From Parcubacteria group bacterium (GTDB taxonomy: Bacteria; Patescibacteriota; Minisyncoccia; Moranbacterales; UBA2206): DNA of 40,761 nucleotides. How positions within the stretch are numbered: the stretch's first letter is position 1; each line of letters opens with the position of its first letter. The stretch lies in contig JBAZXY010000002.1 in assembly GCA_041659585.1 (NCBI GenBank), positions 1 through 40,761 of the forward strand. Direction: 5' to 3'. This document shows positions 1 through 40,761 of this stretch, in pieces. A program made the translations under genes and the position numbers. The notes beneath the pieces were generated by a model. It was not told where the DNA came from. It searched no databases and was given only the letters and a program-made list of their open reading frames with translations.

Positions 1-1582
1 CATAGCCATGCAACATGGCAGGAATGGCTTCTGGCGTGCCCATCTGCGGAGAACTCACCATCACAATATTATCAATCAGATTGGCTTTGTTTTGTGTCTC
101 CAATTCTCGCATAATGGCTTTTGCCAAAAGCCCACCATTAGAATGCGCGACGATAGTCACCTTCTGACTAATGGAATTTTTTTGCAAGTTTTCAATTTCT
201 GTCACCGCTTTTTTAACCTCATTTTCATATTTGGTCCCATTTTTAGCAATGTTTTCCACATCAAATCTCCAATCATAAGAATATAAAGAATATTCCTTAA
301 TTATTCTATCATTTTTAAGTGATTGTAAATCCTCTACAAATCCGTCATAAATCCCCACTATTCCATAAGCATTTTCCACTACATTCTTAGTATAAATATT
401 ATGAGGGCTTTTTCCATCTTTATCCATTAATAATTTTGAAACATCATTGGTTGATTCCGGTAGCCAAACTTGATCATCTCCACTATCCGCATCATCTAAT
501 CGACTCGCTTTGATTCCAGGCAAAAATAGCACATTAGAGGCGAAGTCTGGAAATTCCCGCCAATAATCAGCTAATAACAAATCGCCACTAATTCTCTCTC
601 CTATTGGGGTGGGATCATCCCCACTACTATAAAAATATGATGGACCCGCCTCATCCCCATACCAATTATTTTTCAACACCACCTTAGTTTTGTCATGCCA
701 GCTGGAGTCGCTTTCCACTTGGCTTGTGCAAGTTGTCCCACATATTTCACCATAGACATTATAATCATCCGGGTAATCACTCTTGCATTCATTGAAGCAG
801 TCCTCAAAAAGGGAATTGTAAGCATCCGGCTGAGTGACGCTCGAAATCACGGCTGTGTTTTGTGAATTGTGTTGAAAGTTGGAATTTTCGATATGCAGAT
901 AACTCTCATTATTCCATTCACCATATTCTATTTCAACCTTGATATCAGCATAGGCATTGCTATCAAAGATGCAATTTTTCATCCTAACCTTGCCTGAATA
1001 GACCGTCACCGCCGGCAAGATTTTTTCAGCCGGTGCTGCATAGGCTGTGGGCAGGAAATAATCCTTGATTTTGTGATTCATCCCCAAGCCAGGACAATTA
1101 TCAGTGTCATAGGGATAGCAGCCTCCCAAATGTGAAAACTCCACAAATTCCAGAATTGATTCCGGATCATCCGCGCTGTCCCCCAGTCCAGCAAACTCGA
1201 TGGTGCCGGTGGGCTCCACAAAACAAGCCGGGTCATATGAGGTGCTTTCATCCCAAACAGGCGGGATTCCACTCAGCTTGATTTTTTCTTCCATCGTGCC
1301 GATTGCCTGAATTGTTCCGTAAATATAGAGATGACGAAAGGCCAGCTGCGCCCCCTTTTCAATGGTTAATGTCACACCCTCTTCAACATAGATATTCTCA
1401 TATCCGGACAAATCCGTGTCCTTGTTCCAAATGGTGTTTTCCGTAATATTCAAATCCTCCAAGGCTGGCGCCTCCTCAGCTGCAACATTTTGCGAGAGAT
1501 AAAAAAAATCAATCCGCAGAGGACTGATTGCAAGAAAAGCAATTAAAACAAAAGCTACTATTTTCTGACTGGCTCGCTGCAT
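1..1582 (-). CDS. secreted LCAT/PGAP1-like alpha/beta-hydrolase (lipase/acyltransferase) with N-terminal beta-helix-like region; C-terminus runs off the left edge
   Basis: Absent from the ORF track because it is open at the window edge. Hand translation of the minus strand from the ATG at 1582 gives MQRASQKIVAFVLIAFLAISPL... (hydrophobic signal/anchor). I verified codon by codon from 1582 to 1201 with no stops and read the remainder more loosely. It contains VLFLPGIKASRL, YSYDWRFD and the nucleophile elbow VTIVAHSNGG, as in lecithin:cholesterol acyltransferase-like lipases. Confidence 0.7.
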   Translation of the reverse strand, partial: MQRASQKIVAFVLIAFLAISPLRIDFFYLSQNVAAEEAPALEDLNITENTIWNKDTDLSGYENIYVEEGVTLTIEKGAQLAFRHLYIYGTIQAIGTMEEKIKLSGIPPVWDESTSYDPACFVEPTGTIEFAGLGDSADDPESILEFVEFSHLGGCYPYDTDNCPGLGMNHKIKDYFLPTAYAAPAEKILPAVTVYSGKVRMKNCIFDSNAYADIKVEIEYGEWNNESYLHIENSNFQHNSQNTAVISSVTQPDAYNSLFEDCFNECKSDYPDDYNVYGEICGTTCTSQVESDSSWHDKTKVVLKNNWYGDEAGPSYFYSSGDDPTPIGERISGDLLLADYWREFPDFASNVLFLPGIKASRLDDADSGDDQVWLPESTNDVSKLLMDKDGKSPHNIYTKNVVENAYGIVGIYDGFVEDLQSLKNDRIIKEYSLYSYDWRFDVENIAKNGTKYENEVKKAVTEIENLQKNSISQKVTIVAHSNGGLLAKAIMRELETQNKANLIDNIVMVSSPQMGTPEAIPAMLHGY

Positions 1583-1612
1583 CTTCTTCAAAAATTATTT
1601 TTTTACATTCTT

Positions 1613-1642
1613 ATTATAGCATAAAATATTTCAGCTTTTCAA
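1613..1642 (-). promoter_or_regulatory. sigma70-like promoter for the lipase gene (TTGAAA-18-TATAAT)
   Basis: On the minus strand TTGAAA is at 1642-1637, followed by an 18-nt spacer and TATAAT at 1618-1613, about 30 nt upstream of the ATG at 1582. Confidence 0.4.
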
Positions 1643-2039
1643 AAGATGTCAAGGGTACATTAACTTTCTTTTGGCACACAAAAGAAAGTTACAAAGAAAA
1701 TGTGCCGCAAAACTACATACCAAGACAAATTATCAATTTCTGAGCTAAAATTCCTGGAAACCTTAAAGGGAAAGCCGGCGATAAATTTTTACGCTCATAA
1801 ATTTCAATTTGTAACTTGGCATTCCGTTGATGCGGGGTAAAATTTTAAAAAACGATTCCTCGCCCATAGCGAAGTGCGTTTCTAAATTTCAGCGCGAGAG
1901 CGTTAAGAAATTACCTACCAACACTCCTTTTAGCATTTTTGGGAATTTTAGCGAGTAAGCTAGAAATTTAGACAGCACAAGCCTGGGCAGCAGTTTCTTT
2001 TTGCCACTTTCTTTGCTGCCAAAGAAAATGGCGAATTGT

Positions 2040-2819
2040 TTAGATATTTTCTGCAATGCGCGGAGACATCTTGCGATATGACCAGATGCTGAGAGCAAAA
2101 CCGCTCAGAACAATAGCCATGAAAATAGCGTATTGCCCGAAAGTGGCAAAGTGATTATTAATCAGCGACTCCTTGGTGAAATGAATAATGAAAGCCAAAG
2201 GATTGAGCAAGACAAAAACATGGTATTGCGCCGGAATAGTCACCAAGGGATAGATAATCGGCGAAGCATACATAATGATCATCAGTAACACCTCCCAAAT
2301 CATCGACAGATCGCGAAACTTCACATACAAGGGTGCGGTCAGAAGCGAAAAAGACAGGACGATGATATAGATAAACACTGAGAACAGCAAAAACATGCCG
2401 ATCGCCGCCAAACTCGGCATAAAGCCCTTGAGAGCAAAAAAGAAAGCGATCACCGCCAAGTTCATCAAGAAAATCAGGGTGGCATTGATGGTGGAAGCCA
2501 AGATGATGGTCCAGCGCGGCACATAGATCTTGGTCACCAGTTGCGATTTGCTCAGCAGCGAGTTCATCCCGGCACTGGTGCCTTCGGAAAAAAAATAGAA
2601 CATCATCAGACTCACCAACAATTGCAAGGAATAGGTGTCCACGCCCGCGGTGTTTCTTGGATTGAAAACGGAGGAGAAGACAAAATTCAAAATAGCAAAC
2701 GTCAGCAAGGGTTTCAACAACGCCCACAAATAGCCCAAAACACTGCCATGATAGCGCAACTTGAAATCGGTCTTGGCCAACATCCAGATCAATTCTTTAT
2801 AATTTTCGTGTTGTTTCAT
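2040..2819 (-). CDS. ABC-2 type polysaccharide/teichoic-acid export permease (Wzm/TagG-like)
   Basis: The N-terminus ...ELIWMLAKTDFKLRYHGSVLGYLWALLKPLL... is the classic ABC-2 permease signature. Six hydrophobic segments follow. Confidence 0.85.
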   Translation of the reverse strand: MKQHENYKELIWMLAKTDFKLRYHGSVLGYLWALLKPLLTFAILNFVFSSVFNPRNTAGVDTYSLQLLVSLMMFYFFSEGTSAGMNSLLSKSQLVTKIYVPRWTIILASTINATLIFLMNLAVIAFFFALKGFMPSLAAIGMFLLFSVFIYIIVLSFSLLTAPLYVKFRDLSMIWEVLLMIIMYASPIIYPLVTIPAQYHVFVLLNPLAFIIHFTKESLINNHFATFGQYAIFMAIVLSGFALSIWSYRKMSPRIAENI

Positions 2820-2831
2820 AGATTCAATAAC

Positions 2832-3794
2832 TTAATCTTGATATAAGTGCTTATTCTCATTATACCATGCGACAAAATTAGCCATCCCGTCTTCAATTTT
2901 GGTCTTCGGGTCATAGTCCAACATTTTGCGGGCTTTAGTGATGTCAGCATAGGTAATTGGCACGTCACCGGAAAACATCGGATACTGCTTAATATTGGCT
3001 TTTTTGCCTAAGCATTTTTCCACCACCGCAATGAAACTATTCAGATCAATGGTATCCGAGTTACCCAGGTTGAAAATTTCATAGCCGAAAATTCGATCAA
3101 TGGCCGCAATCACCCCATCTACAATATCATCGATATAGGTGTAGTCGCGTCTGGTTGACCCATCGCCGAATCTTTTCACTTCCATTCCTTCATCAATCCA
3201 TTTAGTGCACAAAAACGGGAACATATCCGGTCGTCCGCCTGGTCCATAGACCGTGAACGGTCGGATGACATTCACATTCAGCTTGTGCAAATAGTGATAG
3301 GCGTGTGCCATCAGTTCTGTGGCTTTTTTTGTCGCCGCATAGGGAGAAATGGGGAAATCCACATTATCCGTTTCCGCAAACGGCACTTTCTTGTTTTCGC
3401 CATACACAGAAGAAGAGCTGGTCAGCACAAAATTTTCAATGCCAAAGTCCTTGGACAATTCTAGCAGATTCAAAGTGCCGATATAGTTGGTGTCGGCATA
3501 AATAAAGGGATCGGCAATGCTGGGACGCACCCCGGCACGCGCCGCCGGATGAAAAACACGATCAAATTTTTCTGTGGCAAAAATGTTTTTCAGCAATTCA
3601 TAATCTGTGATATCACCCCGATATAGCTTGTAATTCGGATTGGCGGCAAATTGCGCCACATTATCCTCTTTCACCTTCGGCGAATAGTAGTCATTGAAAC
3701 TATCTACACAAACCACACTGTCTCCCCGCTCTAACAATTTCTTGGTAACAGCTGACCCAATAAACCCCGCTCCACCGGTAACTAATATTTTCAT
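2832..3794 (-). CDS. NAD-dependent sugar-nucleotide epimerase (SDR family, UDP-glucuronate 4-epimerase-like)
   Basis: Rossmann motif MKILVTGGAGFIGS, catalytic YAATKKATE (YxxxK), and the DYYSPKVKEDN region typical of the GalE/UDP-GlcA epimerase clade. Confidence 0.85.
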   Translation of the reverse strand: MKILVTGGAGFIGSAVTKKLLERGDSVVCVDSFNDYYSPKVKEDNVAQFAANPNYKLYRGDITDYELLKNIFATEKFDRVFHPAARAGVRPSIADPFIYADTNYIGTLNLLELSKDFGIENFVLTSSSSVYGENKKVPFAETDNVDFPISPYAATKKATELMAHAYHYLHKLNVNVIRPFTVYGPGGRPDMFPFLCTKWIDEGMEVKRFGDGSTRRDYTYIDDIVDGVIAAIDRIFGYEIFNLGNSDTIDLNSFIAVVEKCLGKKANIKQYPMFSGDVPITYADITKARKMLDYDPKTKIEDGMANFVAWYNENKHLYQD

Positions 3795-3865
3795 AGATTT
3801 AATTCATACGGCATACAACATAAAACAAAAAATAATGTTGTGTCCTATGTGTTATATGCTACATG

Positions 3866-5065
3866 TTATATGTTACATAATTTTATTTTACCTCTCAAAT
3901 AAGCATAGTATTCCTCCTCATGACTATTTGCAATCGTATAATCAGCCAATACCTTAGCACGAGCTGCTTTTCCCATCTGACTGCGCAATTCACAGTCCAC
4001 AACCAATTGCTCTATTTTCTCTATCCATTCTAATCTATTCCCGGCTAAAAATCCATTCACCCCGTCTGTGATGGCTTCACTGAAGGTTTGATTGCGCACC
4101 GCCACCAGGGGCACCTCCAAGGCACCTGCTTCAATGAAACGGATTTCTGATTTAGACTGGCAGAATGGATCATTCTGCACCAAAGGATATAAACAGATAT
4201 CCACCTGATGCATATTTTCATAATATTTATCCCGACTTACCAAAGGCATAGTGATAATCCGATCTCCAAAAACATTTAACTCACTATCCACGTCCAGCGG
4301 ACCGGCTAAATATAATTGCACCTGTGGAAACCGTGCCAATATCGAACACAAGGCTGATGTAACAGTAGCAAAGTCCTGATTATGACTATGCGTTCCACTG
4401 AAATAACCCAGACGCACGAACGCATCTTTCTTCTTGGGCACATGCTGCAAAATATGTTCTACCACCGCCAGCTCATGCTCTGAAATCTTGTTTTTCGCTA
4501 CAAACACTTTCTTGCCGTAACCGCGCAAGATATCTGCTAAATAGGTAGTGGAAGTGGTGCACGTCCGAGTATACTCATCTTTCAAAATTTCCTCTCCCAC
4601 TCCTTTAGCATATTGCATTTTCTCAAAGGCACTCATCTTGTTCTTATACAAATCAGTTTGATGCATATATTGCGTATCAAAAACCAAATCATCTGTTTCA
4701 AAAATAATTTCCTTCTGTCGCTCTTTTATTTTTGCCACCAATCTCTTCAAACCGCCAGTTTCAATAGTGCGTTGGAAAATAAAAATCTGAAAACGCCCGG
4801 CAAACCAAGGCAAAAGCGGATTGTCCTGCAACATCACTTCAGCTTTAATGCCATGAGCAGTGAGCTCCTCCGCTTGATTGTAGGCGCGATAGTGGGCGCT
4901 ATCCCCCACTCCGCCTGTTACAATCAAAACATCGCCGGAAGGAAAATTAAACATATTTTTCAAAAAGATAATGCCGTAGCTCAAAATACGCCGACCACCG
5001 ACAAGCAAACCATCCCGCCGGATAGTAGTGAAGGCTTTACCAAATTTAATAAGCATTAACTTCAT
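3866..5065 (-). CDS. GT-B fold glycosyltransferase (GT1/GT4-like C-terminal domain)
   Basis: C-terminal ...SEIRFIEAGALEVPLVAVRNQTFSEAITDGVNGFL... matches the E-x7-E-type sugar-donor domain. Its ATG overlaps the stop of the upstream gene (ATGA at 5062-5065). Confidence 0.7.
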   Translation of the reverse strand: MKLMLIKFGKAFTTIRRDGLLVGGRRILSYGIIFLKNMFNFPSGDVLIVTGGVGDSAHYRAYNQAEELTAHGIKAEVMLQDNPLLPWFAGRFQIFIFQRTIETGGLKRLVAKIKERQKEIIFETDDLVFDTQYMHQTDLYKNKMSAFEKMQYAKGVGEEILKDEYTRTCTTSTTYLADILRGYGKKVFVAKNKISEHELAVVEHILQHVPKKKDAFVRLGYFSGTHSHNQDFATVTSALCSILARFPQVQLYLAGPLDVDSELNVFGDRIITMPLVSRDKYYENMHQVDICLYPLVQNDPFCQSKSEIRFIEAGALEVPLVAVRNQTFSEAITDGVNGFLAGNRLEWIEKIEQLVVDCELRSQMGKAARAKVLADYTIANSHEEEYYAYLRGKIKLCNI

Positions 5066-6486
5066 TGGTTTATTTGAAATTTTAGATCTCCCTGCAAAAC
5101 ACCCTCCTGATTAAATTCTTTGCCCTCTTTGGTCTTAATATGAACTTTGATCGGCACATCCCCCACGCCCGATTGCTTTTGGACTAGCAAGCGATAATCA
5201 TCCTGGGTAAAATTATTTGGCAATTCATATTTAATTGTGGCATTGGTTTCCGTGCGCATAACGGTATGCAGAATAAATCCAAAATAAGTTTTACCAAATT
5301 CCACGCCGTTGCCGCCAAGAGGCGAAACCATTTTATTTTCTAAAAGCTTAGCCCCTTCCGGCACATACACGCGCAAATATGAATGATAATCACTCGTGCG
5401 CCAATCTCCTGCCTGAGCCGTATTCTTATAATTCAAACTCAAAGTGACAATTGGCTTTTCCCCGGTCAAGTCAATATCATAACCAATCTCACGCTTTATA
5501 TAATAATCTGTTTTGAGCGCCCCCAAATTGGAATCCACCATCATCAAATAATCTCCACCCCAATCTGCAGCCACCTTGCCATTCCAATACACGCTGTCCA
5601 CTGCTGCTTGCAGCTCCGCATCACTCAAGTTCAACATGATATTTTTGTTCTGCAATTCCTTATGGAAGAATTCAGCTAATTTTGGCACGTCCTGGATATT
5701 GGAAAGTTTTTTTATAATCACCGCCGCCAAACTCTTCATAATTTCCTTTCTATTTTGCGTATCTAATTTCTGATCCAAGAGATAGGGTTTTTCTACAATC
5801 TCCTCCAATTTCAAAGTCGCATTCGTGCTATCAAAAACCGTAGCATTACCCGGAGCAGAAACTGGTCCGGTCAATTCTAACACATCATTGAAAGCCTGGG
5901 AATTCACTGCAATCACCCCATCAAACTTACTTGGTGATCCTGCCAGACGCAAGAAATATTCCGCCTTGGCCACGTTAGTAGGAAAATCCGGTGAAAAATT
6001 AGAGTCTCTGAATTTCCAATTTTTGATGCCCATTTTTTTAGTCAGCACTGCTGGTGCCGGCACATCCGTAGAAATCCGCTGATCCAAAAGATTGGCATCT
6101 TCAACAAAGGTCGAAACCACTTCCCCATTCTTTATTTTAATAATAGCGTATTGGCCCAAAAATCCACCCCCCGGACGCAGCTCCATGCTATTTTGCAGCA
6201 TCAGGAGAAAACTTCGCGTCACGCCGTCCTGTTTGGAAAATTCTTGCACCAATTGATTGACTACTGCCAGCTCTTTTTGCCTATCCGGTTCAATCACCAG
6301 CAGGCTGGAAATTTTTTCCGCCACATTCAAAGCATTGATAAGCACTCCCTTTTTATTATTCTTCAAAAAACCATATGCATAATAGCCACTCCCGATCAGA
6401 AGCAAAACAGTTACCATAATTATGATTGTTTTTTTAGTAAAAAAACTTTGCAATCCCAAGGCGAAATCCACTATCTTTTTTTTCAT
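5062..6486 (-). CDS. DUF4012 domain membrane-anchored protein
   Basis: N-terminal TM segment (TIIIMVTVLLLIGSGYYAYGF) and the family hallmark LLMLQNSMELRPGGGFLGQYAIIKIKNGEV. Confidence 0.75.
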   Translation of the reverse strand: MKKKIVDFALGLQSFFTKKTIIIMVTVLLLIGSGYYAYGFLKNNKKGVLINALNVAEKISSLLVIEPDRQKELAVVNQLVQEFSKQDGVTRSFLLMLQNSMELRPGGGFLGQYAIIKIKNGEVVSTFVEDANLLDQRISTDVPAPAVLTKKMGIKNWKFRDSNFSPDFPTNVAKAEYFLRLAGSPSKFDGVIAVNSQAFNDVLELTGPVSAPGNATVFDSTNATLKLEEIVEKPYLLDQKLDTQNRKEIMKSLAAVIIKKLSNIQDVPKLAEFFHKELQNKNIMLNLSDAELQAAVDSVYWNGKVAADWGGDYLMMVDSNLGALKTDYYIKREIGYDIDLTGEKPIVTLSLNYKNTAQAGDWRTSDYHSYLRVYVPEGAKLLENKMVSPLGGNGVEFGKTYFGFILHTVMRTETNATIKYELPNNFTQDDYRLLVQKQSGVGDVPIKVHIKTKEGKEFNQEGVLQGDLKFQINQ

Positions 6487-6497
6487 TTTTATTTTTA

Positions 6498-7673
6498 TTA
6501 TCTAAGTGAGTTATAAATAGTATCTAATTTTTTTCCCGATTCACTCCAGCTAAACTCTTGCGCCTTTTTTTTGTTGGCAGCGCCTTTTTCCAACATTTCC
6601 TCTGGCTGGGAAGCCAGGTGCAAAATACCCTTAGCAATCTCAGTCGAAGTCATTTCACTGCAGAAATAAGCACTCTCCCCCAAAAATTGGCGGTTATTTG
6701 GCTTGTCAAAACACACAATCGGCAATCCGGCAGCCATATAATTAAGCATTTTGCCGCTAGCTTGAGCTGTATCGCAATCCTTGGGATCAACGGCAATGTC
6801 GCACGCCTTCAAAACCTCCGGCAACTTAAAATAATCCAAAGGAGAAATCAAGCGCACCGAATTTTGGAGATGATGCATCTTAATAAAGCTCTGCACCTGA
6901 TGCACTGGAAAACCCCCGATTAAGAAAAAAATATCAATACGTTTTTCCATTACCAAATGAATAGCATCCAATAGATAGTCAATTCCTTTATTCGTAACGA
7001 GTCCGCCGGTGTAGCCGACGATAAAACGATGTTTAGGCAGTTCCATTGCATAGCGGATTTCTTCCTTCGTAGCTGGCACCTGGAAGCTATTCAAATTAAT
7101 TCCATCCAACAACACCTCACAATGCTGATCAGCGCGCATCCGTGCGATGTCTTGCACGCCTTCCCAAGAGCTGGCAATGGCATAATCCCCCAAATTACTA
7201 ATGAATTTTTCAATAGTGGAAAAAACCGTTTTCAATCCTCGCTTCAAATAACCATGGGAAACCATTTCCTTGGTTAGGCTGCCATGAAAATCAGCTACTA
7301 GTTTTATTTTTCGCCAAAAAAGAATTTTTTGAACGAGCCATCCAATTAACACACCTTCGTGCAAATGGCCATGGATAATATCTGGTTTCTGCGTACGCGC
7401 CAAATAAAAAACCTTCCGGATCAGCATGATATCCAAAATAATTTTTTGCCAATCCGGTCCAGCTTCTAGTTTCTTATACCAAAAAAGCAAGCGCCGAATG
7501 CGCCTGACATCAATCCTGGTCTGCACCTGTGTATCGATATCGTTTCCGACATGGTAGGTAGCAATGGTAATTTGGTGGCCTAATTTTTCCAGAGCCAGAG
7601 CTTCTTCCAAAATCCGAATATGCGTTCCTCGATTAGAAAAAAAAGGCGTTGGCGCGACAACTAATATCCTCAT
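6498..7673 (-). CDS. glycosyltransferase family 4-like (GT-B)
   Basis: MRILVVAPTPFFSNRGTHIRILEEALALEKLGHQ is a typical GT4 N-terminus, and ...KMLNYMAAGLPIVC... lies in the C-terminal domain. The ORF track starts 7 codons earlier, at 7694. I prefer the ATG at 7673, which gives the canonical MRILVV start. Confidence 0.8.
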   Translation of the reverse strand: MRILVVAPTPFFSNRGTHIRILEEALALEKLGHQITIATYHVGNDIDTQVQTRIDVRRIRRLLFWYKKLEAGPDWQKIILDIMLIRKVFYLARTQKPDIIHGHLHEGVLIGWLVQKILFWRKIKLVADFHGSLTKEMVSHGYLKRGLKTVFSTIEKFISNLGDYAIASSWEGVQDIARMRADQHCEVLLDGINLNSFQVPATKEEIRYAMELPKHRFIVGYTGGLVTNKGIDYLLDAIHLVMEKRIDIFFLIGGFPVHQVQSFIKMHHLQNSVRLISPLDYFKLPEVLKACDIAVDPKDCDTAQASGKMLNYMAAGLPIVCFDKPNNRQFLGESAYFCSEMTSTEIAKGILHLASQPEEMLEKGAANKKKAQEFSWSESGKKLDTIYNSLR

Positions 7674-7800
7674 ACAACGTGAAACATACGGCATGAAACA
7701 GGTCTATTAATTAAATTGCAATAGAAACAACTGCGAAATGAGTCGTTTCATGTTTCATATCATATGTTATATGCTTACATTTTAACCCAAAAACTATCGT

Positions 7801-7829
7801 TTGGCAAAAGGCCCATTTGGCTATATAAT
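7801..7829 (+). promoter_or_regulatory. sigma70-like promoter (TTGGCA-17-TATAAT) for the plus-strand envelope operon
   Basis: TTGGCA at 7801-7806, exact 17-nt spacer, TATAAT at 7824-7829, about 24 nt upstream of the ATG at 7853. Confidence 0.5.
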
Positions 7830-7852
7830 ACTATTAATTAAGAATTTCCCTC

Positions 7853-9724
7853 ATGAATGAAAAAATACCGCAGACAAGCCTTCCGGGCCAAGAAAAAATG
7901 CTGCATTTTTATGCCAGATTGAAGGCTTTTTTCGGTGAAGGGGTCCACCTCAACCGCCATCAGCTCTTTACTATCTTCGTATTGTTCTGGATCGGGCTGG
8001 GATGGCTGGGACTCATCCTATCGCTTTTAGGCATTTTCTATACCACTTTTTTTGTGGCCTATCTTTTTTTCGGCATCGCTTTTTTTGCCTATGTGTTCAG
8101 CTTCAACCAATTAAAAATTAAAATTGAACAGCCTCTGTTCTGGCTTTTTCTGCTTTCGCTGGTATCGGTGTTTGTTTTTTCCTACTACACCACGCCAACT
8201 ATTTTTTCCGGCCGGGACCAGGGCTCACTCAGCGAAGCGGCTATTCAACTGGCCCAAACCCATCGCCTCACTTTTTCTTTTGACGCTCAAAAAGAATTTT
8301 TCCATATCTACGGACCAGGCAAGGCACTCAATTTCCCCGGCTTTATCTATACTCCTGCCGGAGAGCTCACTACCCAATTTCCTTTCGGCTACATCACTTG
8401 GCTAGCCGTGTTCTATGTCATGTTTGGCCTGCATGGTTTTGTGGTCGCCAATACCATCACTTTCGTTATTTTTCTGTTCTCCTTCTATTTAGTCACCCGC
8501 CACTATCTGCGCCCCGCCTCCGCCATGGTCGCCGTCCTGCTGGTACTCACCTCCTTTGCCTTTTCTTGGTTTTTCAAATTCACCCTCAGCGAAAACCTGG
8601 GCGCCATGCTCACCTGGTTCGGCATCTACGCTTTTGTGATGTTCACACAAAAGAAGAAACGCTTTTATCTGCTAGCCGCACTTTCCTCCTTTATCATGCT
8701 GGTTTTTGCGCGCATTGAGGCCCTGGGATTCCTAACTGTTATTGTTCTAATCTTACTGATTAAATACAAGGATTGGAAATATCTGCTCTTCGTGGTAATT
8801 GGGAAAAAAATATTATTCCTGATTGGAGGATTTTTCCTGCTTTATTTTTTCAACCTGGCTTTTGATACCCAGTCCTATCTGTTTATGCTAAAAAGCGTCC
8901 TCCACCCATTCATTTCCCTAGGGTCTGGCCTCAAGGATTATTCTACCTCTTCCTCCATCACCTTCTTCAGCACGGCCGCCTATACTATCCGCATTCTTTT
9001 CGCCTATGGCCTCTTCAATTTCATTCTCTTCGGTCTGGTCGGGGTGATTTATCTCTGGCGCCACAAAAAATTCGACCTCCTTGTTCCCTTCCTTATTGTC
9101 TTGCCTTCTTTTGTATATATCGTTTATCCCAGCATCTCCTCGGACCATCCATGGATGCTGCGACGTTTTGTTTTTTCCATTCTTCCAGTGAGCATTCTCT
9201 ATACTATATGGTTTTTTGACTGGTTTTTTAAAAAAAGAGTCTATTTCTATCTCTTTTCCGCCATCCTACTGGTCACCAATCTACTGGTTTTCCTGCCCTA
9301 TCTCGCAGTCTCGCCGAATAAAAATCTTCTGGGCGAAGTGGAAAAAATCAGCCGCAACTTCAAAAGCTCCGATCTGATTTTGGTGGACCGGGACGCCACT
9401 GGCGACGGCTGGTCCATGATGACCGACCCCATGCATTCGCAATTCGGCCTGCAAGCGGTGTACTTTTTCAATCCTCAAGACCTGGACAAAATTAATAAAA
9501 AGAAATTCACCGGCATCTATTTCATCATTCCCGACAATAAACTAGACTTCTATCAAAAATCTGGTCTCTTCAAGAGAATCGCTCCCATCAAGGACTATTC
9601 TTTTTCCTCCAAGGTCCTAGATGTCAAACTTGCCAACAAGGCCACACTCTATGCCAACCCTATCCAACTCCCTGAGGAAAAAGAAATTATAGTTACTGGA
9701 AAAATTTACCAATTAAAATATTAG
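7853..9724 (+). CDS. large polytopic membrane protein, GT-C (ArnT/PMT, GT39/83)-like glycosyltransferase candidate
   Basis: 623 aa with more than 12 hydrophobic segments. The first external loop, ...SGRDQGSLSEAAIQLAQ..., resembles the acidic-loop motif of ArnT/PMT_2 enzymes. A soluble C-terminal domain follows. Confidence 0.5.
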   Translation: MNEKIPQTSLPGQEKMLHFYARLKAFFGEGVHLNRHQLFTIFVLFWIGLGWLGLILSLLGIFYTTFFVAYLFFGIAFFAYVFSFNQLKIKIEQPLFWLFLLSLVSVFVFSYYTTPTIFSGRDQGSLSEAAIQLAQTHRLTFSFDAQKEFFHIYGPGKALNFPGFIYTPAGELTTQFPFGYITWLAVFYVMFGLHGFVVANTITFVIFLFSFYLVTRHYLRPASAMVAVLLVLTSFAFSWFFKFTLSENLGAMLTWFGIYAFVMFTQKKKRFYLLAALSSFIMLVFARIEALGFLTVIVLILLIKYKDWKYLLFVVIGKKILFLIGGFFLLYFFNLAFDTQSYLFMLKSVLHPFISLGSGLKDYSTSSSITFFSTAAYTIRILFAYGLFNFILFGLVGVIYLWRHKKFDLLVPFLIVLPSFVYIVYPSISSDHPWMLRRFVFSILPVSILYTIWFFDWFFKKRVYFYLFSAILLVTNLLVFLPYLAVSPNKNLLGEVEKISRNFKSSDLILVDRDATGDGWSMMTDPMHSQFGLQAVYFFNPQDLDKINKKKFTGIYFIIPDNKLDFYQKSGLFKRIAPIKDYSFSSKVLDVKLANKATLYANPIQLPEEKEIIVTGKIYQLKY

Positions 9725-9734
9725 TTAAAACTAT

Positions 9735-11066
9735 ATGTATTTTGATCTCACTCCCGAAATAACTTTAGATGAAAAAAAATTGCACCTCTATCGCAATTTG
9801 CGACCATGGTTATATATTTTTTCTTTTCTGCTCGCCTTCTATCTGACCTTCCGCATCCTCTTTCCTTCTCTTTTCTTTGAATTTTCTTTCAACAATCCCA
9901 AGGCCAAAAGCAACACTGTGACTAACCCGCGCAAAGAAGATGCTTCCCCTCTAGAAAAAGGTCTATTATCAGCTAAAAAAAATGTCTTTTTCAACACCTC
10001 TCTCATAGGCTCCTATTCCACCGCGCTAGTTTCTTTTTCCCTGGACAAAAAATCTGCACCCTTCTCTGCGCCAGAAGTGAATGTACAAAAATCCTACGCC
10101 GCATTTCTCTATCCAGACGGAGAGACTATGGGCTTTCGCAATGGAACCTTGTTGCAAAATAAAAATAACTACTATCTAGTCTCTCATAATAAGCTAAGAA
10201 AATTCGCTGACCCAGCTGTCGTTGATGCCTTGGGATTTTCCAAGAATGGATTTGTCGCAGCGGAAGATGATGAGTTGAGCTATAATTCTCCGGGACAAGA
10301 CATCACCAAGGGAACCGGCTATCCGGAAGACACCCTTTTTCATATCCAAGACGATTATTATGCACTGCAAAACAATACCCTGAAAAAGTTTGTCAGCGAT
10401 GCCGCCTTTTTCACCTACTATAAAAAAAATCAAGCCATTGAAAAGCCAGCCACTTTTCTCGGACAATACGCCATCACTGATGAGACCCTTGGGTTTGCAG
10501 AAGGTTCTTTGCTTTCTTATGCCGACACTATCTATATCATCAATGGAACAAGCATTTTTCCCATTGACAGCCCCATCACCTTCACCGGCAAAGGACTTGA
10601 TTGGAATGATGTTATCCCCGTCAGTGCCGATGAAATAGCTCTCTATAAAAAAGAAAGTCTTTTTACTATCGCCAATAGCCATCCCAATGGCACAATTTTC
10701 ACTACCATTGAAGATCAGCGCCACTATTTAATTCAAGACCAAACAAAGCATCTTCTCGCCGGACCGGACATCCTAGCGTCCTGGATCAACACCACTCCCA
10801 TTCCGGTTTCCCAAAAAAGCCTAGCTATCACAAGCAGTTGCCAGCCCCAAAAAGCCCTATTTAAACTCAATACTTTTGAATGCGTTATTCCCATCACCGC
10901 TATGCAAGCTCTCATAGGCAGTGATTATATCTTTTCCTTAAAGCCAGACACCAAAAATATCTTGGACTCCATTCATGTTGAATTTAAAAAAGATATTGGC
11001 ATGAGCAATCTCCGCTTTACGTTAAGCGAATTAATTAACCGCATAAAAAATAACTATGCTCGATAA
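9735..11066 (+). CDS. hypothetical membrane-anchored extracytoplasmic protein
   Basis: 443-aa ORF with a single N-terminal TM (WLYIFSFLLAFYLTFRILFPSLFF). It is tightly packed, starting 10 nt after the upstream stop. No motif recognised. Confidence 0.6.
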   Translation: MYFDLTPEITLDEKKLHLYRNLRPWLYIFSFLLAFYLTFRILFPSLFFEFSFNNPKAKSNTVTNPRKEDASPLEKGLLSAKKNVFFNTSLIGSYSTALVSFSLDKKSAPFSAPEVNVQKSYAAFLYPDGETMGFRNGTLLQNKNNYYLVSHNKLRKFADPAVVDALGFSKNGFVAAEDDELSYNSPGQDITKGTGYPEDTLFHIQDDYYALQNNTLKKFVSDAAFFTYYKKNQAIEKPATFLGQYAITDETLGFAEGSLLSYADTIYIINGTSIFPIDSPITFTGKGLDWNDVIPVSADEIALYKKESLFTIANSHPNGTIFTTIEDQRHYLIQDQTKHLLAGPDILASWINTTPIPVSQKSLAITSSCQPQKALFKLNTFECVIPITAMQALIGSDYIFSLKPDTKNILDSIHVEFKKDIGMSNLRFTLSELINRIKNNYAR

Positions 11067-11454
11067 AATAACATTGAAAAATACCTTTCAAGCCTATTCC
11101 CCTATCCTCTACAAGCTGTCTGGCGATAGCTTGCTCATCTTGTTATTCTTCTTTGTGATGGCGCTCATCGCTGAAGGATTGCTCCCTGGCATCATTTCCA
11201 ATCGCATCGGACTATACGCCATCGTAATGCTGCTTTGCGCCAATCTTTTTTTCACCATCACTCTAGCCAACCAACTAGCTCCGTCAGAAAAAAATATCCC
11301 CCACCAGAAAATTATCGGAGGAATATTGGCTATATTGGCACTCCTGATCTTCAACGCGCTACTGAGCCTGTCACTGCTTCTTAATCTCTTCCTCCTCCTG
11401 CTATCCGGCGCCACCATCTACTATATTATCCGAGTGCTTCAAGAGGAAAAATAA
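11056..11454 (+). CDS. small integral membrane protein (4 predicted TM)
   Basis: 132 aa, almost entirely hydrophobic. It overlaps the upstream gene by 11 nt, which suggests translational coupling. Confidence 0.55.
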   Translation: MLDKITLKNTFQAYSPILYKLSGDSLLILLFFFVMALIAEGLLPGIISNRIGLYAIVMLLCANLFFTITLANQLAPSEKNIPHQKIIGGILAILALLIFNALLSLSLLLNLFLLLLSGATIYYIIRVLQEEK

Positions 11455-11530
11455 GCCAAATCGCTCTTAAATCATAATCGCCCCGCCCTCTAGACAAAGT
11501 CTCTTTTTGGAGATAAAATGAGATTACATT

Positions 11531-13060
11531 ATGGAAAAATTAAAAAGAACTATTTTCTTTTGGACATTGGTGCTAATTTTTATTATCGTCGCCCCAACAG
11601 TGGTGATGTATGCCAAGGGCTACCGCTTCGATTTCAGTCGAGGGGTTTTTGTGCATAGCGGCACCATTTCCATCAAATCCAATCCGCAAGATATCCAGGT
11701 CAGCATCAATGGCCAAGTCGAAGACGCCAAGACACTCAACCGCATCAATAATTCCTATAACATCAGCGGCCTCTTGCCAAATAATTACGCCATCTCCGCC
11801 AGTGCCGAAGGCTATCAAACTTGGAGCAAAAAAACTGATGTGCACAGCGGGCTAGCCAGTGAATTTTGGAATGTGATTTTAACCAGAAACAACTATCCCC
11901 GCGCAGACTATGCCACAGAAGGTATTGAAAAATTTTTCATCTCTCCCAAGAGCAGTCTATTGATCTACACTAAAAATTCCCAGCAAAATTTGACCACGAC
12001 TATCTTCGACATCAAAAACAAAGCTCTTGTCAGCAGCTTCACTTTCACGGGCTGGAAACTCATCCCGGATACCCGCCGAGAAAATATTGAATGGTCACCG
12101 CAAGAAGACTACATCTCTGTGCCGGTGGAAAAACTATCTGAGGAATCCGTGCCGGCCAAACAAAAGATGAGCTCCCAGCAAGAAAGCGGACCGCAATATG
12201 CCTATTTTATTATCGACACTGCCAAGAAAACTTTTTTTAATCTCAATGAACTCCTGAAAAACAACGACATTAATTATGTACGGTGGGATCCCAGAGACAA
12301 GAACTATCTCTTCTATCTCAGTGGCGACGTTCTCTATCGGGCCAATATCAACAACATCAATGACCTGACTGCCATCGCTCAGGACATCTCCAGTTTTGAT
12401 CTCTCTAAAACCAACGTCTACTATTCGCAAATGCCTAACGAACTGGTATACAAAGCAGAATTCAATGGCCTAGGCAACCGTGTGCAACTGACCAGTGATT
12501 TCCCAGAAGACATCACCCGCAACTTCCGCCTCATCGCCTATGATGACAATCGCATCGCTTTTCTCACTCAAAACAAAACCTTATATATTTTCAACTCCGG
12601 AGAACTTGATACCTATTTCAAAAAACTAGGCACAGACATTGAAGGCATTCAATTTTCTGATGATGGGAAAAAACTCCTCTATTGGACCAAAAATCAAATC
12701 TCCACCTACTATCTGCGCAACTGGAATGTCGAGCCCTTGCGCACCGAAAACACCACTGAAGACATCGCTCGCTATGCTGACGAGATCAAAAATGTCCAAT
12801 GGTTCAAGGATTATGAGCATGTCATTTTCTCACTGGGCAACCAAATGAAATTCATTGAATTGGATCCGCGTGATCACCGCAATTGCATGGACCTGCCACA
12901 AACCACCCTCGCCAATCCTATTGCCGGATACAATCTCTATTTGGAAAAATTATTTTTCATCGACACGAATAATACTACTAACAATCTCTATTCTATTAAT
13001 TTTCCAGAAACTCTGCCTTTCCTAGGAGTCTTCAATCAGAACCAACCCGCTACGCAATAA
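11531..13060 (+). CDS. PEGA-domain protein with C-terminal beta-propeller-like region
   Basis: N-terminal TM, then GTISIKSNPQDIQVSINGQ...NNYAISASAEGYQTWSKKTDV (PEGA pattern). The C-terminal part is repetitive and rich in W, Y, D and N. Confidence 0.65.
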   Translation: MEKLKRTIFFWTLVLIFIIVAPTVVMYAKGYRFDFSRGVFVHSGTISIKSNPQDIQVSINGQVEDAKTLNRINNSYNISGLLPNNYAISASAEGYQTWSKKTDVHSGLASEFWNVILTRNNYPRADYATEGIEKFFISPKSSLLIYTKNSQQNLTTTIFDIKNKALVSSFTFTGWKLIPDTRRENIEWSPQEDYISVPVEKLSEESVPAKQKMSSQQESGPQYAYFIIDTAKKTFFNLNELLKNNDINYVRWDPRDKNYLFYLSGDVLYRANINNINDLTAIAQDISSFDLSKTNVYYSQMPNELVYKAEFNGLGNRVQLTSDFPEDITRNFRLIAYDDNRIAFLTQNKTLYIFNSGELDTYFKKLGTDIEGIQFSDDGKKLLYWTKNQISTYYLRNWNVEPLRTENTTEDIARYADEIKNVQWFKDYEHVIFSLGNQMKFIELDPRDHRNCMDLPQTTLANPIAGYNLYLEKLFFIDTNNTTNNLYSINFPETLPFLGVFNQNQPATQ

Positions 13061-13076
13061 TAGCGACGCACCATCT

Positions 13077-13108
13077 TAAAAAGAACTTTTTCTAACGTTC
13101 TTTTTTTT
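13077..13108 (+). terminator. weak intrinsic terminator after the PEGA gene
   Basis: aaaaagaac / gttcttttt stem with a 10-nt loop, followed by a T-run. Confidence 0.4.
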
Positions 13109-13124
13109 AATTTTCCCACATAAA

Positions 13125-13152
13125 AGGCGCTTCGATTTTAATCGAAGCGCCT
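13125..13152 (-). terminator. intrinsic terminator after the GNAT gene
   Basis: 12-bp perfect stem aggcgcttcgat / atcgaagcgcct with a 4-nt loop, followed on the minus strand by TTTTAT. Confidence 0.6.
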
Positions 13153-13160
13153 GGTGAAAA

Positions 13161-13706
13161 TTAGCTGTTCTGCAGTTCCCACTCTCGCTTCAGAAGACCA
13201 AATATGACGATATCGTGATATTGACCTCTCTTATAGGCCCCTTCGCGTACCAAACCATCTTGCTTGAAGCCAATTTTGCGATGCATGCCAATGCTCTTTT
13301 CATTGAAGGCATAGGCGCGAGAAGATATGCGATGCATATTCAATTCATCGAATCCATAGGCAATAATCAATTTGGCCGCCTCAGTGCCATAACCATGACT
13401 CCAATAATCCTTCTCCCCGATAGCGATACCGAATTCGGCATCCCTGTTTTTCCAATCAATGCCATGCAGACCGCAAGTGCCGATAGGAATGCTTTTTTCG
13501 CTATCCATCACTTCGATGACAAAAACAATATCTGTGCTTTTACGCGTGGTGCTCAGCCCTTCTAACCATTTTTCTTCCCCGATTTCTGTCATCGGCAGAT
13601 ACATGGAAAGATTACAAATAATTTCAGTGTCGTTAAACCACCGCAACATATTTGCCAAATAAGCTTTTGTTACGACTCTCAGTATGATTCTTTCACCTTG
13701 TAACAT
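13161..13706 (-). CDS. GNAT family N-acetyltransferase (RimJ/RimL-like)
   Basis: ...GTCGLHGIDWKNRDAEFGIAIGEKDYWSHGYGTEAAKLIIAYGFDELNMHRI... is the GNAT acetyl-CoA fold pattern. I start it at the ATG at 13706 (M26 of the track ORF) because AGGGAGGA lies 5 nt upstream. Confidence 0.85.
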   Translation of the reverse strand: MLQGERIILRVVTKAYLANMLRWFNDTEIICNLSMYLPMTEIGEEKWLEGLSTTRKSTDIVFVIEVMDSEKSIPIGTCGLHGIDWKNRDAEFGIAIGEKDYWSHGYGTEAAKLIIAYGFDELNMHRISSRAYAFNEKSIGMHRKIGFKQDGLVREGAYKRGQYHDIVIFGLLKREWELQNS

Positions 13707-14081
13707 AATATCCTCCCTACACCTAACTGTGGACGATTCCCTTTCCTCGAATGAGGCCTTCAAAAAGACTGCTTGTTTCAATTATTAAAGTACTTTTCCA
13801 GATATAAAAAAGCTCGGCTTTTTATCTAGCCGAGATGGTTTTTTGTCGCATGCAGTTTTATCCTGAGATTATGGCATCTCGCATCTAAAACTATTTAAAT
13901 TCACAAAAACCGCCTGGGCCAGATAAGCAACCATTAAGGTTGCTTTGCAATCGAAGATCACTGGAGAATTAGCTCCAGCTTGCCTTAGATTCATTCGGTT
14001 TTCGTGATATCTTTGCATATTTTTTACTTTACATCTACTTTTTATCATAAACTCCTATTTTTGTCAAATTTACGAACAACC

Positions 14082-14203
14082 AAAAAAGCCCTCACGGACT
14101 TTTTTGATTGGGCTATTTTGGAAAATTAAATCATTAAAAAGTTTAACCTTAATTTTAAATTCAAAATTAGAAATTAGAAATTCCCGGCCCTATTCCCACT
14201 TCG
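14082..14203. repeat. 122-bp direct repeat, copy 1 (partner at 16699-16820; 121/122 identical)
   Basis: Read directly: aaaaaagccctcacggacttttttgattgggctattttGgaaaatt...gaaattcccggccctattcccacttcg. The only mismatch is G/A. It carries a relic of the kinase 3' end (LLTKWE-stop at 14190-14210). Confidence 0.9.
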
Positions 14204-14224
14204 TCAATAGTTACTCAAAAGCTA

Positions 14225-14926
14225 TTACCTGTCTTTTTTGATAATAATCACTGCTTCAGCTAATAGATTTTGGAAGTCTTTATTTTTTGACCAAACATCT
14301 CTAAGCGCCTCCCTCAACTCAGCGTGCTCGGGATAGCCATTGTCTTGAGATAATATAATACCCCCAAATTCCGGTTCATTCAACAGAAACGTCAACGCCT
14401 CCTTTAGGTCCTCGATTTGCTCATCTGCCAATCCATTCTTTTCTAAATAATCCCGATAATAATACAAAAATTGCAGATGCATGATTTCATGGCAGATTGT
14501 AGTAATGGAAAAAGGGACACTATGCCACATTGAAACCATAAACCAACCCTCTTTTTCATCATAGGGACACATGAGTCCGGTAGTGAAATAACAATCAAAT
14601 CCTTCTTGAAAAATAGGTTTCTGCATAATGTCCGCCAAAATTTCAAAATATTTTTCTTCCACCAATCCCCAAGACTCCTCCAGAGCTCGCATCTCAGCAC
14701 GCATCACCCGATTCTTATATTCTGTTTTCACATTTTTTTTGATATATTCCGCTACAATTGCTTGCGCCTGAGCAAAGCCGGCTTTTTCGATTTGCACTAG
14801 CAGCTCATCCGGGATTTGCGCAATTTGATCGCGCCAATTCAAGCCCCAGACATTTCTGTCTTTGGCAATCACTACCCAGCTCCACGCATCTTTTTCTAAA
14901 TTGTAATCAAATGTAACTTTAACCAT
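14225..14926 (-). CDS. HExxH-motif protein, putative zinc metallopeptidase (candidate RiPP leader peptidase)
   Basis: 233 aa, soluble, with ...ITTICHEIMHLQF... (HExxH). It is the last gene inside the repeat-bounded cassette. No closer family recognised. Confidence 0.6.
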   Translation of the reverse strand: MVKVTFDYNLEKDAWSWVVIAKDRNVWGLNWRDQIAQIPDELLVQIEKAGFAQAQAIVAEYIKKNVKTEYKNRVMRAEMRALEESWGLVEEKYFEILADIMQKPIFQEGFDCYFTTGLMCPYDEKEGWFMVSMWHSVPFSITTICHEIMHLQFLYYYRDYLEKNGLADEQIEDLKEALTFLLNEPEFGGIILSQDNGYPEHAELREALRDVWSKNKDFQNLLAEAVIIIKKDR

Positions 14927-14932
14927 AAACTA

Positions 14933-14961
14933 ATTATACTAAAAAAATAGGGAGTAATCAA
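14933..14961 (-). promoter_or_regulatory. sigma70-like promoter (TTGATT-17-TATAAT) ending 6 nt before the ATG, giving a possible leaderless mRNA
   Basis: On the minus strand TTGATT is at 14961-14956 and TATAAT at 14938-14933. Only tagttt separates the -10 from the ATG at 14926, and there is no SD. Confidence 0.4.
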
Positions 14962-14981
14962 ATATAAACTTGATTACTCCC
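14950..14981 (-). terminator. intrinsic terminator/attenuator between the rSAM and HExxH genes
   Basis: 12-bp stem gggagtaatcaa / ttgattactccc with an 8-nt loop, followed on the minus strand by TATTTTTTT. Confidence 0.55.
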
Positions 14982-14991
14982 CTATTAAAAA

Positions 14992-16365
14992 CTACTTCGT
15001 CTGCTCATACAGATCCCAAATTAACCAATTCAGGGTTTCTTTCGCATGAATGCAAAAATTATCATCAATATCCCAGATACTACCGTTATTCATTTCCGCA
15101 TTATGAGGACATCCACCACCGCAAATAGTCAACGCCTCACAATTATGACATTTAGGCATATTGATAGGAGAACGCTTACTCCATTCTTTCCAGAACGGAT
15201 GTTCAAATGGATCAAAATCAGGATCAGGATTAACAAAAAACTCTTCTGTGCCACTATAAGCATGACACACTCCAATTTTTCCATTCGGGAGAATCACTAC
15301 CTGCTTACCGCATCCACAACAATCACGATCATAAATAGTTCCATCCACAAAAGCTTTCACCTTGCGCATCATTCGCGCTTCGTAGATACCGCGTTCTCGT
15401 GCAATCTCAAAGCACTCAATCATTGCATGCGCCACTCTATTAGGATAGCCTGAGTCATTGATTTTATATTGATGACTATTCAACAATGGATTGAAACCAA
15501 CATTACTTATTCCAACATCATCCAGAAACCAATTAAAAATCTGTGGCAATTTATCTACATTGGCCTCACTGACAGTGCAGGATATACATGCTTTGGCACC
15601 AACCTCCTTCAGAATAGATATTCCTCGCACAACATCATCGAATGTTCCGCTACTTTTTCCAAGCCAAACTCGGCAAGCATCATGAACTGATTGATATCCA
15701 TCCAATGAAACATCCACTTCTATATTATGTTTTGCACAAAACGAAGCGATTTCATGGTTAATCAAAGAACCATTTGTATTAACATTCATCGTCAGATTTT
15801 GTGGCAATGCTCCAGACCGCTTAAGAGCAGCCACCTCCTCAACTGCAACAAAAAAGATGTCAGCATTAATAAATGGCTCACCTCCGTAAAAAACAATGCT
15901 TGGCTCATATGGATGAAAATCGGTGTATTCGCAAGCCTTTTTTAAAAAACCTGCAAATTGCCTCACCGAGGCTATGGCCATATCCTTCGTCATATTTATT
16001 GCTTTTTCCTTTGGACCATCATAAGAGCCCTCAAAAAAACAATAAGTACAACCAAAGTTGCAGTTGTTCGTTAAGAGCAGATAGAGCGTGTCGATAGAGG
16101 GATGTTGAAGAATCGATTCTTGCAGTGATTTAAGACTCTCATCCTCATTCATATCAATCGCTACTACGAGATTTTTTTGAACCAAGTATTTTATCGCTTC
16201 ATTATCAACATCGACGGAAGATGCTTGAGATAAGTAATTACGCATATCAATAAGATTTGCGCTAGTGACAAAGACTACTTCCCGGGACAAAGCATGAAAA
16301 ATTGCAGTAATCCCATTTTTTTCGAAAAAGTGTACAAATTTAGAAAACTTAAGAGCATTCTTCAT
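14992..16365 (-). CDS. radical SAM / SPASM-domain peptide maturase with about 95-aa N-terminal (RRE-like) extension
   Basis: CNFGCTYC (CxxxCxxC) lies at about residue 100. The C-terminal auxiliary-cluster motifs are CCGCGKQVVILPNGKIGVCH and CHNCEALTICGGGCPHNA (SPASM). The ATG at 16365 has AAAGGAGAG 5 nt upstream; the track ORF begins at a GTG at 16386. Confidence 0.9.
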   Translation of the reverse strand: MKNALKFSKFVHFFEKNGITAIFHALSREVVFVTSANLIDMRNYLSQASSVDVDNEAIKYLVQKNLVVAIDMNEDESLKSLQESILQHPSIDTLYLLLTNNCNFGCTYCFFEGSYDGPKEKAINMTKDMAIASVRQFAGFLKKACEYTDFHPYEPSIVFYGGEPFINADIFFVAVEEVAALKRSGALPQNLTMNVNTNGSLINHEIASFCAKHNIEVDVSLDGYQSVHDACRVWLGKSSGTFDDVVRGISILKEVGAKACISCTVSEANVDKLPQIFNWFLDDVGISNVGFNPLLNSHQYKINDSGYPNRVAHAMIECFEIARERGIYEARMMRKVKAFVDGTIYDRDCCGCGKQVVILPNGKIGVCHAYSGTEEFFVNPDPDFDPFEHPFWKEWSKRSPINMPKCHNCEALTICGGGCPHNAEMNNGSIWDIDDNFCIHAKETLNWLIWDLYEQTK

Positions 16366-16397
16366 TTTATCTCTCCTTTTAAACACCTAAAGAATAA

Positions 16398-16425
16398 GGG
16401 AATGCACATTATTCTGTGCATTCCC
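16398..16425 (-). terminator. stem-loop (attenuator-type terminator) between precursor and maturase
   Basis: Perfect 11-bp stem gggaatgcaca / tgtgcattccc with a 6-nt loop. On the minus strand it is followed by TTATTCTTT. Confidence 0.6.
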
Positions 16426-16445
16426 TTCGGCTTACCTAGAAAATC

Positions 16446-16598
16446 CTAGGTTGTTACTTTGATCACACCAGTCTTACTGCAGCCATTGCCACCGCCAGAA
16501 CAAGATGAACAAGCTCCACATTTGAGATTCATGGCAACCTTTGATTCAAGCTTGCCAAGAACTTTCCGATAATGTTCGTCCCTCGGGATAATCAACAT
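16446..16598 (-). CDS. 50-aa Cys-rich putative RiPP precursor peptide (below ORF-track size cutoff)
   Basis: Hand translation gives MLIIPRDEHYRKVLGKLESKVAMNLKCGACSSCSGGGNGCSKTGVIKVTT. GGAGGTGG lies 6 nt upstream of the ATG. It sits directly upstream of the rSAM/SPASM gene on the same strand and has its own promoter. Confidence 0.65.
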   Translation of the reverse strand: MLIIPRDEHYRKVLGKLESKVAMNLKCGACSSCSGGGNGCSKTGVIKVTT

Positions 16599-16665
16599 TC
16601 TTTCCACCTCCATTTAATTCTTAATGAACATCCAATAACTAACACCATTGATAGCTATTATCCGC

Positions 16666-16694
16666 ATATTAGCAATACGCCATCACATTGTCAA
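16666..16694 (-). promoter_or_regulatory. sigma70-like promoter (TTGACA-17-TAATAT) for the precursor/maturase transcript
   Basis: On the minus strand TTGACA is at 16694-16689, followed by an exact 17-nt spacer and TAATAT at 16671-16666. Confidence 0.55.
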
Positions 16695-16698
16695 ATAA

Positions 16699-16820
16699 AA
16701 AAAAGCCCTCACGGACTTTTTTGATTGGGCTATTTTAGAAAATTAAATCATTAAAAAGTTTAACCTTAATTTTAAATTCAAAATTAGAAATTAGAAATTC
16801 CCGGCCCTATTCCCACTTCG
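16699..16820. repeat. 122-bp direct repeat, copy 2 (overlaps the last 14 nt of the histidine kinase CDS)
   Basis: Near-identical to 14082-14203. It contains the kinase stop codon and its AT-rich trailer. Confidence 0.9.
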
Positions 16821-18519
16821 CTAACAGTTCTGGCGATTGGACCAGGGGGATTTCAATGATGAAGCGCGAACCATGATCTTGACCATCGGATTCCGCCCAG
16901 ATTTTGCCGCCATTGGACTCAATCATGTTGCGACCCACATAGAGTCCCAGGCCGGTGCCGCCGGTGTTGAGGCGGGAAATGTCTTTGCCACGTGAAAATT
17001 TAGCAAACAAATAGGGCAATTCTGTAGCCGGCACGCCGATGCCGGTGTCCGCCACGGTGATACGAGCTGCGTCACCCACCTGTTGCAAGCGCAATGTCAC
17101 GCCGCCATGGCCATGCAAAGTATATTTGAGCGCGTTGTCTACCAAATTAGAGATCACTTCGCGCACTTTCACCCCATCAATAGTCACTTCCGGCACAGGA
17201 GTTTCCGGCGGCGTATATTCCAAATATAGGTCATTATCCTTGGCTCGCAAGGCAAAAGTATCCAACACTTCTCCACAAATTTTTTCCAAATCCCATTGGT
17301 CGAATTTGAATTCCATGCGGCCAGATTCGATGCGGGAGATGTTGAGCAAATCCTCCACCAAAGTGATCAAGCGTTCGTTGCTGATATAGATCTTGTTCAG
17401 CACTTCCACGTGCTTTTCTCCCACCGGGCCATAGGAACCTTCCAAGAGCAGAGACAAGAAGCCCTTGATGGCAGTGAGGGGGGTGCGCAACTGATGGGAA
17501 GCGATGGAGATAAACTCTGATTTGGCATTGTCCAAGGTGCGCAACTGATCATTGGACTGCGCCAAGCGGTCGGCCATCATCTGCAATTCATCCTTTCTCT
17601 CAACCAATTCCGCGCTGGAAATTTCCAAAGCCTCGCGCAACGCCACTTCCTTTTTCACCGAACGAATCAAATTCCAGCCCATGATGGCAGTCAAAAGCAA
17701 GGTGATGCCGGTCAATACTTGATTAGTGGTGGTTCGCACGAAAGCGAACATCGAAGCGATGAGAATGACCTGCGCCACAATCAAAGCCTGCGTTCCAATA
17801 AGCTTAATATTGAACGCTTTAAATTTAACTATCATATATGCCAATATGCCAATAAAAACAGGCATTCCAAATAATCCATATTGAGTCATCTTCCAATCAA
17901 GAGTGATACTGCCGAATACATTTGTCCAAGAAAAAGAAAGTAAAAAAAATAAAATTCCAGCACCAATCAATAAAATTTGTTTTTTGAAATATATATCTCT
18001 TTCTTTTATGTATTTATAAATTATATAGGAAAGTAATACTATTGCAATAAACATCTCTACTAAATAACCTAATTTAAAAATTGAACCCTCGATAGACTCA
18101 CAACTATCAATATTAAATATTGGGATATTAATATTTGTATATGTTAAACCTAAAAAAATAGAAACTATCATTGCATACAATATATTTAAAAAAACACTTG
18201 CCTTATTCTTATTTATATAAGCATATGCAAAATAAAAACTGCTAGTAAATATGATTATTTCTAACATAGGAAAAAAAGACCACACAGCTGTTATTATTGC
18301 AGAGTTGTTACTTGTCCAAGTGATTAAGCTAAACAATGTCCATATAAAAATACTAAAGGAAATAATAAAGAATAGTATACTAGTTAAACTCCTATTCCTT
18401 GATATAATAAAAAATCCAAAAAACAAAGACACTATTGCTGTAGGGATATGCGAATAGTAAATCATATCAGGAGCAGTAACGCAGCCACCTTGAACATTTG
18501 TTATTAAATTATATAACAT
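16807..18519 (-). CDS. sensor histidine kinase with N-terminal 7TM sensor domain (HisKA + HATPase_c)
   Basis: H-box FISIASHQLRTPLTAIKG, N-box VISNLVDNALKY, G-boxes DTGIGV and GTGLGLYVGRNMIESNGGKIWAES. There are about 7 N-terminal TM helices. No response regulator is present in the window. Confidence 0.9.
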   Translation of the reverse strand: MLYNLITNVQGGCVTAPDMIYYSHIPTAIVSLFFGFFIISRNRSLTSILFFIISFSIFIWTLFSLITWTSNNSAIITAVWSFFPMLEIIIFTSSFYFAYAYINKNKASVFLNILYAMIVSIFLGLTYTNINIPIFNIDSCESIEGSIFKLGYLVEMFIAIVLLSYIIYKYIKERDIYFKKQILLIGAGILFFLLSFSWTNVFGSITLDWKMTQYGLFGMPVFIGILAYMIVKFKAFNIKLIGTQALIVAQVILIASMFAFVRTTTNQVLTGITLLLTAIMGWNLIRSVKKEVALREALEISSAELVERKDELQMMADRLAQSNDQLRTLDNAKSEFISIASHQLRTPLTAIKGFLSLLLEGSYGPVGEKHVEVLNKIYISNERLITLVEDLLNISRIESGRMEFKFDQWDLEKICGEVLDTFALRAKDNDLYLEYTPPETPVPEVTIDGVKVREVISNLVDNALKYTLHGHGGVTLRLQQVGDAARITVADTGIGVPATELPYLFAKFSRGKDISRLNTGGTGLGLYVGRNMIESNGGKIWAESDGQDHGSRFIIEIPLVQSPELLAKWE

Positions 18520-18535
18520 AATTTTATTATTATTT

Positions 18536-19075
18536 TTATATATTTATCTTTTTTTGTAGATAATGTTGGAAATATCCATTATATTTTTTTTGTAATTGTG
18601 GTATTTTCCAATCATTTTCAGTAATTACGCCTCTGCAATTATCTTTTTTACATAAACATTTCATCTCATATGCTTTCACCCCTCTTGATTTATGCAGAAC
18701 CATAGCGTAATCAAAGACCACCTCTTCTCCTGCTTCAATATTCCGCATAGCAACCAAAAAAATTTGGCCACCAAATCCAGCATTAGGATCACAACTATGA
18801 TTAAAAAAATCCGTATCAAATATCTCCTCTTCCTTAATTATCCCTAAAACAAAATTTTCATGTATTTGGAGAGCGTAATCATTCATGTATTCAGGCAAAT
18901 CATCTTCCTCTCTCACATCCATCACATATCCACCGAATATTGCCAACAATTCATCTTTTTTTATATCAGAAAGAGCAAAAACCCCCTTACCACATTCAGC
19001 AATATCCCTCACCTCTAAACTAGAGTTAATCCAGGAAAAATCTTTTTTATTATTATTTTGGGAAACTTTTTTCAT
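18536..19075 (-). CDS. SET-domain protein (putative protein lysine methyltransferase)
   Basis: FFNHSCDPNAGF (NHSC motif), EEVVFDYA, and the post-SET-like CLCKKDNCRG. It lies 16 nt upstream of the kinase start. Confidence 0.85.
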   Translation of the reverse strand: MKKVSQNNNKKDFSWINSSLEVRDIAECGKGVFALSDIKKDELLAIFGGYVMDVREEDDLPEYMNDYALQIHENFVLGIIKEEEIFDTDFFNHSCDPNAGFGGQIFLVAMRNIEAGEEVVFDYAMVLHKSRGVKAYEMKCLCKKDNCRGVITENDWKIPQLQKKYNGYFQHYLQKKINI

Positions 19076-19115
19076 AAATTTTCTACTATTTCTAAAAGAA
19101 ATGCTACCTGAATAT

Positions 19116-19144
19116 ATTTTACCATATTCTTAAGATAAAACCAA
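19116..19144 (-). promoter_or_regulatory. sigma70-like promoter (TTGGTT-17-TAAAAT with TGn extension) for SET-kinase
   Basis: On the minus strand TTGGTT is at 19144-19139 and tgGTAAAAT ends at 19116, about 40 nt upstream of the ATG at 19075. Confidence 0.45.
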
Positions 19145-19174
19145 TTTAACAACAAAGATTTAAAATAAAAATAA

Positions 19175-19203
19175 GGCGTGGAATTGCAGATGCAACCCAC
19201 GCC
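19175..19203 (-). terminator. intrinsic terminator after the 257-aa membrane protein gene
   Basis: ggcgtgg...ccacgcc stem with an inner ttgc/gcaa extension, followed on the minus strand by TTATTTTTATTTT. Confidence 0.6.
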
Positions 19204-19219
19204 CATAGAGCGCTAAACT

Positions 19220-19993
19220 CTATATAGCCCTTATGGCTTCGAATACAGATTCGTATCCATAGCTATACAGCCATGCCCAGAACAAACCCTGGATGGCAGC
19301 TAAGAAAACTAACACCAGGGTCATTCCACCGAAACCACCGATTTCCTTTTTAAAGAAGATCGGCACTTGTTCTGGACCATCCCAGATAGTGGCTTTTGCG
19401 TTGAGAACTACCATACCGAGATACCCAACTATTTTTGATTCCCTGTGGATAACATCGATTGCTCGACGATATCCGTTGCCAAAGGTTACGTCCTTGCCGG
19501 TTCTAAGGCTATAGATCATAAACCCCCAAGCGACCAGAAAATCATAAACAGCTGTAGCCATGACTACTTCGATGAAATCTCTCTTGAAGTAGTTGAGGAC
19601 TGCTACCACTCCCATACAGGCAAATACTGCCCAATAGTCCATGGCAACATACCAAGCTCTTTGGCGAAGGGTCATTCTGACACTCGCAGCCATTTCTTCA
19701 TGACTATCATCCTCGACAATCTGGAAGAATTCTCTCGTGGCTTCCTTGATTACCCCCACCACTCTTGTATGACCAAAGACTTCTAGCATCCAAACCGTAA
19801 AACAAACAAGCACACAAAAACAACTAACAGGCATCACCGAAGAAATAACCACTCTCGTGACCAGATCATCAACTTGAAACATGTTTTTTGAAGCTGTGAA
19901 TACCTGCGCTCCCATCACGATTAAATAGAACAGTGACAAGATTTTATTTTCCCAAATCTCCTCAAACAACCGCACAGAAGTTCTCCAGACCAT
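19220..19993 (-). CDS. hypothetical polytopic membrane protein
   Basis: 257 aa with about 6 hydrophobic segments. GGGGGTAGGAAG lies immediately upstream of the ATG. No family motif recognised. Confidence 0.6.
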   Translation of the reverse strand: MVWRTSVRLFEEIWENKILSLFYLIVMGAQVFTASKNMFQVDDLVTRVVISSVMPVSCFCVLVCFTVWMLEVFGHTRVVGVIKEATREFFQIVEDDSHEEMAASVRMTLRQRAWYVAMDYWAVFACMGVVAVLNYFKRDFIEVVMATAVYDFLVAWGFMIYSLRTGKDVTFGNGYRRAIDVIHRESKIVGYLGMVVLNAKATIWDGPEQVPIFFKKEIGGFGGMTLVLVFLAAIQGLFWAWLYSYGYESVFEAIRAI

Positions 19994-20044
19994 CTTCCTA
20001 CCCCCTATATGTTGTATTCACTTTTTAAGTTACTCGTTTGATAC

Positions 20045-20112
20045 ATCAAAATGATCCTATATCACTTTGATTTACTATTCTAGCACAAAAAACACTTTTT
20101 GTCAAACAAAAA
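20045..20112. repeat. 68-bp duplicated promoter/leader module, copy A (66/68 identical to 23559-23626)
   Basis: Read directly: atcaaaatgatcctatatcactttgatttactattctagcacaaaaaacactttttgtcaaacaaaaa. Confidence 0.9.
20077..20105 (-). promoter_or_regulatory. sigma70 promoter TTGACA-17-TAGAAT (copy A) driving the 19220-19993 gene
   Basis: On the minus strand TTGACA is at 20105-20100, followed by a 17-nt spacer and TAGAAT at 20082-20077. Confidence 0.6.
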
Positions 20113-20215
20113 AATGTAAGCGTTACTTTTCACTGTCCTATGCCATCAAAAAAAGGCCTCTATTGGCCCTTTTTTGCTATTTATCATATCACCCGATACT
20201 ACCTGCTAAATATAT

Positions 20216-21520
20216 TTACTTAAGCCAACCCCATTTTTTGAGCTTGGCAAAATCTTCCTGTATGAATTTTTCCCCAATATCCGTTCGATAGAACATTTTG
20301 GGAATGATAATTTTGTTAATAAGGTTATATGTTTTTTCTCTGGCCTCCTCCACTGTATCCCCCATGCCTGTCACATGCATGATAAACCCGCTATCACTGG
20401 CGATATAGAAAATATCTCTGCCATCTTCTTTTTTCAAAGAAACCTCTTCAAAATGAATGTGATCAAAATCCTCTTCCGTCACGCCATCAAAAATAATTTC
20501 TACCCCCAGTGAGGAATATTCCTTTGAAGTTATGGCATAGGGAAACGGCGGAGTGGCCACCAACACCACGATGCCATAGCCTTTTTTATATTGCAAATCA
20601 TAGGTCTGACCATCCGCCACCGCCTTCAAAAATTCTCCCCACGGAGACAAATGCAATTCACTTTGTAGTTGCAAAGCCGGAAAACCAAAACGCGCTGTGA
20701 ATTCCAACGGAAAAGCCCCGTCTTCATTGACAATGCAATTCACTTCCACATCTCCGCGAAAATCACCCGCAATCAAAATCGGTTTTAATTTTGCCAAAAT
20801 ATCGGTGAAAAATCGATTTTTTTCATCCGCATCATACCACATCAAAGTTCCCATTTCATAGGTCTGTGGCCCCAGATTTCCATTACAAAGATTCTTGTGC
20901 TCCAAATTCATTTCAATCGGACCCACCCAGTCCGTACCGTTGAAATATCTTCCCACACCAATCTCCACGCCGGAAATTTTCTTTTGCAAATCAATTGAAT
21001 CTGACTCGCTCTTTTTGCTTTTTACATATCTTCTCAGCACATCCTCCACATCCTTGCCATTCTCGCATTGACCCACATAACTGAAAGCTTTGTCGCCATG
21101 GCCATTTTGCTTGATGACCCAAGGACCTTTGTTTTTTTGCACAAAAGCAATGGCCTCTTCGCCATTGCTAAAATTTATCAATGGAGCGATTTGCGCCCCA
21201 CACGCAGAAAGAACCTCCTGCCCGAATTGCCTTCCATCCTCAAGCTTGTCGCCAAAATCACTGCCACCGATTACGGAATAGCCTTTTTTTCGCAATTCAT
21301 CCTGAATCTTGCCATAACCCGTGGTGTCGAAAATAAACAAACCTTCTTTTCCCACCCAATCAATCTCCTTTTCCCAATTATCCGTTTTCTCAATCATCTG
21401 ATCTAGGTTATTGCGTTGATCATCATTCAAAGCAAAAAGACGGACATCGTGTCCCTCTTTTTTCAAACGCAAAGACATCGGAGCAATGGACAGGTCATTT
21501 GAAATACAAAGTATATTCAT
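20216..21520 (-). CDS. PurD-like (glycinamide ribonucleotide synthetase family) ATP-grasp ligase, non-canonical N-terminus
   Basis: WVIKQNGHGDKAF, EHKNLCNGNLGPQTYEMG (compare PurD DHKR..DGD.GPNTGGMG) and PLEFTARFGFPA (compare EFNCRFGDPE). It lacks the PurD N-terminal GGREHA motif. Confidence 0.7.
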   Translation of the reverse strand: MNILCISNDLSIAPMSLRLKKEGHDVRLFALNDDQRNNLDQMIEKTDNWEKEIDWVGKEGLFIFDTTGYGKIQDELRKKGYSVIGGSDFGDKLEDGRQFGQEVLSACGAQIAPLINFSNGEEAIAFVQKNKGPWVIKQNGHGDKAFSYVGQCENGKDVEDVLRRYVKSKKSESDSIDLQKKISGVEIGVGRYFNGTDWVGPIEMNLEHKNLCNGNLGPQTYEMGTLMWYDADEKNRFFTDILAKLKPILIAGDFRGDVEVNCIVNEDGAFPLEFTARFGFPALQLQSELHLSPWGEFLKAVADGQTYDLQYKKGYGIVVLVATPPFPYAITSKEYSSLGVEIIFDGVTEEDFDHIHFEEVSLKKEDGRDIFYIASDSGFIMHVTGMGDTVEEAREKTYNLINKIIIPKMFYRTDIGEKFIQEDFAKLKKWGWLK

Positions 21521-21565
21521 AAAATTTATTTCTTGTTTACCATTAAAACTACAAGGCGATCTATG

Positions 21566-22342
21566 CTATTCTTTTTCACCAAATAGGAATGAATCATCCT
21601 CTCCATAGCTGGGAATCATAATGTCCGACCTTTCTACGTTCTTGAATTCTTTTTCAGTCAATCCTTGCAAAATTTTTGAACCATCGACATATTTTTCTTC
21701 AACCTTGGAGTCTCCGGCCTGCAGAGCCATCCATCCGCCACTTTTCAAAGCTTTTTTTGAAAGATTCAGCACCTTGGTAAAAAATTCTTCAAATTCCGCT
21801 CGTTGATCTTCTGTGATTGGCTCTCCGGTGAAATCACACACAATCCCATCAAAACTTTCTTCCACCCCCGCACGCTCCAAATAGGCGAAGGCATCGCCAA
21901 TAATAAGCTCCAACCTTCGATCATTAAAAACTTTTTGATCGAGATATTTTTTGCAACCCACAATGACTTCCATATCAATCTCCACCATCCTCACCGTCAC
22001 GTTGGGATTCGACTTGAGAGCCAATTCTGCCACATAGCCATCTCCGCCTCCAAGCACAAGAATGTTCCGGTCCGTGTCTTTCATTTTTTTTAGAATTTCC
22101 TGATCATAGAGATGATGATCTTTTTCTGCAGTTTGCATAATGCCATCGATTATCATACATCGTCCAAATTCTTGTGTATCCACAAAGGTGATTTCTTGAA
22201 AATCTGATTTCACATGATGCAATATTTCTTTGATTTCAATTTTCAACTCTCCGCCAGAAAATCTATTAGGAAGACCTATGTATTTTTTCTGACCATCAAA
22301 AGCAGGATCTGCAGATATGCTCACTTGCTCATTTTTATGCAT
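21566..22342 (-). CDS. divergent spermidine synthase-like aminopropyltransferase (paralog of the C-terminal domain of the upstream fusion)
   Basis: ILVLGGGDGYVAELALK (GGGDG SAM/dcSAM motif), VEIDMEVI, IVCDFTGEP (compare D.TDP), MIPSYGE. Confidence 0.75.
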   Translation of the reverse strand: MHKNEQVSISADPAFDGQKKYIGLPNRFSGGELKIEIKEILHHVKSDFQEITFVDTQEFGRCMIIDGIMQTAEKDHHLYDQEILKKMKDTDRNILVLGGGDGYVAELALKSNPNVTVRMVEIDMEVIVGCKKYLDQKVFNDRRLELIIGDAFAYLERAGVEESFDGIVCDFTGEPITEDQRAEFEEFFTKVLNLSKKALKSGGWMALQAGDSKVEEKYVDGSKILQGLTEKEFKNVERSDIMIPSYGEDDSFLFGEKE

Positions 22343-22379
22343 TGTTTTTCATTTAACAATTTAATCCGCAAAGACAAAT

Positions 22380-23447
22380 TTATTTCTTTTCCGCAAACAA
22401 GAAAGCATAGGTTTCCCCATAGCTCGGAATAAAAATATCAGTTCTGGTCACATTAAATACTTTTTTCTCCAAGATACCCTGTATAATATCTGACCCATCA
22501 ATGAATCCTTTCATTGCGCATGACGCACCACCCCGGATGCTTATCCAGCCTGCTTGTTTGATTTTTTTCTCTGAGAAAGTAATCATTTCTTCAAAAAATT
22601 TCCTAAAATCATTTTCCTCTTTTTTCGTTCCAATCGGAGTATCAGTGAGATCGCAAACTATTCCATCATAGACATTGTCGGTATGTTTCAGAAAGTGCAC
22701 CGCATCTCCAATGGAAAGGTTGACATTTTCATTAGCAAAAATATCTTGGTCTAGAAATTTTTGAGCATATCTCACCACCTCCACATCCAAATCAACTATA
22801 TCCACTTTCAATTCAGGATGCTCCTGCATAGCTCGTTGAGCGACATAGCCATCTCCTCCGCCTAAAATCAAAATTTGCTTGTCAGTTTTTCGCATTCTTT
22901 TCAGCAATTCTTTATCATAGAGGTTGTGATCAACTTCTGATGAACGCAAAACTCCATCAATAATCAAACATCTTCCATATTCCTTGGTCTTGGCTACCAC
23001 TATTTTTTGAAAATCTGATTGTGTTTCATGCAGAATCTCCTCAATTTCAAGTTTCATAGGCTTGCCACTGCAAGAAATGGGCAAGTTCAAAAATTGATAT
23101 CCCCGATTAATTTTCTCCGTGTTCACATGATCACAAGAAACCAATGCTTTTAATTTTTCAAAAGCAGCCCTGGTCTCTTCTTCGCTGGCGCAAGTGAAAA
23201 TATCGCAAGCCGCATAGCCCTTGTCCGGCCAAGTGTGCACGGAAATGTGCGAAGAGGACAGCAACAGAAAACCTGTCACGCCCTGGGGTTCAAATTTATA
23301 AAAATATTCGTGCAAAACTTCCATGGAAGTCCCTTCCACTGATTCAGGCAGAACTTTTTTCCAAAAATCCACCGAATCAATTTGCGCCGCATCGCAACCA
23401 AAAAATTCAATCAGATAGTGAATGCCGTTAGGAGTAGAGTTTTTCAT
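22380..23447 (-). CDS. fusion protein: pyruvoyl-dependent AdoMetDC-like (SpeH/SpeD class 1) N-domain + spermidine synthase-like C-domain
   Basis: N-domain: HYLIEFFGCD...GFLLLSSSHISVHTWPDKGYAACDIFTC (self-cleavage/pyruvoyl motif, normally ESH). C-domain: ILILGGGDGYVAQRAMQ, VDLDVEVV, IVCDLTDTP, FIPSYGE. Confidence 0.8.
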   Translation of the reverse strand: MKNSTPNGIHYLIEFFGCDAAQIDSVDFWKKVLPESVEGTSMEVLHEYFYKFEPQGVTGFLLLSSSHISVHTWPDKGYAACDIFTCASEEETRAAFEKLKALVSCDHVNTEKINRGYQFLNLPISCSGKPMKLEIEEILHETQSDFQKIVVAKTKEYGRCLIIDGVLRSSEVDHNLYDKELLKRMRKTDKQILILGGGDGYVAQRAMQEHPELKVDIVDLDVEVVRYAQKFLDQDIFANENVNLSIGDAVHFLKHTDNVYDGIVCDLTDTPIGTKKEENDFRKFFEEMITFSEKKIKQAGWISIRGGASCAMKGFIDGSDIIQGILEKKVFNVTRTDIFIPSYGETYAFLFAEKK

Positions 23448-23558
23448 AAAAAATATTTTTTATTTATCCTCCTTATATACTACCAAAAAATTCAACATAT
23501 TACAAAGCAAGCAATCAATCAGTCATCTCTTATCAGACACGGCCTGTTCAATTATTCA

Positions 23559-23626
23559 ATCAAAATAATCCTATATCACTTTGATTTTCTATTCTAGCAC
23601 AAAAAACACTTTTTGTCAAACAAAAA
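23559..23626. repeat. 68-bp duplicated promoter/leader module, copy B
   Basis: 66/68 identical to 20045-20112. Confidence 0.9.
23591..23619 (-). promoter_or_regulatory. sigma70 promoter TTGACA-17-TAGAAT (copy B) driving the polyamine operon
   Basis: On the minus strand TTGACA is at 23619-23614, followed by a 17-nt spacer and TAGAAT at 23596-23591. Confidence 0.6.
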
Positions 23627-23661
23627 TCGTACCCCTCCTCTTCCTCTCCGGCCAACAAAAA

Positions 23662-23680
23662 AAGGCTTTTTCGAAGCCTT
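23662..23680 (-). terminator. intrinsic terminator after the ABC exporter gene
   Basis: aaggctt / aagcctt 7-bp stem with a 5-nt loop. It is flanked by an A-run and a T-run, so it may work in both directions. Confidence 0.55.
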
Positions 23681-23727
23681 TTTTCTTTTCAGATAAAGCT
23701 ATCCGAGTACATCCTTAAGCACAACCT

Positions 23728-25473
23728 TTATACGCTAGTGTGTTGCAATTCATGCAATTTCTTGTAGACCCCCCCATGAGCCATCAGCTCCTCGTGATCT
23801 CCCCGCTCCACAATCCGACCATTTTCCAACACCAAAATCAAATCGGCTTTGCGAATCGTGCTCAAGCGATGCGCAATCACAAAAGTCGTTTTGCCTTGCA
23901 TGATTTCTTCCATGGCACTTTGCACATATTTTTCCGATTGGCTATCCAAAGCACTAGTCGCTTCATCCAGGATGAGAATCTTGGGATCACGCAAAATCGC
24001 CCGGGCAATGGTTAGACGCTGTCTTTGTCCGACTGACAGTCTAGACCCTCGATCGCCCACTAAAGTATTATATTGCTTCGGCAACTTATGCACAAACTCA
24101 TGACAATGCGCTTTTTTAGCCACCGCCAAAATATCCTCCGTTCGCAGAGTGCGTGACGCAGAATAAGCGATATTTTTCCTGATCGTGTCATGAAACAATC
24201 CATTTTCCTGCGAAACAATGCCGATATGCTCTCGCAAATCATGCAAATTGATGTTTTGGATATCCATCCCATCCAGCAGAATCCTTCCGGAGGATGGAGC
24301 GATAAAACGCGGCAACAAATCTAGCAGCGTGGTTTTTCCTTGTCCGCTTTTTCCCACAATCGCCACCACCTGTCCCGGGTGCGCGGTGAAATTAATATCT
24401 CTTAGCACTTCATGCGTACCATAAGAAAAAGAGACATGTTCAAACTGTATTTTCCCCACGCAAGATTTCAAGGCGTGCGCCTCCTTATCATCATAATTTT
24501 CTTCCTGTGACTGATAGATATCTTCCGCTCGACCGATTACCACCAGACCTTCTTGCAATTCTTTGTAGTTGCTGCCCAAAGTTTGGATGGAAGCGGAAGC
24601 CATGTTGATATAGGCCAACAGCATTATGAATTCTCCGATGGTGATTTTTCCCACCGAAACGAAATAGAGTCCCGACAAAAACAACCCGAGAAATCCAGTC
24701 GAAAAAACCACATGCTGCCATAATTGCAAATTCATCCACAGCCGCGTGTAGCGATCCACATAATGATAGATGATGTCATATTTTTTCAGCGCACTACGAT
24801 ATTCAGTTTCTTCGGCATTGTTAGCTTTGATAGCCATCACGTTCGGAGTGCGTTCAAAGGCGTCCCCATACACGTCTTCATAGCGCGCACTGATAGCATC
24901 ACTCTGCGTGATAATAGGCTGGATTTTGCGCAAGGTGATGAAAATAAAAATCAAAATGAACAATCCATAGATCAAGGCTAATTCCCATTTAATCCAAGCA
25001 ATCACCCCAAACGCCAGGATGGAAGTAAAGATGTGCGGTGCACTTTGTAAAAGCCCTTCATTGATGACTTTATCCATATAATCATCAGCGCGGTCAAATC
25101 TTTCCAGCAACTCTACTGTCTTATGATTCTTATGAAAAGCCAGTGGCAAACGAATGAGATGTCGCACATACTTAGCAAACATACCCACTCCCACCCGATA
25201 GCCAATCAGCACCCCGCGATGGATGCGCGCCCGCATACACCATTCACTAATCAAGCTCAAAACAAACCACAGCCCAATCAGTTCAATCACGTCCCAGGAA
25301 AAGGATTTATTAGTCACCACTCGGTCAATAGCCTTGCCATAGAACAATGGCAAAATCAACTGAATGCCATTTTCCACAATCACAAAAACTGCTGCTATTC
25401 CCAGTGCTTTCTTTTGCGGCAATAAATACTTAATAATAATTCCCAAATAGTTCCTGGTGTTTTTCATAGTCAC
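23728..25473 (-). CDS. ABC exporter, fused permease/ATPase (MsbA/type I exporter-like)
   Basis: Six N-terminal TM segments. Walker A GKSGQGKTT, signature LSVGQRQR, Walker B ILILDEATSALD, H-loop AHRLST. Confidence 0.9.
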   Translation of the reverse strand: MTMKNTRNYLGIIIKYLLPQKKALGIAAVFVIVENGIQLILPLFYGKAIDRVVTNKSFSWDVIELIGLWFVLSLISEWCMRARIHRGVLIGYRVGVGMFAKYVRHLIRLPLAFHKNHKTVELLERFDRADDYMDKVINEGLLQSAPHIFTSILAFGVIAWIKWELALIYGLFILIFIFITLRKIQPIITQSDAISARYEDVYGDAFERTPNVMAIKANNAEETEYRSALKKYDIIYHYVDRYTRLWMNLQLWQHVVFSTGFLGLFLSGLYFVSVGKITIGEFIMLLAYINMASASIQTLGSNYKELQEGLVVIGRAEDIYQSQEENYDDKEAHALKSCVGKIQFEHVSFSYGTHEVLRDINFTAHPGQVVAIVGKSGQGKTTLLDLLPRFIAPSSGRILLDGMDIQNINLHDLREHIGIVSQENGLFHDTIRKNIAYSASRTLRTEDILAVAKKAHCHEFVHKLPKQYNTLVGDRGSRLSVGQRQRLTIARAILRDPKILILDEATSALDSQSEKYVQSAMEEIMQGKTTFVIAHRLSTIRKADLILVLENGRIVERGDHEELMAHGGVYKKLHELQHTSV

Positions 25474-25646
25474 TTTTATTATTTTTTACCTCCCCCTAGC
25501 TTCTTTATGTTTATTGTAACATTTTTACGTTAAAAAAAATATGCCCTGCCATGACATTATCTAAGCCAGCACTGCCCTCAATCAACAACAATAGGATTTT
25601 TTTGTTCAAAAAAAACCGGCGCCCCCGCTTTTCCGGCCAACAAAAA

Positions 25647-25666
25647 AAGGCTTGGCTGGGAGCCTT
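25647..25666 (-). terminator. intrinsic terminator after the 7TM gene
   Basis: aaggct / agcctt stem with an 8-nt loop, followed on the minus strand by TTTTTTTG. It begins immediately after the stop codon at 25668-25670. Confidence 0.5.
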
Positions 25667-25667
25667 C

Positions 25668-26564
25668 TTATTTCTTGGAACGTTCTTCAGTTGAACCATA
25701 CATAATCATCATTCTTTTTCGATTGCATTTTCCCCAAAACAACCAAATCACCACAGCATAGAAAGCCATGAGCACAAAATAGAAAATCGGGGTGAGAGCC
25801 AGAAAAAACATCCCCCCGAAAATAGCGGACAGAATGGCAAAAGCGAACCATTTGCGGGGCAAGATTTCAAATTCAAACAGATCATATTCCAGCATCGTGA
25901 AAAGTATTAGAGACACAAAGAAGAGATTACCTAAAATCAAATAAGGCGCTATTTCAATGTCCCATTTTTCCTTGATATTGAGCAAATCCATTATTTCATA
26001 AGCAATGCTCCATAGGATAAACGTCATAATGGCAAAAATCAACACCTTTATTTGTAACTTTATTTTATAATAGGTCATGGTATGGCGATAGGCTCGCAAC
26101 ATAATCACTGAAGCCCAAAGAGCATATGCCAGATCCAGAACCAAACTAGTGATAATCACCCAACCAGATTGATAGGCGCAGGTGCGTGGCTCCACACTCC
26201 CAATGCCATAACCACTCACCACCGCAAAAACCGTCACGCCCAGTGGCAGGGCCAAGAGTCCTTTCTTTTGCCAAGTGAGTTGCTTGCCTGCCAAGACGTA
26301 GGAAAAATAGAGAAAGAAGAGAAAGAAAAGATCCACTAGATTCGATAAGCGAAAAAAGAGATAGCTGACTTCCACGTCACGCGTCAGCCATTGTGCCAGA
26401 TCCCCTATAGTCCACAACGCCAGAATCAGCAGAAAATAAAAAGCATTCCGATTAAGGGAGCGCTTGGGATTTTTGCCAAGAATGCTAAAAGCAATGATAA
26501 GAGTAATAATAATTACTGTGCTATAGGAATAATATATAAATAGCGGTGTTTCAAATTGACACAT
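25668..26564 (-). CDS. stand-alone 7TM membrane protein homologous to the sensor domain of the 16807-18519 kinase
   Basis: IYYSYSTVIIITLIIAFSILGKNPKRSLNRNAFYFLLILALWTIGDLAQW aligns by eye with the kinase segment IYYSHIPTAIVSLFFGFFIISRNRSLTSILFFIISFSIFIWTLFSLITW. It has about 7 TM segments and no output domain. Confidence 0.65.
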   Translation of the reverse strand: MCQFETPLFIYYSYSTVIIITLIIAFSILGKNPKRSLNRNAFYFLLILALWTIGDLAQWLTRDVEVSYLFFRLSNLVDLFFLFFLYFSYVLAGKQLTWQKKGLLALPLGVTVFAVVSGYGIGSVEPRTCAYQSGWVIITSLVLDLAYALWASVIMLRAYRHTMTYYKIKLQIKVLIFAIMTFILWSIAYEIMDLLNIKEKWDIEIAPYLILGNLFFVSLILFTMLEYDLFEFEILPRKWFAFAILSAIFGGMFFLALTPIFYFVLMAFYAVVIWLFWGKCNRKRMMIMYGSTEERSKK

Positions 26565-26789
26565 ATAATATTATATTAAAAAAATATAATTTAGTCTTGC
26601 AACATCTCAAATCCATCCAAAAGCACCAAACCAGCCACACCAGCAAAAATCACCTATCACAATTTTCTTTCATCCTACACCTACGCCTCATTCTTGGCAA
26701 ATTAAACTCGCTAGCCACTCTTTTCATATATCATTACCTAATACAGGGCTCCGCGCATTCTCTTTCTTTTTTCTGCCAACTATTAAAAA

Positions 26790-26826
26790 GAGCCTGCCGA
26801 AAAAATATTATTTTTTCGGCAGGCTC
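26790..26826 (-). terminator. strong intrinsic terminator after the 149-aa gene
   Basis: 17-bp perfect stem gagcctgccgaaaaaat / attttttcggcaggctc with a 3-nt loop and a T-run on the minus strand. Confidence 0.7.
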
Positions 26827-26838
26827 GGCTAACATGGC

Positions 26839-27288
26839 TTATATGCCTGAAGCAGTTGAAAACTTGATTTCGAACTCATCCCAAGAATAGAAGCCTCGCA
26901 TACCCAGTGGCCACAACAGCATGGTAATGGGGGTTTTTATATCCTTCAGATACTCAATATCTACCTCCTGCGGCAAAGCTGTTCTGGCGCTTCTCTTTCC
27001 TCCACAAGAGTTGATGATTAATTGTAAGAAAACATCCATGATTATACGTTCTTCAGCATAGATACTTCTATCTAGCTCATCCCTGAGCTTAATCACTCTT
27101 ATTTCCGCATCATTCCAATGTGCCTTATGCAAAGCCGGATGGGGACAATCCATAGGCACCACTCTTTTTTCATAGACTGACTTTTCCCCGAATTGTTCAT
27201 TATACATGTCCCTACATCGATATAATTCTTTATCTTTAATCTCAAATTTGGAACAGCCTGTTGTGAGACAGACATCCGGACATCTCAT
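26839..27288 (-). CDS. hypothetical protein, Cys-containing N-terminus
   Basis: 149-aa ORF with GGGAGGTAGG 3-4 nt upstream of the ATG and a strong terminator downstream. No motif recognised. Confidence 0.55.
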   Translation of the reverse strand: MRCPDVCLTTGCSKFEIKDKELYRCRDMYNEQFGEKSVYEKRVVPMDCPHPALHKAHWNDAEIRVIKLRDELDRSIYAEERIIMDVFLQLIINSCGGKRSARTALPQEVDIEYLKDIKTPITMLLWPLGMRGFYSWDEFEIKFSTASGI

Positions 27289-27420
27289 GTGCCTACCTCC
27301 CTTATGTTTTGTTTAAGAGTTGTTGTATATCTTTTTTTAAATAACCATATTATAGACTACACGCCTATCGCCAATTTGTCAATCTGCGCCAAAATGCCTG
27401 AAAAAATCACCTCATCATCC

Positions 27421-27449
27421 TTGACAAACTCATTTCCGCCTGCTATAAT
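27421..27449 (+). promoter_or_regulatory. consensus sigma70 promoter TTGACA-17-TATAAT for the DEAD-box helicase
   Basis: TTGACA at 27421-27426, exact 17-nt spacer, TATAAT at 27444-27449. This leaves a leader of about 100 nt before the ATG at 27554. Confidence 0.65.
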
Positions 27450-27553
27450 TACTTTTTATGTTAATACTATACGAATTTCTTTCGAGGTTTCGTGACAAAC
27501 ATCACAACACCTAAGTTGCGACATAAATTTTTAATTATTTATGTTTCAACATA

Positions 27554-28810
27554 ATGTACAACCAAAGAACGAGCCGAGGACCGGCGCGCAATAATTCACG
27601 CAGTGGAGCCACTTCTTTCGGCTCCGGCGCTCGAGGAACCCGTCCAGCCGGACGTCGCAACCCTCAAGCAGGATCAGCTAAAAAAGGCCGGTTTACCGGA
27701 GCCTACATCGATCCCAAGATGTTTATCAATAAAGCTGTCGCACCCAAACCAGTCGAAGAAAAAGTGCATGTGGTAAAAGCCCTTTTCGCTGATTTAGCTA
27801 TCAACGACCAATTGAAGCAAGCTATCATTAAAAGAGGCTACGAGCATCCTACTGATATTCAAGCCAAGACTATTCCCCACATTCTGGAGGGCAAAGACGT
27901 GATTGGTCTAGCCAACACCGGCACCGGCAAGACCGGCGCTTTCCTTATTCCCATGATTAACAAAATTATTGCCGATCCCAAACAAAAACTCTTAGTCGTC
28001 GTGCCCACCCGAGAACTGGCTATTCAAATCCAAGAAGAATTTGTAGCCCTCGTTCAAGGCTTGCGCTTGCAAGCAGTCGTGGTAGTGGGAGGAGCCAATA
28101 TTCGTCCGCAAATTCAAAGATTACGCTCTCGACACAATGTCGTCATCGGCACCCCGGGCAGACTGAAAGACTTGATTACCCGGAAGGATTTGAAACTAGA
28201 GACTTTCACCAATGTGGTGCTGGACGAAGCTGACCGCATGCTGGATATGGGATTTATTTCCGACGTGAAACTGTTGATGTCACTCTTGGCGAGTCCGAGA
28301 CAAACTTTGCTTTTTTCCGCCACCCTTTCCCGAGAGATTGAAGCTCTAGTAGCCCAGTTTCAAACTGACCCAGTGCGTATTTCGATTAAAACCCAAGAAA
28401 CATCAGCGCAAATTGATCAGGATATCGTGCGCGTCGGAAAAGATGATGACAAAATGAATGTGCTGCAAAAACTGCTGGCGCAAACGACTTTTCAAAAAAT
28501 CCTTATCTTCACTCGCACTAAACGCGGAGCGGAAAAATTATCTAAGCTACTTTTCCAAATGGGCTTCAAAGCGGAATCTATTCATGGGGACAAATCCCAT
28601 CACCAAAGACAAAGAGCTCTTCTGCAATTCAAAAATGGCCAAGTGGAAATTCTCGTCGCTACTGATGTAGCTGCGCGAGGATTGGATATTCCTAATGTCA
28701 GTCATGTGATTAACTTTGACGTACCAGCTAGCTATGAAGACTATATCCACCGTATCGGCCGAACCGGTCGCGCTGGCAAAACTGGAGTAGCACTGACTTT
28801 CATTGAATAA
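27554..28810 (+). CDS. DEAD-box ATP-dependent RNA helicase with Arg/Gly-rich N-terminal tail
   Basis: Q-motif region ...GYEHPTDIQAKTIP, motif I ANTGTGKTGAF, motif II VLDEADRMLDMGF, motif III SAT, motif VI HRIGRTGRAG. Confidence 0.92.
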   Translation: MYNQRTSRGPARNNSRSGATSFGSGARGTRPAGRRNPQAGSAKKGRFTGAYIDPKMFINKAVAPKPVEEKVHVVKALFADLAINDQLKQAIIKRGYEHPTDIQAKTIPHILEGKDVIGLANTGTGKTGAFLIPMINKIIADPKQKLLVVVPTRELAIQIQEEFVALVQGLRLQAVVVVGGANIRPQIQRLRSRHNVVIGTPGRLKDLITRKDLKLETFTNVVLDEADRMLDMGFISDVKLLMSLLASPRQTLLFSATLSREIEALVAQFQTDPVRISIKTQETSAQIDQDIVRVGKDDDKMNVLQKLLAQTTFQKILIFTRTKRGAEKLSKLLFQMGFKAESIHGDKSHHQRQRALLQFKNGQVEILVATDVAARGLDIPNVSHVINFDVPASYEDYIHRIGRTGRAGKTGVALTFIE

Positions 28811-28836
28811 CAATAACCTATCTCAGAAATGATAAA

Positions 28837-28865
28837 AGCCCCTTGCTAGTTATAGCGAAGGGGCT
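28837..28865. terminator. bidirectional intrinsic terminator between the convergent helicase and PilZ genes
   Basis: agcccctt / aaggggct stem, with an inner gcta/tagc extension. An A-run lies upstream and TTTTTT downstream. Confidence 0.7.
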
Positions 28866-28892
28866 TTTTTAGTTTCCTTGAAATAGAAATGA

Positions 28893-29246
28893 TTATTTTA
28901 CCACTCCAACCATGAAACTAATAGCTTTTTTTTCCTTAGAATAATCTCGCAAACCGACAAATTCCAAACCAAACTGCTTATTGTTTCGTATGTTACGAAT
29001 AACAGCAGTAACGCTTATTTCTCGCTTAGCCACAATGTCAAATCTGACATCTATCTTGTCCCCTACGCGAAAGGCAGAGACAAGTACGTTTAATGAAATA
29101 CTCATCCCATCTAAAGTAATATCATCAATAGTAACACTAACTTCCCCATTCCTACTAGGAAGATTACTATATCCAAAAAGATTCACTCTCTTCCGCATCC
29201 TTCTCCGCCTGTTTTTAATTTCATTCTTTTCCGCCAAAGTATTCAA
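28893..29246 (-). CDS. PilZ-like domain protein (candidate c-di-GMP receptor)
   Basis: RRRRMRKR (RxxxR-type) is followed by DDITLDGMSI (a D-x-S/T-x-x-G-like motif) and a beta-rich remainder. I prefer the TTG start at 29246, which has GAGGGAGGAA 6 nt upstream. The track ORF starts at a GTG at 29279. Confidence 0.55.
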   Translation of the reverse strand: MNTLAEKNEIKNRRRRMRKRVNLFGYSNLPSRNGEVSVTIDDITLDGMSISLNVLVSAFRVGDKIDVRFDIVAKREISVTAVIRNIRNNKQFGLEFVGLRDYSKEKKAISFMVGVVK

Positions 29247-29490
29247 TTTATTCCTCCCTCTTAAGTATATTTCAATCACAAGATGTGCTATTCACATAAC
29301 CAACATCCAACTTTTTTTGATTTTAAAAGGACTAACTTCATATTAACCATATTAATATTCCTCATATCTAATCTATCTAAAAAAAACTGCGCAAGAAATT
29401 TCATCTTGGAGATAGATATTATCGCGGTGCCATTATAACACACAATTAAAAACCTGTCACGCCTTTTTAGATTATCCGTTATAATAAAAA

Positions 29491-29508
29491 ACTGCTCAAG
29501 CAAGCAGT
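29491..29508 (-). terminator. intrinsic terminator after the DUF2207 gene
   Basis: actgct / agcagt stem extended by flanking A- and T-runs (aaaaaactgctcaagcaagcagttttttt). Confidence 0.55.
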
Positions 29509-29533
29509 TTTTTTATCCTATAGCAAGAAATGA

Positions 29534-31282
29534 CTACCATCCGCCGCCTCCTCCACCACCACCGCCGCCACCTGATCCACCCGAGCCGCCAGAGCCCGAT
29601 GGGGCGGATGTATTAGCCGCAATACTGGCTGATAGATTATCCATTTCACTAGCGAAACTATCTGCATCAAAAGCAGCTAGGTTGCCCACATACCAAAGCG
29701 GCACATGTTGGGAAAAATATTCCTCTCCATATAACTCTTTCATTTTTTTCACCCACAAGCCGGTAATTCCAAAAACAATGGCGTAGGGCAAAAACTTTTC
29801 AAAAATATTTTCTTTTTCATAGAAGGCCGCTCTATCTTTGTCCACCGTTTCCATAAAAAGCTTAAAACCCTTGATTTTCCAATTAGCTTCCGCTCCCGCC
29901 ACTGTACGCTTGGGCATCACCAAGCCAAATAGAAAAATTATCACACCAGAGAGAATAATTGCCAATGCTAGCCAGCCTGAAACAGCTATTAAACCAGCAC
30001 CACCCATAAATACGATTGCCCCCACAATACCGAAACTCAAAGCAAAGTTCATCCCAGATTGATAAATTAAATTTTTTTTCAATAAGATATCCACACCTTT
30101 CTTTTTCACGTCAGCAATGATTTTGTAGAAGGAATTCCGCAATGAAGACAATTCAATTACATCTCCATCTTCAAATAGCTTATTCAAAATAGCTTTTTGT
30201 CCAGAGTTGAGAGCTGCTTCAGCTGATGTATTTCTGCTTCGAGAAAATTCATAGTCCTTGGAATGAAAAAAGAAAAACTTATTATCAATCTCTCGGATAG
30301 TCAAAATTTTATTAGTTGCCAAATTGATGATTTCAGCGGTGATAAAATTATTCCTCAGACCGCCATTAGTCATAAGCATGCCCATCTCCAGTGGAGACAT
30401 TTCCAATGGGGCTTCGTATTCAGCGATAATCGCACGATCCATCTGTGGATCCTTGCCATAGACCAGCCATAAGCGCAAGCAAAAAAAGAGCACTGTCATC
30501 GGAATAGCCAGAAAAACATAGCGCGCATACAACTCCCACCAGCTAGGCTGATACGGCACGAAAATATTTTTCGGAAAAGTTACCGCTGTGGTGATGCCTT
30601 GTTTTTTGGCTAGAATTCCAGTAGAGTCAAATTCCAAAATATTATCCGCTGTCCATTTATAAGTAGCTAGTGCGCTACCCCTCTCACCCAAAGAACCGGC
30701 ATACAAATCAACCATACTATTTTCCTTGCGCACCTCGACAGGAAAAATCACTTTCACATGCACTTTGTCCATTTCCAAATCCCAAAAATTACCGGTGAGA
30801 TTCCAATACCATTCGTCAAATTTATTATTCCAAAAACGAATCGTGTTCGCCACCCTATATTTAATGACATAGATATGCACTCCTTGCACCGTCTCGTTGG
30901 CATCGCCGATTTTCCAAGTAACCGTACTATCAGTGCTATTTCTCGATTCGCTATATCCATAAGCCTCTCCATTCTCATCCGTAACGCTCAGTAGTTTGAT
31001 AGGAGTTTTTATGACCTCTTGCCCCTCCACTCTTATTTCCTCAGGTACAATTCTGAAGATACCATGTTTTCCCACAGCCGTGCCACAATCCGCCGTGATG
31101 GTTTCAGTGATATCCAAACTAGAATCCCGGTTAACTATTATTTGCGCATCAAAATTTTGCACATACCAATCTGTTGCATTTTCCCTTGCCAAACATGGAT
31201 TAGAAAAAGCAAATATTCCTATCAAAAAAATAAGCGAGATAAAAAAATAACTTCTATGGAACATATTTTTAATATTAAGCAA
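29534..31282 (-). CDS. DUF2207-family membrane protein with C-terminal poly-Gly tail
   Basis: Signal/anchor, large extracytoplasmic N-domain, central TM cluster, and the C-terminal tail ...SGSGGSGGSGGGGGGGGGGGW typical of this family. Confidence 0.75.
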   Translation of the reverse strand: MLNIKNMFHRSYFFISLIFLIGIFAFSNPCLARENATDWYVQNFDAQIIVNRDSSLDITETITADCGTAVGKHGIFRIVPEEIRVEGQEVIKTPIKLLSVTDENGEAYGYSESRNSTDSTVTWKIGDANETVQGVHIYVIKYRVANTIRFWNNKFDEWYWNLTGNFWDLEMDKVHVKVIFPVEVRKENSMVDLYAGSLGERGSALATYKWTADNILEFDSTGILAKKQGITTAVTFPKNIFVPYQPSWWELYARYVFLAIPMTVLFFCLRLWLVYGKDPQMDRAIIAEYEAPLEMSPLEMGMLMTNGGLRNNFITAEIINLATNKILTIREIDNKFFFFHSKDYEFSRSRNTSAEAALNSGQKAILNKLFEDGDVIELSSLRNSFYKIIADVKKKGVDILLKKNLIYQSGMNFALSFGIVGAIVFMGGAGLIAVSGWLALAIILSGVIIFLFGLVMPKRTVAGAEANWKIKGFKLFMETVDKDRAAFYEKENIFEKFLPYAIVFGITGLWVKKMKELYGEEYFSQHVPLWYVGNLAAFDADSFASEMDNLSASIAANTSAPSGSGGSGGSGGGGGGGGGGGW

Positions 31283-31343
31283 TGGAATGATACTTACTAT
31301 TTAGCTTCTCGATTATCGCACAATTTTTATTAAAAATCAAAAA

Positions 31344-31363
31344 ACTGCCCCAAGTGGGACAGT
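31344..31363 (-). terminator. intrinsic terminator after rpsI
   Basis: 8-bp stem with one mismatch (actgcccc / ggggacagt region) and a 4-nt loop, followed on the minus strand by TTTTTT. Confidence 0.5.
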
Positions 31364-31393
31364 TTTTGTATATTTTGAAGTAAATTTCGATAA

Positions 31394-32020
31394 TTAACGC
31401 TTCGCCCATTGAGATGATTTGCGAGCTTTTTTCTTGCCAGGCTTCTTTCGTTCTACCACTCTGGCATCTCGAGTTAGAAATCCGACGTCTTTTAAAGTCT
31501 TTTTAAGAGTCTCATCATACACCACCAAAGCTCTAGCTACGCCTAATTTAGCAGCTTCAGCTTGTCCCATCACTCCGCCACCATTCACTTTCACAGAGAT
31601 ATCAAATTTATCCACTAGCCCAACTAATGCCAAAGGAGCAGTAATAGCCTCAACATGCCTTTCGATAGTGAAATATTCTTTCACATCTTTTCCATTCACC
31701 ACGATACCCTTTGCTTCTTTCTCTACGGCATAAATTCTTACTTGAGCAATAGAAGTTTTTCTTTTTCCCACTGCATAAAAATATTTTCCGGTAAATTCCA
31801 CCGCACCTTTAACAGCCTTGGTTTCTTTTTTAACCTCCTTATCCTTAGTCTCTTTTTTCACTTCTTTGACCGCTTTCACTTCTTTGACATCTTTCACTTC
31901 TTTCTTGACCACCTTCTTCACTTCCTTTTTTTCCTTAACTTCTTTTACAACTTTAACCTTAGCCTCCTTTGCTGGAGCCTTCTTCTTAGTCTCTTCGGTA
32001 GTAGTTTTTTTAATTGCCAT
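31394..32020 (-). CDS. rpsI: 30S ribosomal protein S9 with about 75-aa Lys/Glu/Val-rich N-terminal extension
   Basis: Core ...YAVGKRKTSIAQVRI...GGGVMGQAEAAKLGVARAL... and the C-terminus RKKPGKKKARKSSQWAKR. The N-terminus is made of KEVK-type repeats. Confidence 0.9.
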   Translation of the reverse strand: MAIKKTTTEETKKKAPAKEAKVKVVKEVKEKKEVKKVVKKEVKDVKEVKAVKEVKKETKDKEVKKETKAVKGAVEFTGKYFYAVGKRKTSIAQVRIYAVEKEAKGIVVNGKDVKEYFTIERHVEAITAPLALVGLVDKFDISVKVNGGGVMGQAEAAKLGVARALVVYDETLKKTLKDVGFLTRDARVVERKKPGKKKARKSSQWAKR

Positions 32021-32064
32021 ATATTATAAGATTTTAAATTCTAAATTTTTAAATTTAAAATAAA

Positions 32065-32472
32065 TTAGTGGGTTACTTCGATCTTATGCTTATGCTGATC
32101 ATTGGTATAAAGAAGCAATCTGGTCATCATACGATCTCGCAATTTATTTTTGCAAAGCATACCATAAACAGCTCCCTCCACCGCTTTGCGGGAATCCTTA
32201 ACAATCTGATCTTTCAGCTTAATACTGGTCATTCCGCCTGGATAGCCACTATAATGATTATAGACCTTGCCATCCATCTTATTTCCAGTCACTTGCAGAT
32301 TATCAGTATTGATTACGACAACATAGTCACCAGCATCAATATTGGGAGTGAAATCAACTTTGTTTTTCCCTCGCAAGATAAGAGCTATTTCAGTAGCCAT
32401 CCTTCCTAACGCCTGATCCTTGGCATCAAACAAATGATATTTTCTTTGAATTGTTTTCTTTACTTTATTCAT
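32065..32472 (-). CDS. rplM: 50S ribosomal protein L13
   Basis: KYHLFDAKDQALGRMATEIALILRGKNK...DAGDYVVVINTDNLQVTGNK. I use the ATG at 32472 rather than the track's GTG at 32499. Confidence 0.9.
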   Translation of the reverse strand: MNKVKKTIQRKYHLFDAKDQALGRMATEIALILRGKNKVDFTPNIDAGDYVVVINTDNLQVTGNKMDGKVYNHYSGYPGGMTSIKLKDQIVKDSRKAVEGAVYGMLCKNKLRDRMMTRLLLYTNDQHKHKIEVTH

Positions 32473-32568
32473 AAATTTTACCCACTCACCAATTCTCACT
32501 AATTATTTTTTTGAATTGATCTCAGGTCCTTATATTTTTTACGTTATGTCAAATCGACGCGACAACTA

Positions 32569-32934
32569 TTAACTTACAAATTCTATAATAGCCAGTTTTG
32601 CAGCATCACCTTGTCTAGGCGCTAATTTTATAATCCGAGTATAACCACTGTCTCGTGTTGAAAACTGTTCCAAAAATTCACCAGTAATCTTCTTCACTGC
32701 CATCAAAGGAATTTTCGTCCTTAAATCACGCTTAACTGCCACTAACTTTTCTGCGTCTTTGGATAACTTAGCCCGATTAATAATCCTATCAATCTTGGCT
32801 TTCATCTCCTTGGCCTTAGCTTCAGTAGTCTTGATTTTTTCTTCCATAATCAAACTACCTAACATTGTGCGAAACAAAGCCGTGCGCTGATTTCTAACCC
32901 TACCTAATTTTCTTCCTTTTTGTAAATGCTTCAT
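32569..32934 (-). CDS. rplQ: 50S ribosomal protein L17
   Basis: MKHLQKGRKLGRVRNQRTALFRTMLGSLIMEEKIKTTEAKAKE... Confidence 0.9.
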   Translation of the reverse strand: MKHLQKGRKLGRVRNQRTALFRTMLGSLIMEEKIKTTEAKAKEMKAKIDRIINRAKLSKDAEKLVAVKRDLRTKIPLMAVKKITGEFLEQFSTRDSGYTRIIKLAPRQGDAAKLAIIEFVS

Positions 32935-33012
32935 GATTGTATAAATCTCTAACTTACACTAATTATTTTTAATTTTTATTCGCGCACATCTTTATCACAC
33001 TTCGATCTTGTC

Positions 33013-33993
33013 CTATTTTTCCTGTCGCAAATTAACACCATAATCTCCAATCGCCTTCTTAATCTCCTTCACACCCTTTGCTCCCATGCCATCCAAATCA
33101 GTCAATTCCGCTTCAGTCATCTTTACAATAGCACCAACAGTACTAATCTTATTTGCCTCCAAAACATTCAAAGTCCTAGTGGAAAGATTTTTTAGCGTAG
33201 TCACTTCTACTTTTTTCGTATCATCTTTCTTCTCCGCCACCACTTCTTTTTCTTTTTCCATTATTACCGGGCCTTCTTCCACCACTACAGCTTCTTTCTT
33301 AGCTTCTTTTTCCACTGTCGTGAAAACGGAGAATTGCTCCACCAAAATATCCACCGCTTTAGAAAAAGCTTCTTTGGGTTCAATGCTGCCATCAGTCATG
33401 ATCTCCAGGGTAATTCTCTCATAATCAGTCTTTTTTCCTACCCGCATATTAGCCACATCATAATTCACTCTTCTGATTGGAGTATAGATAGCGTCTACAG
33501 CAATCACACCGATTTCCTTCTCAGTTCGATTTTGCTGCTCTACCGGCACGTAACCGATACCATTACTAATCTCTAATTCCATTTCCAAATCACCTTTAGC
33601 TCCAGTAATCGTAGCAATTACAGCATCCTTAGTAATCACTTCGATGCCAGTAGGACATTCAATCATACCCGCAGTCACCACCTTCTCTCCTTTTACTTTC
33701 AAAGAAACCTTAGTCGGCTCCTCATTAAAAGATCTAAATCTAACTTGTTTTAAATTTAAAATTATTTGAATAACATCTTCCAATACACCTGGTACAGTAG
33801 AAAATTCATGAGTTACACCTTTAATCTTAACGGAGGTAATTGCTGATCCAGGAAGTGAAGACAAAAGCACTCTACGTAGAGCATTGCCTAGAGTAGTTCC
33901 GTATCCAGGATAACATCCTTCAATTTCAAACTTGCCTGTTTTTTCATCAAGCATAGTAAGCTTTGGTTTCTGAGGAAGTGTTATTGATTGCAT
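33013..33993 (-). CDS. rpoA: DNA-directed RNA polymerase subunit alpha
   Basis: GYGTTLGNALRRVLLSSLPGSAITSVKI... forms the N-terminal domain. The C-terminal domain has ...LSTRTLNVLEANKISTVGAIVKMTEAELTDL (HhH). A K/E-rich linker joins the two. Confidence 0.92.
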   Translation of the reverse strand: MQSITLPQKPKLTMLDEKTGKFEIEGCYPGYGTTLGNALRRVLLSSLPGSAITSVKIKGVTHEFSTVPGVLEDVIQIILNLKQVRFRSFNEEPTKVSLKVKGEKVVTAGMIECPTGIEVITKDAVIATITGAKGDLEMELEISNGIGYVPVEQQNRTEKEIGVIAVDAIYTPIRRVNYDVANMRVGKKTDYERITLEIMTDGSIEPKEAFSKAVDILVEQFSVFTTVEKEAKKEAVVVEEGPVIMEKEKEVVAEKKDDTKKVEVTTLKNLSTRTLNVLEANKISTVGAIVKMTEAELTDLDGMGAKGVKEIKKAIGDYGVNLRQEK

Positions 33994-34053
33994 AGTTTTT
34001 TTGATTCATCCCTGCAACTGCAAGGATCTATTATTATAAGTTAGGAAAAATAC

Positions 34054-34686
34054 TTATCTTGAGTAATACTCAACAATGATTTGCGTATCGACATTGATAC
34101 CAATTTCATCTCTTGTTGGAGCGCTGTTCACCTTAGCCTCCATCTTAGCAGTATCGAAACTGATCCAAGAAGGAAAGTCTTTTTTATTCTTAATAACGGC
34201 TGCTATATTTTTAAAATAATTCTTTTCTTTTTTAGTCGCGTTAATAGCAATCATGTCTCCCACTTTCACTTCTGCAGAAGGGATAGTCATCTTCTTCCCA
34301 TTTACACTTATTAAGCCATGGTTAACAATTTGTCTAGCCTGAGCTCGGGAAACAGCAAAGCCTGCTCGATAAACGATAGAATCCAATCGCATCTCCAAGC
34401 GAGTCAGCAACAAGTCACCAGTAATACCTTCTTTATGAGAAACTTCATCAAAATGTTTTCGAAATTGTCTCTCTAATACGCCATAAATTCTGCGAATCTT
34501 TTGCTTAGCAGAAAGCTGAGTACCATATTCGCTTTGTCCACGAGAAACCTTTTTTCCATGAACTCCAGGCGCATAAGCCCGTTTCACCATCCCGCAATTT
34601 CCAGTACTGCAACGATCACCTTTAAGAAACAGCTTTTCGCCTGCTCTTCTACATTTTCGACATTTTGCTTTTGTGTCCCTAGCCAT
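34054..34686 (-). CDS. rpsD: 30S ribosomal protein S4
   Basis: CRKCRRAGEKLFLKGDRC...QLSAKQKIRRIYGVLERQFRKHF...RLDSIVYRAGFAVSRAQARQIVNHG. Confidence 0.92.
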   Translation of the reverse strand: MARDTKAKCRKCRRAGEKLFLKGDRCSTGNCGMVKRAYAPGVHGKKVSRGQSEYGTQLSAKQKIRRIYGVLERQFRKHFDEVSHKEGITGDLLLTRLEMRLDSIVYRAGFAVSRAQARQIVNHGLISVNGKKMTIPSAEVKVGDMIAINATKKEKNYFKNIAAVIKNKKDFPSWISFDTAKMEAKVNSAPTRDEIGINVDTQIIVEYYSR

Positions 34687-34742
34687 AGTATTAAAAAAAT
34701 TTGAAATTTAGAATTTAAAATTTGAAATTTAGAATTATTGAT

Positions 34743-35219
34743 TTATATTCTTCTTGGTTTCTTTGGTCGACAACCGTTATGCGGGATAGGAGTAATATCT
34801 TTAATCAGCAATAATTCAAAGCCATTATTAGACAAAGCTCGAATAGAAGCCTCTCTTCCACTGCCCACGCCCTTCACGAAAACTTCTAACTCTTGCAAGC
34901 CATATTTCTTCACCTTTTCTGAAACGCTAGCCACAACTTGAGTAGCTGCATAGGGAGTGGCCTTTTTAGCACCTTTAAAACCCATCATCCCGGAGGATGC
35001 CCATCCCAAAACAGCTCCATTGATATCTGCAATACTCACAATAGTGTTATTGTAAGTGCATTTCACAGTAGCTCTTCCTTTTAGGATTTGTCTCTTGGCT
35101 TTCTTAACTTTGCTCTGCTTAGCAACTTCAGGAGTCTTCACCTCTTCCACAGCAGCCTCTTTGGCAATTTCATTTTTCTCCTCCTTAACTTCTTTGGTTG
35201 TAACTTTTTCTTCAGTCAT
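34743..35219 (-). CDS. rpsK: 30S ribosomal protein S11 with about 45-aa acidic/Lys-rich N-terminal extension
   Basis: Core ...TVKCTYNNTIVSIADINGAVLGWASSGMMGFKGAKKATPYAA...TPIPHNGCRPKKPRR. Confidence 0.9.
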   Translation of the reverse strand: MTEEKVTTKEVKEEKNEIAKEAAVEEVKTPEVAKQSKVKKAKRQILKGRATVKCTYNNTIVSIADINGAVLGWASSGMMGFKGAKKATPYAATQVVASVSEKVKKYGLQELEVFVKGVGSGREASIRALSNNGFELLLIKDITPIPHNGCRPKKPRRI

Positions 35220-35327
35220 GTTTTAATTCTTAGTTCTTATTTCTTAAGCGCATGAGTCCTAATTCGCAGATAGTTAATTACTAACCCCTAGCGATAAAAC
35301 CACAAAGTTGCATATTCTAAATTTGCT

Positions 35328-35714
35328 CTAGGTCTTTTCTGTCTTCACTCTACCGCTACCCATTGTCCTTCTAACATTACCACGCACCGTTCGATTATTC
35401 GTTTTTGTTCGTTGCCCTCTAACAGGAAGACCTTTTTGATGCCTAGTTCCTCGATAACAACCTACTTCCTTTAATCGTTTGATATTATTTTTAACCGCAT
35501 GTTTAAGCTCTCCTTCCACTCGTAAATTCTTCTCCACGTATTCTCTAATCTTATTGCCCTGCTCTTCAGAAAGATCCTTTGTCCTGATTTGCTTGGATAT
35601 ATCCAGAGCATCCAGCACCTTAACCGCAAAACTTGGACCAATACCATAAATATAGGTAAGGGAAATTTCTATTCTTTTTTCATCAGGAATATTTACGCCA
35701 GCGATTCTTAACAT
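35328..35714 (-). CDS. rpsM: 30S ribosomal protein S13
   Basis: MLRIAGVNIPDEKRIEISLTYIYGIGPSFA...YRGTRHQKGLPVRGQRTKTNNRT. Confidence 0.92.
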   Translation of the reverse strand: MLRIAGVNIPDEKRIEISLTYIYGIGPSFAVKVLDALDISKQIRTKDLSEEQGNKIREYVEKNLRVEGELKHAVKNNIKRLKEVGCYRGTRHQKGLPVRGQRTKTNNRTVRGNVRRTMGSGRVKTEKT

Positions 35715-35815
35715 ATTTTTAGTAATTAGTTTTTAGTAATTAGTTGTAGCTATACATATCTGGTCTGATTTTTCTACAAGCTGCAAACCATCAACTATAG
35801 ATTTGGTAAATTAAA

Positions 35816-35929
35816 TTAGCCTTGTCTTTGTTTATGCTTCGGTGTAACACAAATCACAAAAAGAACTCCTTTTCGCTTCACTATCTTACACTTGTCACAA
35901 ATTTTTTTAACTGATGCTCTTACTTTCAT
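35816..35929 (-). CDS. rpmJ: 50S ribosomal protein L36 (37 aa, below ORF-track cutoff)
   Basis: Hand translation gives [37 protein letters not shown]. Its ATG lies 1 nt after the infA stop. Confidence 0.85.
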
Positions 35930-35930
35930 A

Positions 35931-36152
35931 TTATTTTAATCTTTGAATTATTCTGCCCTTAGATAGGTCATAGGGGCTCATCTCAATAAGCACTCTATCG
36001 CCAGGGAGAAGTCTAATATAATTAACTCGCATTCTACCAGAGATATGAGCCAGCACGACATGCCCATTATCCAGTTTCACCTTGAAGGTTGTACTGGGCA
36101 AATTCTCTTCCACAACGCCCTCCAATTTAACCAACTCTTTATTATTTTCCAT
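35931..36152 (-). CDS. infA: translation initiation factor IF-1
   Basis: ...[59 protein letters not shown] (S1-like OB fold pattern). Confidence 0.92.
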
Positions 36153-36326
36153 AATATATCTAATTTGTCTGCTTTTATAAGAAACAAGAAAAGCATAAGC
36201 AAAAAAATAGACGGAGATTTCCCTGGGGCAAAAAAATTACCTCAGGAATAAAAATCGGTCCTAAATCATGCGTTTCATTCTCTTCCCTCTATTTTGAAAT
36301 TTATATGTCTTCTAACACCTTTTATT

Positions 36327-36355
36327 ATCTTAACGATATATTCAATTCTTGTCAA
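36327..36355 (-). promoter_or_regulatory. sigma70-like promoter (TTGACA-17-TAAGAT) for the infA-to-rplQ ribosomal operon
   Basis: On the minus strand TTGACA is at 36355-36350, followed by an exact 17-nt spacer and TAAGAT at 36332-36327. This leaves a leader of about 170 nt before infA. Confidence 0.5.
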
Positions 36356-36423
36356 CCCCACGCCCAACTCAGGCAAAAACACTAACAGAACCCTATAGCT
36401 AAGAACGTAAATTCATTCTACCT

Positions 36424-38430
36424 TTAATTTGCCAATGGGTCAAGAGAAATGGTTACGCGACTCTCATAAGCAGGTATTTTTCCGGTAATAAAGGATGGCC
36501 AATACACGACCTCCACTTTTTCAATATCACTGGCATGTTCAGTTATATAAGGCTGGATTTCCGCCTCTGTTTTTCCTAAAAGAGCTTGCTTTATTTTTTC
36601 CAAATCGATCTCCGGCACAATACTGCCAGTAGCATGCACTCGAATAACCAAATTCCCCTCTTTCAAATTAACATCCGCCTTGCCAAAATCTAAATGAATG
36701 GAATTTTCTGGAATTTGAGCACCGCGCTCTCCTTTTTTACTTAGCGCATTTATCACAATTGCATTCAAATCACTCCCCTTGAAGGTTAGCGCATTAGCCG
36801 TAGCGCGCACAGTAATAGAAAAATTATCCGCCACATCCCCAGAAGATTTAGTTAGGGTATAGGCAGCATCATCAACACTCACAGCATCCTCCAAGAAAAC
36901 ATACTCTGCGCCCACAGAATCTTTCAATTTTTGCGTAATAGACACTTTGAGCTCTTGCAGTGCTTTAGTTTTGGCAATATTAATATCGTTATCAGAAACT
37001 ATTTTTACCTTTTGACTACCTTGACCACCACCAATCATCGCTGAAAATGACTTAGCATAAATTTTTGCATATTTATCACCGCCACTACTTTCAAACCCAG
37101 GAATGCTGAAGGAAGTTGGTGCAATATTGTATTCCGAACCTGAATCATCAGCTATTACCTCTGCTTCAATAGCCCCTGGCTTATTCTCTGCACCAACCTT
37201 TTCCATGCCGGGGATGGTGACTGCTTTTACCAGCCTGAATATTTTCTTATCCGCACTTTCAAAACGAGTAGTTGCCACCAATGGCTGTGGACTAGTGCTG
37301 AATTCATTATAAATAGTAATCGCTCCACGAGCTTTTTGATTGGAAGAGTCTTTAACTCCGGTAGCTTCATAACTCTCAGTCAATTCTGAAGAAAGTGCAA
37401 CGGCTTTCACTGGGATAAGTTCGTTCACTAGGTCAGCTGAACTGGCGGTATTATTGCCATCCACCTGCAATTCCACTGATTGCACTTTGTTTCTTACAAA
37501 AACATTAATAGCAGCTTGGGGCAAAAAAAGATAAGCCGCTGATCCCAAGATAGCTAGGACAGCCACTAAAGTGAACAAAAAGAAATATCTACCCACGCTA
37601 CTGCCCACTCTAATATTTCTATACTTATCATCACTGTCACTCGACGGCTTTCTCTGCTCAAAGAATTTATTAGCTTTCTCAATCTTATCCTCTTCAAATT
37701 CTTGCTCAAGAGCATACTCCTCCTTAAAATCGTTCAGGGTTTCTTGTTTAAAAATTTTTCTCGGGCTATTTTTAACCACCTTCGCTGGCGCCTCATCAAT
37801 AGGGATATTATTTTCAATAATTTCCACATTTCTAATCATATCCATAGGCGCAGCAAACACCCCCCCTTTTGATCGCTTATTCCTAAATGAAGGTTGCTGT
37901 TTGCGGAGCTCTTCGCTTACATCCGTTACCAATTCTTTATTAATTATCCTCTCTTCATCCATTTCCTCTTGAAAAATCTCCTTATTTCTTTTTTCCGAAT
38001 AGACTATCGGCTCGTCCATAGGCTCAGTGCCTGACTGATAATAGCCAGCGGAGCCAATTTGATTGAAGTTCTTTTTATTTTTGCCGATTTTTTCACTCAC
38101 ATTGCCATTATCCAAATTAATATCCACAAACTCATCCTCCATATTATTTAGCTCTTCTACCTCCCAGCCATCAATATCATCCAATTTCTGCTCCACCTCG
38201 ATACCTGCCTTTTCAATCAACATTTTTCCCAGCTTATCTTGCGTAACGATAATCAGCTCTTTTTTGAAACTTTCTGATTCTTTTTTTAGCAACTTCAAAT
38301 TAACAATACTCTGAATTAGAATAGCTCGTTTAGGCACAACAATAACCACCTCCTTGGATTTAGATTTTCGCAATCTATCCACAATGGAAGTTATCTCTTC
38401 GTCAATATCAATATAAAATGTTTGATGCAC
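36424..38430 (-). CDS. hypothetical bitopic membrane protein (cytoplasmic about 290 aa, one TM, extracytoplasmic about 350 aa)
   Basis: 668-aa ORF with a central TM (YFFLFTLVAVLAILGSAAYLFL) and an acidic, low-complexity cytoplasmic linker. No family motif recognised. It lies directly downstream of ftsA. Confidence 0.6.
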   Translation of the reverse strand: MHQTFYIDIDEEITSIVDRLRKSKSKEVVIVVPKRAILIQSIVNLKLLKKESESFKKELIIVTQDKLGKMLIEKAGIEVEQKLDDIDGWEVEELNNMEDEFVDINLDNGNVSEKIGKNKKNFNQIGSAGYYQSGTEPMDEPIVYSEKRNKEIFQEEMDEERIINKELVTDVSEELRKQQPSFRNKRSKGGVFAAPMDMIRNVEIIENNIPIDEAPAKVVKNSPRKIFKQETLNDFKEEYALEQEFEEDKIEKANKFFEQRKPSSDSDDKYRNIRVGSSVGRYFFLFTLVAVLAILGSAAYLFLPQAAINVFVRNKVQSVELQVDGNNTASSADLVNELIPVKAVALSSELTESYEATGVKDSSNQKARGAITIYNEFSTSPQPLVATTRFESADKKIFRLVKAVTIPGMEKVGAENKPGAIEAEVIADDSGSEYNIAPTSFSIPGFESSGGDKYAKIYAKSFSAMIGGGQGSQKVKIVSDNDINIAKTKALQELKVSITQKLKDSVGAEYVFLEDAVSVDDAAYTLTKSSGDVADNFSITVRATANALTFKGSDLNAIVINALSKKGERGAQIPENSIHLDFGKADVNLKEGNLVIRVHATGSIVPEIDLEKIKQALLGKTEAEIQPYITEHASDIEKVEVVYWPSFITGKIPAYESRVTISLDPLAN

Positions 38431-38555
38431 CTGATTAAAATTTTAAAGTCTAAATTTAAAATTTTAAATAAAACCCTGATGATTAAATTTAAAATCTTTT
38501 AATAATTTAGTAATTTAAAATTGGTTTAAAAATTTATGACTTAAAATTTAAAATT

Positions 38556-39824
38556 CTATTTCTGAATCATCTTCACTGCTCTGCGCAATATGCCAGCCAT
38601 CACCTTCTCCTCTCCTGCCAAATCCAAAGCCAAGTTGGCCAGTCCCATAGGAGTGATGTCTTGTGGATCACGCAACTCTCCTGTAGCATCGATAATATTT
38701 ACCACGTCCTTAGGCTGCAGAAAACTGACTTGGGGTATTTTAGCAAATGGTAAGTCCTTGGTCCATTTTGATCCGGTCAAGGCTTTTTTGATACCAGGCA
38801 GACCCGAACCACCACCACACAGAAAAAAACGCGAAGGCAACACATCTGATCCGGCAAATTCAGCCAAAGATAATTCTACCCCAGAAAGCCAAACGGCGCA
38901 ATCATCGCTAAGCATTTTTTCAATTTTATAGGTAACATCTCCGCCCAATCGGCCTTCAGCATATTTGATTTTCAAAATTTCAGCCTCCTCAAAAGTGATG
39001 CCCAATTCTTGCGCCAAGCGCTTAGTGAAGGCCCTTCCACCCAGAGCGAACATTTTTGTCCCTTCCAATCCGCCATTCCGCACCACGGCAATATCCGTTG
39101 TGCCTCCTCCAATATCAATAAAAACCGCATTAAAATCCAAAGCATCCTCGATACCCATTGACCTAGCCACAGCATAGGGCTCCGCGGCAATGCTCAAAAG
39201 CTCCAATTTCAATTCTTCTGCAATAGACTGCAAGGCTCCCAGATGTACCATCGGCGCGTAGGCATTGAAAACCGAAATGGAAACGTCCCGCCCTTGGAAT
39301 CCCACGGGATTGGTGACGCGATAGCCGTCAATCCGCACGTCCACAATAGCCGCGTTGATCAACTTCACCTCAATTTCACTATGACCAGTTTCCCAGGCCA
39401 ACTGCTGGCGAATGCGGTCAAAAGCTTTCCATTGCACTTTTTGAATGATATTTTTCAACTCCGGCAAATCAATGCGTATTTCAGGCTTTATGCGTTCATA
39501 ATGCACGGTAGTAGTGGTACCCTTTACCAACTCCCCTGCAATACCCACAATGGCTTTCTCCACTTTTTTCACACCCGCCATCTGCTTGGCCATCTGAATT
39601 GCTTTTTTGGAATTTTCAATCACACCCGCAATATCCGAAACCGCTCCACTTTGCATATCTCCCAAACGTTGTCTGGCTCTACCCACGCCTGTCACAATAC
39701 CGTTACCTGTTTCCGCATCAATCTTAAAAACCAAAGCTTTCACTACCTCAGTTCCGATATCCAGAGAAAGCAGATAGTCTGATGACCCTCCATGACTACC
39801 TAAAATTTTAGAAAAAATCCCCAT
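38556..39824 (-). CDS. ftsA: cell division protein FtsA-like actin-family ATPase
   Basis: Phosphate-1 LSLDIGTEVVKALV and phosphate-2/adenosine FIDIGGGTTDIAVVRNG...ALGGRAFTKRLAQELG. The C-terminal amphipathic tail is MAGILRRAVKMIQK. PilM cannot be fully excluded. Confidence 0.8.
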   Translation of the reverse strand: MGIFSKILGSHGGSSDYLLSLDIGTEVVKALVFKIDAETGNGIVTGVGRARQRLGDMQSGAVSDIAGVIENSKKAIQMAKQMAGVKKVEKAIVGIAGELVKGTTTTVHYERIKPEIRIDLPELKNIIQKVQWKAFDRIRQQLAWETGHSEIEVKLINAAIVDVRIDGYRVTNPVGFQGRDVSISVFNAYAPMVHLGALQSIAEELKLELLSIAAEPYAVARSMGIEDALDFNAVFIDIGGGTTDIAVVRNGGLEGTKMFALGGRAFTKRLAQELGITFEEAEILKIKYAEGRLGGDVTYKIEKMLSDDCAVWLSGVELSLAEFAGSDVLPSRFFLCGGGSGLPGIKKALTGSKWTKDLPFAKIPQVSFLQPKDVVNIIDATGELRDPQDITPMGLANLALDLAGEEKVMAGILRRAVKMIQK

Positions 39825-39861
39825 TGCAAGAATATTTTTTTATTTATATTTATCTGCCTTT

Positions 39862-39890
39862 ATTATAGAATAAACTGGAGGTTTTGGCAA
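39862..39890 (-). promoter_or_regulatory. sigma70-like promoter (TTGCCA-17-TATAAT) for ftsA
   Basis: On the minus strand TTGCCA is at 39890-39885, followed by an exact 17-nt spacer and TATAAT at 39867-39862. Confidence 0.5.
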
Positions 39891-39897
39891 AATAAAA

Positions 39898-39944
39898 AAG
39901 GCGAATGTTTTTATAATAAGAATCTATTATAAAACATTCGCCTT
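39898..39944 (-). terminator. strong intrinsic terminator after the 186-aa gene
   Basis: Stem of about 18-20 bp with one bulge (aaggcgaatgtttttataata / tattataaaacattcgcctt), followed on the minus strand by CTTTTTTATTTT. Confidence 0.7.
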
Positions 39945-39953
39945 CACAAGGAG

Positions 39954-40514
39954 TTATTGAGGGATCATTACAGCCCGCTCAAAGTCCCACATCCGCAGTT
40001 GCGGATTTATTTCCGCAAGGGATGTCATTATAAAAAAACACTCACCCCCATCATCTTCTGAAGCAATGAAACTTGGGTCCAAGTCTGTCAGGATGGTCCG
40101 CAGATCACCCAAGTTCTCAGCGCGACAAACACTCTTATCAACACTAAGACGCAACAGTCCTGGATGATTCCTACCCGTAACATCTTTAATACCAGCCATT
40201 CCATCCTCCTGCTGCTGAGAAAAATTAGGGTGCACACTCTCTTGTGGCCAATAGTGCTGGGCATGGCCAGAAATAACCACGTCACTGAAACCGATTTTCC
40301 GCATAATCTTCAGCACTTTATCTGGATCACTATCACAGGCAAGCACCAGAACACCTTTTTTACCCACAACATCAGTGTCTTTAACGACATCATCCACCAA
40401 TGCTCCACTCGTTAAAAGCGACCCTTTGCCACTCCCCCTAAGAGGAAAAGTGACTATCACATCTCCCGTTTCTTGCCGCACACCAATTTCCAAAACACAT
40501 TTTTTTTCGCGCAT
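39954..40514 (-). CDS. hypothetical soluble protein (orphan, own promoter and terminator)
   Basis: 186-aa ORF with AAAGGAGAA 5 nt upstream of the ATG. No motif recognised. It is visibly more G+C-rich than the neighbouring ribosomal and ftsA genes. Confidence 0.55.
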   Translation of the reverse strand: MREKKCVLEIGVRQETGDVIVTFPLRGSGKGSLLTSGALVDDVVKDTDVVGKKGVLVLACDSDPDKVLKIMRKIGFSDVVISGHAQHYWPQESVHPNFSQQQEDGMAGIKDVTGRNHPGLLRLSVDKSVCRAENLGDLRTILTDLDPSFIASEDDGGECFFIMTSLAEINPQLRMWDFERAVMIPQ

Positions 40515-40590
40515 AAGTTCTCCTTTTGCATTTTTTGGGACTGATGTCCCTTTTCTTTTTTAAAAATACTAGCCAAAAAAGCTACTCCTC

Positions 40591-40619
40591 AATATAGCAC
40601 CTTTCCTGGCTTTTGTCAA
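40591..40619 (-). promoter_or_regulatory. sigma70-like promoter (TTGACA-17-TATATT) for the 186-aa gene
   Basis: On the minus strand TTGACA is at 40619-40614, followed by an exact 17-nt spacer and TATATT at 40596-40591. Confidence 0.5.
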
Positions 40620-40642
40620 TCTTTTTTCATAAGATGTAAAGA

Positions 40643-40684
40643 GGAAATGAAAATGTCCGCTTTTGCGGGAAATGAAAATGTCCG
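40643..40684. repeat. two 17-bp direct repeats (ggaaatgaaaatgtccg) with 25-bp spacing, just upstream of the -35
   Basis: Identical 17-mers at 40643-40659 and 40668-40684. The second overlaps a 9-bp-stem hairpin, aaaatgtcc/ggacatttt, at 40675-40697. Confidence 0.8.
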
Positions 40685-40761
40685 GTTTGGACATTTTTGT
40701 TAATGATTAGCGTATTGGTACTTTCTCCATGGATGATTGGCAGCTGGCGCTGATTTCGCCA

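Follow-up and report, generated by a model that had tools for sequence, protein, structure and literature searches.

The locus lies in a 40,761-nt stretch of the genome of a Patescibacteria (CPR) bacterium, hereafter the window, and all of the features given here with coordinates are on its reverse strand. Its anchor is the gene for a 570-aa sensor histidine kinase (16807 to 18519; Pfam HisKA, HATPase_c, and a weak HisKA_7TM match), and 58 of the 61 related genomes have an orthologue. In composition the gene is a mosaic, with a GC3 of 0.22 over residues 1 to 240 and of 0.51 to 0.73 over residues 241 to 570. Directly behind it stand one copy of a repeat (copy 2, 16699 to 16820), a three-gene cassette, and a second copy of the repeat (copy 1, 14082 to 14203). 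The cassette promoter, TTGACA-17-TAATAT with a TG extension (16666 to 16694; 10/12 matches in a promoter scan), begins 5 nt past copy 2. The first cassette gene encodes a Cys-rich precursor peptide (16446 to 16613; 55 aa as given in the ORF list); four other CPR genomes have homologues of it immediately ahead of the maturase. It is followed by the gene for a 464-aa radical SAM/SPASM-type peptide maturase (14992 to 16386; Pfam Radical_SAM and Fer4_12), whose best NCBIfam match, to the FibroRumin-system radical SAM peptide maturase, scores 276 bits and so misses the 400-bit cut-off. The last cassette gene (14225 to 14926 in the ORF list, stop codon at 14225 to 14227) encodes a 233-aa HExxH protein that has at least 192 homologue clusters and is widespread in Patescibacteria. 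The nearest relatives of the HExxH and radical SAM proteins are 72 to 78% identical and occur in other genomic contexts. Copy 1 adjoins the promoter and conserved structured leader of a GNAT gene (about 250 nt; 13800 to 14081), recognized by sequence homology and a consensus fold with eight compensatory pairs and returning no Rfam match. Homologues of this leader (71 to 76% identity) precede the GNAT orthologues of G036 and G002, and in L060 leader-homologous sequence is found between a kinase 3' end and GNAT. The GNAT N-acetyltransferase gene itself (13161 to 13781; Pfam Acetyltransf_3) lies between the repeats and a convergent gene for a 509-aa protein and, by synteny, is missing from the same position in the sister genome G001.

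A preliminary description of this stretch had reported 122-bp repeats, identical at 121 positions and 2,617 bp apart, and both repeat search and pairwise alignment returned the same pair. The direct repeat as a whole covers 131 nt at 97% identity (14082 to 14212 and 16699 to 16829; spacing, 2,617 nt), and its core (14082 to 14203 versus 16699 to 16820) matches at 121/122 positions with sharp edges on both sides, the sole mismatch being g at 14120 versus a at 16737. A 30-mer taken from the repeat was found at two places in the window, whereas 100 shuffles gave an expectation of zero. Copy 2 consists of the last 14 nt of the kinase coding sequence including its TAG stop (16807 to 16820), an AT-rich trailer (16723 to 16806), and an intrinsic terminator identified by terminator scan (16699 to 16722), and it runs upstream into the kinase open reading frame, of which it is the true end (...ELLAKWE-TAG). 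Copy 1 is a relic in which the same 14-nt end (CG-AAG-TGG-GAA-TAG in both copies), trailer, and terminator align with no kinase attached; it now forms the 3' end of the cassette and runs into native downstream DNA. Given that copy 2 is joined to the kinase and copy 1 to the native downstream DNA, a self-contained cassette has entered the locus at the kinase trailer, which became duplicated, as had been proposed. The two 122-base repeats are thus copies of the tail of the sensor-kinase gene that flank an inserted peptide/radical SAM/HExxH cassette, a small RiPP unit of the peptide-antibiotic type. The C terminus of the kinase (...ELLAKWE) was left unaltered by the insertion, and the cargo consists of independent genes. 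Between the HExxH stop codon and copy 1 lies a 21-nt junction (14204 to 14224) that contains a weakly kinase-like CTA-TTG-ACG (LLT). The degraded kinase homology described at this point is present as a reading (TAA-CTA-TTG-ACG ahead of AAG-TGG-GAA-TAG gives stop-LLTKWE-stop), and with 6/9 positions matching the kinase codons it is weak evidence on its own. Two ttgtcaaat blocks had been noted just outside the repeats (14061 to 14069 and 16688 to 16696); on the coding strand they are the TTGACA -35 hexamers of the next transcription unit, as in the cassette promoter and in the TTGACA-17-TAAAAA before the GNAT leader, and they do not belong to the repeat.

In the organism's own genome (1.42 Mb, 169 contigs), the 122-nt repeat is present in two copies only, and the remaining matches are 30 to 60 nt long, AT rich, and attributable to chance. 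Among 60 relatives searched, matches extending beyond the AT-rich stretch were found only in the kinase trailer and the relic trailer of G001. REP- or MITE-type dispersal was not found in these searches, which answers the earlier concern that the repeat might be a dispersed element. We considered that the structure could be an artefact of assembly, or that a free circle of 2.6 kb had been mis-threaded into the chromosome at the shared 122-nt sequence. The k=31 graph of sequencing run X1 does show the cassette as a loop on the repeat node, and neither graph nor depths would tell an integrated form from a circle plus an empty site. The depths, taken from k=31 Logan contigs of that run in which the 122-nt repeat masks circle and empty-site forms alike, are similar for the cassette (21.6), the flanks (19.4), and the kinase (17.6 to 20.8) and double for the repeat (38.7), which fits two repeat copies per genome. 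An artefact is nevertheless hardly credible: it would call for an implausible exact 1:1 ratio of a non-replicating circle to a fully empty site, the copies as assembled are distinguished by one base and by their extensions, and more than 12 independent assemblies, taken from different studies, contain analogous integrated structures.

Those structures are found across relatives of the window genome. In the sister species G001, the kinase is followed by a 6-kb cassette (aaRS-like, SDR, and amidohydrolase genes), a relic, and then the same 509-aa neighbour, so that the related-genome comparison revealed a different cassette and a different relic rather than the same two copies. This relic corresponds to kinase residues 485 to 570 (290 nt) with its own trailer, and its first 74 nt are 90.5% identical to the kinase of the window genome compared to 79.7% to that of G001 itself. 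Same-strand truncated kinase copies occur in the window, G001, L030, L032, L033 (four), and L038 and also in G010 (four), G033, G035, G036, G031, and G048. Where enough downstream sequence was available, relics were present at 6/12 metagenome loci and in 6 to 7 of 17 species genomes, that is, at about 40 to 50% of kinase loci, with one to four relics each. The kinase tail marks other inserted cassettes in many related, ultra-small CPR bacteria, sometimes four in a row, as in L033, where the relic-bounded cassettes encode DUF6922 and AbiEii, radical SAM and CYTH proteins, an AAA ATPase, and MNT and HepT. Array cargo includes the RiPP operon, toxin-antitoxin pairs, aaRS-like genes, and NUDIX genes. 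Counted from the kinase stop at about 12 independent loci, the repeat has its left edge anywhere between -14 and -414 nt and its right edge anywhere between -1 and +111; repeat length ranges from 25 to about 500 nt, and the only segment common to all repeats is the last 14 to 25 nt of the kinase coding sequence. The relic starts 0 to 21 nt after the last cassette stop codon in G000, G001, L030, and L033. In L030 a HExxH homologue (68% identical) directly precedes the kinase relic, so that this gene order is found in two species. Together with the tight junctions, this suggests that cassette and relic move together as one unit.

A pair of strains from different samples shows what recombination between such repeats can do. 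L043 and L038 are 99.9% identical, and L043 lacks 2,106 nt of L038, corresponding to exactly one cassette and one repeat. The markers switch from active type to relic type within a run of 104 identical nt in the repeat, 100 to 200 nt upstream of the kinase stop, and the 5' part of the L038 relic is of a different type from that of the single-copy strain L043. These are occupied and unoccupied forms of one locus linked by a crossover between the repeats, and either direction is compatible with the data. The earlier suggestion that homologous recombination could delete such a module is thus borne out in nature, for deletion or addition, by a relative.

We also considered whether the repeats are a regulatory device. 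Each copy in the window ends in a predicted, working-looking terminator with a TTGACA box within 5 to 17 nt of its end, and the G001 relic has kept its terminator through compensating stem changes. Such features would fit a selected duplication in which terminator and trailer were copied to the cassette end for their use there, either as an insulator between RiPP operon and GNAT unit or as an upstream element for the next promoter, with gene conversion keeping the copies identical; the repeat would then reveal little about the arrival of the cassette. We regard this as very improbable: 14 nt of kinase coding sequence would be useless behind the HExxH gene, the repeats of relatives are mostly coding and often end at the stop codon without the trailer, and relics decay like pseudogenes.

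The insert is flanked by direct repeats of the 3' end of its target gene, as integrative elements are, and the preliminary description had likened the pair to attL/attR while pointing out that the cassette has no integrase. The latter point held and can be widened: ORF and domain searches revealed no integrase or recombinase in the cassette or the 40-kb window, and no recombinase gene lies in or beside any related array examined or is linked in seven relatives. The organism's own genome has three Phage_integrase matches, on contigs C20, C1, and C114, and two conserved Xer-like tyrosine recombinases are present in every genome examined, either on a different contig or at a distance of more than 80 kb. 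The own genome contained no Y1 transposase, Pfam and NCBIfam searches of the cassette returned no transposase domain, and a repeat search found no terminal inverted repeats at the cassette ends. We therefore rejected a transposon with target-site duplication. The likeness to integrase-type attL/attR did not survive in its strict sense, given that about 12 loci have neither a constant repeat length nor a fixed crossover position and that the trailer lacks an attC-like fold. In integrons, IntI adjoins the insertion site, an attC hairpin ends each cassette, and the cassettes are mostly promoterless and driven by Pc. No IntI was found in the window or near the arrays, no attC-like or palindromic fold was found in the trailer when compared with shuffles (the terminator hairpin is the only stable structure of the repeat; z = 0.38), and the cassette has its own promoter directly after the terminator; an integron was accordingly rejected.

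Site-specific integration could still operate in a looser form, with the kinase end AAG-TGG-GRA-TAR as att core and a recombinase, for example an Xer-like one, acting in trans, as for IMEX, pdif modules, and integron cassettes. The shared last 14 to 25 nt of the kinase gene would be such a core, the conserved pair of tyrosine recombinases would be on hand in every genome, and the arrays, with small cassettes that include toxin-antitoxin pairs, resemble ssrA/tRNA tandem accretion and integron arrays. In L133, moreover, the same three-gene cassette lies between perfect 27-nt direct repeats of unrelated sequence. We consider this reading unlikely, since recombinase genes are lacking in and beside the arrays, repeat lengths and edges vary where the repeat of ssrA islands is a fixed 20 bp, and the trailer has no palindromic or attC-like structure. 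The L043/L038 crossover also lies well away from the putative core, and a common core at the stop codon is equally predicted by both homology models discussed below.

Our preferred reading, to which we assign a probability of roughly 45%, is that the repeats are both scar and handle of a homology-driven insertion of the cassette behind the kinase gene, as a circle and by homologous recombination. The 2,617-bp unit would carry one kinase tail (last codons, 3' untranslated region [UTR], and terminator) and the promoter-bearing peptide/radical SAM/HExxH operon, and as a circle it would recombine with the chromosomal kinase tail in a single Campbell-type crossover performed by the cell's own homologous recombination. 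The kinase would remain intact with its terminator (copy 2), the cassette would stand directly behind it under its own promoter, and the second tail (copy 1) would terminate the cassette and lead into the old downstream DNA. A reverse crossover between the copies would loop the cassette out as a circle with one repeat, which could re-insert at any sufficiently similar kinase tail, and repeated rounds at the same conserved, G+C-rich kinase end could build arrays of one to four relic-bounded cassettes. The 121/122 identity with sharp edges is expected because a crossover requires an identical stretch, and the variation of the edges from locus to locus fits crossovers anywhere within the homologous sequence. 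We prefer looping in and out to integrase-made attL/attR sites on account of those variable edges, the lack of a recombinase, and the L043/L038 crossover inside the repeat, and we infer from the scheme a circular intermediate, dependence on RecA, and a route of transfer between cells. Counting against it, a stretch of 122 nt offers RecA-type integration only a short substrate, and we found no earlier donor with the cassette beside a near-identical kinase trailer, which the model requires. Even under homology, the first duplication at any locus still needs an illegitimate or site-specific event.

An illegitimate event is the centre of another possible, albeit doubtful, explanation, namely, one-sided homology-facilitated illegitimate recombination (HFIR) of linear DNA taken up from a close relative, a "sequential displacement" with no circle in which the repeats are a by-product. 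The donor kinase would anchor by homology, the far end past the HExxH stop would join illegitimately 14 nt before the recipient kinase stop, and the recipient's own kinase tail would be pushed downstream. HFIR would end in the same arrangement, with left edges that vary in the same way, and both the GC3 mosaic of the kinase and the closeness of the 5' 74 nt of the G001 relic to the window kinase fit repeated overwriting of the kinase 3' half by incoming DNA. It would, however, require the illegitimate joint to fall within 0 to 21 nt after the last stop codon at four separate loci, and it needs a donor with a 99% identical noncoding trailer, yet the three codons upstream differ at 3/9 positions. 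HFIR into an L043-like recipient does not predict the type of the L038 relic 5' part. The process has been put forward for comparable arrays, and its reported frequency is orders of magnitude below that of ordinary recombination (PMC5361080).

CPR bacteria, or Patescibacteria, have tiny genomes with few recognizable mobile elements, yet a strongly varying accessory gene content. The kinase-end locus and its relatives represent one concrete, recurrent route of gene gain and loss in these bacteria with no integrase seen, in which the kinase end is a docking point that collects RiPP operons, toxin-antitoxin pairs, and defence-type and metabolic genes. We found no published description of such kinase-end arrays in CPR in the literature searched. 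Extending the homology-driven reading, we tentatively suggest, with considerable doubt, that the arrays are a recombinase-free counterpart of the integron: the conserved, G+C-rich kinase 3' end of a Patescibacteria family would serve as a landing pad, and small promoter-bearing cassettes tagged with kinase-tail homology would circulate between cells, probably via DNA uptake, and be looped in and out by homologous recombination. The 122-nt pair would then be the youngest and still active, and the system may be kept for accessory-gene sampling in reduced genomes. If homology alone drives the process, any conserved gene end could become a cassette anchor. With 99% identical repeats and a known source sample, the window locus is the best place to seek ongoing excision.

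Several known systems share parts of this design. Like integron arrays, those described here hold one- to three-gene cassettes, toxin-antitoxin pairs included, behind a fixed anchor, each ending in a common sequence; unlike them, they have no IntI and no attC-type folded site, and the cassettes have their own promoters. In ssrA/tRNA islands, too, a conserved single-copy gene has its 3' end repeated downstream, and tandem accretion produces a variable region. The ssrA islands of Dehalococcoides (McMurdie et al. 2011, PMC3146451) have a constant 20-bp repeat, a mapped insertion point, and mostly a serine-recombinase module, although some units lack their own integrase, as here, and a circular intermediate is presumed; the kinase-end repeats, at 25 to about 500 nt, have no fixed edge and no linked recombinase. 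The effector-immunity modules of the Vibrio cholerae T6SS (Kirchberger et al. 2017, PMC5361080), for which sequential displacement by one-sided HFIR was proposed, also grow beside a conserved upstream gene without an integrase, shift older units downstream, and are later shuffled or removed by homologous recombination. Their cargo, unlike that described here, comprises effector and immunity genes only, and their cassettes are not regularly bounded by stubs of the conserved gene end. In Rhs arrays and orphan cdiA-CT/rhs-CT regions, as at the kinase locus, an intact conserved gene is followed by same-strand truncated copies of variable length, each bounding a different insert, with no dedicated recombinase and with the older end pushed downstream. 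The Rhs repeat lies 5' of the variable protein tip, and with every event the toxin is altered and an immunity gene gained, whereas at the kinase locus the repeated sequence is the very 3' end of a sensor kinase (in the window chiefly 3' UTR and terminator), the kinase protein stays as it was, and the inserts are unrelated, self-promoted cargo. Under the "C-terminal displacement" model for Rhs (Jackson et al. 2009, PMC2935791), homologous recombination between repeats yields a circle that then enters a homologous gene by a single crossover, and forms linked by a homologous crossover inside the repeat are what L043 and L038 represent. The scheme that we favour would apply this circle model to an ordinary regulatory gene and whole gene cassettes and, if homology alone is the driver, would extend Rhs-type displacement from toxin genes to general gene capture.

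All genes at the locus lie on the minus strand. In reading order, the sensor kinase (HisKA and HATPase_c domains; 16807-18519) comes first, followed by repeat copy 2 (16699-16820), a consensus cassette promoter predicted by the promoter scan (TTGACA-17-TAATAT; 16694-16666), the Cys-rich precursor peptide (16446-16613), a radical-SAM/SPASM-type maturase (14992-16386; closest NCBIfam model FibroRumin maturase, below cut-off) and the HExxH protein (14225-14926). A 21-nt junction leads into copy 1 (14082-14203), downstream of which lie a promoter, a leader of ~250 nt and the GNAT gene (13161-13781), and the end of a convergent 509-aa gene closes the order. Repeat search and pairwise alignment within the window returned a direct repeat of 131 nt at 97% identity (14082-14212 and 16699-16829). 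The near-perfect 122-bp repeats reported in the preliminary description were confirmed by this alignment, with 121 of 122 core positions identical at a spacing of 2,617 nt and a sole mismatch of g at 14120 versus a at 16737. On the minus strand, the repeat unit comprises the final 14 nt of the kinase frame (CG-AAG-TGG-GAA-TAG), an AT-rich trailer of ~84 nt and an intrinsic terminator, AAAAAAGTCCGTGAGGGCTTTTTT. A 30-mer from the repeat occurs twice in the window versus 0 times expected by chance, and a search of the whole assembly for the 122-mer (1.42 Mb, 169 contigs) found both copies here and no third; thus, a chance match and a dispersed element are both ruled out. The latter was also rejected on the search of this genome and 60 relatives, which gave, besides kinase trailers, only AT-rich chance matches. 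A structured RNA or attC-like site was rejected as well, given that the Rfam search of the repeat gave no match (at E<=1 only a meaningless miRNA hit) and folding gave no structure beyond the terminator (z = 0.38). The degraded homology described upstream of copy 1 is present as CTA-TTG-ACG (LLT) but is weak, given that these three codons match the kinase at 6/9 positions, and the ttgtcaaat blocks do lie outside the repeats, each being the -35 box of the promoter that follows the repeat copy.

Copy 2 is continuous with the kinase. Copy 1 adjoins a conserved leader (13800-14081) that lies directly upstream of GNAT orthologues in the related genomes G036 and G002 and, on metagenome contig L060, between a kinase 3' end and GNAT. 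Given these two contexts, what was inserted is the cassette plus one trailer copy, with the two repeat copies forming its left and right junctions. The polarity of the two copies bears out the earlier proposal that the peptide-maturase-HExxH unit was inserted at the kinase trailer. The DNA after copy 1 showed no convincing homology beyond the terminator to the DNA after the kinase trailer of the sister species (G001). Whatever its origin, copy 2 is now the predicted terminator of the kinase transcript just ahead of the cassette promoter, and copy 1 the predicted cassette terminator just ahead of the GNAT promoter. A purely regulatory duplication would draw on these terminator positions; we consider it very unlikely.

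The structured leader upstream of the GNAT gene (~250 nt, window 13800-14045, minus strand) folds into a long closing helix (ATCACGAAAACCG...CGGTTTTTGTGA) around two hairpins that carry compensatory changes, and an intrinsic terminator comes next (13834-13813). In three related genomes (G036, G002 and G008) and on L060, GNAT orthologues are preceded by homologues of the leader (71-76% identity), an Rfam search of the leader gave no match, and polyamine genes are found nearby (21566-23447). The leader resembles an undescribed riboswitch-type element that would control a SpeG/RimJ-like acetyltransferase. After the GNAT terminator (window 13125-13152; 13061-13124), ATGTGGGAAAAT resembles the kinase end AAGTGGGAATAG at 9/12 positions; it could be an ancient, decayed relic, in which case leader-GNAT would be an earlier cassette, and is too short to judge.

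The sister species shares the window's neighbors (443-, 132- and 509-aa genes, ~90% protein identity) and carries, from the kinase to the 509-aa gene, a different 6-kb cassette (L028 6099-11432 = G001:C59). This cassette encodes an amidohydrolase, an AspRS-type enzyme, an SDR and a GluTR-N/class II (D/K/N) aaRS fusion, and may represent an aminoacyl-tRNA-dependent small-molecule pathway. Behind it lies a 290-nt relic that corresponds to kinase residues 485-570 and has a trailer and terminator of its own. Identity between this relic and the G001 kinase is 80-95%, and the first 74 nt of the relic are 90.5% identical to the window's kinase versus 79.7% to G001's own. With this different cassette and relic in G001, the possibility that all relatives carry the same two copies does not hold. 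We surveyed relics through a metagenome scan for the kinase, then tblastn and blastn surveys, plus 20 further species genomes. Among those with enough downstream sequence, relics of the kinase 3' end, on the same strand as the intact gene and downstream of it, were present in 6/12 metagenome loci and 6-7/17 species genomes. The loci include L030, L032, L038/L063 and L033 (four relics, 0.8-1.6 kb apart), and the genomes G010 (four relics), G033 (two), G035 (two, both 100% identical over 81 nt), G036, G031 and G048. Exact-protein look-ups of the kinase and GNAT, seeking strain variants with an empty site, gave no match.

The edges of the repeats vary between loci. Counted from the kinase stop, the start of the repeated stretch is -14 in the window and -22, -53, -59, -71 to -106, -177, -207, -230, -257, -287, -314 or -414 elsewhere, and its end lies anywhere from -1 to +111; all repeats share only the final 14-25 nt of the kinase frame. 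Integrase-made repeats at gene ends are constant, as in the Dehalococcoides ssrA islands, with their constant 20-bp repeat, mapped insertion point and linked serine recombinase (PMC3146451), whereas the kinase-end repeats are not. The earlier statement that the cassette has no integrase was upheld, given that no recombinase or transposase lies within any cassette examined and the two conserved Xer-like tyrosine recombinases per genome are on other contigs or >80 kb from the kinase locus. The repeats do form the insert's junctions, but the attL/attR reading in its strict sense is not supported, as their edges vary and no recombinase is linked. For the same reasons, a trans-acting site-specific enzyme acting on the stop-codon core, the one part that all repeats share, is unlikely. 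A tRNA or tmRNA target was rejected, as neither the window nor the other RiPP-trio loci contain tRNA genes. An IS200/RAYT-type Y1 transposase was rejected as a general driver since the window's genome has none. Such a gene does occur near arrays of species from one metagenome. At L033, an IS200/RAYT-like Y1 transposase gene (2915-3595) lies just upstream of the kinase, and L030 has an internally deleted Y1 transposase copy within its array (2955-3270) and a 40-nt REP-like palindrome inserted exactly at its kinase stop (2750-2800), followed by a second AAGTGGGGATAA.

Metagenome contigs L038 and L043, from different samples, are 99.9% identical over the kinase. The order in L038 is kinase, NUDIX cassette and relic; L043, with a single kinase copy, lacks the cassette and differs from L038 by the absence of 2,106 nt, a length exactly equal to the spacing of the repeats. 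In a three-way alignment, L043 markers are active-type to column 166 and relic-type from column 271, including a 158-nt insert. This switch falls within a 104-nt stretch identical in both copies; hence, the two contigs are related by one reciprocal homologous crossover within the repeat. The crossover would be circle insertion or loop-out, the pair being compatible with either direction. The AT-rich insert occupies the same position of the kinase 3' end throughout, ~-109 nt or residue 534 (L038 6165-6322; L043 1488-1645; L063 2259-2416; L121 9321-9479). Relics of two species carry it, as does the sole kinase copy of L043, where it truncates the protein; a partial copy lies in a second G035 relic. 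The insert may be MITE-like.

We also examined Logan contigs of X1, a groundwater run of the source type in which 97% of the region's words are present. The left flank (depth 19.4) stops 30 nt inside the repeat, the full 122 nt of which form a separate unitig (38.7), the cassette is one unitig (14174-16728; 21.6) with both ends overlapping the repeat, and the kinase side has a depth of 17.6-20.8. These depths are consistent with each genome having the repeat twice and with the absence of a large empty-site subpopulation. As the repeat exceeds the word length k, the contigs fit the integrated form and a circle plus empty site alike. We consider an assembly artefact very unlikely, since the depths are equal, the copies differ at one base and the architecture recurs in many independent assemblies.

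We tentatively favor, at a probability of roughly 0.45, a two-step model such as Jackson et al. proposed for Rhs genes, with circle release and then single-crossover insertion (PMC2935791). Recombination between repeats would free a circle with one core fragment and the cargo, which would enter a related gene via a single homologous crossover and shunt the old end downstream. The model is consistent with the anatomy of the locus, the recurrence of such loci, repeat edges that vary, the lack of a linked recombinase and the L038/L043 pair. Linear one-sided homology-facilitated illegitimate recombination, proposed for Vibrio T6SS arrays (PMC5361080), is likewise recombinase-free and, taken singly, somewhat doubtful; taken together, recombinase-free homology routes are probable. 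The kinase is also a compositional mosaic, with GC3 of 0.22 over residues 1-240, similar to the upstream SET gene (0.26), and 0.51-0.73 over residues 241-570, compared to 0.33-0.63 for the window's other genes, placing the kinase core at or above the top of their range. This fits repeated replacement or GC-biased conversion of the core and, together with the mosaic G001 relic, supports the kinase end as a recombination hot spot.

Array cargo includes DUF6922+AbiEii, rSAM+CYTH, an AAA_14/DUF4143 ATPase, MNT+HepT, nucleotidyltransferase+HEPN (twice), NUDIX, Fic, methyltransferases, a TyrRS-like gene and peptidase S51. L033 carries a second AbiE module copy outside the array, and this copy is not flanked by a repeat. 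Relics start 0-21 nt past the cassette's last stop codon in this genome, G001, L030 and L033. The peptide/rSAM/HExxH trio is kept as a unit in Moranbacteria, Berkelbacteria and other CPR (58-78% protein identity), with a kinase beside it in none of these genomes, and the HExxH family comprises at least 192 clusters in many contexts. In L133, an unrelated CPR MAG, a perfect 27-nt direct repeat with an unrelated sequence, GTTCGAACGTCGTTCACGATGTCCCGC (120-146; 2485-2511), brackets a trio in which the maturase is truncated and the HExxH gene split; its flanks showed no homology beyond the repeat and no tRNA gene. An att-like repeat common to RiPP-trio loci was rejected, as one was found at L133 but not at L130, L131 or L132. 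A kinase relic in L030 is immediately preceded by an HExxH gene with 68% identity to the window's. This adjacency and the L133 repeat suggest mobility as a unit.

A literature search found no paper describing kinase-end cassette arrays in CPR. These arrays follow, in a new setting, the principle already known from displacement arrays. In contrast to known displacement arrays, the anchor is an ordinary CPR sensor kinase, the repeat is its extreme 3' end (in the window mostly untranslated trailer), and the cargo consists of arbitrary self-promoted gene cassettes.

Follow-up and report, generated by a model that had tools for sequence, protein, structure and literature searches.

The window analysed here, a 40,761-nt stretch of a Parcubacteria contig, contains a compact unit of three genes on the minus strand, which encode a 50-aa precursor peptide (16446–16598), a radical SAM (rSAM) maturase (14992–16365) and an HExxH protein (14225–14926). 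The three are co-oriented, as a sequence-only reading of this DNA had proposed, and neither an exporter, whose absence that reading had also remarked upon, nor an evident immunity gene is found inside the three-gene unit. All 17 distinct full loci carry the peptide, the maturase and the HExxH protein side by side, and the same set is present in L110 and L113–L115. The precursor is kept next to the maturase across loci, which bears out the earlier view of a RiPP-type cassette with an adjoining Cys-rich peptide.

The precursor gene (50 codons plus the stop) starts with the ATG at 16598, 6 nt downstream of the Shine-Dalgarno (SD) sequence GGAGGTG (16605–16611). Its promoter (16694–16666, minus strand) consists of TTGACA, a 17-nt spacer with a TG element and TAATAT, matches the consensus at 10 of 12 positions and begins directly after copy B of a direct repeat described below; the promoter and strong SD that had been read from the sequence are thus both in place. 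The product, MLIIPRDEHYRKVLGKLESKVAMNLKCGACSSCSGGGNGCSKTGVIKVTT, can be divided into a leader, MLIIPRDEHYRKVLGKLESKVAMNLK, and a core, CGACSSCSGGGNGCSKTGVIKVTT. Wherever enough sequence is available upstream of a close maturase homologue (about 19 distinct loci), it contains a homologous peptide ORF, and the divergence of these ORFs from the window peptide gene is 0.4–1.1 at synonymous and 0.05–0.24 at non-synonymous sites, a pN/pS of about 0.1–0.2 that points to purifying selection. The conservation across loci and the pN/pS ratio rule out a chance ORF and argue that the peptide gene is real. The leaders follow the pattern …YRKxLGxLESKxAMNLK, while the cores carry four conserved cysteines, C-G-[AP]-C-x2,3-C-[TSV]-[GS]-x3-8-C, and these cysteines are the only strictly conserved core residues among the homologous peptides. 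Directly 3' of the peptide stop lies a 13-bp GC-rich hairpin without a strong T-run (16396–16427, minus strand), and an equivalent hairpin of different sequence follows the peptide gene in all 17 distinct loci that were folded; it is probably an attenuator or a transcript-stabilising stem-loop. Scanning the peptides against Pfam with E values as high as 10 gave nothing relevant, the copy used seemingly being without the FibroRuminTarg model. FibroRuminTarg was flagged faintly for the L003 peptide.

The maturase (457 aa) has an RRE–radical SAM–SPASM layout according to profile, alignment and model evidence. Its start is the ATG at 16365, which is served by the SD sequence AAGGAG (16373–16378), and a GTG at 16386 was set aside in its favour. 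The radical SAM motif CNFGCTYC is encoded at 16039–16062, its CxxxCxxC spacing is kept in 30 homologues and the Pfam Radical_SAM model matches at 4.9e-14. The SPASM signature comprises G-x4-C, then C-x2-C-x5-C-x3-C (15109–15150; CHNCEALTICGGGC) and a final cysteine; all of its cysteines are invariant in the 30 homologues, and this match to the seven-Cys signature for two auxiliary clusters upholds the original assignment as an rSAM/SPASM enzyme. The Pfam scan of the window maturase did not report the SPASM model itself, and in Foldseek the fold matches CteB and anSME across the SPASM region. In the AlphaFold2 model (pLDDT 92.4) residues 11–84 form three strands, two helices, a short strand and a further helix, mostly at pLDDT above 75, and the N-terminal 85 or so residues are accordingly predicted to be a beta3-alpha3 RRE-like domain. 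The best sequence matches in the PDB are TigE (8vpo) and CteB (5wgg), both of which serve as RRE reference structures (PMC12710340), and the alignments extend into their N-terminal domains. Full-length structural alignments to these two RRE-bearing enzymes cover 458–476 columns, with a TM score of 0.74 over 473 columns for CteB. Sequence and structure comparisons therefore both favour the RRE region that had been suspected at the N-terminus.

The third gene encodes a 233-aa protein of a zincin-like family without annotation. Its HEIMH motif (14477–14491) lies in the context CHEIMHLQF, and H146, E147, H150 and the putative third zinc ligand E176 are the only residues invariant among 33 sequences with identities down to 22%. 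An HExxH motif with a downstream glutamate as third zinc ligand is the gluzincin signature, and the likeness to gluzincins (M4 thermolysin/vibriolysin, M1, M78 ImmA/IrrE) extends from the invariant glutamate 26 residues downstream to the predicted order of strand, strand, active-site helix and Glu helix. Unlike gluzincins, the protein has an N-terminal helical domain of its own of about 100 residues. It has no family in Pfam, NCBIfam, PHROG or PADLOC; searches against PDB profiles gave only sub-threshold matches, the weak fold matches all being zinc peptidases, and the best Foldseek E values were 0.44 (PDB) and 0.25 (BFVD) with TM scores of at most 0.39. The family comprises about 600 clusters at 50% identity, and since so large a family has no assigned function, its characterisation would define something new.

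The HExxH gene is set apart from the maturase gene by its transcription signals. An intrinsic terminator with a 15-bp stem and a T-run lies between the two (14949–14982, minus strand), and a hairpin with a T-run occupies this junction in 21 of 21 distinct loci folded, with differing stem sequences. A promoter-like site, TTGATT-17-TATAAT (14933–14961, minus strand), places the -10 box 6 nt before the ATG; together with the absence of an SD sequence this suggests that the HExxH mRNA is probably leaderless. Most of the other loci among the 21 likewise have a -10-like box just upstream of the HExxH ATG.

Among named families the nearest relative of the maturase is FibroRumin: the TIGR04136 profile matches with 275.8 bits (E 6.5e-82) over positions 1–455 of 458, below its curated cut-off of 400 bits. 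The next profiles are PapB with 148 bits and then QhpD and anSME with about 116–118 bits. The homologous peptides of L001, L002 and L003 align to the precursor profile TIGR04135 across leader and core with 20–25 bits (E 1.6e-5 to 3.8e-4; cut-off 45 bits), while the window peptide itself has no match even at E up to 10. The sequence-only reading had recognised no named family; a nearest one can now be named, with both partners below its cut-offs. As in FibroRumin, a Cys-rich precursor adjoins the maturase in the window and at every close homologue locus. The window clade differs in its Patescibacteria hosts and in its single precursor with a four-Cys core, and its constant HExxH partner may be a further difference. 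The locus is thus probably a RiPP cassette of a Patescibacteria-wide clade whose nearest named relative is the FibroRumin system.

Other families resemble the cassette in more limited ways. The SCIFF/ranthipeptide systems (CteA-CteB, PapA-PapB) share the RRE–rSAM–SPASM layout, a Cys-rich precursor and a compact operon, CteB is the top structural match of the window maturase, and a signalling role has been proposed for them as well. However, the maturase stays below the cut-offs of both SCIFF TIGR03974 (99.9 bits against 425) and PapB NF047865 (147.8 bits against 340), and the window core has four conserved cysteines rather than six and lacks Cys-x3-Asp repeats. With RumMC, the closest of the sactisynthase models, the maturase reaches 84 bits where the cut-off is 720. 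Of the solved structures, TigE (PDB 8VPO) comes closest in sequence (E 2.6e-21), and its three domains are laid out alike, but it is only about 21% identical to the window maturase, acts on valine in repeat-motif peptides and needs no cysteine, its product being cyclopropylglycine and not thioethers (PMC10878394). The anaerobic sulfatase maturase anSME has an rSAM–SPASM core of the same fold (TM about 0.78 relative to the target), but it lacks the N-terminal domain, aligns over only 383–391 columns and modifies a folded protein instead of an adjoining small peptide; its profile TIGR03942 scores 115.9 bits, short of the cut-off of 349. On the scores and the extra N-terminal domain, the maturase is neither an anSME nor QhpD or some other cofactor enzyme, in keeping with the separation from anSME that the sequence-only reading had drawn, and the annotated neighbours include no recognisable sulfatase gene.

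Several roles can be considered for the HExxH protein. Among the close homologues the maturase never occurs without it, and its gene always follows immediately downstream. One reading takes the three genes as a complete, self-contained pathway in which cleavage after …MNLK falls to the HExxH protein as dedicated leader peptidase. This strict adjacency speaks for it, as do the parallel drop of maturase and HExxH identities to the window copies across the trio loci, the invariant HExxH…E site and the fusion of two HExxH family members to a transglutaminase-like protease-fold domain. However, the terminator (21 of 21 distinct loci) and separate promoter that precede the HExxH gene do not fit such a pathway, nor does the distribution of the family: 29 of 57 distinct HExxH loci have no rSAM gene nearby and eight have unrelated ones. 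The HExxH phylogeny does not follow peptide type either. The HExxH proteins of the window and of L006 are 71% identical, yet the L006 peptide has an unrelated leader, and solo genes are among the nearest tree neighbours of the window protein. Separate transcription, solo homologues and the lack of co-diversification with peptide type render a dedicated leader peptidase, along the lines that had been suggested from the sequence, doubtful; we regard the self-contained pathway as somewhat unlikely. Our tentative preference, held at rather less than even confidence, is that the protein may be a broad-specificity peptide-processing peptidase common to several cassettes, which could for example remove leaders without being tailored to the one encoded here.

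The asymmetric dependence, with every maturase accompanied by HExxH but many HExxH genes lacking a maturase, would also suit an 'orphan immunity' function, a self-protection peptidase that degrades Cys-rich peptides, that producers need and that non-producers often keep or acquire on its own. The independent transcription signals, the apparently intact HExxH genes beside a broken or truncated maturase in L015 and L040, and the solo HExxH units that are likewise bracketed by repeats (L034, L041) are all consistent with such a role. Against this, the HExxH protein lacks both a signal peptide and a membrane segment, which would require a toxin that acts in the cytoplasm; HExxH proteins of this type also stand next to unrelated peptides, and the family has no known antimicrobial activity. 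Self-protection is therefore an unlikely explanation.

The cassette most likely works as follows. The strong promoter of the precursor gene, as read from the sequence, drives transcription of the 50-aa peptide, and the hairpin after its stop probably lets only some transcripts continue into the maturase gene, a partial read-through that would leave the precursor in excess of the enzyme. On the strength of model and homology, the maturase would bind the conserved leader through its predicted RRE-like domain and modify the core by means of the radical SAM cluster and a pair of auxiliary clusters in SPASM. If CteB, PapB and the sactisynthases are a guide, the modification would most likely be the formation of Cys-derived thioether cross-links. 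The third gene, as a separate transcription unit, encodes a cytoplasmic zinc-peptidase-like protein with the HExxH…E signature. A different chemistry is conceivable, either a non-thioether modification (C–C cross-link, cyclopropyl, epimerisation) or the making of a redox or metal cofactor from the peptide (PQQ- or mycofactocin-like), the cysteines serving as metal ligands or in disulfides. TigE as best PDB sequence match is compatible with this, read directly the C-x2-C-x2-C…C spacing resembles an iron-sulfur ligand motif, and the set of peptide, rSAM enzyme and peptidase parallels cofactor pathways. But no core residues other than the cysteines are strictly conserved, the closest named families are maturases of Cys-rich RiPPs, and the patchy, strain-variable occurrence of the family is unlike that of an essential cofactor; this alternative to thioether formation appears improbable.

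The upstream neighbour of the cassette is a sensor histidine kinase gene (16807–18519, minus strand) whose 570-aa product has a multi-TM N-terminus and HisKA and HATPase_c domains (Pfam). Its 3' end forms part of a 131-nt direct repeat that brackets the 2.6-kb unit, a feature beyond the earlier description. Copy B (16699–16829) takes in the final 22 nt of the kinase gene with its stop codon, followed by an AT-rich spacer and the hairpin of the kinase terminator (16699–16722). Copy A (14082–14212), 97% identical to copy B, starts 13 nt after the HExxH stop and holds a vestigial kinase end (…KWE and a stop) with a second copy of the terminator. The repeat does not belong to a dispersed family, since the window has only two copies, and an assembly artefact is unlikely because the copies differ (84–98% identity) and the pattern recurs in independent assemblies. 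The three genes and repeat A lie in a larger strain-variable slot (13047–16699) between two convergent conserved genes, the kinase and a 509-aa gene at 11531–13060; in the window this slot also contains a GNAT gene (13161–13781, minus strand). The sibling contigs L108 and L109 encode an identical kinase protein and are 98.4% identical to the window up to 16700 and 96.6–99.6% from 13046 onward, while the same slot carries another insert of 2.4 kb with a different radical SAM cassette. This sequence context marks the entire unit as accessory DNA, inserted where strains differ from one another at the sensor-kinase 3' end. Integration at a tRNA gene can be dismissed, as the window contains none, and the 3.65-kb slot has no integrase-sized ORF, all large ORFs there being accounted for.

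The neighbourhood invites the idea that the modified peptide is a strain-specific signal for the adjacent multi-TM kinase, with the slot holding interchangeable signal cassettes. Of the 57 distinct HExxH loci, 15 have a related kinase, several-fold above chance per 12-kb window by a rough, uncomputed estimate; three different rSAM/peptide cassettes directly follow this kinase family (window, L006, L108); in L111 three rSAM cassettes are followed by a HisKA_7TM kinase; and SCIFF ranthipeptides have been linked to quorum sensing, according to a passage of PMC8326336 that cites Chen et al. (2020). This support is circumstantial and the signal idea very improbable, because most trio loci have no kinase nearby (it is found in 5 of 17), its orientation varies and is convergent in L003, a low-sensitivity tblastn search of the 40.7-kb window with Spo0F and CheY turned up no receiver domain and hence no cognate response regulator of the kind that accompanies the peptide genes in Agr- or LanRK-type circuits, and a kinase 3' end acting as insertion hot spot can explain the co-location. 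Equally slim are the prospects of a wider scheme in which the kinase-gene 3' end would be an exchange slot for rSAM peptide cassettes, with target duplication, the strain-specific peptides would be the kinase signals and the HExxH protein a shared processing or quenching enzyme; if true, it would give these episymbiotic bacteria with reduced genomes a system for kin recognition or quorum sensing.

Reports generally credit Patescibacteria with few biosynthetic clusters or none (PMC11613949, as an example), and the sequence-only reading had likewise held modules of this kind to be unusual in CPR genomes. The homologues of the cassette tell otherwise: they number in the hundreds and nearly all are found in Patescibacteria assemblies, where they go by no more specific name than 'SPASM domain-containing protein', 'radical SAM protein' or 'hypothetical protein'. 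A search of the available literature (ranthipeptide, radical SAM, RiPP) returned nothing describing FibroRumin or such a system in Patescibacteria. The cassette family is thus widespread in Patescibacteria and apparently unannotated, and due to this generic naming standard mining may undercount the peptide chemistry of the phylum. With just three small genes the cassette is a tractable system, enough to work out what chemistry the uncharacterised FibroRumin-type maturases perform. Patescibacteria are thought to depend on DNA uptake, and the repeat-bracketed, strain-variable slot offers a concrete handle on the movement of accessory genes in these organisms.

The best NCBIfam match of the 457-aa maturase is TIGR04136, the FibroRumin system radical SAM (rSAM) peptide maturase, which it matches over its full length at 275.8 bits (curated cut-off 400 bits); lower matches are to PapB (148 bits), QhpD (117.5 bits) and anSME (116 bits), followed by CefB and others. 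The precursor peptides of three comparison loci fetched from databases (L001, L003 and L002) match TIGR04135, 'FibroRumin family radical SAM-modified Cys-rich RiPP', at E values of 1.6e-5 to 3.8e-4 and 20-25 bits (cut-off 45 bits), consistent with a faint precomputed match of the L003 peptide to Pfam FibroRuminTarg; the window peptide gave no match to the TIGR04135 profile. Since the scores of maturase and peptide fall below the cut-offs, the cassette is a sub-threshold FibroRumin relative that lies outside the family by NCBI's criteria. Our literature search found no paper that mentions FibroRumin, and we are not aware of any biochemical study of the family.

Of the solved structures, TigE (8vpo, E 2.6e-21) and CteB (5wgg, E 1.6e-16) match the maturase sequence best, and both alignments begin at around residue 32-47, within the N-terminal domain. 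The AlphaFold model (input 30 homologues; pLDDT 92.4, pTM 0.90) predicts residues 11-84 to form three strands and then helices, which is the topology of a RiPP recognition element (RRE). CteB (TM 0.69-0.74 over 458-473 columns) and TigE (476 columns) lead the Foldseek matches, whereas the alignment to anSME covers just 383-391 columns. The radical-SAM cysteines and seven SPASM cysteines are invariant in 30 maturase homologues. The sequence-only reading is therefore not refuted on this point: the enzyme does not fall with anSME or cofactor-maturation enzymes, and its N-terminus is predicted to have the RRE fold.

All three cassette genes lie on the minus strand, as do the expression signals described here. 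For the precursor gene, ATG 16598 is the most likely start, rather than 16613; a GGAGGTG Shine-Dalgarno sequence is located 6 nt upstream of it, and the resulting N-terminus agrees with those of the homologues (MLLIPK…). A consensus scan places its promoter (TTGACA-17(TG)-TAATAT) at 16694-16666 and a 13-bp hairpin immediately 3' of the peptide stop at 16427-16396; the maturase starts at ATG 16365 with AAGGAG ahead of it, and its database copy is likewise 457 aa long. Among the loci gathered via maturase and HExxH homologues in genomes and metagenomes, a small ORF homologous to the precursor gene lies ~60-100 nt upstream of every maturase that is at least 56% identical and has sufficient sequence ahead of it. 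The leader is conserved (M-L-L-I-P-K-x-E-x-Y-R-K-V-L-G-x-L-E-S-K-x-A-M-N-L-K), and the core of these peptides opens with an invariant C-G-A-C-x-S-C and is variable thereafter, with a long form containing five cysteines (…TGGGGGQACKCTGVGRVIKKP), a short form containing four (…[TV]GSPQxC[KR]) and the form of the window, CSGGGNGCSKTGVIKVTT, common only to the window and its closest relative L113 (…CSGGGNGCSRTGVV…). The peptides of a clade of ~40%-identity maturases carry KCGPCxxxCTSGxRC[KG]. Over 33 alignable codons in 17 distinct peptide sequences, the mean values are 0.72 for pS and 0.155 for pN. On comparative grounds the peptide gene is genuine.

The 233-aa HExxH protein has 192 close homologues, all annotated as hypothetical and without Pfam domains, and identity is 59-73% among the best 120 of the 192. 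The family comprises 598 clusters at the 50% clustering level (E <=0.001), nearly all of them single-domain proteins of ~225-240 aa; two long members contain a transglutaminase-like domain. In members down to 22% identity the sole invariant residues are H146, E147, H150 and E176, a gluzincin signature, and T115, G197, Y198, R205 and F218 are nearly invariant. The AF2 model (pLDDT 90.7) predicts an N-terminal helical domain of ~100 residues, two strands, the HExxH helix and the E176 helix. A Foldseek search with this model gave no significant match, the weak top matches being vibriolysin and LasB (M4), IrrE/PprI (M78), M1 aminopeptidases and SprT-like proteins.

Between the maturase and HExxH genes the consensus scan identifies a terminator with a 15-bp stem and a T-run (14982-14949), overlapped by a promoter-like site, TTGATT-17-TATAAT (within 14927-14961). 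Such a terminator is present in 21/21 distinct loci examined, with differing stem sequences. In the window, the -10 box ends 6 nt ahead of the HExxH ATG, which has no Shine-Dalgarno sequence, and this suggests a leaderless HExxH mRNA. Most of the 21 distinct loci have a TATAAT-like box ~6-10 nt before the HExxH ATG, right after the terminator.

The context of the HExxH gene was surveyed in 57 distinct loci that have 2 kb or more of upstream sequence: 17 contain the full trio, three a broken or truncated maturase, eight another rSAM gene within 4 kb, and 29 none of these. Different rSAM cassettes that carry an HExxH gene include L006 (59-aa peptide, 334-aa rSAM protein and GNAT), L025 (peptide CSYCDCQCDCGYCPCSVCHYE), L111 and, in L019, the second cassette. 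A neighbour-joining tree of the HExxH proteins does not separate trio, other-rSAM and solo contexts, and places the window protein nearest to those of L006 (with another rSAM), L009 (a solo gene) and L010 (with GNAT only). Our reading is that the maturase depends on an adjoining HExxH gene, while the HExxH gene is autonomous and not tuned to one leader. Maturase remnants lie upstream of the HExxH gene in L015 (5376-5927; the C-terminal 175 aa) and L040 (2539-3914; split into two ORFs), and partial copies in L057 and L022; of the adjoining HExxH genes, those of L015 and L040 are intact, whereas the L057 gene is interrupted and the L022 gene frameshifted. The two intact cases suggest that peptide and maturase can be lost with the HExxH gene retained. 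Two or three different rSAM units stand in tandem in the Patescibacteria contigs L111 (1-9455), L019 (3500-12050) and L114/L115, where Cys-rich peptide ORFs adjoin some of the units and each unit is followed by a gene for a protein of 212-241 aa, one in L111 and one in L019 being detectable divergent HExxH homologues. The L111 array is followed by a HisKA_7TM kinase, and the L019 units are separated by repeats of 77-158 nt with a hairpin.

Upstream of the cassette lies a multi-TM sensor histidine kinase gene (16807-18519, minus strand), and a 131-nt direct repeat, 97% identical (14082-14212 and 16699-16829), brackets the cassette. The repeat consists of the final 22 nt of the kinase gene and the kinase terminator region, and the window contains two copies only. 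An identical kinase is encoded on sibling-strain contigs of two other assemblies, L108 (ENA ERZ27315058) and L109 (JGI 3300040971), which match the window at 98.4% identity from 26772 (L108) or 26462 (L109) to 16700, and at 96.6-99.6% from 13046 to 12073. In both, 13047-16699 is replaced by a different 2.4-kb insert (L108 10326-12740; L109 9771-12185), which encodes, on the opposite strand, a rSAM/SPASM protein of 335 aa with a 37-aa ORF ending …NSECSICQS (MFVENYPTLAADIKALEALGFLTTDATANSECSICQS) downstream of it, and further contains a methyltransferase and 65 nt of the kinase 3' end (88% identical). GNAT, peptide, maturase and HExxH genes like those of the window are all absent from it. Given the near-identical flanks and the different insert, 13047-16699 is a slot whose content varies between strains, flanked by two conserved genes in convergent orientation.

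Repeats of neighbouring gene ends, 42-300 nt long and 77-98% identical, bracket HExxH-terminated units in L003, L006, L010, L013, L019, L026, L030, L034, L040, L041, L062, L100 and L104; overall, bracketing was found in 15/48 distinct loci as opposed to 3.5% of the control positions taken within those loci. Their source is often the 3' end of a sensor-kinase gene. The pattern is not confined to the HExxH gene, as it extends to the L108 insert, a DUF4135 and GNAT block in L003 and a polyamine-gene block in the window. DUF4135 is a domain type found in class II lanthipeptide synthetases; in L003 (3401-4972) the DUF4135 protein and GNAT make up a block of their own, 2.6 kb long and repeat-bracketed, that directly precedes the trio, suggesting that several peptide-modification modules accumulate at one site. 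The window's second direct repeat (68 nt, 97% identical; 20045-20112 and 23559-23626) contains a minus-strand TTGACA-17-TAGAAT promoter and brackets a 3.5-kb block encoding a GARS-like ATP-grasp protein, spermidine synthase and an AdoMet-decarboxylase/spermidine-synthase fusion, an arrangement likewise seen in L108 and L109. We read repeat bracketing as a mark that insertion generally leaves in these genomes. A candidate source of the repeats would be homology-facilitated illegitimate recombination during DNA uptake, for which there is published evidence from other bacteria with natural transformation (PMC8116780, PMC3410848); repeat-bracketed insertions may also arise by a single crossover of the Campbell type or by a site-specific process.

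Besides its HisKA and HATPase_c domains the kinase matches HisKA_7TM weakly, and a low-sensitivity test detected no receiver domain within the 40,761-nt window. Related kinases are present in 15/57 distinct HExxH loci, and the order SET–kinase–(variable)–HExxH recurs in L010, L041 and, without the SET gene, L030. In the window the small SET-domain gene (18536-19075) directly precedes the kinase gene, a SET–kinase pair conserved in L010 and L041, and L114 has a SET gene near its cassette; SET-domain proteins are unusual partners of histidine kinases. Co-location with the kinase is compatible with a functional link and with an insertion hot spot alike. SCIFF ranthipeptides have been linked to quorum sensing (PMC8326336), so the idea that the modified peptide might serve as a signal for the kinase is retained, at low probability.

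Where homologues of the three cassette proteins carry a taxon name, they belong to Moranbacteria, Berkelbacteria, Buchananbacteria, Nealsonbacteria, Pacebacteria, 'Saccharibacteria' and unclassified Patescibacteria MAGs, two of them from bins that are probably mislabelled. The cassette is thus common in CPR genomes, where the sequence-only reading had considered natural-product modules unusual. The cassette itself is real, and the sequence-only interpretation of it was mostly sound. Its cross-link chemistry and biological function, like the part played by the HExxH protein, are inferred; what the locus carries is an rSAM/SPASM RiPP cassette that is FibroRumin-like yet divergent, has a new partner of zincin-like type and forms exchangeable accessory DNA.

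Follow-up and report, generated by a model that had tools for sequence, protein, structure and literature searches.

Gene order and transcription signals of the locus

The window, i.e. the whole stretch of DNA from an ultra-small patescibacterium (Parcubacteria) analysed here (40,761 nucleotides), contains three closely spaced genes on the minus strand. These encode a fusion protein (gene 1, 23447-22380), a stand-alone paralogue of its C-terminal domain (gene 2, 22342-21566) and an ATP-grasp ligase (gene 3, 21520-20216). An earlier note on this sequence had described a tight operon behind one consensus promoter and without internal hairpins. An ORF check returned exactly these coordinates, with gaps of 37 nt between genes 1 and 2 (22343-22379) and of 45 nt between genes 2 and 3 (21521-21565). 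Inspection of both gaps revealed no terminator-like hairpin in either. The promoter was likewise confirmed: a TTGACA-17-TAGAAT element with a TG preceding the -10 hexamer (23591..23619, minus strand) matches 11 of 12 consensus positions. Together with an intrinsic terminator at the 3' end (20142..20175, minus strand; stem GGGCCAATAGAGGCC, then a T run) it encloses all three genes.

In the sibling species the fusion gene is preceded by the same promoter (L152:6905-6933). The 5' leader of about 140 nt (23448..23590, minus strand) is also kept there; it has no Rfam match and its predicted fold is not significant (z = -1.7). Terminator, promoter and leader form a duplicated module of which the genome holds just two copies. 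The upstream copy (23559..23684, minus strand) contains a stem-loop/T-run terminator at 23651-23684. It is 97% identical over 68 nt to positions 20045-20112, while its terminator part shares 74% identity with 20142-20175. The second promoter and leader copy (20045..20112, minus strand; TTGACA-17-TAGAAT at 20105-20077) drives the gene of a membrane protein and is not present at the corresponding position in the sibling species.

This membrane protein (19220..19993, minus strand) is a helical protein of 257 aa whose family, here called memb255, is a recurrent partner of the ligase. It gave no Pfam hit, and its AF2 model (pLDDT 85) matched no fold in the PDB. Further downstream lie genes for a SET-domain methyltransferase (18536-19075, minus strand; PF00856) and a 7TM histidine kinase (16807-18519, minus strand; HisKA, HATPase_c, HisKA_7TM), which together constitute the conserved downstream context of this chromosomal slot (16807..19075). 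On the other side, an ABC exporter-type half-transporter (23728..25473, minus strand; PF00664, PF00005) provides the upstream context.

The order fusion, gene 2, ligase, membrane protein recurs in the sibling species (12 contigs, 87-94% protein identity). The earlier note had made its reading depend on synteny in related genomes, which was borne out in part: the exact three-gene order is confined to the sibling species, and no further genome of the 151 from the order combines fusion and ligase. The order contains eight more genomes with the fusion but no ligase. Where the ligase is missing, the fusion lies among the neighbours otherwise seen around the ligase (genes for a Cys-rich acidic protein, memb255, SET, GNAT, cl15 and kinase proteins). 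The pair of fusion and gene 2 is preserved in three other genomes, and the half-transporter family adjoins the pair in G006, G034 and G078. Elsewhere in the order the same slot holds either the fusion or the ligase, in different genomes. The slot is variable, and some adjacency of ligase and polyamine genes could be due to accessory genes gathering there.

The decarboxylase fusion and the second aminopropyltransferase

The 355 aa product of gene 1 carries an N-terminal class 1b AdoMetDC (SpeD) domain (23100..23426, minus strand; PF02675 at aa 10-116, 106.6 bits) followed by an aminopropyltransferase domain (22380..23057, minus strand; PF17284, PF01564). With TIGR03330, the NCBIfam AdoMetDC equivalog, the decarboxylase domain scores 106.4 bits, above the cut-off of 75.65. 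The unusual processing-site motif reported earlier is found in the protein as LSSSHISVHTWP. In a gapless alignment to T. maritima AdoMetDC (1TLU), S63, H68 and C83 correspond to S66, H71 and C86 of gene 1. From this register, Ser66 is the predicted pyruvoyl precursor, with His71 and Cys86 completing the triad.

The SSSH motif had been taken as a possible sign of recruitment as an arginine or ornithine decarboxylase. Such enzymes did arise repeatedly from SpeD homologues, including in candidate-phyla bacteria (PMC10407285). This assignment was rejected for gene 1, since the equivalog cut-off is passed, the 1TLU triad is in register and the ETS/HF pattern of the ornithine decarboxylase type is absent from the domain. 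Throughout the clade of the fusion, Ser, Thr or Ala takes the place of the Glu usually found before the processing Ser, and a stand-alone SpeD homologue of a relative scores just under the equivalog cut-off. Judged by its sequence, this is an ordinary class 1b AdoMetDC domain, the sole SpeD domain in the genome, and it stands beside two transferases that depend on decarboxylated SAM (dcAdoMet). Fusions with the same domain order have been demonstrated to be active (PMC11107197).

Gene 2 (21566..22342, minus strand) encodes a transferase of 258 aa with the domains PF17284 and PF01564. Both transferases pass the Pfam cut-offs and share 46-47% identity, in agreement with the earlier view that they are paralogues. 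The fused domain carries the motifs GGGDGY, VDLD, IGDA, CDLTDTP and IPSYGE, of which GGGDGY and IPSYGE are common to gene 2. In gene 2 the second acceptor-site Asp is replaced (CDFTGEP vs CDLTDTP). Invariant positions are D173, H174, Y177, D178, GGGDG, D221, D266, T268 and P271, and a check for dcAdoMet-binding residues found these as well as the catalytic residues kept in both proteins. The motifs GGGDGY, DLTDxP and IPS(Y/F)GE are not oddities of this operon but signatures of the entire clade. The earlier assignment as a polyamine-type operon is supported.

The best solved relatives of the fused transferase are spermidine synthases (81.6 bits), while those of gene 2 are the thermospermine synthase 6BQ2 (90.6 bits) and the aminopropyltransferase 7XIF (88 bits). 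The two successive aminopropyl transfers suggested before are, by these affinities, weakly supported as plausible. Most likely the fused domain would perform the first, spermidine-synthase-like transfer and gene 2 the second, thermospermine- or long-chain-like one, an order that hangs on differences of about 10 bits.

A PurD-fold ligase and its gene neighbours

Gene 3 (20216..21520, minus strand) encodes a 434 aa protein of an uncharacterised family with the domains PF01071 (GARS_A) and PF02843 (GARS_C), which public sources label phosphoribosylamine-glycine ligase. Its AF2 model (pLDDT 91.7) superimposes on PurD structures with TM scores of 0.73-0.77 at 18-22% identity. On TIGR00877 (purD) it reaches 95.3 bits, compared to a cut-off of 288. 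Seven residues (K137, E186, K209, E273, R277, R412, D414) are invariant across the ligase family and PurD. Both phosphoribosylamine loops are gone, namely the N-terminal GGREHA, in place of which gene 3 reads NDLSIA, and GGRV of the C-domain. Two residues past the Mg-binding Glu273 an Asn is changed to Thr (LEFT for IEFN), so that catalysis by gene 3 is an assumption. The glycine contacts of PurD are Asp212, Arg287 and Glu292 (PMC8880213). Motif alignment places E207, R277 and A282 at these positions; because one of the three contacts is lost, the carboxylate used by gene 3 is probably not plain glycine.

Neither PurD nor PurM was found above cut-off in the whole 1.42-Mb genome, where the second-best PurD match is a D-Ala-D-Ala ligase, and no purine genes lie near the operon. 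In two relatives, G003 and G123, a genuine PurD (422-507 bits) exists besides a member of the ligase family, and a long branch parts this family from PurD. From sequence comparison we conclude that gene 3 is not a GAR synthetase. The earlier statement that this ATP-grasp protein differs from PurD, lacking GGREHA and any purine gene nearby, is thus upheld.

The ligase family comprises 396 clusters at 50% identity, chiefly from candidate-phyla bacteria. Neighbours were counted at 77 species-level ligase loci. Transporter and histidine kinase genes are the commonest, ahead of polyamine enzymes: an EamA/DMT or memb255 membrane protein lies within three genes of the ligase at 60 loci (78%), and a 7TM histidine kinase within five genes at 51 (66%). 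Polyamine or agmatine genes (SpeD homologue, agmatinase, non-LysA PLP decarboxylase, GAMT-like enzyme, SpeE) occur within five genes at 28 loci (36%) and are directly adjacent at 16. Farther away than five genes, 4 of 432 genes were of polyamine type. At eight loci a SpeD homologue directly adjoins the ligase in the same orientation, 6-186 nt away. Within five genes memb255 is found at 20 loci, a SET gene at nine, and a SET, GNAT or PRMT-like gene at 21.

Ligase subfamily 2 is always found within the series MurC, MurB, DHS-like synthase, agmatinase, methyltransferase, ligase, and in one genome within SpeE, SpeD, DHS-like synthase, agmatinase, ligase. The ligase family is recurrently located beside polyamine and agmatine genes. 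At the genome level, ligase presence does not depend on SpeD, which occurs in 17 of 36 genomes with the ligase and 47 of 115 without. Among the 17 genomes of the order holding both, five have them within 3 kb, where by our own estimate about 0.15 would be expected. More distant family members lie beside an NPPY methyltransferase and an iron redox enzyme (Polaromonas), in HAD fusions or in a phage portal polyprotein.

Proposed pathway, rival readings and known systems

We tentatively propose, at a probability of roughly 0.45, that a polyamine is made and that gene 3 then acylates a polyamine-type amine at the expense of ATP. The N-terminal domain of gene 1 would self-process at Ser65/Ser66 to a pyruvoyl AdoMetDC and deliver decarboxylated SAM, a step that is well supported. 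Equally well supported is the subsequent chemistry, in which both transferases would move aminopropyl groups from dcAdoMet to di- or polyamine acceptors. For the third step we infer that gene 3 may act as an amide ligase, joining a small carboxylate via an acyl-phosphate to a polyamine-type primary amine. The amine would be the operon product in this genome, and agmatine, putrescine or homospermidine in relatives. The conjugate may be handled by membrane partners, here the 257-aa protein and in most relatives a DMT/EamA protein. The ligase would be the older occupant of the variable slot upstream of the 7TM histidine kinase, and the polyamine genes would have joined its transcription unit in this genus. 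In this reading gene 3 would attach an acid to a polyamine-type amine by chemistry not described before.

SAM must be imported, as the genome has no SAM synthetase (MetK); MetK is also missing from most genomes of the order, such that SAM import is general. The genome yielded neither a dedicated diamine-forming decarboxylase nor an agmatinase, so that the acceptor of the transferases is probably taken up.

The ligase could instead be unrelated to polyamines and belong to a transporter and 7TM-kinase module, handling e.g. an envelope or signalling metabolite. It would then merely share the variable slot, and the promoter shared with polyamine genes would be a chance of this genus. The frequencies of the kinase (51/77) and of EamA/memb255 proteins (60/77) relative to polyamine-type genes (28/77) agree with this, as do the missing genome-level co-occurrence with SpeD and the fact that none of the 150 remaining genomes from the order has fusion and ligase together. 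We nevertheless consider it unlikely: in subfamily 2 the polyamine link recurs at another, kinase-free chromosomal place, SpeD and ligase genes, where paired, are closely spaced and co-oriented, and the neighbours span five different polyamine/agmatine enzyme families. Moreover, the 45-nt terminator-free gap places the genes in one transcription unit, which is kept in the sibling species. Still less probable is a ligase that modifies proteins or peptides, as RimK and tubulin-tyrosine ligase do, alongside the SET, GNAT and PRMT-like enzymes. It would target Lys, Arg or acidic residues, with a polyamine at most as the attached group. Such genes are indeed nearby at 21 of 77 loci, a SET-like domain is fused to one member of the family (P0267), and another member is part of a phage portal-MuF polyprotein, the kind of protein that typically carries protein-directed enzymes. 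However, the fold and the nearest relatives (PurD) use small molecules, and the GAMT-like, agmatinase, DHS-like and decarboxylase neighbours are small-amine enzymes. As for the Cys-rich acidic protein that recurs nearby, it bears a membrane anchor at its N-terminus and, by our reading of its sequence, is probably extracellular.

A recruited arginine or ornithine decarboxylase in gene 1, with an operon that makes a diamine rather than dcAdoMet, would fit the repeated shifts of SpeD function (PMC10407285), the clade-wide loss of the Glu before the processing Ser and the lack of SAM synthetase. We regard it as very improbable: besides the equivalog cut-off, passed here but narrowly missed by a stand-alone SpeD homologue from a relative, and the missing ETS/HF pattern, the only SpeD domain is fused to a transferase and both transferases would be left without substrate. 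Similarly built fusions show AdoMetDC activity (PMC11107197), and the absence of MetK from most genomes of the order points to general SAM import. It is hardly credible that gene 3 encodes a true but divergent GAR synthetase, or a variant for salvage that still accepts phosphoribosylamine. The PurD fold, the GARS_A/GARS_C hits and the public label would favour it, but the score (95 bits vs 288), the loss of GGREHA and GGRV, the lack of PurM, the true PurD in G003 and G123 and the long branch argue against it.

Among known systems, the fusions of Ca. Pelagibacter ubique HTCC1062/HTCC7211 have, like gene 1, an N-terminal class 1b AdoMetDC and a C-terminal aminopropyltransferase. Li et al. (2024, PMC11107197) showed both domains to be active: E. 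coli expressing them made spermidine together with spermine or thermospermine. Gene 1 belongs to a different clade, in candidate-phyla bacteria, with its own signatures ((S/T/A)-S-H processing site, GGGDGY, DLTDxP, IPS(Y/F)GE), and here a second transferase and a ligase come after the fusion. Among solved structures, gene 2 comes closest to the ACL5 thermospermine synthase (6BQ2) and the long-chain/agmatine aminopropyltransferases (7XIF, Thermus 1UIR), which share the DLTDP-type acceptor motif of its clade. The match reaches only about 90 bits, and gene 2 itself reads DFTGEP, with the second Asp changed to Gly and a Glu one position later.

With PurD (EC 6.3.4.13; PDB 2YW2, 2YS6, 2XCL) gene 3 has the four-domain fold and the ATP-grasp core residues in common. 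It retains the Arg that holds the carboxylate (R277) and, in front of HK, an acidic residue (E207, Asp in PurD). It differs in having Ala for the Glu of GDPE, Thr for the Asn of E-x-N, a KxWGW tail at the C-terminus and one more acidic residue within the T(G/Y)(E/D)MG loop. The proposed chemistry, acyl-phosphate plus polyamine amine, would resemble that of HsvC/HsvB of the phevamine pathway and of glutathionylspermidine/trypanothione synthetases; HsvC couples L-Val to amidinospermidine (PMC6187163). Ligases of the HsvC/HsvB type are, like gene 3, encoded beside an enzyme that makes or modifies polyamines. The likeness is one of proposed chemistry and gene neighbourhood; the CPR family of gene 3 descends from PurD. 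In relatives, subfamily 2 always accompanies an agmatine-to-homospermidine route consisting of a DHS-like synthase (NCBIfam NF002699, '1,9-bis(guanidino)-5-aza-nonane synthase') and an agmatinase-family ureohydrolase. Both are absent from this genome, where the partner pathway of gene 3 would instead be AdoMetDC and aminopropyl transfer.

Layout of the operon and its variable slot

The three genes lie on the minus strand, with open reading frames exactly where the earlier note had placed them: gene 1, the fusion of AdoMetDC and aminopropyltransferase (23447-22380, 355 aa), gene 2, a second aminopropyltransferase (22342-21566, 258 aa), and gene 3, a PurD-fold ATP-grasp protein that we call the ligase (21520-20216, 434 aa). 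The intergenic spacings are 37 and 45 nt. A promoter (TTGACA-17-TAGAAT, 23619-23591, minus strand) is located ~140 nt before the first ATG of gene 1. Stem-loop/T-run terminators on the same strand follow the upstream ABC gene (23651-23684) and gene 3 (20142-20175), and neither intergenic gap contains a terminator-like site. Judged from these sequence features, the block therefore reads as a single transcription unit. A riboswitch in the 140-nt leader was dismissed, since no Rfam match was obtained (E values up to 1) and folding gave a z-score of only -1.7.

Terminator, promoter and leader form a module of 126-131 nt that is duplicated in the window (20045-20175 and 23559-23684), with 97% identity over 68 nt in the promoter-leader part. 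The two copies, the only ones in the genome, bracket the three-gene block exactly, and the following membrane-protein gene is thereby placed under the same promoter. The leader of the duplicated module bears an inverted repeat (AATCAAA-N15-TTTGATT). In a sibling species, a close relative with proteins 87-94% identical (12 contigs), the upstream module copy alone is present.

The window genome comprises 1.42 Mb in 169 contigs and is 94% complete. Homologues of the window proteins are named Candidatus Moranbacteria or Moraniibacteriota (Patescibacteria), and the window sequence was found in DNA metagenome runs only (groundwater, hydrocarbon). A LysA-like decarboxylase occurs in two near-identical copies on different contigs (G000:C23:12610-13830 and C163:861-2081), in line with the contamination or strain heterogeneity of 7.4% given for the assembly.

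Synteny of the three genes in relatives, the lack of which would have spoken against the earlier proposal, proved to be limited to the genus: the sibling species keeps the order fusion, gene 2, ligase and membrane protein, followed by GNAT, cl15 (a family of ~255 aa), kinase and regulator, but beyond the genus the order is lost. Among 151 genomes of the order the fusion occurs in eight others and the ligase in about 36, with both in none. Where the fusion stands elsewhere, it has a Cys-rich acidic protein upstream and the membrane-protein family of the window (memb255), SET, GNAT, cl15 and kinase genes downstream, just as the ligase does. Since they have the same neighbours in different genomes, fusion and ligase are occupants of a single variable slot that can replace each other or be combined, and in the window genus they are joined into one operon. 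This gives the ligase family its first operonic link to an AdoMetDC and aminopropyl-transfer route. With the ligase under one promoter with a complete unit for dcAdoMet formation and aminopropyl transfer, the window offers experiments on the family their cleanest starting point.

The polyamine half of the operon

In gene 1 the Pfam domain AdoMet_dc (aa 10-116, 106.6 bits against a PF02675 cut-off of 25) is followed by the tetramerisation and catalytic domains of spermidine synthases. The decarboxylase domain also exceeds the cut-off of the NCBIfam equivalog TIGR03330 (106.4 versus 75.65 bits). In an ungapped alignment to 1TLU its Ser66, His71 and Cys86 match S63, H68 and C83 of Thermotoga maritima AdoMetDC, which are the self-processing and catalytic residues according to Li et al. 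(PMC10407285). The Glu before the processing Ser (E-S-H) is replaced by Ser in gene 1 (S-S-H). The SSSH motif that the earlier note had singled out in place of ESH is thus real, but it is a trait of the clade, as all fusion homologues carry S/T/A-S-H. Since cleavage at Ser-Ser or Lys-Ser is found in other pyruvoyl enzymes, the missing Glu is not disqualifying for an AdoMetDC.

Homologues of this domain have been described that act as ornithine decarboxylases, with diagnostic Gln, Thr, Phe and Tyr residues (PMC10407285). We infer that these four residues correspond to the pattern Q..ETS....HF in Fig. S5 of that paper. The comparison with characterised decarboxylases was made on an OCR alignment from its supplement, on which the ornithine-decarboxylase pattern alone is excludable; this pattern is absent from the gene 1 domain. 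The domain is moreover the sole SpeD domain of the genome and is encoded beside two transferase domains that depend on dcAdoMet, and Pelagibacter fusions with the same domain order possess both activities (PMC11107197). On these grounds we read the N-terminal domain of gene 1 as a genuine AdoMetDC, as its sequence and setting suggest, rather than as a recruited decarboxylase of another amino acid.

No SAM synthetase was found in the window genome with either the bacterial or the archaeal model. An AdoMetDC encoded in the absence of a SAM synthetase implies that these symbionts import SAM. MetK is present in 8 genomes of the order out of 61 sampled and the bacterial form is missing in 53, with three that bear the fusion (G006, G034 and G037) among those without MetK. 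Among the genomes lacking bacterial MetK are some with genes for AdoMetDC, radical-SAM enzymes and numerous methyltransferases.

Gene 2 is a paralogue of the C-terminal domain of gene 1, with 46-47% identity. Both pass the cut-offs of PF01564 and PF17284 (67.6 and 43.1 bits for gene 1, 82.2 and 45.6 bits for gene 2) and both miss the 249.55-bit cut-off of the speE equivalog TIGR00417 (106.4 and 122.3 bits), such that by profile scores they are family members not assignable as spermidine synthase. Conservation is complete or almost complete in the columns of GGGDG, the acidic residue of VDLD/VEID, IGDA, the catalytic Asp of CD(L/F)T and DH..YD, and in alignments these columns agree with the solved enzymes 6BQ2, 7XIF and 6O64. 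A loss of dcSAM-binding residues, which would have spoken against the earlier proposal, is therefore not seen in either transferase. GGGDGY, DLTDxP and IPS(Y/F)GE turned out to be signatures of the whole clade.

The second Asp of D-x-T-D-P contacts the distal amine in spermidine synthases. Gene 1 retains this Asp (DLTDTP); gene 2 has a Gly in its place and a Glu directly after it (DFTGEP), a variant common to gene 2, its orthologue in the sibling species and one fusion protein (P0150). The fused transferase of gene 1 scores highest against spermidine synthases (81.6 bits, thermospermine synthase 69.5). The highest scores of gene 2 are 90.6 bits with thermospermine synthase and 88 with a long-chain transferase, spermidine synthases being at ~80. 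These differing best relatives weakly favour two successive aminopropyl transfers. The pair of fusion and gene 2 is also found in G006, G034 and G078, always beside the same ABC exporter family.

A tblastn search of the window genome revealed no agmatinase or DHS-like gene, and the only protein with an Orn/Arg/DAP-decarboxylase fold is LysA-like (294.9 bits versus a cut-off of 297.9), so the acceptor amine is probably taken up. The polyamine half of the operon can with high confidence be regarded as ordinary biochemistry, the lineage being what is unusual. Fusion and transferases add new members to known kinds of protein.

A PurD-derived family with recurrent neighbours

Gene 3 could be thought to be a divergent but genuine PurD, since its AF2 model (pLDDT 91.7) adopts the four-domain PurD fold, matching 15 PurD structures with TM scores of 0.73-0.77 at 18-22% identity, and the ATP-grasp core K137, E186, K209, E273, R277, R412 and D414 is invariant across the family and PurD. 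On the TIGR00877 purD model it reaches only 95.3 bits, below the equivalog cut-off of 288, compared with 422-523 bits for six genuine PurDs of the same order. The GGREHA loop of the N-domain reads NDLSIA in gene 3 and the GGRV loop of the C-domain DSGFI, and in the alignment both loops, which we take to bind phosphoribosylamine, are gone family-wide. The family has gained an acidic residue in a T(G/Y)(E/D)MG loop, and the Asn of the PurD motif IEFN, two residues past the Mg-binding Glu, is a Thr in gene 3 (LEFT). PurD contacts glycine through Asp212, Arg287 and Glu292 (PMC8880213); by motif alignment these correspond to E207, R277 and A282, i.e. two contacts are retained or conservatively changed and one is lost. 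Searches of the genome for two pathway genes, PurD and PurM, returned no PurD beyond gene 3 and a best PurM score of 90.8 against a cut-off of 236. Two other genomes of the order (G003 and G123) encode a genuine PurD alongside a ligase-family member, and in the tree every member of the ligase family is set apart from the PurDs by a long branch. The output of the tree script that PurD is not monophyletic was a rooting artefact, as the six PurDs group on the same side of that branch. Gene 3 is hence not PurD; it is a member of an uncharacterised, mis-annotated, PurD-derived family.

The family is large: a word-index search gave more than 3,900 matches, in which genuine PurDs may be included, and at E <= 1e-30 there are 396 clusters (50% identity). 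Several members are fused or interrupted. P0267 has a C-terminal SET-like domain, and HAD-like DxDxT/DxDGV domains are attached C-terminally in P0294 and N-terminally in P0369. LAGLIDADG/Hint inteins are inserted in the catalytic half of P0254, P0260 and P0266 (~750-1,120 aa), near residues 225-276 of the window ligase. In P0355 (L154:2818-6528), a 1,236-aa phage protein encoded between terminase and capsid genes, a portal domain and a Mu-F head-morphogenesis domain are combined with a PurD-like ATP-grasp of the family (35% identity over residues 15-432), such that a virion protein seems to have incorporated a family member. The cultivated beta-proteobacterium Polaromonas aquatica (L150/L151:7054-10887) also has a member (35% identity). 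The start of its gene and the stop of an NPPY-motif methyltransferase gene overlap, and an iron-containing redox enzyme (PF14518) comes next. The organism might be used as a tractable model of the family. The methyltransferase had been considered as a SpeE-like gene and was rejected as such, having no similarity to gene 2.

Neighbours were counted at 77 species-level ligase loci. An EamA/DMT transporter or memb255 stands within three genes of the ligase at 60 of them. Within five genes a 7TM histidine kinase is found at 51 loci, a membrane-anchored Cys-rich acidic protein at 27, a GNAT, SET or PRMT-like transferase at 21, and a polyamine or guanidino-amine enzyme at 28, the last being directly adjacent at 16. 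At the same loci polyamine-type genes account for 4/432 beyond five genes from the ligase. Stand-alone SpeD homologues lie within five genes at 14 loci and adjoin the ligase on the same strand at 8 (gaps of 6-186 nt). A neighbouring agmatinase scores above its equivalog cut-off, and a neighbouring PLP decarboxylase falls far under that of LysA. Members of ligase subfamily 2 (38-43% identical) always stand in the order MurC-MurB-DHS-like-agmatinase-methyltransferase-ligase, and in the genome G003 the order for this subfamily is SpeE-SpeD-DHS-like-agmatinase-ligase. A locus taken for a second case of SpeE with the ligase (L117) was discarded, the supposed SpeE being a second SpeD homologue. In 5 of the 17 genomes of the order with both a SpeD domain and the ligase the two are <=3 kb apart, against an estimated ~0.15 expected by chance.

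Also among the polyamine-type neighbours is a protein closely homologous to vertebrate guanidinoacetate N-methyltransferase (PDB 1XCJ, E 1.7e-48) that matches no Pfam or NCBIfam model. Seven candidate-phyla genomes encode this GAMT-like protein (cluster 16; L080:9370-10077 and six further loci) in the vicinity of the ligase, five of them within three genes and three directly beside it.

The window member of memb255 (19220-19993, 257 aa) is helical, with conserved G.D.TLG...RR, W(D/E)GP(E/D) and Q..FW..LY..GY motifs; it belongs to no Pfam family, and its AF2 model (pLDDT 85) has no significant PDB fold match (best E 0.8, TM below 0.25). Beside the ligase, memb255 and EamA are mostly alternative neighbours. 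For cl15, frequent in the slot, no Pfam or PDB relative was found. The Cys-rich acidic protein, located just upstream of ligase or fusion, consists of a membrane-anchored Cys-rich module with a long Glu/Asp-rich tail (L019:6054-6728, L003:5155-5868). As it is probably extracellular and polyanionic, it could bind polycations.

A possible role in polyamine acylation

Four points together suggest that the ligase may carry out the ATP-dependent acylation of a polyamine-type amine: it retains the acyl-phosphate machinery, it has lost its site for phosphoribosylamine, polyamine and agmatine genes recur in its surroundings, and HsvC provides a precedent. Rival explanations, in which the ligase would belong to a transporter and kinase module or modify proteins or peptides, are kept alive by its associations with transporters and kinases, which are stronger than that with polyamine genes. 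They are also kept alive by the absence of a co-occurrence of ligase and SpeD at the level of whole genomes, SpeD being encoded in 17 of 36 ligase genomes (47%) versus 47 of 115 without the ligase (41%). The varied contexts of distant relatives (Polaromonas, the SET and HAD fusions, the phage portal-ligase-MuF polyprotein) likewise leave room for these rivals.

We give a probability of about 0.3 to the full reading of these data, and thus consider it tentative: candidate-phyla bacteria would make an undescribed class of acylated polyamines or agmatines by means of a PurD-derived ligase that swapped phosphoribosylamine for a cationic amine. In the window genus the ligase would act on a tri- or tetra-amine from both transferases of the operon, and dedicated membrane proteins would receive the product, which would be meant for the cell surface or for host exchange. 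The spread of the family would have been wide enough for a phage portal-MuF virion protein to include a member and for inteins to be carried. What the earlier note had observed is confirmed, and its interpretation is supported in part.

Thousands of proteins of the family are publicly named "phosphoribosylamine-glycine ligase", and their carriers mostly cannot make purines. If the family does acylate polyamine-type amines, this would put right an annotation error that is widespread, and polyamine metabolism would gain a new branch, situated in the least understood third of bacterial diversity. It would also be a clear instance in evolution of a change of amine substrate by a core purine enzyme. 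ATP-grasp enzymes that acylate spermidine derivatives do exist, as exemplified by HsvC (PMC6187163); the window ligase would be linked to such polyamine-acylating ligases solely through an analogy in chemistry and gene setting.
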